23,520 bases of DNA from Myxococcales bacterium (GTDB lineage Bacteria; Desulfobacterota; Binatia; HRBIN30), in assembly GCA_037445065.1 (NCBI GenBank), contig JBBILD010000032.1:1-23520 (forward strand), given 5' to 3'. Both the position numbers and the translations under genes were made by a program. The notes below the pieces were generated by a model. It searched no databases and was not told the origin of the DNA. It was given only the letters and a program-made list of their open reading frames with translations. The stretch's first letter is position 1, and each line of letters starts with the position of its first letter. This document shows positions 1-23,520 of this stretch, piece by piece.

Positions 1-12
1 TCCCTCACCTCC
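1..12 (-). promoter_or_regulatory. Probable Shine-Dalgarno site for the next (out-of-window) gene, embedded in the kinase 3' end
   Basis: Minus strand reads GGAGGTGAGGGA at 12..1, a near-perfect anti-SD match. Confidence 0.5.
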
Positions 13-3000
13 CAGCGGCTCCAAAACCAAGCGCTGCACAGGACCTTCCTTGCCCTCCGCGATGCGGGTGCTGATCTTGTACACGATGTCTTCCCGCATC
101 GGATTCCACGCGTACAGGCACGACTCGTCTTCGCGGCGCAGGCGCTGCACAAAAATGGCGAGCTGGGCGAAGGTCTCGTCGCTCGACACGTCCCCCAGTT
201 GGTACCCGTCGGCCAGTTCGAGCAAATGGTGGAACAAATCGGCGCCCAAGCGCAGGCGTTCCTGGCGGCCGTCCCGGTAGCGGTAGACCAAGAACAGTTC
301 TCTGTGGAACTGATCCATCCCCTCAGCTTCGAGGAGTGGCACTTCCAGCGAGAATGAATCCAGGGGTTTCTCCACCCAAAAGACCGTTTCGGTCGGCGTG
401 CGCGGCATGACGCGCAGCGGCACCACACCGGGGCGGCTCGAGGCAATGACCGGAAGGTCTTCCAATTGCGACACGCCGCGGCACACACGATCGCGCAAGG
501 CGCGTCTTTTGGCTTCGTCGGTTTCGAGCGGGAACTGCACGAAACTCTGCAAGTATGCGCCGTTGGCAAGCTGCAGGGCAGCGGGCGATTCCCCGATCTG
601 CGCAAAGTTCGCTGCGGTCCACTCGAAGTACGCCTGCCTGCGCGCCGAGGCCAGCGCACTGGGGTCTTGCACCGCCGAGGATCCCCACTCGGGATCGGGG
701 GTCAAGTAGCGGTCCAGGCGCGGGCTCGCCTCGAGCGCTGGGTCGAAGCGCACGAGTTCGCGCAGGACCTCGCCCTGCCGGCCAGGAGCATCCGCTGCGA
801 AGGCCCGATCCCAATACGGGCGGGCCCCGAACGGTCGCCCTTCGTGGTACTCATCGCAGTAGTGAATGCCGAACAAGATGTACACCAGCGCCGCGCGCAG
901 CTCGCGCATGGTAATGTGCGTCTCGCCGCGCACGTGCACGGCTTGCAGGGCGGCGAACAAGCGCTGCCGCGCCCAAGCGCGCGCCTCTTCCCCGCGCTCC
1001 TCCGGAACCCCGGTTGGTCCGAAAAGCCGGGTCGCGCGGAACACTTCGCATGCTGTTTTGGCCGAGCACTGCCCGCACGGCGCCCAAATCTCGCCGGCGT
1101 GCTCGCCACCGTACAGGCGGTCGAGCAACCGCTCGAGGAAGCTCGTGTCGATGCGGCCTTCGCTCGCCAGTACGTTGCCAACCAAGGAGCGGGCGTTGAG
1201 GTTGATGAAGGACAGGGGAACGTCGCCGTTGGCCTCCTCTCCCTGCAAGCGTGCGCGCAAGCTCGTGGTGAGCGGAGTCGGTCCTTGCTGGTCTTCGAAC
1301 TGCTCGATCCACTCGAGCAAGCGGCCGTCATTGATGGCGAGCAAGTGCACGCGGTCGTCCGTCGGCGGGCCGCTTTGGAATGGGGCCAGGAAGTCATGCA
1401 GCAATTCGTCCGAAGAGTGTCCTTGCCAAGCGGCGGAGCCGTCGAGGTTGATGCGAACCAAGCGGCCGCTCAGCAACCTGCCTTCGAACATCCGCTGCGA
1501 GGAGAGATGCCGCCCCACCCCGATGCGTTCCGCCAAGTGTTGCAGCAGGGCGGTTTTGCCGTCACCAGCGTTGCCGCAGAGAATGACCAGGCAAGGCGGG
1601 CCGCCTTCCACCTGCTCGCTCAGCGTTCGTTCGAGGCGAGTCTCGACGAAGGTGGCTGCGGCAAAGTCGGAGTCCAGTCCCCGGGTTTCCTGGTTGCCCC
1701 AGCGTGACCCGGGGTAGGATTGCAACAAGAGTTCGAGCCACTCGATCCGCTGCGGCGAGAGCGTGCCCCGGGTCGCGACCACAAATGGGCCCGGCGCCTC
1801 GGCGGCCAGGGGTGGAGCCGCTGCCAACGCCGAGTCCTCGCTGGTTTCGGCCAGTAACGACAGTGCTTCCGAGAGGCTGCCGATCCGTTTTGCGGGGTCC
1901 GGATCGGTCGCCTTGTCGAGAAAGGGAGCGAGGCCAGACCATTCGTCCCGAGCGATTTCTCCCCAATTGAGGCCGCGCTCTTTGTGTTCGCCGTCCTGAT
2001 AGGCGAACGGAGGGCGCTCGAAAAGAACGTGGAAAAACGACGCTGCGAGCGCGTAGTAGTCGTCAGCGGGGTACGCCGGCAGACCCTTGACCCGGGAGGG
2101 AGAGCAGTACAGGAGCGTGCCAGGAAGCTTGGCCGCCTCGCCCGCGCGCGAGACCGAGTCGTAGTCCGTGAGCACCAGGGAGGAACCAGCGACGATCAAG
2201 TTTTTCGGGCTCACGTCGCCGTGTACCAAGCCGGCTCGGTGCAGTTCATCGAGTGCCTCGCACACCTCGCGCAACCAGCGGCGCGCGAGGGCCGCGGGCG
2301 ACTCGCCGAGGTCCTCGGCCAGGAGAGGGAACACGCCTGTGAATTCGCCCAGGGGTGAGCCCTCGATCCACTTGAGCAAGGCGACGAAGGCGTTTTCTCG
2401 CCACTCCGGCGCCACCTCGAAAATCGTTGCCAGAGCTCGCTGAGCGCCCAAGTGGGGGCGGGCCAGGCGGTAGGCGCGCAACAGCGCTGGGCCCAGCTCA
2501 GGCTGACCCACGACCTTGCCCACGTAGGTCCCCAGCTCTTCTCCAGAAGCGTCCACCTCCACCACTTTGAAGGTGGTGCCGACGCCACCGCTGCCGAGGC
2601 GCGCGACGATACGGTAGCTCCGCTGATGGAAGCGGACGATCTGATCCTCGCACCAGAACCGGGCAGGCGGCACTTCGGGTTCGTGCCCCTCGCCTGCCAA
2701 GGCAGCGAATTCCCGCTCCAATTGCTCAGCGGACGGCCGGGCGGTCGGGTCCTCTTGCTCTCCTCGGTCGAGAATCTCCTCGGCTCGACGGGCGATGTCT
2801 TCCGTCTCGTTCCGGAACAAAAGGCGCAGAGCACTGCACAGCGAGTACACGTCGGATGCCGGTGTGGCGGCGGCAAGACCGTTTGCGCGCACTTCCGGCG
2901 CTGCCGTGCCGATGCAGGCAGCGGGCAGCGGCGTGTCCGCAGCGATGGTGTCCTCGGCCGGCACGCGTGCCAAGTGAAACCCGGTGAACACCGGTCTGTC

Positions 3001-3990
3001 GTCGTGGCGCACCAGAATCGTGCGCGCAGTCAGGCAGCGGTGCAGCGGCTGGCCCCGCTCGCCGTGCAGTTCGCGCAGCGCCGCAAAGGCGGCATGCGCG
3101 AAGGCAATGCGGCCAGCGGTGCTCCAGTGGGGGTCGGCAGCGCGTTCTTCCAGCGCCGGAGCGGACGGATCCAGCACGGTAAAAAAGAACATCTCGCCGA
3201 TGTACCCTGGCACTGGCTGGAAGGAGTCGAGGATGCGCGGAGCCCAAGAGTACTGCTGCAAGCGCTGCAGAGCCTCGAATTCTCTGCGCGCTTTCTCTTC
3301 TGCTCTCCGGCTCGGGTCGGCGGAAAGGTCGTACAAGTGGAGGAGCGCGCGATCGCGGCGGCGCTGGTGCAGGCCTTTGTAAACGCGGTGGAAGCGCTCT
3401 TCGGACGGTGTTTGTCGTTCGAGATTGACGTAGCCGGCGACGGTCCGGATATCGCCATCCAACGACGCCTTCGCACGCGGTTCTATGAGCCGGGCCAGGC
3501 GCTCGACGTCGTCGCGACCCAAAACACTTTGCGCGTGGAAGGCAAGCGCGTCCTGCCAGTCCGAGAGGTGAAAGAAGCGCACCCCGCGCTTCTCTCTGCC
3601 GCGAAGTCCCTCCACCCGAGCCTTCTCCTGCGTGAGCAGAAAGACCGGATCCACGCGCGGGAGTCGGGGACAGTGTCTGCGCAGCGTGGTGGCAACTTTG
3701 CGGGTCTTGCCAACGAGGCGATCGGCCTCCTGGTCGACTTCCCTGCGGTGGTCTCCGACCCAAGCGGCCGTCCAATGCTTGATTTCGATCACCGCTACCC
3801 CGGGTGGCCCGATGCACAACAAGTCGATCTCGTCGGGCTGCCGCTCCTCGTTCAAGGCAAAAGCCAAGTTGGCAAGGAGGATCCACTTGTCCGTTCCCGG
3901 GCTCGAACGAAGGCGTTCGCAGATGCGCTTGAACGCTTCGCGCTCGCTTTCGTTTGCGGCCGGTGCACAGGGAACGAAGGCAACTTCCAT
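1..3990 (-). CDS. NERD nuclease + tandem (pseudo)kinase/Ser-Thr kinase + P-loop ATPase multidomain protein, MAD6-like; 3' end lies beyond the left window edge
   Basis: Manual translation from ATG at 3990 (MEVAFVPCAPAANESE...) is open to position 1, so it is absent from the ORF track; an in-frame stop lies upstream at 4030-4032. Motifs: NERD DEIDLLCIGPPGVAVIEIKHW (~3772-3834); degenerate kinase LHRCLTARTILV / TGFHLAR / AAPE / SDVYSL (~2830-3050); intact kinase LGSGGVGTTFKV, YVGK, HGDVSPKN (~2200-2223), DYD; Walker A LVILCGNAGDGKT (~1552-1590); PCGQCSAKTAC (~1048-1080). Confidence 0.9.
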   Translation of the reverse strand, partial: MEVAFVPCAPAANESEREAFKRICERLRSSPGTDKWILLANLAFALNEERQPDEIDLLCIGPPGVAVIEIKHWTAAWVGDHRREVDQEADRLVGKTRKVATTLRRHCPRLPRVDPVFLLTQEKARVEGLRGREKRGVRFFHLSDWQDALAFHAQSVLGRDDVERLARLIEPRAKASLDGDIRTVAGYVNLERQTPSEERFHRVYKGLHQRRRDRALLHLYDLSADPSRRAEEKARREFEALQRLQQYSWAPRILDSFQPVPGYIGEMFFFTVLDPSAPALEERAADPHWSTAGRIAFAHAAFAALRELHGERGQPLHRCLTARTILVRHDDRPVFTGFHLARVPAEDTIAADTPLPAACIGTAAPEVRANGLAAATPASDVYSLCSALRLLFRNETEDIARRAEEILDRGEQEDPTARPSAEQLEREFAALAGEGHEPEVPPARFWCEDQIVRFHQRSYRIVARLGSGGVGTTFKVVEVDASGEELGTYVGKVVGQPELGPALLRAYRLARPHLGAQRALATIFEVAPEWRENAFVALLKWIEGSPLGEFTGVFPLLAEDLGESPAALARRWLREVCEALDELHRAGLVHGDVSPKNLIVAGSSLVLTDYDSVSRAGEAAKLPGTLLYCSPSRVKGLPAYPADDYYALAASFFHVLFERPPFAYQDGEHKERGLNWGEIARDEWSGLAPFLDKATDPDPAKRIGSLSEALSLLAETSEDSALAAAPPLAAEAPGPFVVATRGTLSPQRIEWLELLLQSYPGSRWGNQETRGLDSDFAAATFVETRLERTLSEQVEGGPPCLVILCGNAGDGKTALLQHLAERIGVGRHLSSQRMFEGRLLSGRLVRINLDGSAAWQGHSSDELLHDFLAPFQSGPPTDDRVHLLAINDGRLLEWIEQFEDQQGPTPLTTSLRARLQGEEANGDVPLSFINLNARSLVGNVLASEGRIDTSFLERLLDRLYGGEHAGEIWAPCGQCSAKTACEVFRATRLFGPTGVPEERGEEARAWARQRLFAALQAVHVRGETHITMRELRAALVYILFGIHYCDEYHEGRPFGARPYWDRAFAADAPGRQGEVLRELVRFDPALEASPRLDRYLTPDPEWGSSAVQDPSALASARRQAYFEWTAANFAQIGESPAALQLANGAYLQSFVQFPLETDEAKRRALRDRVCRGVSQLEDLPVIASSRPGVVPLRVMPRTPTETVFWVEKPLDSFSLEVPLLEAEGMDQFHRELFLVYRYRDGRQERLRLGADLFHHLLELADGYQLGDVSSDETFAQLAIFVQRLRREDESCLYAWNPMREDIVYKISTRIAEGKEGPVQRLVLEPLGGEG

Positions 3991-4156
3991 ATAAGAACGT
4001 TGCTTCTTGTTCCGGGAAGGCCCGACTTGTCAAGAAAGAGCGGACGAACGCCATACGAACTGCGCCTGCAAGGCACTCGATTTGGGCGCGCTCTCGCTTG
4101 CATTCGGAGCACCTGCACCGTGGTTTCCTACGCACGAGCCGTCGGCCTCACGCGTT

Positions 4157-5217
4157 GCGGGGGCAGGTCTAGGGCCTGCCCACCCACCGGATACAAGTGC
4201 GAACCCGCAAATCCCACCACGGGCGGGCGCGACGGCCGCCCCTACATCGTCTCGCGCAATGCGCGCGAAATGGGCCGCCATGCACAACTGCTTCGGTGTT
4301 GGTGGTGCTGGGCGCGGCGTGCCAATCGGATCATCCGTTGCGCCTCGTCCCTGGCACAACCCCTACAGAGTTGCGCCAGGGACGGTGATGGGCCCCCTAT
4401 TCCTGGGCTTAACGCGCAGCGCCAAGCCCAGGTGGTATTGGCCAACGCTTTCGGCGTCGCGTGGTGGTGGGAACAACATTCGAGTAGAGCGGCGGTGTGG
4501 GCGGTGGAACCGCGCTGCCCCGAGGGTAGCGGGTTTCGGGTACCGCGCGTGCAGGATCGGAACGGCGTGCCGACGACACCACGGGCGACCACAAGGGTGC
4601 CCCTACAATTTCTGATAGCGGCAGCCTGCACGTGTCGCGGCAGCGGGCGGCTGGGCCGCGGACGGCCGGTGCGATACCCGGCGGGGCCGTGCGTGCCGGC
4701 GCGTTTCCAAAGCACCAGCAAGACGGTGTAGGGGCAGGCCTTGTGCCTGCCCGTTGACTCGATCCGTCGCGGATGCCCACGTGGATCCGTGAGGTTGCGT
4801 CGTGCCCCGGATCGCGGTGGATATCCCAACATCACTGGTCGTGAGGTGGGTGTCCTCGAAACACCACCGCGTGCACGATCGGAATTGCGTGCCGCGGGAA
4901 GCACGGGCAGCCACAAGGGCCGCCCCTACAAGTCTGACGTGGCAGCCTGCATGTGTCGCAGCACCGCGGCGTCTGGACCGTGGGCGACCACAAGGGTCGC
5001 CCCCACACCCGCAGGGGGCAGGGATGCCAGCGTGATGGCACGCCGCCACCGAGACCGTGTAGGGGCAGGTCTTTTGCCTGCCCGTGCCTCGATCCGCCGC
5101 CGATGCGCACGTGGACCGGTGGGGCGGCGTCGGGGCCGGGATCACGCTGTGTGTCCGAAGATCACGTGGGAACGCCATCCCGGCGGCAACACGGGCGACC
5201 ACAAGGGTCGCCCCGTC
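4157..5217. repeat. GTAG-type REP palindrome cluster 1 (BIME/REPIN-like) with a degenerate ~322-bp tandem unit
   Basis: Forward type GTAGGGGCAGGnCTTnTGCCTGCCC at 4728-4752 and 5059-5083, degenerate at 4157-4181. Reverse type GGGCGACCACAAGGGTCGCCCCTAC-like at 4221-4245, 4583-4606, 4905-4929, 4982-5006 and 5193-5217. Flanks also repeat (cgcgtgcanGATCGGAAnngcgtgccg at 4546 and 4868). Confidence 0.85.
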
Positions 5218-5273
5218 AGATCCTGAATGCGGCGCTGTGGCGGCTGTGGCACCGGATCCCGCCCACCATTCCT

Positions 5274-5322
5274 GCATTCGCGCTTCTCGATTCCCCATTC
5301 GCCATTCGCAACTCAGCATTCG
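5274..5322 (+). repeat. Degenerate heptamer tandem repeat (consensus CCATTCG, 7 units)
   Basis: gcattcg cgcttct cgattcc ccattcg ccattcg caactca gcattcg. Confidence 0.7.
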
Positions 5323-5424
5323 CCGCGGCGCATTTCTCGCTGGCGCGGGCACTCACGCAACGTCGCCCCAACAGGGCCCCGGTACAGCTTGGCGAAGAGC
5401 GAAAAGACGGGTAGACAGGAACGG

Positions 5425-5925
5425 ATGCTGCGGTTCGCGGCAATCGACTTCGAGACCGCCAATCGCGATCGAAACAGCGCTTGCGCTGTGGGTCTGGCGG
5501 TGGTTTCCGGAAGGCGCGTGGTCGAGCGATTCTACCACCTGATCCGCCCACCAACGCGCAAATTCGAGTTCACGTTCTTGCACGGAATCGGTTGGCAGCA
5601 CGTACGCGAGGCCCCCACGTTTGCGCAGCTTTGGCCGGAACTCAAGCGCAGGCTGCGGGCGGTGGACTTTATTGCTGCGCACAACGCGGGCTTCGATCGC
5701 GGCGTCCTCGACAGTTGCTGCACCACCTACGGGTTCGCGCCGCTTCGCCTGCCGTTCGTCTGCACGGTGCAGCTCGCTCGCACCGTGTGGGGGATCTACC
5801 CGACTCGGCTTCCCGACGTCTGCCAGAGGCTCTCGATCCCTCTTCAGCACCACCACGCTGCTTCCGATGCGGAGGCGTGCGCGCGCATCGTCGTCGCCGC
5901 GAGAGCAGCTGGGTGGCGGTGGTAG
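5425..5925 (+). CDS. DEDDh 3'-5' exonuclease (DNA polymerase III epsilon-like, standalone)
   Basis: MLRFAAIDFETAN (ExoI), AAHNAGFD (ExoII), HHAASDA (ExoIII); AGGA upstream of ATG 5425. Confidence 0.92.
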   Translation: MLRFAAIDFETANRDRNSACAVGLAVVSGRRVVERFYHLIRPPTRKFEFTFLHGIGWQHVREAPTFAQLWPELKRRLRAVDFIAAHNAGFDRGVLDSCCTTYGFAPLRLPFVCTVQLARTVWGIYPTRLPDVCQRLSIPLQHHHAASDAEACARIVVAARAAGWRW

Positions 5926-6328
5926 CCCCGCAGTGCCCGGCCCGCGCGGGCGGACGGCCGAGGAGGCCTGGGTGCCGTACGAACGCGAGCACTCGAGCCA
6001 CCGGCAGCGCCCCCGCTCAGTCGTGCTCCTGTATGCATGTCTCCGCTGGTAACGAGCGGAGCCCGCACCGCCAGCGACTTGCAAAGGGGTGGAATTCGAA
6101 CGCGCAGCGAGGCGGTGGAGGCGGACGAGCCATGGCGCCCCGCATCTCCTATCCCGAACCGCCACCGCAGCGGCGCTCGCCCAAGTGCGAGACCACTGCC
6201 GACACCGGCGCGGGCTCGGAACCCCAAAACCGCGGGGGAGCAGCCGCTCCGTCGGCCTGCTTGTCAGCGGGGCCGATTCGCGACAAATAAAGCCTTCCTG
6301 CGCTCGGCAGGAGTCGAGGAGACCGGTC

Positions 6329-7957
6329 ATGAACTACGACGACGTGTACACCCGCTTCCGCTGGCAGCTGCCCGAGTACTTCAATTTCACCACAGACGTG
6401 CTGGCCACTTGGGCACGGGAAACGGAGCGCCCGGCTTTGTGGTGGGTGGCGGAGAGCGGCGAGGAGCACCGCTACACGTTTTCGCAAATCGTGCGCGAGA
6501 GCTACCGCTTTGCACACGCGTTGCACGGGCTCGGCATCGGGCGGGGCGAAGCCGTGATGGTGATGCTCTCGCGCCGCCCGGAGTGGTTCGTGGCCATGGC
6601 CGGAGTGCTCGCGGCGGGTGCGGTCGCGATTCCCTGCACGGCAAGCTTGCGGCCCAAGGACATCCGCTACCGCGCCCAACACAGCGGCACGCGGCTGATC
6701 GTGACCGAAGCCAGTTGCGTGGAGGCGGTCGAGGCGGTGCGGGGGGAGTGCGAGGCGCTGAAGCACACGGTGTGCGTGGATCCCCCGCCCGCGGGATGGC
6801 TCGCTTGGGGTGACCTCTTGCTCTCGGCGCGCAGCGAAGCGCCCGCGGTGCGCACGCGCAGCGACGAGCCGGCGCTGTGCTTCTATACGTCCGGGACCAC
6901 CAAGGACCCCAAGGCGGTCCTACACGCGCACGCCTACACATGGGCACATCGCTACACCGGAAAGTACTGGCTTGGTCTCACCGGCAACGAGCTGCACTGG
7001 ACCACTTCCGACACCGGGTGGGCCAAGGCCGCTTATGGGGTCCTGTTCGGCCCGTGGAACAACGGTGCGTGCGTGTTTCAATACCAAGGCCGCTTCGAAC
7101 CGGAGCGCGAGTTGGGCTTGCTGCAACGCTACCCGATCCGCGTGTTTTGCGCACCGCCCACCGAGTACCGGCTTTTGGTCAAGGAAAATCTCGCGCGCTT
7201 CCGCTTCCCGGCTTTGCGCCACTGCACCGGTGCGGGGGAACCGCTCAACCCGGAAGTGATTTCCGTGTGGAAGGAGCACTTTGGGCTCACCATCCACGAC
7301 GGCTACGGGCAGACGGAAACGACCCTCCTGGTTGCCAATTTGCCCGGCATGGACGTGCGCCCAGGCTCCATGGGAAAGCCCTTTCCCGGGCACGACGTAC
7401 GCGTGATCAACGAAGCTGGCGAGGAGGTTGCGCCGGGTGAGGTGGGCGACGTAGCCTTGCGTGGGCGCGTGCCATCGCTCTTCCGGGAGTACTGGAAGAA
7501 CCCCGAAGAGAGCACCGCATGCTGGCGCGGCGAATGGTACGTCACCGGTGATCGCGCTTGGCGCGACGCGGACGGCTACTTCTGGTTCGTCGGCCGCGCC
7601 GACGATGTCATCATCAGCGCTGGGTACCGCATCGGACCGTTCGAAGTGGAAAGCGCCCTACTCGAACATCCTGCCGTGCTCGAGTCGGCAGTGGTCGCGA
7701 GCCCCCACCCGGACCGCGGCGCAATCGTAAAGGCCTTCGTGCGGCTGCGCCCTGGGTGGGAGGGCAGCGCCGCACTGGTGCACGAGCTGCAAGAGCATGT
7801 GAAGCGCACCACCGCACCGTACAAATACCCGCGCGAGATCGAGTTCGTAGACGAACTGCCAAAGACCGTGAGTGGGAAAATCCGCCGCGTCGAGCTGCGC
7901 GAACGGGAGCGGCAGCGCAAGGAAGGCTCCACCGGCTCGACCTCCGCAAACTCGTAA
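6329..7957 (+). CDS. AMP-forming acyl-CoA synthetase (medium-chain/ACSM-like)
   Basis: YTSGTTKDPK, AGEPLNPE, YGQTET, TGD, GRADDVI, PKTVSGKI motifs; GAGGAG upstream of ATG 6329 (MNYDDVY...). Confidence 0.95.
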   Translation: MNYDDVYTRFRWQLPEYFNFTTDVLATWARETERPALWWVAESGEEHRYTFSQIVRESYRFAHALHGLGIGRGEAVMVMLSRRPEWFVAMAGVLAAGAVAIPCTASLRPKDIRYRAQHSGTRLIVTEASCVEAVEAVRGECEALKHTVCVDPPPAGWLAWGDLLLSARSEAPAVRTRSDEPALCFYTSGTTKDPKAVLHAHAYTWAHRYTGKYWLGLTGNELHWTTSDTGWAKAAYGVLFGPWNNGACVFQYQGRFEPERELGLLQRYPIRVFCAPPTEYRLLVKENLARFRFPALRHCTGAGEPLNPEVISVWKEHFGLTIHDGYGQTETTLLVANLPGMDVRPGSMGKPFPGHDVRVINEAGEEVAPGEVGDVALRGRVPSLFREYWKNPEESTACWRGEWYVTGDRAWRDADGYFWFVGRADDVIISAGYRIGPFEVESALLEHPAVLESAVVASPHPDRGAIVKAFVRLRPGWEGSAALVHELQEHVKRTTAPYKYPREIEFVDELPKTVSGKIRRVELRERERQRKEGSTGSTSANS

Positions 7958-8008
7958 ACCCCCATTCGAGCGGTTGCGCAAAGGCAAGCGCGCAGGCAAG
8001 AAGGGTTC

Positions 8009-8338
8009 ATGACCCATGCCACCGTCGCTCGCCCGAAACTCTCCGCTGGACGCTGCTCCCTGCTCCTGCTCGCCGCGCTCAGCCTTGCTCTGGAGGCAGC
8101 GCCGCTCCTCGCGCAGCCGGGGGCGGCGCGCAAAAGTGCGCCCGAGGCTCGGCACCAGGAAGGCGAGAGCGAAACCGTGATGTTCAACACGCAAACACTC
8201 AAGTACCACTGCCCGCAGTGCAAATGGGCTCTGCGCTGCACGAAGAACTGCGTGCGCATGTCTGTGGAAAAAGCTCGCGAACTCGGCGGTGTTCCCTGCA
8301 TGGTGTGCGGTGGGACCTGCCGTTCCTCTCGGCGCTGA
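8009..8338 (+). CDS. Small secreted Cys-rich protein with Ada-like metal-binding motif
   Basis: Hydrophobic signal-like N-terminus; KYHCPQC...C...C...A...GGVPCMVCGG pattern. Confidence 0.7.
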   Translation: MTHATVARPKLSAGRCSLLLLAALSLALEAAPLLAQPGAARKSAPEARHQEGESETVMFNTQTLKYHCPQCKWALRCTKNCVRMSVEKARELGGVPCMVCGGTCRSSRR

Positions 8339-8450
8339 GAGGCCCACCTTGCCAGCACGACGTTCTGGGCCGCGTCCGTCCTCGCCCACTGGCCCGCAGC
8401 CGGAGCCGGGCAAGGGTCAGGGGACGCTCGCCGAGCCATTGCTTCGGCTC

Positions 8451-9281
8451 GTGCGGGGCGAGCGCGTCGACTTACCGGAAATCGAAGATCAGCCGTGGTG
8501 CCCGCCGCTGGTGCGGGACGCCCTCACCGACCTACTCAGCGAAGCCGCCTTGCGCCTGCGCTTGTTCGCGGCGACCGTGCCGTTGCTCGCCGAAATGTGC
8601 CGGCGCAGTGCGGATGCGCGCATCGTAGACCTCTGTTCCGGTGCGGGCGGGCCGCTACTCGCCTTGCTGCCTCGTTTGGCGCGTGACGAAGGGTTGAAAC
8701 CCAAGGTGGTGCTCACCGACAAGTTCCCCAACCTTGCCGCGCTCGCTGCAGCCGAGGCGGCATTCGCCCCGCAAGTGCGGGCTTGGCGGCAAAGCGTGGA
8801 TGCCGCACGCGTCCCGCCGCAACTGCGCGGCGTACGCACGATCTTCAACGCTTTCCATCACTTTCCCCCGCCTCTAGCGCGCGCCATCCTAGCCGACGCC
8901 AAGGCTTCCGGACAGCCGATCGTGGTGGTGGAAACGGTCGCCCGCAATCGGTGGACCGTTCCCTTCGTGCTCGGCGTGCCTTGGTTCGTGTGGGGCATGA
9001 CTCCCTTCGTCCGCCCCACCTTGGCGCGGCTCGCTCTTACCTATGCTGTGCCTCTGATCCCGTTGGTGGCTACATGGGACGCGCTCGCTTCGAATCTGCG
9101 CGCGTATTCGGTAGCCGAGTTGCAGGAGCTGGTCGCTCCGCTGCAAAGCCCCACGTATCGCTTCGTCATCGGCCACATCCTGGTGCCGCGCCTGCCGCAG
9201 AACCTCACCGTCCTTGCGGCTGTCCCGCTGCGAAGGCCGGGAGAGAAGATCTCTCTACCTGGACTGATACCTGTTGGTTGA
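8451..9281 (+). CDS. Class I SAM-dependent methyltransferase-like protein (start uncertain: GTG 8451 or TTG 8439)
   Basis: IVDLCSGAGGP motif I, VVLTDKFPN, FNAFHHFPP; N-terminal PEIEDQPW motif; C-terminal hydrophobic segments. Confidence 0.82.
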   Translation: MRGERVDLPEIEDQPWCPPLVRDALTDLLSEAALRLRLFAATVPLLAEMCRRSADARIVDLCSGAGGPLLALLPRLARDEGLKPKVVLTDKFPNLAALAAAEAAFAPQVRAWRQSVDAARVPPQLRGVRTIFNAFHHFPPPLARAILADAKASGQPIVVVETVARNRWTVPFVLGVPWFVWGMTPFVRPTLARLALTYAVPLIPLVATWDALASNLRAYSVAELQELVAPLQSPTYRFVIGHILVPRLPQNLTVLAAVPLRRPGEKISLPGLIPVG

Positions 9282-9567
9282 GTCAGAATCGGCCAGTATC
9301 CCGCATAGCCCGCACAGGTGCCGCTAAGCGGGGTGTAGGGAGAGCCTTCCTTCCTAGAAGCCGCAGATCTCCACGGCTGCGGTTCCACAACGGCAACGGC
9401 GTGGCGGGCACTTTGCGTGTTGTTCGCCGTGGCGGAAGTGGGCACGTTGCACGGCAGGGTGGTGGTGATGGAAGCACAACGCCGCCGCGGGCCCGTTCCC
9501 GGTGACGGGTTCGTGTAGCGGCCAAAGCAACGCGGCGTCTACGAGGCCACGGCTGCTGCCATGCCGT

Positions 9568-9807
9568 GTAGAGGCAGGCTCAGTGCCTGCCGGTACCCCG
9601 AATGAGCACGCTGCCGCACATCGGACCGCGGGCCGCTACAAGGGCCGCCCCTACACCCGCAGGGGGCACCGGTCCCCACCTGGTAGCGGGTCGCCGCCAA
9701 CGCGTTGTGGGGGCAGGCCTCGTCCCTGCCCGTGTTGCACGTCGCAGCGGATGCCCAGACCAGAGATACCGGTCATTCGCCACGCGCGATTCACGGTTCG
9801 CTATTTG
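9568..9807. repeat. REP cluster 2 plus heptamer tail
   Basis: gtagaggcaggctcagtgcctgccg 9568-9592; gggccgctacaagggccgcccctac 9630-9654; gtgggggcaggcctcgtccctgccc 9707-9731; heptamers 9773-9807. Confidence 0.8.
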
Positions 9808-10154
9808 GGGATGCGCCGCTGACCGCTCGCCACCCGGGCCACGGCCAGCGGCTTGCACCGCTACCTACATGGTGGCTGCCCCTGATCATGCTGGGTAGCG
9901 CAACCAGTGCAGAGTTAGCCTTCACGTTCGGCACGCAGGCAATACGCCCCAGCTCTCAGCCATGGTTGCTACAGCGCCTGCCAACGGAACTCGTTTTCAG
10001 GGGGCGGGCAGGGGCCAAACAAATTCATACCTTGTATGGGTCTCGGCAACATGATACCAGCGCCGCGTTTTTTGGTTTTCGTCAGAGCGGATGTTCCCCC
10101 GCTCTGCTCGCGACGTGCATAGAAACCCGGGGGAAGAAAAGGAGGAGATGATTG

Positions 10155-11036
10155 ATGAATCTCGGTGTGTGGAAGACTGCCCGAATGCTCGTGTTCGGGA
10201 TCGGCCTCGCGGTGGTAATCAGCGGGTGCGGGGGCGATGACGACGATGCCGGTTCCGGACCGGCGGCGACAAGGACCCCCGTCGCGAGCGCTCCGACAGC
10301 AACGCGCACCCATACGCCACAACCCGGCGCGCCGACGGCAACACCCACTCCGACTCGCCCGCCCAGCGGCGGCGATACCGGCAACGTCGAGGCAGTCATT
10401 GCCAATATCCTACCCAATATCACCCGCCTCACCGGTTTCGGCGCCCTGGCTGGCGGAGGGACGTCCGGCCCGCGTGCGAAGAGGCAGCTTTCGATTCCCG
10501 TCCCATGCCCCGCAGGCGGCACCCTCAGTTTCTCGTGCAACAACGGCACCACACAAATTGAGTTCGACCAGTGCAGCCTCAGCGCTCAGCAGGGGGCACC
10601 GGGAGTGTTCATAGATGGCACCTTCCAGCAGACGGTCTCTGGCGCCTGTTTCAGCGTCCCCGCGCCCGGTTCGCCGATTCGCGTCGCCTTCGCCGGGCGG
10701 ATTCGCACGACGAATCCAATCACCAACCAATCCATTGACGTCAGCTTCGACACCGACGTGACCGTGACCAACCAGGCGGACGGCACGACGCTCTTGAGCT
10801 ACGAGGCTTCTGTAGACGACGATTGCCTCGGAACCGTGCAAGTACAAACGCTGGAACAAGTGGTCATCCCGAGTGGCGCAGCGTGCCCAACCGCAGGTCG
10901 GGTCCGTGTCACGGTTCGAGGTGAAACCTACGAAGTGCGGTTTACCGCGGGTGGTGGAGTCGAGATCTTTCAGGGCGGCTCGTTGATCAATACGCTGGCG
11001 AGCTGTCAGGACGCAAGCACGGCGGCTTGCAATTAG
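10155..11036 (+). CDS. Hypothetical lipoprotein with Pro/Thr-rich linker and Cys-containing, beta-rich domain
   Basis: GGAGGAG 7 nt before ATG 10155; signal peptide with lipobox ISG-C; PTATRTHTPQPGAPTATPTPT linker; terminator downstream. Confidence 0.85.
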   Translation: MNLGVWKTARMLVFGIGLAVVISGCGGDDDDAGSGPAATRTPVASAPTATRTHTPQPGAPTATPTPTRPPSGGDTGNVEAVIANILPNITRLTGFGALAGGGTSGPRAKRQLSIPVPCPAGGTLSFSCNNGTTQIEFDQCSLSAQQGAPGVFIDGTFQQTVSGACFSVPAPGSPIRVAFAGRIRTTNPITNQSIDVSFDTDVTVTNQADGTTLLSYEASVDDDCLGTVQVQTLEQVVIPSGAACPTAGRVRVTVRGETYEVRFTAGGGVEIFQGGSLINTLASCQDASTAACN

Positions 11037-11065
11037 CGCAAAGAATCTGCCAAAGGGTCCAACCC

Positions 11066-11100
11066 AAAACGGCGCCCGGGACAACCCGGGCGCCGTTTTT
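11066..11100 (+). terminator. Intrinsic terminator, potentially bidirectional
   Basis: AAAACGGCGCCCGGG-ACAA-CCCGGGCGCCGTTTTT perfect stem with T tract, 30 nt after the stop codon. Confidence 0.9.
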
Positions 11101-11752
11101 CTATGTGCGAACGTTCCTCGTAGGGTCTGCTGACGAGGAGTCGAGCGATGGTCGCGCCGGCCCGGCGAGACCTACTCCGCCTTTCAAGTCACCCCCACAA
11201 CGGGTCATCTTCCCGCAACACGGGGGTGGCAGCCCCCTTTCCTCCCGCAAGGCGGAAATCCACCCTCCCCACGTGGGGAAGGTGCGGGAGGCGCTGCTCC
11301 ACGCCCGCGTGTCCTTGAACACAATTCTGGTCCAAGACCGGATGGGTCGGCTCGGCCGTCATGAACAGGGGATGGGCTGGAAAACCCGAGCGCCTTTTGG
11401 CCCCCTCACCTTACGAACTGCAATGTCCGTTCTGCCCGGGACTCGCACCCTGCCGTGCTGGTCTCCAAGGCCAGCGTCTCCGCTTTTGGTACAGTTGGCG
11501 ACTTTCGACCCAAGCTCCTTTCTTCGCCCAGCGAGCAACGGGATCCATGCCAGCGGCAGGGCCTCGAGCCGAACCCTCGGTCGTTCTCGCGGTTCGCAAC
11601 CGACCAACGGAGTTCCCAAAACCTCTGCCGTTACGCGCGGCGCCAGGGTGGAGTTCTCGCCACCGCTTCCCAAGCGCGGGAAGCGAGCCCCGGCGGGAGC
11701 CAGCGCCCACGGCCTGTCAGCCGTGGCATAGGGCTCGCAGAGTCGTGCGGAC

Positions 11753-12670
11753 ATGAATCCCGTCGGGCACATGCGCTTTCACGGGCGCGGCGGCGAGGGA
11801 GTCAAGCTCTCGGCGCGCATGACCAGTCGTGCCCTGTTTCTGAGTGGCTACGAGGTGCAAGACTCCCCCCTTTACGGCGCCGAGCGGCGCGGTGCACCAG
11901 TCGTGGCCTTCGTGCGCTTCGCCCGCGAGCCGATCCTCGAGCGCGGCTATGTAACCCATCCGGACGTCCTGATCGTGCTCGACGACACCTTGCTCGATTC
12001 GCCCGAGGCCGGGGTGTGGGAGGGCGTTGCGGAGAGCCAGCCGCTCGTGCTGGTCAACACTGCACGCGATGCATCGGAGCTTCGTGCCCGCTACGCCGCT
12101 GGGGAGCGGGTGGTCTGCCTGGACGTGACGAGCCTGTGCCTCGATGTGCTCGGCCGTGCTGTGCTGAGCGCCCCCATGGCAGCCCTGACCCTGAAAGCCA
12201 CCGGGCTCGCGTCGTGGGAGGCGGTGGAGGAGGCCATCGCCAGCGAACTCCGCGCGGAGAAAGACGATTCCGGCTGGATCGAACGCAATCTCACCGCTGC
12301 GCGCCGAGTTTTCGAGGCGACCCCCACCGCCGGCTGGCGTCCCGGCCCTGTGGCGCCTGCCCCAGCGGCGGGCGGCCACGCCGGCTTCGAGTTTCCGCTG
12401 CTGGCCGGGGAGCTGGCCAGCCCGTCCGTGTGGCGGCCCGGCACCTCGGCGCTGCGCAGCACGAGTGGCTGGCGCGTGTTCCGTCCGATCATCGAGCGCG
12501 CGCGCTGTACCCGCTGCTTTCTTTGTTTCGTGCTTTGCCCCGAAGGAGCGATCGCGCTCGATGAACAGCACTTCCCCGTGGTTGACGAGCTGCACTGCAA
12601 AGGGTGCTTGGTGTGCGTGGAAGAGTGCCCCACCGGAGCCATCCGCGCAGAGCGCGAGGTGCGCGAATGA
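11753..12670 (+). CDS. porC: 2-oxoacid (pyruvate-type):ferredoxin oxidoreductase gamma subunit fused to delta (2x[4Fe-4S]) subunit
   Basis: RFHGRGGEG, YGAERRGAPV; C-terminal GWRVFRP, CTRCFLCFVLCP and CKGCLVCVEECP. Confidence 0.92.
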   Translation: MNPVGHMRFHGRGGEGVKLSARMTSRALFLSGYEVQDSPLYGAERRGAPVVAFVRFAREPILERGYVTHPDVLIVLDDTLLDSPEAGVWEGVAESQPLVLVNTARDASELRARYAAGERVVCLDVTSLCLDVLGRAVLSAPMAALTLKATGLASWEAVEEAIASELRAEKDDSGWIERNLTAARRVFEATPTAGWRPGPVAPAPAAGGHAGFEFPLLAGELASPSVWRPGTSALRSTSGWRVFRPIIERARCTRCFLCFVLCPEGAIALDEQHFPVVDELHCKGCLVCVEECPTGAIRAEREVRE

Positions 12671-13896
12671 GGCGCGAGCTACTCACTGGAAATCAAGCAG
12701 CAGCTTGGGGAGCACGGCTCGCCAGCGCCCAGTACATCCCTGCCTATCCGATCACGCCACAAACCGAAATCATCGAAACGCTCGCTCGCTGGGTGCAAAG
12801 CGGCGAGCTGCAGGCGCGGCTGGTAACGATGGAATCGGAACATTCCATGTTGACCGCTGCCGGCGCGGCAGCCGCCACCGGTGTGCGCGTGTTCACCGCG
12901 ACCTCGAGCCAAGGTCTGCTCTACGGCTTCGAGATGCTGTACGCGGTGGCCGGCTGGCGGGTGCCGCTCGTGCTGGTGAACGTTTCGCGCGCCCTCGCCG
13001 CTCCGATCACGCTCGAGCCTGACCACAACGACGTGCTGGCGGCGCGCGACTGTGGCTTCCTGCAGATCCACACCGAGACTTGCCAGGAAGTGCTCGACTC
13101 GATTCTGCTCGCCTACCGCCTCGCCGAGCACCCGCAGGTACGCCTCCCGGTACTGGTCAACCTCGACGGCTTCTCTCTCTCCTTCGCCCGCGAACCGGTT
13201 CAGCTCCCTTCGCCCGAGCAAGCGCGCGCCTTCCTGCCGCCCTATGAACCCGCTGCCTTGCACTTCTCCGCTTCCCACCCGCTCGCCCAAGGCGTGGCCG
13301 TGCTCGGCGGCAGCGCTTACTCGTTTTTCCGCTACGCCATGCAGCGCGCCAGCGAGGCGGCACGCGCAGTGTACGACGAGGTGGCACGCCAGTACGGGGC
13401 GTGCTGCGGCCGCCACTATGGCGCAATCGAAGAGTTCTGCCTCGACGATGCGGAGTGGGTGCTTGTGATGTCGAACTCGTTTACGACCATGGGCAAAGCC
13501 GAGGTGCGCCGCTTGCGGGCACAAGGAGAAAAAGTCGGGCTCTTGCGCTTACGCCTGCTGCGGCCGTTTCCACAGGATGCCATCCGGCGTGCCTTGGCCG
13601 GCAGGCGCGGGGTGGCGGTGATCGACCAGAATCTCTCCATCGGCAAAGGCGGCATTACCTTCAGCGAGATCGCCAGTGCCCTGTACGGCCACAGCCGCGC
13701 GGGATTGCTTTCTTTTGTCGGCGGCTTGGGTGGTCGCCGTCTGCGCAGCGCGGAGTTCGACCTCATGCTGCACTGCTTGCGAGAAGCCGAGTCGGGAAAG
13801 GAGTTCCCCACTCCGATCTTGTTGTACACGCAGGAAGAGTACGAGCAGATGCAAAGGCTCCTCCAGGTTGCGGGGCATCTACCCGCGGAGGGTTAA
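12667..13896 (+). CDS. porA: 2-oxoacid:ferredoxin oxidoreductase alpha subunit
   Basis: LTGNQAAA, AYPITPQT, ESEHS, TATSSQGL; ATGA overlap with the upstream stop. Confidence 0.93.
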   Translation: MRRELLTGNQAAAWGARLASAQYIPAYPITPQTEIIETLARWVQSGELQARLVTMESEHSMLTAAGAAAATGVRVFTATSSQGLLYGFEMLYAVAGWRVPLVLVNVSRALAAPITLEPDHNDVLAARDCGFLQIHTETCQEVLDSILLAYRLAEHPQVRLPVLVNLDGFSLSFAREPVQLPSPEQARAFLPPYEPAALHFSASHPLAQGVAVLGGSAYSFFRYAMQRASEAARAVYDEVARQYGACCGRHYGAIEEFCLDDAEWVLVMSNSFTTMGKAEVRRLRAQGEKVGLLRLRLLRPFPQDAIRRALAGRRGVAVIDQNLSIGKGGITFSEIASALYGHSRAGLLSFVGGLGGRRLRSAEFDLMLHCLREAESGKEFPTPILLYTQEEYEQMQRLLQVAGHLPAEG

Positions 13897-13897
13897 A

Positions 13898-14845
13898 ATG
13901 CGGCGCGAGATCTACCGCAGTATCAAACAGGTTCCGGCCGAAGAGTACCTCGCTGCTGGCACCGGCTTGTGCGCCGGCTGTGGTGGGCTGCTCGCCTTGC
14001 GCTTGTTTCACAAAGCGCTCGGACCCAACGTAGCCTTCGTCAACGCCGCTGGTTGCCTGACCTTGCTCGCGGTGTTCCCCTACTCGCCGTTTCGCTCCTC
14101 GTGGCTGTACACAGCCATGGGCTCTGCTCCTGCCGGCGCGCAAGGGATCCGCGACGCCCTCGACCTGCGTCGAGCACAAGGTACGCTCGCGCCAGAGGAA
14201 GATTTGCAGGTGGTTGTGGTCACCGGCGATGGCGCCGCACACGGCATTGGCTTGCAAGCCACGTTGGCGGCGATTCACCGCGGCCTCGACTTTTTCTACC
14301 TGTGTTACGACAACGAAGCGTTTGCCAACACCGGCTTCCAAACTTCACCCGCCTCGCCCTTGGCTTCCCGGACCGCTACCGACCCGCACGGTAACCCACT
14401 GCGCAAGCAAGACCTGTTCGAACTCTGGCGCGCGGCTCGTCCCGCCTTCGTGGCCACGGTGTCACCGGCCTACCCGCTGGATCTGCTCGACAAGGTCGCC
14501 CGCGCCGCCAAACTGCGCGGGCCCAAGTTGTTCCTCGCTCTCTCCTCGTGCCCGCCTGGATGGGGCGTGGAACCAGCGCGCTCGGTGGAGGTCGCCAAGC
14601 TCGCCGTGGACAGCGGGGTGTGGCCACTCAAAGAATGGCAGGGTGGCGAAGTCGTCCACACTGTCGTGCCGCATCGCTTCGCTCCGGTAGAAGAGTACCT
14701 GCGCGCACAAGAACGCTACCGCCACCTGTTCGAACCGGTGCGCGACGAGACGCGACTCCGCCAATTGCAAGCGGAGGTGGATGCCTACTGGGCGAACGTG
14801 CGCGTGGCACCTGCTGCAGCGGCGGGGCAACGGGCGAGCGCGTGA
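13898..14845 (+). CDS. porB: 2-oxoacid:ferredoxin oxidoreductase beta (TPP-binding) subunit
   Basis: LCAGCG, AAGCL, TGDG...YDNEAFANTG TPP motif, SSCPPGWG; GGAGG upstream of ATG 13898. Confidence 0.93.
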   Translation: MRREIYRSIKQVPAEEYLAAGTGLCAGCGGLLALRLFHKALGPNVAFVNAAGCLTLLAVFPYSPFRSSWLYTAMGSAPAGAQGIRDALDLRRAQGTLAPEEDLQVVVVTGDGAAHGIGLQATLAAIHRGLDFFYLCYDNEAFANTGFQTSPASPLASRTATDPHGNPLRKQDLFELWRAARPAFVATVSPAYPLDLLDKVARAAKLRGPKLFLALSSCPPGWGVEPARSVEVAKLAVDSGVWPLKEWQGGEVVHTVVPHRFAPVEEYLRAQERYRHLFEPVRDETRLRQLQAEVDAYWANVRVAPAAAAGQRASA

Positions 14846-15284
14846 ATGGCCGCTTCGCTGCCCGATCGCGCATGGTAACAGAGCGGTACGGGCGGATCGG
14901 CGCGGCCGTTCGCTCTGGGCAGGGCGGTCGCGTCGGTGTGCCGGGAGGTTGCCACGAAGCCACGGCTGCGCCGATGCCTGGGCGCGCACGGAAATCGGGC
15001 GGCCCTGGGGATGCCCGACGCAGCGCGCAAATCGGCTCAGCCGTTGCCCCGCGTTCCGGGCCCAACCCCTGCAGGGTTGCGCGCGAGCATCGCGGTTGAC
15101 AAGGAAGCGCCGGCGCAACGCAAGCCCCTTGAGGGTTCCGCTGCAGGATTTGGGAGGCGCCTGTTCCTGCGGTTGGCGGTTGGCGCTCGGCGTCACCCTA
15201 GGATGTATTGTGCAACGCTTGCAGCGTTGTCCGTGGTCGTGCTGACAGCGTGCACGTAGGGCGGTAGCGTGGCGGCGGCACCAG

Positions 15285-15769
15285 GGGCGGCCACAAGGGC
15301 CGTCCCCGCATCCCGCAAGGCCACCGGACCTCACCTGGCGCCAGATCGCCGCAAAGACGTGTAGGGGCAGGCCTTGTGCCTGCCCGTGTTGGAGATCGAA
15401 GCGTATGCCGCAATCGGGCCACGTGCGCCGCCCACTGCAGGCGCCTTGCCGGCATCGCCGCGTGCACGATCGAAACGACGTGCCACCGGAACCGCCGAGC
15501 AACCATAAGCGCCCCCCTAGGTGCCCGGGAATCGCGGCTCTGCCTGTCAGCGCAGGTGTCCACACAACGAGTTCGGCGCCCGGCGTGCCGTGCCCCGAAC
15601 TCTCTCCGCCGCAATCGGCGTTCGCCTTGCACAGGATCAGCGGCTACAAGGGCGGCCCCTGCACATCGTTGGCCGTACTGTTGCGCGGCGGCAAATCGCG
15701 TTGCCGGACGGAACGCGCGGGGCATGCCTCGCCCGACTGGGAGACCGGCCATGGGCGATTTGCCATTCC
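15285..15769. repeat. REP cluster 3 plus short heptamer tail
   Basis: gggcggccacaagggccgtccccgc 15285-15309; gtaggggcaggccttgtgcctgccc 15361-15385 (identical to 4728-4752); degenerate copies at ~15497-15520 and 15638-15662; cgatttg ccattcc at 15756-15769. Confidence 0.8.
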
Positions 15770-15828
15770 CAACAGGGGCCTCGCCCCGCGCTGGCAAGGC
15801 TCGAGCGCAAGGCTATTCGTTGCCTGCC

Positions 15829-18096
15829 TTGGCAATACGCAGCGACGGTGCGCGCTGGCTCGAGCGGTGGAGGATCCCAGTTCTGGTGACCCTGCTGCTC
15901 GCCTGCGTCTTCTTTGCCTGGCAGGGGCACCAACTCGGTGTGGAGACGGAAAACGAGTCGCTCAACGTGCCGGATCGCGAGGGGCGCGAAGCCTACGCCG
16001 AGTTTCGCCAACGCTTCGGCAACGACGAAGACGTGCTGATCGCCCTGCACGATCCGCACTTACTCACGCCGCCGGGACTCGAACGGGTGGCAAACCTCAC
16101 CCGCGAACTGCAACGCTTGCCTGGAGTGGCAGCCGTGCTCTCCCTCGCCACCGCACCGCGCATCGTTCGCGTTGCGGCGGGGGCAGAAGTGGTTCCCCTG
16201 CTCTCGCCGCCGTGGGATCGGCCGGACATCGCTTCTGAGCTCGAGCAGGCACTGAGCGAGATGCCCGAGTGGCGCGACTGGTGGCTCTCGCGCGACCGCT
16301 CCACCACCGGCCTCGTGGTGTCGTTTCACGACGACGCCACCGCACCCGAAAAACGGGCGCAGGTGCTGTCCGCCTTGCAGGCGTTGGCCGCGCGGTGGGC
16401 GCGCGATGGGGTGGAGCTGCGCTGGACCGGCATTGCAGTGCAAAAACAGGAAGTCACCCGCTACGTGCAGCGCGACGAGCGCCTTTTGCTGCCACTGGCC
16501 GTGGGCGTGCTGGCAGTGGTGCTCGCCTTGTTCTTTCGCAACTGGCTCGGGACCCTGCTGCCACTGGCGGCTGCGGGCCTCACGGTCACGACGGTGCTGG
16601 GAGGGCTCGCGCTCGCTGGCTATCGCCTCAACGCCATCACCTCGCTCTTGCCGCCGGTGCTCCTGGTCCTGGCCGTGACCCCGAGTGTCCACCTCCTGCA
16701 GGTTTGGTGGCACGAGGCGCAAGCGGATGATCCGCTCGAGCGTGCCTGGCAGACCCTCCAGGCCCGCTGGTGGCCGTGTACGTTGTGCGCGCTGACCACG
16801 GCTGCCGGATTTGCCGCGCTCACCAGCTCGCAAATGCCCGCCGTGCGCCAGTTCGGTGCTGCAGCCGCGGTCGGAGCCCTGGTTTCGCTCGTCGTGAGCC
16901 TCGCCGGCACCACGATCGGCCTCAGCTTCTTGCCGCCGCGTATCGCGGCGCGCACTCCCTCGGCACTCCACCCGTGGCTCGAGCGCTTGGTGACCGCTTG
17001 TACCAGCGCCGCCCTGCGCAGCCCGAGCCTCGTGCTGCTCCTCGCCGTGGGGTCCACCTTGCTCCTAGGGCTCGGCATCCTGCGCGTCCGCAACAATACC
17101 GACCTCGTGCGCTTCCTGCGGCCCGAGGCTCCGCTCCGCCAGCACACGTTGTGGATCGAGCAGCACCTCACCGGTCCGTACGCCGTGGACTTCGTGGTCC
17201 GCCGCCGCGACCGCCGGCCGCTCAGCAGCCGCAACGATCTCGAGCGCATCCACCGCTGGCAGGAGGCGATGCGCGCGCAAGCGGGCGTGCGCAACGCGGT
17301 GAGCGTGGTGGACTTCCTGCGCCGCCTCTCCGGCGCCGAATTCGATCTGCCCGCGCCCGCCATCCCTGCCGACGACGCCAGCGTGCAGGAGATGTTCTCC
17401 CTCCTCGAGCGAGCGCCCGACCCCACCCTGTTGCGCCGCTTTCTGCCCGCGGATCGAGCTCAAGTACGCGTGCACGTGCGCCTCGGCGCAATCGGCACCC
17501 AGGAGCTGCAGCGCACCGCGGAAGCCCTGCTGCTTCTCGCCGCTGACCACCTCGGAGGCGAGTACGAAGTGCGCCCCACGGGCGCGTTTTTCTTCCTCGC
17601 GCGCGACTCCAACCGCCTGGTACAAGATCAGGTGCGGAGCTTTGCGCTGAGTCTGGTGCTGGTCTCCGCCCTGATCGGCATCGCGCTGCGCTCTCTGCGC
17701 GTCGCCGCGCTGGCTTTGGTGCCCAACCTGCTGCCGCTCGTGATGGTGGGCGGAATCATGGGATTGGCAGGAATTGACTTGAGCAGCGGCACGGCCATGA
17801 TCGCCGCCGCGGCATTGGGGCTAGTGGTGGACGATACGATCCACTACCTGGCTGCATTTCGCACGCACTTTCAGGGAAATGCTCTGCACGCCGTGCGCGC
17901 GGCCGCAGAATCGGTGGGCGCCGCCCTGGTACTCAACAACCTCCTTCTCGTCGCCGGCTTCTGGGTAGGCATGGCGGGAAGCTTCTTGCCGACCGTGTAT
18001 TTCTCTTTGCTCACCGGTCTCGCCATGATCTTAGGGCTCCTCTGCGACCTACTCGTCACACCCGCCTGCTTGCTCCTGTGGAGGCGCCGCTCATGA
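15829..18096 (+). CDS. MMPL/RND-family transporter (start uncertain: TTG 15829 or ATG 15751)
   Basis: Two repeats of TM + large extracytoplasmic loop + multi-TM bundle; ALTTAAGFAAL and GLVVDDTIH motifs. Confidence 0.9.
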   Translation: MAIRSDGARWLERWRIPVLVTLLLACVFFAWQGHQLGVETENESLNVPDREGREAYAEFRQRFGNDEDVLIALHDPHLLTPPGLERVANLTRELQRLPGVAAVLSLATAPRIVRVAAGAEVVPLLSPPWDRPDIASELEQALSEMPEWRDWWLSRDRSTTGLVVSFHDDATAPEKRAQVLSALQALAARWARDGVELRWTGIAVQKQEVTRYVQRDERLLLPLAVGVLAVVLALFFRNWLGTLLPLAAAGLTVTTVLGGLALAGYRLNAITSLLPPVLLVLAVTPSVHLLQVWWHEAQADDPLERAWQTLQARWWPCTLCALTTAAGFAALTSSQMPAVRQFGAAAAVGALVSLVVSLAGTTIGLSFLPPRIAARTPSALHPWLERLVTACTSAALRSPSLVLLLAVGSTLLLGLGILRVRNNTDLVRFLRPEAPLRQHTLWIEQHLTGPYAVDFVVRRRDRRPLSSRNDLERIHRWQEAMRAQAGVRNAVSVVDFLRRLSGAEFDLPAPAIPADDASVQEMFSLLERAPDPTLLRRFLPADRAQVRVHVRLGAIGTQELQRTAEALLLLAADHLGGEYEVRPTGAFFFLARDSNRLVQDQVRSFALSLVLVSALIGIALRSLRVAALALVPNLLPLVMVGGIMGLAGIDLSSGTAMIAAAALGLVVDDTIHYLAAFRTHFQGNALHAVRAAAESVGAALVLNNLLLVAGFWVGMAGSFLPTVYFSLLTGLAMILGLLCDLLVTPACLLLWRRRS

Positions 18097-18737
18097 CCCG
18101 CGCGTGCTTGCTGGCCACGGCACTAGCCAGCGTCGCGGCGTCGGTCGCTCGAGCCAGCGAGCCGGCCCGAATGGAGGAGGTCGTCGCGGTGTGCCTGGTC
18201 CCGCCCGCGGCCGAGCCGGTGGGCGAAGTGCGGCTCGTGCGGCGCGGGGAGGAAGAAGTCGTGCAGACTCTGCTCGACACCGTGCCCATGCGGCGAGTGG
18301 TGGCGGAGATCCGCGCAAAAGAGGAACGCAATTGGCCAGTCGGTGCCGCCGGCAGCGAGGAAGCGCGCCGTTACGTCACTGCCTTGCAGGAACTCCAGCA
18401 AACGTTGTGGAAGCGCGCCGCCGAGGCGGCACAGGGAAGCCCGCCAGCGCAGCACCTGCTCATCGAATTCCGCCTGAGCCGCACGCGCGCCTCGGTGGCA
18501 CTCGGTGAGTTTTCCGCCGAGGGCGGGATCGGCCAGCGCCGCCGCGTGGAGCCGCAAGCGCACGCTGAACTGGCCTTGGATCGCGGCTACATCGCCCGCA
18601 ACATGCGGCTGATTCTCGAAGACGCGTGCCAGGCGGCGCCCGAAACACTCGCCGCGTGGTTACGCCAGTTTCCCAACCTCGCCAATTCTGCAGAGTCGGG
18701 CAGGAGCGGCGCAGGACCCGCACAGGATCCGCGTTGA
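18093..18737 (+). CDS. Hypothetical secreted protein
   Basis: ATGA overlap with the MMPL stop, GGAGG upstream, signal-peptide-like N-terminus (MTRACLLATALASVAASVARA). Confidence 0.7.
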   Translation: MTRACLLATALASVAASVARASEPARMEEVVAVCLVPPAAEPVGEVRLVRRGEEEVVQTLLDTVPMRRVVAEIRAKEERNWPVGAAGSEEARRYVTALQELQQTLWKRAAEAAQGSPPAQHLLIEFRLSRTRASVALGEFSAEGGIGQRRRVEPQAHAELALDRGYIARNMRLILEDACQAAPETLAAWLRQFPNLANSAESGRSGAGPAQDPR

Positions 18738-18804
18738 CAACCCCGCGCGATTTTCCGAGAGAAGCGGCTCACCGCCCCGCGGCGGGTATCGAGAGGAGAT
18801 GCGG

Positions 18805-20778
18805 ATGAAGTCTCGCACGCTTTGCGCTTTGCAACTCGGCTTGGCGGTTTTGCTTTCCGCTGTGTTCGGCTGTGGGACGGACGGCGAGGGCGACGCGGCG
18901 GGTTCCCTTCCAGCGGGACCGCCGCCGGCGTGCAACCCACTGGCGAGCGAGCACGATTGCCTTGCGCCGTTCCCTTCCAACGTGTTTCTCGTGCGCGACC
19001 CCGCCACCCACAGCGGCGCGCGCGTCGAGATCCCCGAAAGTGCCCTGCCCAAAGACATTTTCGGACGACCCTTCGACGTCTCCCGCGTGCACGCTGCCGA
19101 TGGCTTCGCCATCGGTACGCAGATCTTCGCGGTGCTGGGCGAGGCGGTAGATCCTTCCAACCTCGCTACCTACGACCCCGAGCGCCCAGAACTGCTCGAA
19201 CGTTCGCTGGCGCCCACCAGCCCCACCCTGCTCATCGATACCGTCACCCGCCAGCGCGTCTTCCACCTTGCCGAACCCGACCCGCGCGCCGACTCCCCTC
19301 GCCGCCAAGCCTTGCTCCTTCGCCCGCTGGTACGCCTCACTCCGGGCCGGCGCTATGTGGTGGCCCTGCGCGGGTTACGAAACGCAAGCGGGACAACGAT
19401 TCCCGCACCGGCAGGCTTTCGCCAGCTTCGCGATCGCGCGGTGACCGATGCGCAGCTCCTTCCCCTCAGCGAGCGCTACGAGCGCGAGGTCTTTCCCGTA
19501 CTGGCGCAACTCGGAGTCGAACGCGCCGAGTTGCAACTCGCCTGGGACTTCACCGTGCGCAGCGAGGAGGACGCCACTGCCGACCTGCTCGCCATCCGCA
19601 ACGACGCGCTCGAGCGCTGGCGGCGCAACCCGCCTGCGGTTCGGGTCACCAAGGTAGGGCCGTCCGAGCGACCCGAAATCGCGCGCCGCATCGAGGGCAC
19701 GATCGAGGTGCCCTTGTACTTGGAAAGCGCCCGCCCTTCCGCCCGCATCCACCGCGACCCTGCCACCGGCAGGCCGGCTGCCAATGGGATGACCAAGTTT
19801 TCCTTCCTCGCCTTGATCCCGCACTCAGTCCTGCAAGGGAGCGAGCCAGCGCGCTTGCTGCAGTTCGGTCACGGCTTCTTCGGCTCGGTGGGCGAGATGG
19901 AAGGAGGCTACTTGCCCCAGTTCCTGCAAGACTTCGGCTGGGTGGGAATCGGCACCGAGTGGTGGGGGATGTCGCAAGGCGATTTGACCGCAGTGGCGGC
20001 CGATCTGTTGAACGACCCCAGTCTCGCGATTCGCTTCACCGACCGCGTGCACCAAGCCATGGTCAACTTCATGGCCCTCGGCATCGCCCGCTCCCAACTG
20101 GCACGTGAAGCCGCCTTCCAAGCGGACGGCCGGCCTCTCTTCGACCCGTCACGGCTCTACTTCATCGGGCTCAGCCAAGGGCACCTTCTCGGCACCACCT
20201 ATGTGGCGCTGGCCCCGGACGTCGAGCGCGCGGTGCTGGCCGTGGGCGGGGCGGACTTCACCTTCATCATGTTCCGCTCGCGCGCCTTCGGCCTATTTCT
20301 CGGCATCATCTCCGGCATGTTTCCCGACCCGCTCGACCAGCAAAAAATGACCATGCTGCTGCAGTCGGTGTTCGATCGCATCGATCCCCTCACGTATTCC
20401 GCCCATATCGTGCGCGACCCCTACCCGCCGGCACGAGCCAAGCAGGTCCTCCTCCAGATGGCCACGGGCGACGCCGAGGTGCCGAATCTGGCCACCGAGT
20501 TTCACGCCCGCGCCATGGGCATTCCGCTCGCCGTGCCCGCTCCGGTACGCGTGCCTCAGCTCGCCACCGCTCCGTACCCCGTCAACGGCTCCGCACTTGC
20601 CGTGTACGGCTATTCCATAAACCCCTTCCCGGGGGTGCTGGCGATTCCGCCTACGGACCCCAACGAGGCGCACGAAGGGCAGCGCGAGCTGCGCGCCGCG
20701 CAACGGCAAGTAGACCGCTTCCTGCGCCCCGACGGCCGCATCGAGTCGTTCTGCGAGGGCGTGTGCGACCCGGAATGA
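18805..20778 (+). CDS. Lipoprotein with C-terminal alpha/beta-hydrolase (extracellular lipase/esterase-like) domain
   Basis: GAGGAG then ATG 18805; lipobox VFG-C; PFPSN and DGF N-terminal motifs; FGHGFFG, nucleophile elbow GLSQG, GDAEVPN, NEAHE. Confidence 0.85.
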   Translation: MKSRTLCALQLGLAVLLSAVFGCGTDGEGDAAGSLPAGPPPACNPLASEHDCLAPFPSNVFLVRDPATHSGARVEIPESALPKDIFGRPFDVSRVHAADGFAIGTQIFAVLGEAVDPSNLATYDPERPELLERSLAPTSPTLLIDTVTRQRVFHLAEPDPRADSPRRQALLLRPLVRLTPGRRYVVALRGLRNASGTTIPAPAGFRQLRDRAVTDAQLLPLSERYEREVFPVLAQLGVERAELQLAWDFTVRSEEDATADLLAIRNDALERWRRNPPAVRVTKVGPSERPEIARRIEGTIEVPLYLESARPSARIHRDPATGRPAANGMTKFSFLALIPHSVLQGSEPARLLQFGHGFFGSVGEMEGGYLPQFLQDFGWVGIGTEWWGMSQGDLTAVAADLLNDPSLAIRFTDRVHQAMVNFMALGIARSQLAREAAFQADGRPLFDPSRLYFIGLSQGHLLGTTYVALAPDVERAVLAVGGADFTFIMFRSRAFGLFLGIISGMFPDPLDQQKMTMLLQSVFDRIDPLTYSAHIVRDPYPPARAKQVLLQMATGDAEVPNLATEFHARAMGIPLAVPAPVRVPQLATAPYPVNGSALAVYGYSINPFPGVLAIPPTDPNEAHEGQRELRAAQRQVDRFLRPDGRIESFCEGVCDPE

Positions 20779-20958
20779 TTGTGCGCATCAGTTGCCACCA
20801 AACGTCTGCGCCTTCCAGTGTTCCCGCAGTCTTCCGCTCCGGAGCGGATCCTGGATAGGCATCTTTACCACGGCTCCGGCCACGCCCAGCCGCAGGATGC
20901 TTTTCTTCCACCGAAATGCCTAGATATCGAGGTGGTGGGTTTCCTTCCTTGCCAGGGG

Positions 20959-23520
20959 CTATTTCGCGCCACCGGTGCGGTCGGGTCCTCCCGACGCACC
21001 AGCGATCACCTTTGGCGTTGCAGCGCCGGCAGGTGCATCGCTTTGTCGGGCCGTTTCCTCGATCCGCATATTGCCCGAGAGCCCGAGGTCATCGAGGATC
21101 AGGCGCAGATCCGATGTGAGGCTCCTTGCTAGGTCGCGCTCGACCGTGACGGAGAAGTTGACGCTCACCTGAAGATCGGACCCCGCCCGCAGTTTGGGGA
21201 GTAACTTGGTCCCCAGCCGATTCCAGAGTTCCGGTGGAACCACACCCGTAATGCGGATGGTTTTGGTCTGAAGGCCCGGTGAGGCGGCCGGGGCAAGGCT
21301 GGGTTCGGAGCTGGGCCCAGGGCGCGGCAGCGTGGGATCCATGTGCGGCACCTCCACCGACCCTTCAGGCGCCAGCGGCTCGGGTCCGGGAGCAGGCACC
21401 GCGATACCAGCCTTCAGCGCTTGCGCCTTCACTTTGCTCAACAGAAACACTCCTGAGTCAAAGGCGACCTCGTCGCTGGTCACGCGCTCCTGGAACCAAA
21501 CCCGCTCATAGGTCCCATCTGATTTCTGGCCAGATGCAAGGCCGAAGTCGCCCCTGGCGACGAACTCGACAATTTTTCCCCGTAGGCTCACGTCGGGGTC
21601 CAGCAAGCGCGTGAGCGAGCCGTTGAGGAAACTCTGTCGCAAGCTGGCGAGCGGCCATGCGCCCGATTCCTTCAATGCGGGCGGCCAGTTCCGGTCAATG
21701 TACCCTGCGCCCACGGAGTCGCTGAGAAGCGCCGCCGACTTAAGCGCAGAGATCACCCTGGCACAGAGGGTCTCACCACTGCTGGAGTGGCCGACCCCGA
21801 GGTCAATGACCTTGAGGCCATCGGCTTCTTGGCAGTCGGCGATGACGACAAACCGATAGCCGCCCCACACCTCTTCTCTTGCCGCTTCCTCGGCCTCGCG
21901 TACCTTCAACTGAAGGTCATCGCGGTCCGAGCGGTCGAAGTCGCCTCCTAGTGTGCCGTCGGCGACTTCCCGGGCAACCCGCTTCCAGGCCAGCCACAGC
22001 TCGACCTTTTCGCGCAGCTCCCGACCTGGCTTTCTCACACACCACACGAGCGCTCCCGGGTAGAGACGTGGGGACCTGCCGCGCTGCCTCGTCCACTCCC
22101 CGATTTGTTCACGCAGCCCGCCACCGTCCCTGCCTACCGCGGCTACGCCGCTGCCAGGGTTCCATTCCGCCTCCGGATCTACGATTACGAGCGTCAAGCG
22201 CGGCGAATCCGGCACTTCCGCACCGTCCCTGGGGAAGTATACGATGGGAGTGGTGGCGCCCCGGCGAAACTCCTCCCTCACCAGCTCGCGAATCGCCGGC
22301 TTGATCTCAGTCTCTTCGTCCAAAGAGGCGCGCCGGTCGCTTACGACCTTCTTCATCGTCGGTCGGTAATCGATCTTGAACCCGTCCGAGCCCACTTTGC
22401 GGATGAAGTACGCCTTGTCCTCCAGCGCAAAGGCGGCGTTATCCACGGAGGTCGTATCCACATCGGGCTCTCCGAGAGCGAATCGCAGCTCCGGCAAGTG
22501 TGCCACTTTCTCCGTTTGCCCACCGGAGGATTCGAAAAGGATTGCCGTTCCGACGCGGCGGTGAATGTCGCGGAGCGGCCCCTTCGTATCCGCGTCTAGC
22601 GCCTTGGCATGGGCCTGCTCCCCAGCAATGTCCGCATCAATGGCGGCCACCAGCCGGGATTCACCCAACTGACCGAGGATGATACTGCGGAATCCCAAGT
22701 CGTGGAGCGGCGCTGACCCGAGCGTGATCAAGGGTTCTCGGCGCGCGGTCATAAAGCCTTCTCGATAAGCCCAGGCGATCCACTGCGCCAGCATGGCCAA
22801 CGTGCCGCGCGTTTGCTGGTATTGGGGCAAGGCCTGCCACTTGCGCTGGAAGACAGAGAGCGTGGCCGGATGGAACGGATAGCACGCCTCGAAGCGGGCT
22901 CGGAGATACTCTCGCGCTCTAGCCTCTGTGGTCGCGGTGTCTACGGCTGTCCACTCCGGGGGAAGCTGCTTGCGCCGTTGGAAGCACCAGTCCGCGAAGG
23001 CCTTCGCCACGTTCGTCTTCACGCGCTCGCTCCCCAGGTCCTCGAAGAGCCGCCGCCGCACGACTTCGCTGATCTCTGTCTCGTCGTTGGCGATGAGGTC
23101 CTTGGCGACGCGCCGCACGACCTTGGTGATTTTGTCCTGCCACTGCAGGTCCCAGTCTGTCATCTCGACCTGACTGCGCGGCAGGCTGATGACCAGCGCG
23201 CCACGCGTCGTTCCGGTTGCGGCAACGGTCAAGTTCTGGATGAAGGCGTGAAACGACTCAGCCATGCCGCGATGCCGGTTGAGGAAATTGAGCACCTCGT
23301 CGAAGAGGAGGAGCACGGGGGCGCCTGCCGCTTTGAAGAGACGCGCGATGGCCTCGGTCCCGGGTGCCGTCGTCTTCGCGGTGCGCCCCAACGCTTCGAC
23401 CCCCTTGTCGCCAGCGAGCTGGCGAGCGATGTCAACCCACGGGGTCTCTCGGCCGTCCTGCGGATCCCACGCGTTGCCCACAAACACACCGACCCTGGCC
23501 TTGGGAACTGACGAGAGCCG
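20959..23520 (-). CDS. DUF499-family AAA+ ATPase (BREX-related), 5' end beyond the right window edge
   Basis: Frame stays open to 23520 (RLSSVPKARVGVFVGNAWD...). TPWVDIARQL, Walker B VLLLFDEV, EVVRRRLFE, YPFHP, YQQTRGTL motifs. Walker A is not in the window. Confidence 0.88.
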   Translation of the reverse strand, partial: RLSSVPKARVGVFVGNAWDPQDGRETPWVDIARQLAGDKGVEALGRTAKTTAPGTEAIARLFKAAGAPVLLLFDEVLNFLNRHRGMAESFHAFIQNLTVAATGTTRGALVISLPRSQVEMTDWDLQWQDKITKVVRRVAKDLIANDETEISEVVRRRLFEDLGSERVKTNVAKAFADWCFQRRKQLPPEWTAVDTATTEARAREYLRARFEACYPFHPATLSVFQRKWQALPQYQQTRGTLAMLAQWIAWAYREGFMTARREPLITLGSAPLHDLGFRSIILGQLGESRLVAAIDADIAGEQAHAKALDADTKGPLRDIHRRVGTAILFESSGGQTEKVAHLPELRFALGEPDVDTTSVDNAAFALEDKAYFIRKVGSDGFKIDYRPTMKKVVSDRRASLDEETEIKPAIRELVREEFRRGATTPIVYFPRDGAEVPDSPRLTLVIVDPEAEWNPGSGVAAVGRDGGGLREQIGEWTRQRGRSPRLYPGALVWCVRKPGRELREKVELWLAWKRVAREVADGTLGGDFDRSDRDDLQLKVREAEEAAREEVWGGYRFVVIADCQEADGLKVIDLGVGHSSSGETLCARVISALKSAALLSDSVGAGYIDRNWPPALKESGAWPLASLRQSFLNGSLTRLLDPDVSLRGKIVEFVARGDFGLASGQKSDGTYERVWFQERVTSDEVAFDSGVFLLSKVKAQALKAGIAVPAPGPEPLAPEGSVEVPHMDPTLPRPGPSSEPSLAPAASPGLQTKTIRITGVVPPELWNRLGTKLLPKLRAGSDLQVSVNFSVTVERDLARSLTSDLRLILDDLGLSGNMRIEETARQSDAPAGAATPKVIAGASGGPDRTGGAK

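Follow-up and report, generated by a model that had tools for sequence, protein, structure and literature searches.

Stand-alone DndFGH systems whose DndF subunit consists of a NERD domain, an inactive kinase, an active kinase and a DndF core have been described by comparative genomics (NAR 2024, PMC10853773), and the same fusion is restated in a later paper (NAR 2026, PMC12839542). In the first paper, DndF proteins are characterized by a canonical Walker A motif, an Asn at Walker B, an N-x-D motif and a Cys cluster; some have a Zn-type Cys insert in the lid, and their P-loop domain is placed in the P-loop kinase class. According to the same source, DndG is made of three winged helix-turn-helix domains. 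DndH begins with an inactive SWI2/SNF2 part, an HTH, TRDs, an inactive DAM and beta-sandwiches, and its C-terminus carries a PD-(D/E)xK nuclease and then a HerA/FtsK ATPase (PMC10853773). Proteins with NERD and kinase domains are also found in MADS, for whose defence activity the MAD6-MAD7-MAD8 trio is genetically required and in whose detection model the trio forms the mandatory core (bioRxiv 10.1101/2023.03.30.534895).

The window analysed here, a stretch of 23,520 nucleotides, opens with a minus-strand gene, F, which very probably encodes the first of the three subunits specified by a stand-alone anti-phage restriction cassette of DndFGH type (Table 1). The F-G-H cassette is another member of the kind already described. 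The initial annotation had proposed an ORF on the >1,330-amino-acid scale within positions 1-3990, with a strong Shine-Dalgarno sequence at its 3' end, and both proposals hold. F runs from an ATG at position 3990 as a single, intact ORF of 1330 codons, free of in-frame stops, and its 3' end is open. Contig C32 ends at window base 1, which makes the truncation an artefact of assembly and not a mutation. Comparison with the C-termini of homologues, which indicates that about 0-3 residues are missing, places the cut ~2 codons before the stop; among the 120 matches listed, homologues are 1324-1367 amino acids long and cover 98-100% of F. Beyond window base 1, the contig of a related strain has two more codons and a TGA stop overlapped by an ATG. 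This stop-start overlap lies 6 nucleotides after GGAGGTGA, a Shine-Dalgarno-like sequence (window 12-5) that is predicted to act on the G gene, whose start overlaps the end of F.

Table 1. Features of the F-G-H cassette and its upstream flank. Positions are those of the window unless contig C6 is named.
Feature	Position	Strand	Basis or remark
F gene, kinase-fused DndF-type subunit, 1330 codons	1..3990	-	ORF call, homologue and related-contig comparison
NERD (PD-(D/E)xK) nuclease domain, residues 1-170	3481..3990	-	Pfam, AF2 model, column counts
Pseudokinase, ~residues 185-440	2671..3438	-	Pfam, AF2, Foldseek, alignment
Active-type Ser/Thr kinase, ~residues 450-720	1831..2643	-	Pfam, PDB kinases, Foldseek, alignment
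DndF/SspF-type P-loop module with large helical lid, ~residues 750-1185	436..1743	-	PADLOC, AF2
Walker A GNAGDGKT, residues 806-813	1552..1575	-	Alignment
Cys cluster C972-x2-C975-x5-C981 (CxxCx5C)	1048..1077	-	Alignment
C-terminal alpha+beta domain, residues 1186-1330	1..435	-	AF2 model residues 444-581
Shine-Dalgarno-like GGAGGTGA, within last F codons	5..12	-	Sequence and related contig
Intergenic REP-like palindromic repeats, units ~320-330 nt, outside cassette	3991..5226	.	
G gene, MAD7/SspG-like	C6 1-1542		~91 N-terminal codons absent from assembly
H gene, DndH-like, 1649 aa	C6 1538-6487		PD..ExK nuclease + HerA/FtsK ATPase

Genes of MAD7 and MAD8/DndH type had been predicted to follow F, and both are found, as G and H, where contig C6 of the same genome begins. 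The cassette runs from F (window 3990-1, minus strand) across an assembly gap of ~270 nucleotides to G and then H; the evidence that F and G are contiguous is the match between the contig ends, the arrangement in relatives and a contig from another run that is 90-95% alike. Proteins of a relative match G at C6:4-1521 (9.6e-162) and H at C6:1538-6478 (E 0), with no stops. Among the metagenomic loci of relatives, G lies at most 3 kb downstream of F in 57 of 60, and wherever the downstream sequence extends to 7.5 kb or more, an H match reaching the C-terminus is present (33/33 loci), one of them (L068) partial. The genes on C32 and C6 form a tight, conserved F-G-H linkage.

The G protein matches the NCBIfam MAD7 model (120.5 bits, 1e-34), PADLOC mad7 (1.2e-13) and, weakly, SspG (3.7e-5). 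H matches DndH models (1.3e-21) as well as mad8 and HerA models, and resembles the solved DptH C-terminal domain 7es4 (1.1e-9). Similarity to the DndH models is confined to the last ~350 residues of H, and residues 1 to ~1300 gave no hit to any family model. Within this protein, D1104, E1122 and K1124 are invariant (38/38) and constitute a nuclease motif, from which alone the nuclease fold is read; the Walker A segment G1334-T1341 and the D1548-E1549 pair of the ATPase are equally invariant (38/38).

The domains listed for F in the initial annotation (NERD, two kinase folds, a GNAGDGKT P-loop and a Cys cluster) are all recovered by Pfam, Foldseek and alignment, and profile matches bear out the likeness to MAD6, located at the N-terminus, and to DndF, located together with SspF in the P-loop half. 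Pfam detects NERD at residues 21-88 (5.4e-8), and among relatives D56 is present in 54/54 and E69 and K71 in 53/54 each. An AlphaFold2 model of residues 1-745 (pLDDT 89.4) has its best Foldseek matches in the tandem pseudokinase-kinases TYK2 (4oli, E 1e-17, 595 columns) and JAK, and F therefore contains two kinase folds. The second of these matches Pfam Pkinase at residues 566-670 (4.8e-14), and its G466/G468, K492, H590-G591-D592, N597 and D609 are invariant in 54/54 relatives. The first gives a weak second Pfam kinase match (residues 303-385), reads HR-C in F and HR-N in most relatives, and has an Asp at catalytic position 319 in 0/54. By these motifs, the second kinase is of the active Ser/Thr type and the first is a dead kinase.

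At its N-terminus, F carries a NERD-pseudokinase-kinase block identical to that of PglW, a likeness of tripartite arrangement that is remarked on in PMC12839542, and F does match PglW models (PADLOC, 8.3e-14; NCBIfam, 3.5e-9). That F is a PglW-like component of BREX type 2 (Pgl) is nevertheless extremely improbable. With the NCBIfam model F scores 34.9 bits where 990 are required, and the match is limited to residues 8-332. Where PglW continues with a wHTH and an inactive STAND domain, as PMC12839542 describes, the C-terminal half of F is of DndF/SspF type. Moreover, the neighbours of F are G and H, not PglX/Y/Z, and the PglZ model (PF08665) has no match in the genome but did match in two control genomes.

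The core of the C-terminal half matches PADLOC SspF over residues 782-1042 (2.2e-17) and DndF (1.1e-5); with the canonical DptF model TIGR03238 (cut-off 50 bits) F scores only 13.2 (E 0.031), in the P-loop region only. The strand positions of the motifs in this core were taken from an AF2 model of the P-loop half (pLDDT 89.2). GNAGDGKT is invariant in the 63 aligned relatives, the Walker B strand ends in N887 (63/63) where an Asp is usual, and an N-x-D motif is formed by N848 (62/63) and D850 (63/63). C972, C975, C981, C1045 and H1049 are also invariant (63/63), and the Cys cluster is likely a Zn-binding insert of the lid, for which the model shows ~12 helices (model residues 205-440).

Structural comparison of the P-loop half and C-terminal domain found no PDB match at E<=1e-3 with Foldseek, the best local matches of the core above that threshold being TsaE/YjeE. 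VIA-align ranks STAND/ORC/Cdc6/TnsC-type ATPases, not P-loop kinases, as best neighbours at Z 8-9, values that the tool calls common. F might accordingly be read as a self-contained STAND/Avs-like sensor, whose P-loop part oligomerises on a phage protein and activates NERD and kinase in abortive infection, with G and H as accessory or unrelated genes. The neighbours EfAvs5 SIR2-STAND (Z 9.1), ORC/Cdc6 and TnsC (Z ~8), together with weak Pfam matches to AAA_16, NACHT and nSTAND, are in line with this possibility. However, Z values of this size are also given by the tool for unrelated models, Foldseek gave nothing at the threshold above, and the Pfam matches are all below cut-off. In addition, the recurrence of G after F in 57/60 loci and the overlap of F with the G start argue for one machine. 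We consider a self-contained sensor hardly likely.

The flanks of the cassette are housekeeping genes on both sides. DUF420 and DnaB genes lie downstream of H. REP repeats and a divergent exonuclease had been reported upstream of F, and this description is accurate: a REP-like region of ~1.2 kb, containing 3 of the 34 strict palindromes found genome-wide, precedes a divergent DEDDh exonuclease gene and an acyl-CoA synthetase gene. No sigma-70-like promoter was found in the REP-like region. As had also been noted, no methylase or specificity genes adjoin the cassette on either side, and the cassette therefore stands alone. At the opposite end of contig C32 is an HmaC-like gene.

The resemblance to MAD6 had suggested a MADS-like identity for the locus. 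Under such a reading, the three proteins would be MAD6/7/8-like components of a MADS variant that work with a methylase and specificity module encoded elsewhere, and restriction would depend on methylation. The order of NERD/kinase protein, MAD7-like protein and HerA-type ATPase is indeed that of MAD6-MAD7-MAD8 in P. aeruginosa SMC4386, which is the mandatory core mentioned above, and PADLOC mad6, mad7 and mad8 all match. NCBIfam MAD6 covers F residues 9-478 (1.6e-44), and the MAD7 match of the genome's own G is likewise strong in E value. A methylase match of mad5 type on contig C9, weak at 44.8 bits, and the HmaC-like gene also count in favour of such a variant.

Yet membership in MADS was rejected, and we regard the variant as very unlikely. 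The equivalog cut-offs are all missed, with MAD6 at 152.5 bits against 460 and MAD7 at 120.5 against 410; the G of a relative (locus L002) also reaches only 144 bits with MAD7. By the length of its model (612 positions), MAD6 appears too short to hold a DndF core, whereas F has 1330 residues including a DndF/SspF core. H has 1649 residues and a nuclease, but its ATPase end alone is matched by the mad8 model (314 positions), and F and H are thus ~2 and ~5 times as long as the MAD6 and MAD8 models. In MADS, the genes mad1-5 supply a regulator, a specificity subunit, the OLD-like MAD3/MAD4 module and a methylase, and nothing of this kind adjoins F-G-H: a complete canonical mad1-5 module beside F, which would have altered the initial interpretation, was sought on both flanks, and no mad1-5-like genes are there. 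Matches to mad5 and mad3 models are unspecific, because these models match in 8/14 and 14/14 control genomes, respectively. Finally, among the 36 relatives' loci (129 flanking ORFs), just four (L021, L030, L072 and L076) have a methylase or type I R-M gene in the vicinity.

Relative to the kinase-fused DndF systems of PMC10853773, we see no architectural difference: domain order, core features, lid and C-terminal alpha+beta domain are the same, G and then H (~1650-1700 amino acids, nuclease plus HerA/FtsK ATPase) likewise follow, and the genes are likewise unlinked to dndABCDE. F is without the N-terminal wHTH that some examples have. The initial annotation had offered a variant or stand-alone module, of which the stand-alone part stands; a new variant it is not, since the same fusion is in print in PMC10853773 and PMC12839542.

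Canonical DndFGH/DptFGH and SspFGH systems share the F-G-H gene order, and the similarities extend to each protein, with the P-loop of F matching SspF/DndF, G matching SspG weakly, and the C-terminus of H matching DndH and 7es4. In contrast to these systems, F carries ~750 extra residues, which comprise NERD and the two kinase folds. A further difference from phosphorothioate-dependent Dnd/Ssp is that no modification genes adjoin the cassette. DndC (TIGR03183) and SspD (PDLC02782) have no match in the 97.7%-complete genome, with controls matching in 5 and 6 genomes, respectively. SspC also has no match, but its control matched nowhere, and this result carries little weight.

Some features might suggest that the cassette is a decaying remnant that has lost its function. 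A sister genome (G020) has F in at least five fragments with an internal TGA, at some metagenomic loci G is missing or H is shortened (L056, L067 and L068), and the start of G is unassembled here. This explanation is very unlikely, given that F (1330 codons) and H (1649 codons) are without stops, that the family-invariant residues are all kept, and that the third-position GC signal is strong (0.78-0.80).

All enzymatic domains of the cassette keep intact catalytic motifs. The family poses the questions of how a restriction complex equipped with nuclease and DNA motor spares the chromosome without a linked modification enzyme, and of what a nuclease and a kinase do on the sensor subunit. By analogy with published DndFGH work, F, G and H would form one complex in which G binds DNA and H cuts it with the PD-(D/E)xK nuclease and translocates along it with the HerA/FtsK ATPase. 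NERD and the pseudokinase-kinase pair could act as a switch, through autophosphorylation or phosphorylation of G or H. Alternatively, they may be back-up effectors that attack DNA and proteins of the cell or phage when restriction is blocked. Self DNA would be spared because an infection is sensed or targets are recognized, without a linked modification enzyme taking part.

One tentative and rather doubtful version is that the pseudokinase-kinase pair is a licensing switch: F would receive an infection cue via its P-loop/lid and alpha+beta domain, and the kinase would then phosphorylate F, G, H or a phage protein, freeing the nuclease-translocase H. If so, self and non-self would be told apart by phosphorylation-gated infection sensing, with no DNA mark, and a restriction-type machine would be controlled in the manner of a eukaryotic JAK-like pseudokinase-kinase tandem receptor. 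Our literature search found no experiment on any kinase-fused DndF.

The F family is large, spans phyla and conserves every catalytic residue. We counted 1118 F proteins at E<=0.001 among 8000 candidates scored. The copy described here adds one host lineage and a clear case, with housekeeping flanks and no phosphorothioate genes found in the genome. Identity to F across phyla is 53-67%, and occurrence is patchy, with F present in 7 of the 201 genomes of the class.

The large gene at the left edge of the window, here called F, encodes a kinase-fused DndF-type protein and reads as a single frame of 1330 codons without a stop, so the giant gene claimed by the initial annotation is borne out. The frame is open at its 3' end, where it is truncated by the assembly, because window base 1 is the end of the contig (C32, of which the window covers bases 1-23520) in a genome of 3.79 Mb (46 contigs, 97.7% complete). 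Comparison of C-termini with those of relatives indicates that at most ~3 residues are missing. The Met start coincides with the start of a consensus from 28 family members, and the third-position GC of 0.78 is similar to that of adjoining real genes. When 8000 candidates from the protein collection were scored, 1118 proteins were related to F at E<=0.001; among the 120 listed, lengths are 1324-1367 aa, with 53-67% identity and 98-100% query coverage. A TTGACA hexamer lies ~36 nt upstream of the ATG, for which a matching -10 box was not scored, and a scan of window 3900-5300 found no promoter or terminator.

The N-terminal half of F carries Pfam matches to NERD (residues 21-88) and Pkinase (566-670), plus a second, weak kinase hit at 303-385. 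Residues 1-745 were modelled with AlphaFold2 (54 relatives in the alignment, mean pLDDT 89.4), and the top Foldseek PDB matches of this model are TYK2 (4oli, E 1e-17, 595 columns), JAK, and EGFR with a kinase-domain duplication. TYK2 and JAK are tandem pseudokinase-kinase proteins, and single kinase domains rank below all three; F therefore has two kinase folds. The first is dead, as judged from its sequence: the residue following H317-R318 is Cys, and of 54 relatives, 35 have Asn at this position and none has Asp. The second fold keeps G466/G468, K492, H590-G591-D592, N597 and D609 in all 54, and the NERD motif is similarly preserved (D56 in 54/54, E69 and K71 in 53/54). PADLOC models matching this half are MkoA, PD-T4-6, mad6 and PglW, and a PDB sequence search with the whole protein returned kinases only. 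NCBIfam scores are 152.5 bits for MAD6 (cut-off 460), 34.9 for PglW (cut-off 990) and 13.2 for DptF (cut-off 50). According to PMC12839542, PglW has the same N-terminal block as kinase-fused DndF; however, the C-terminal half of PglW differs from that of F, and PglZ was not found in the genome. It is thus hardly conceivable that F is the PglW of a type 2 BREX system.

The model of residues 746-1330 (pLDDT 89.2) contains a P-loop module, after which come a long stretch of helices and a terminal alpha+beta domain. Walker A is GNAGDGKT (residues 806-813), and the Walker B strand ends in N887 rather than Asp. These elements, together with N848-x-D850, the cluster C972-x2-C975-x5-C981, C1045 and H1049, are present in 62-63 of 63 relatives. 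PADLOC matches this half to SspF (2.2e-17, residues 782-1042) and DndF (1.1e-5), and sub-threshold Pfam matches to AAA_16/NACHT lie near residue 800. A PDB sequence search with the C-terminal 580 residues returned nothing below E 0.3, and no solved DndF-like chain. Foldseek found no match to the core of F at E<=1e-3 and a wide VIA-align search gave middling scores (Z 7-9), the alpha+beta domain being barely probed by either. Among solved structures, those of STAND, ORC/Cdc6 and TnsC ATPases come closest (Z 8-9, values that the tool describes as common). These weak fold matches are the one point in favor of F being a self-contained STAND-like sensor; the synteny of F with two further genes speaks against this reading, which we consider very unlikely.

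The two genes were located through a relative. Scanning genome contigs with the F protein alone yielded a single locus (L002), in which the F homologue is directly followed by ORFs of 601 and 1690 aa. The shorter product scores 144 bits with MAD7 (cut-off 410) and also matches PADLOC mad7, and the longer one matches DndH (2.3e-21), mad8 and HerA models. Used as queries in the genome of the window, both match right where contig C6 begins, as a MAD7/SspG-like gene (G) and a DndH-like gene (H), in agreement with the earlier proposal that MAD7- and MAD8/DndH-like genes lie downstream. The G alignment begins at query residue 92, so ~91 codons are missing. G scores 120.5 bits with MAD7, 1.2e-13 with mad7 and 3.7e-5 with SspG; H matches DndH (1.3e-21), mad8 (8.9e-20), HerA and the solved DptH C-terminal domain 7es4 (1.1e-9). 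All 38 aligned H proteins share D1104, E1122 and K1124, which form a PD..ExK nuclease motif, and likewise Walker A (G1334-T1341) and D1548-E1549. That the cassette is a decaying remnant is highly improbable: none of its frames is interrupted and every invariant residue is present.

Coordinates of the cassette genes and of other features of the window
Feature	Position	Strand	Details
F	window 3990-1	-	ATG at 3990
G	C6:4-1521		0 stops
H	C6:1538-6478		0 stops
REP-like palindromic repeats	window 3991-5226	both orientations	1.2 kb long, upstream of F; core GGGGCAGG..CCTGCCC
Divergent DEDDh/DnaQ-like exonuclease	window 5227-5925	+	PADLOC DEDDh (CRISPR-associated type) 2.2e-26, PDC-S48 3.8e-25
721-codon frame	window 18613-20778	+	GC3 0.80, strong coding signal
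853-codon open frame	window 20959-23520	-	runs off right contig end; PADLOC HmaC (AAA+ ATPase) 3.7e-58

The operon order is therefore F, an assembly gap of ~270 nt, G and H. The element GGAGGTGA lies within the last F codons (window 12-5, minus strand). A contig from public sequencing run X2, 90-95% alike, spans window base 1 and, read on the minus strand, adds two further sense codons, then TGA; this stop overlaps an ATG 6 nt after GGAGGTGA, an arrangement that supports the suggested translational coupling of F to a downstream gene. Contigs of run X1 identical to the window also end at window 68-97, so the gap has no bridge of identical sequence and is crossed by the X2 contig only. The assembly break at this junction is recurrent, perhaps as a result of strain variation.

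A wider set of loci came from scanning metagenome contigs with the F family alignment, by which 458 stretches were found to encode a relative and 80 were kept. Of the 60 loci in which the F match extends to its end and is followed by 2.2 kb or more, 57 have a G match within 3 kb downstream; the exceptions are L056, L067 and L068. The 33 loci with 7.5 kb or more of downstream sequence all have an H match that reaches the C-terminus, that of L068 covering residues 860-1647 only. In L067 as well as L068, the H match is limited to the C-terminal part. In five loci (L058, L059, L060, L074 and L079), an insert of 0.85-2.3 kb separates F from G; these and the three G-less loci may reflect insertions into the cassette and its decay.

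A first sample of relatives had the core of F in 5 of 61 genomes, with one copy fragmented; within the host class, 7 of 201 genomes, belonging to 5 of 89 genera, carry it, counts that include the genome of the window. This patchy spread, together with the >50% identity shared between phyla, is consistent with a mobile defence cassette. In a genome of the same family (G020:C15:205014-208738), the F gene is split into five or more pieces and has an internal TGA, and this copy is therefore decayed. On predicted viral contigs in IMG/VR (L095-L098), genes distantly resembling F (26-29% identity) are followed by weak matches to G and H; these may be DndFGH-like cassettes carried by prophages or other elements.

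No methylase, specificity subunit or OLD-like gene adjoins F or H, and the absence of adjacent methylases had been correctly noted from the window. Profile searches of the genome found neither DndC nor SspD (controls in other genomes matched), and SspE was not found either. SspC was likewise not found, which says little since its control was silent as well; the same holds for the search with TIGR03238 (DptF). The mad3 model, with 87 matches in the genome and hits in 14 of 14 controls, is useless as a test because ABC-type ATPases match it everywhere, and the unspecific mad5 model gave one weak match on contig C9, unlinked to the cassette. We surveyed the flanks of 36 relatives' loci (129 ORFs; 7 of 136 picked were dropped to keep the set within a size limit, and the near-duplicates L057, L058 and L085 were excluded). 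Four of these loci (L021, L030, L072 and L076) have a gene for a DNA methylase or type I R-M nearby; other neighbors are housekeeping or unrelated defence genes (e.g. DarT/Macro, GmrSD, KAP, Schlafen-type helicases). No modification partner is conserved.

In MADS, according to 10.1101/2023.03.30.534895, mad6, mad7 and mad8 are each required for defence and form the mandatory core of the detection model; methylase mad5, specificity mad2 and MAD3/4 make up the remainder of the system. The cassette could be a variant of MADS whose methylase lies elsewhere, but model cut-offs are missed, protein sizes differ and mad1-5 genes are absent from the flanks, making this quite unlikely. With its parts list, intact motifs, linkage and no linked modification enzyme, the cassette very probably belongs to an already described kind, kinase-fused DndF.

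By analogy with the DndFGH literature, F, G and H would form one complex, in which G would target DNA and H would cut and translocate it. DndH carries a nuclease plus HerA/FtsK ATPase (PMC10853773, NAR 2024; points restated in PMC12839542, NAR 2026), canonical DndFGH is reported to nick and translocate DNA (PMC11662687), and MAD7-MAD8 is regarded as a second ATPase-nuclease module that awaits study (PMC13662399). The P-loop/lid and alpha+beta domain might allow F to sense either a nucleotide or a protein of the invader, and the NERD and kinase parts of F may be a switch or back-up effectors, as proposed in PMC10853773 and PMC12839542. We found no experiments on kinase-fused DndF in a literature search that covered few subscription journals. 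How this family works is a worthwhile question, to which the present copy adds little.

The REP-like array upstream of F consists of units of ~320-330 nt repeated 3-4 times; the strict palindrome has 34 copies genome-wide, five in contig C32 and three upstream of F. Downstream of H are DUF420, DnaB and metabolic genes. The 721-codon frame had no matches in Pfam, NCBIfam or PADLOC. The 853-codon frame scores 62 bits with DUF499_antiphage, below the cut-off of 1200, and its similarities suggest that a second defence system, of Hma or BREX-related type, is probably truncated by the other end of C32. Beyond the exonuclease lie acyl-CoA synthetase, 2-oxoacid:ferredoxin oxidoreductase and MMPL transporter genes. 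In the locus of a metagenomic relative (L088 4622-9379), genes for an AMP-binding enzyme and for 2-oxoacid:ferredoxin oxidoreductase lie just upstream of F; these gene types are those flanking F in the window, but are arranged differently.
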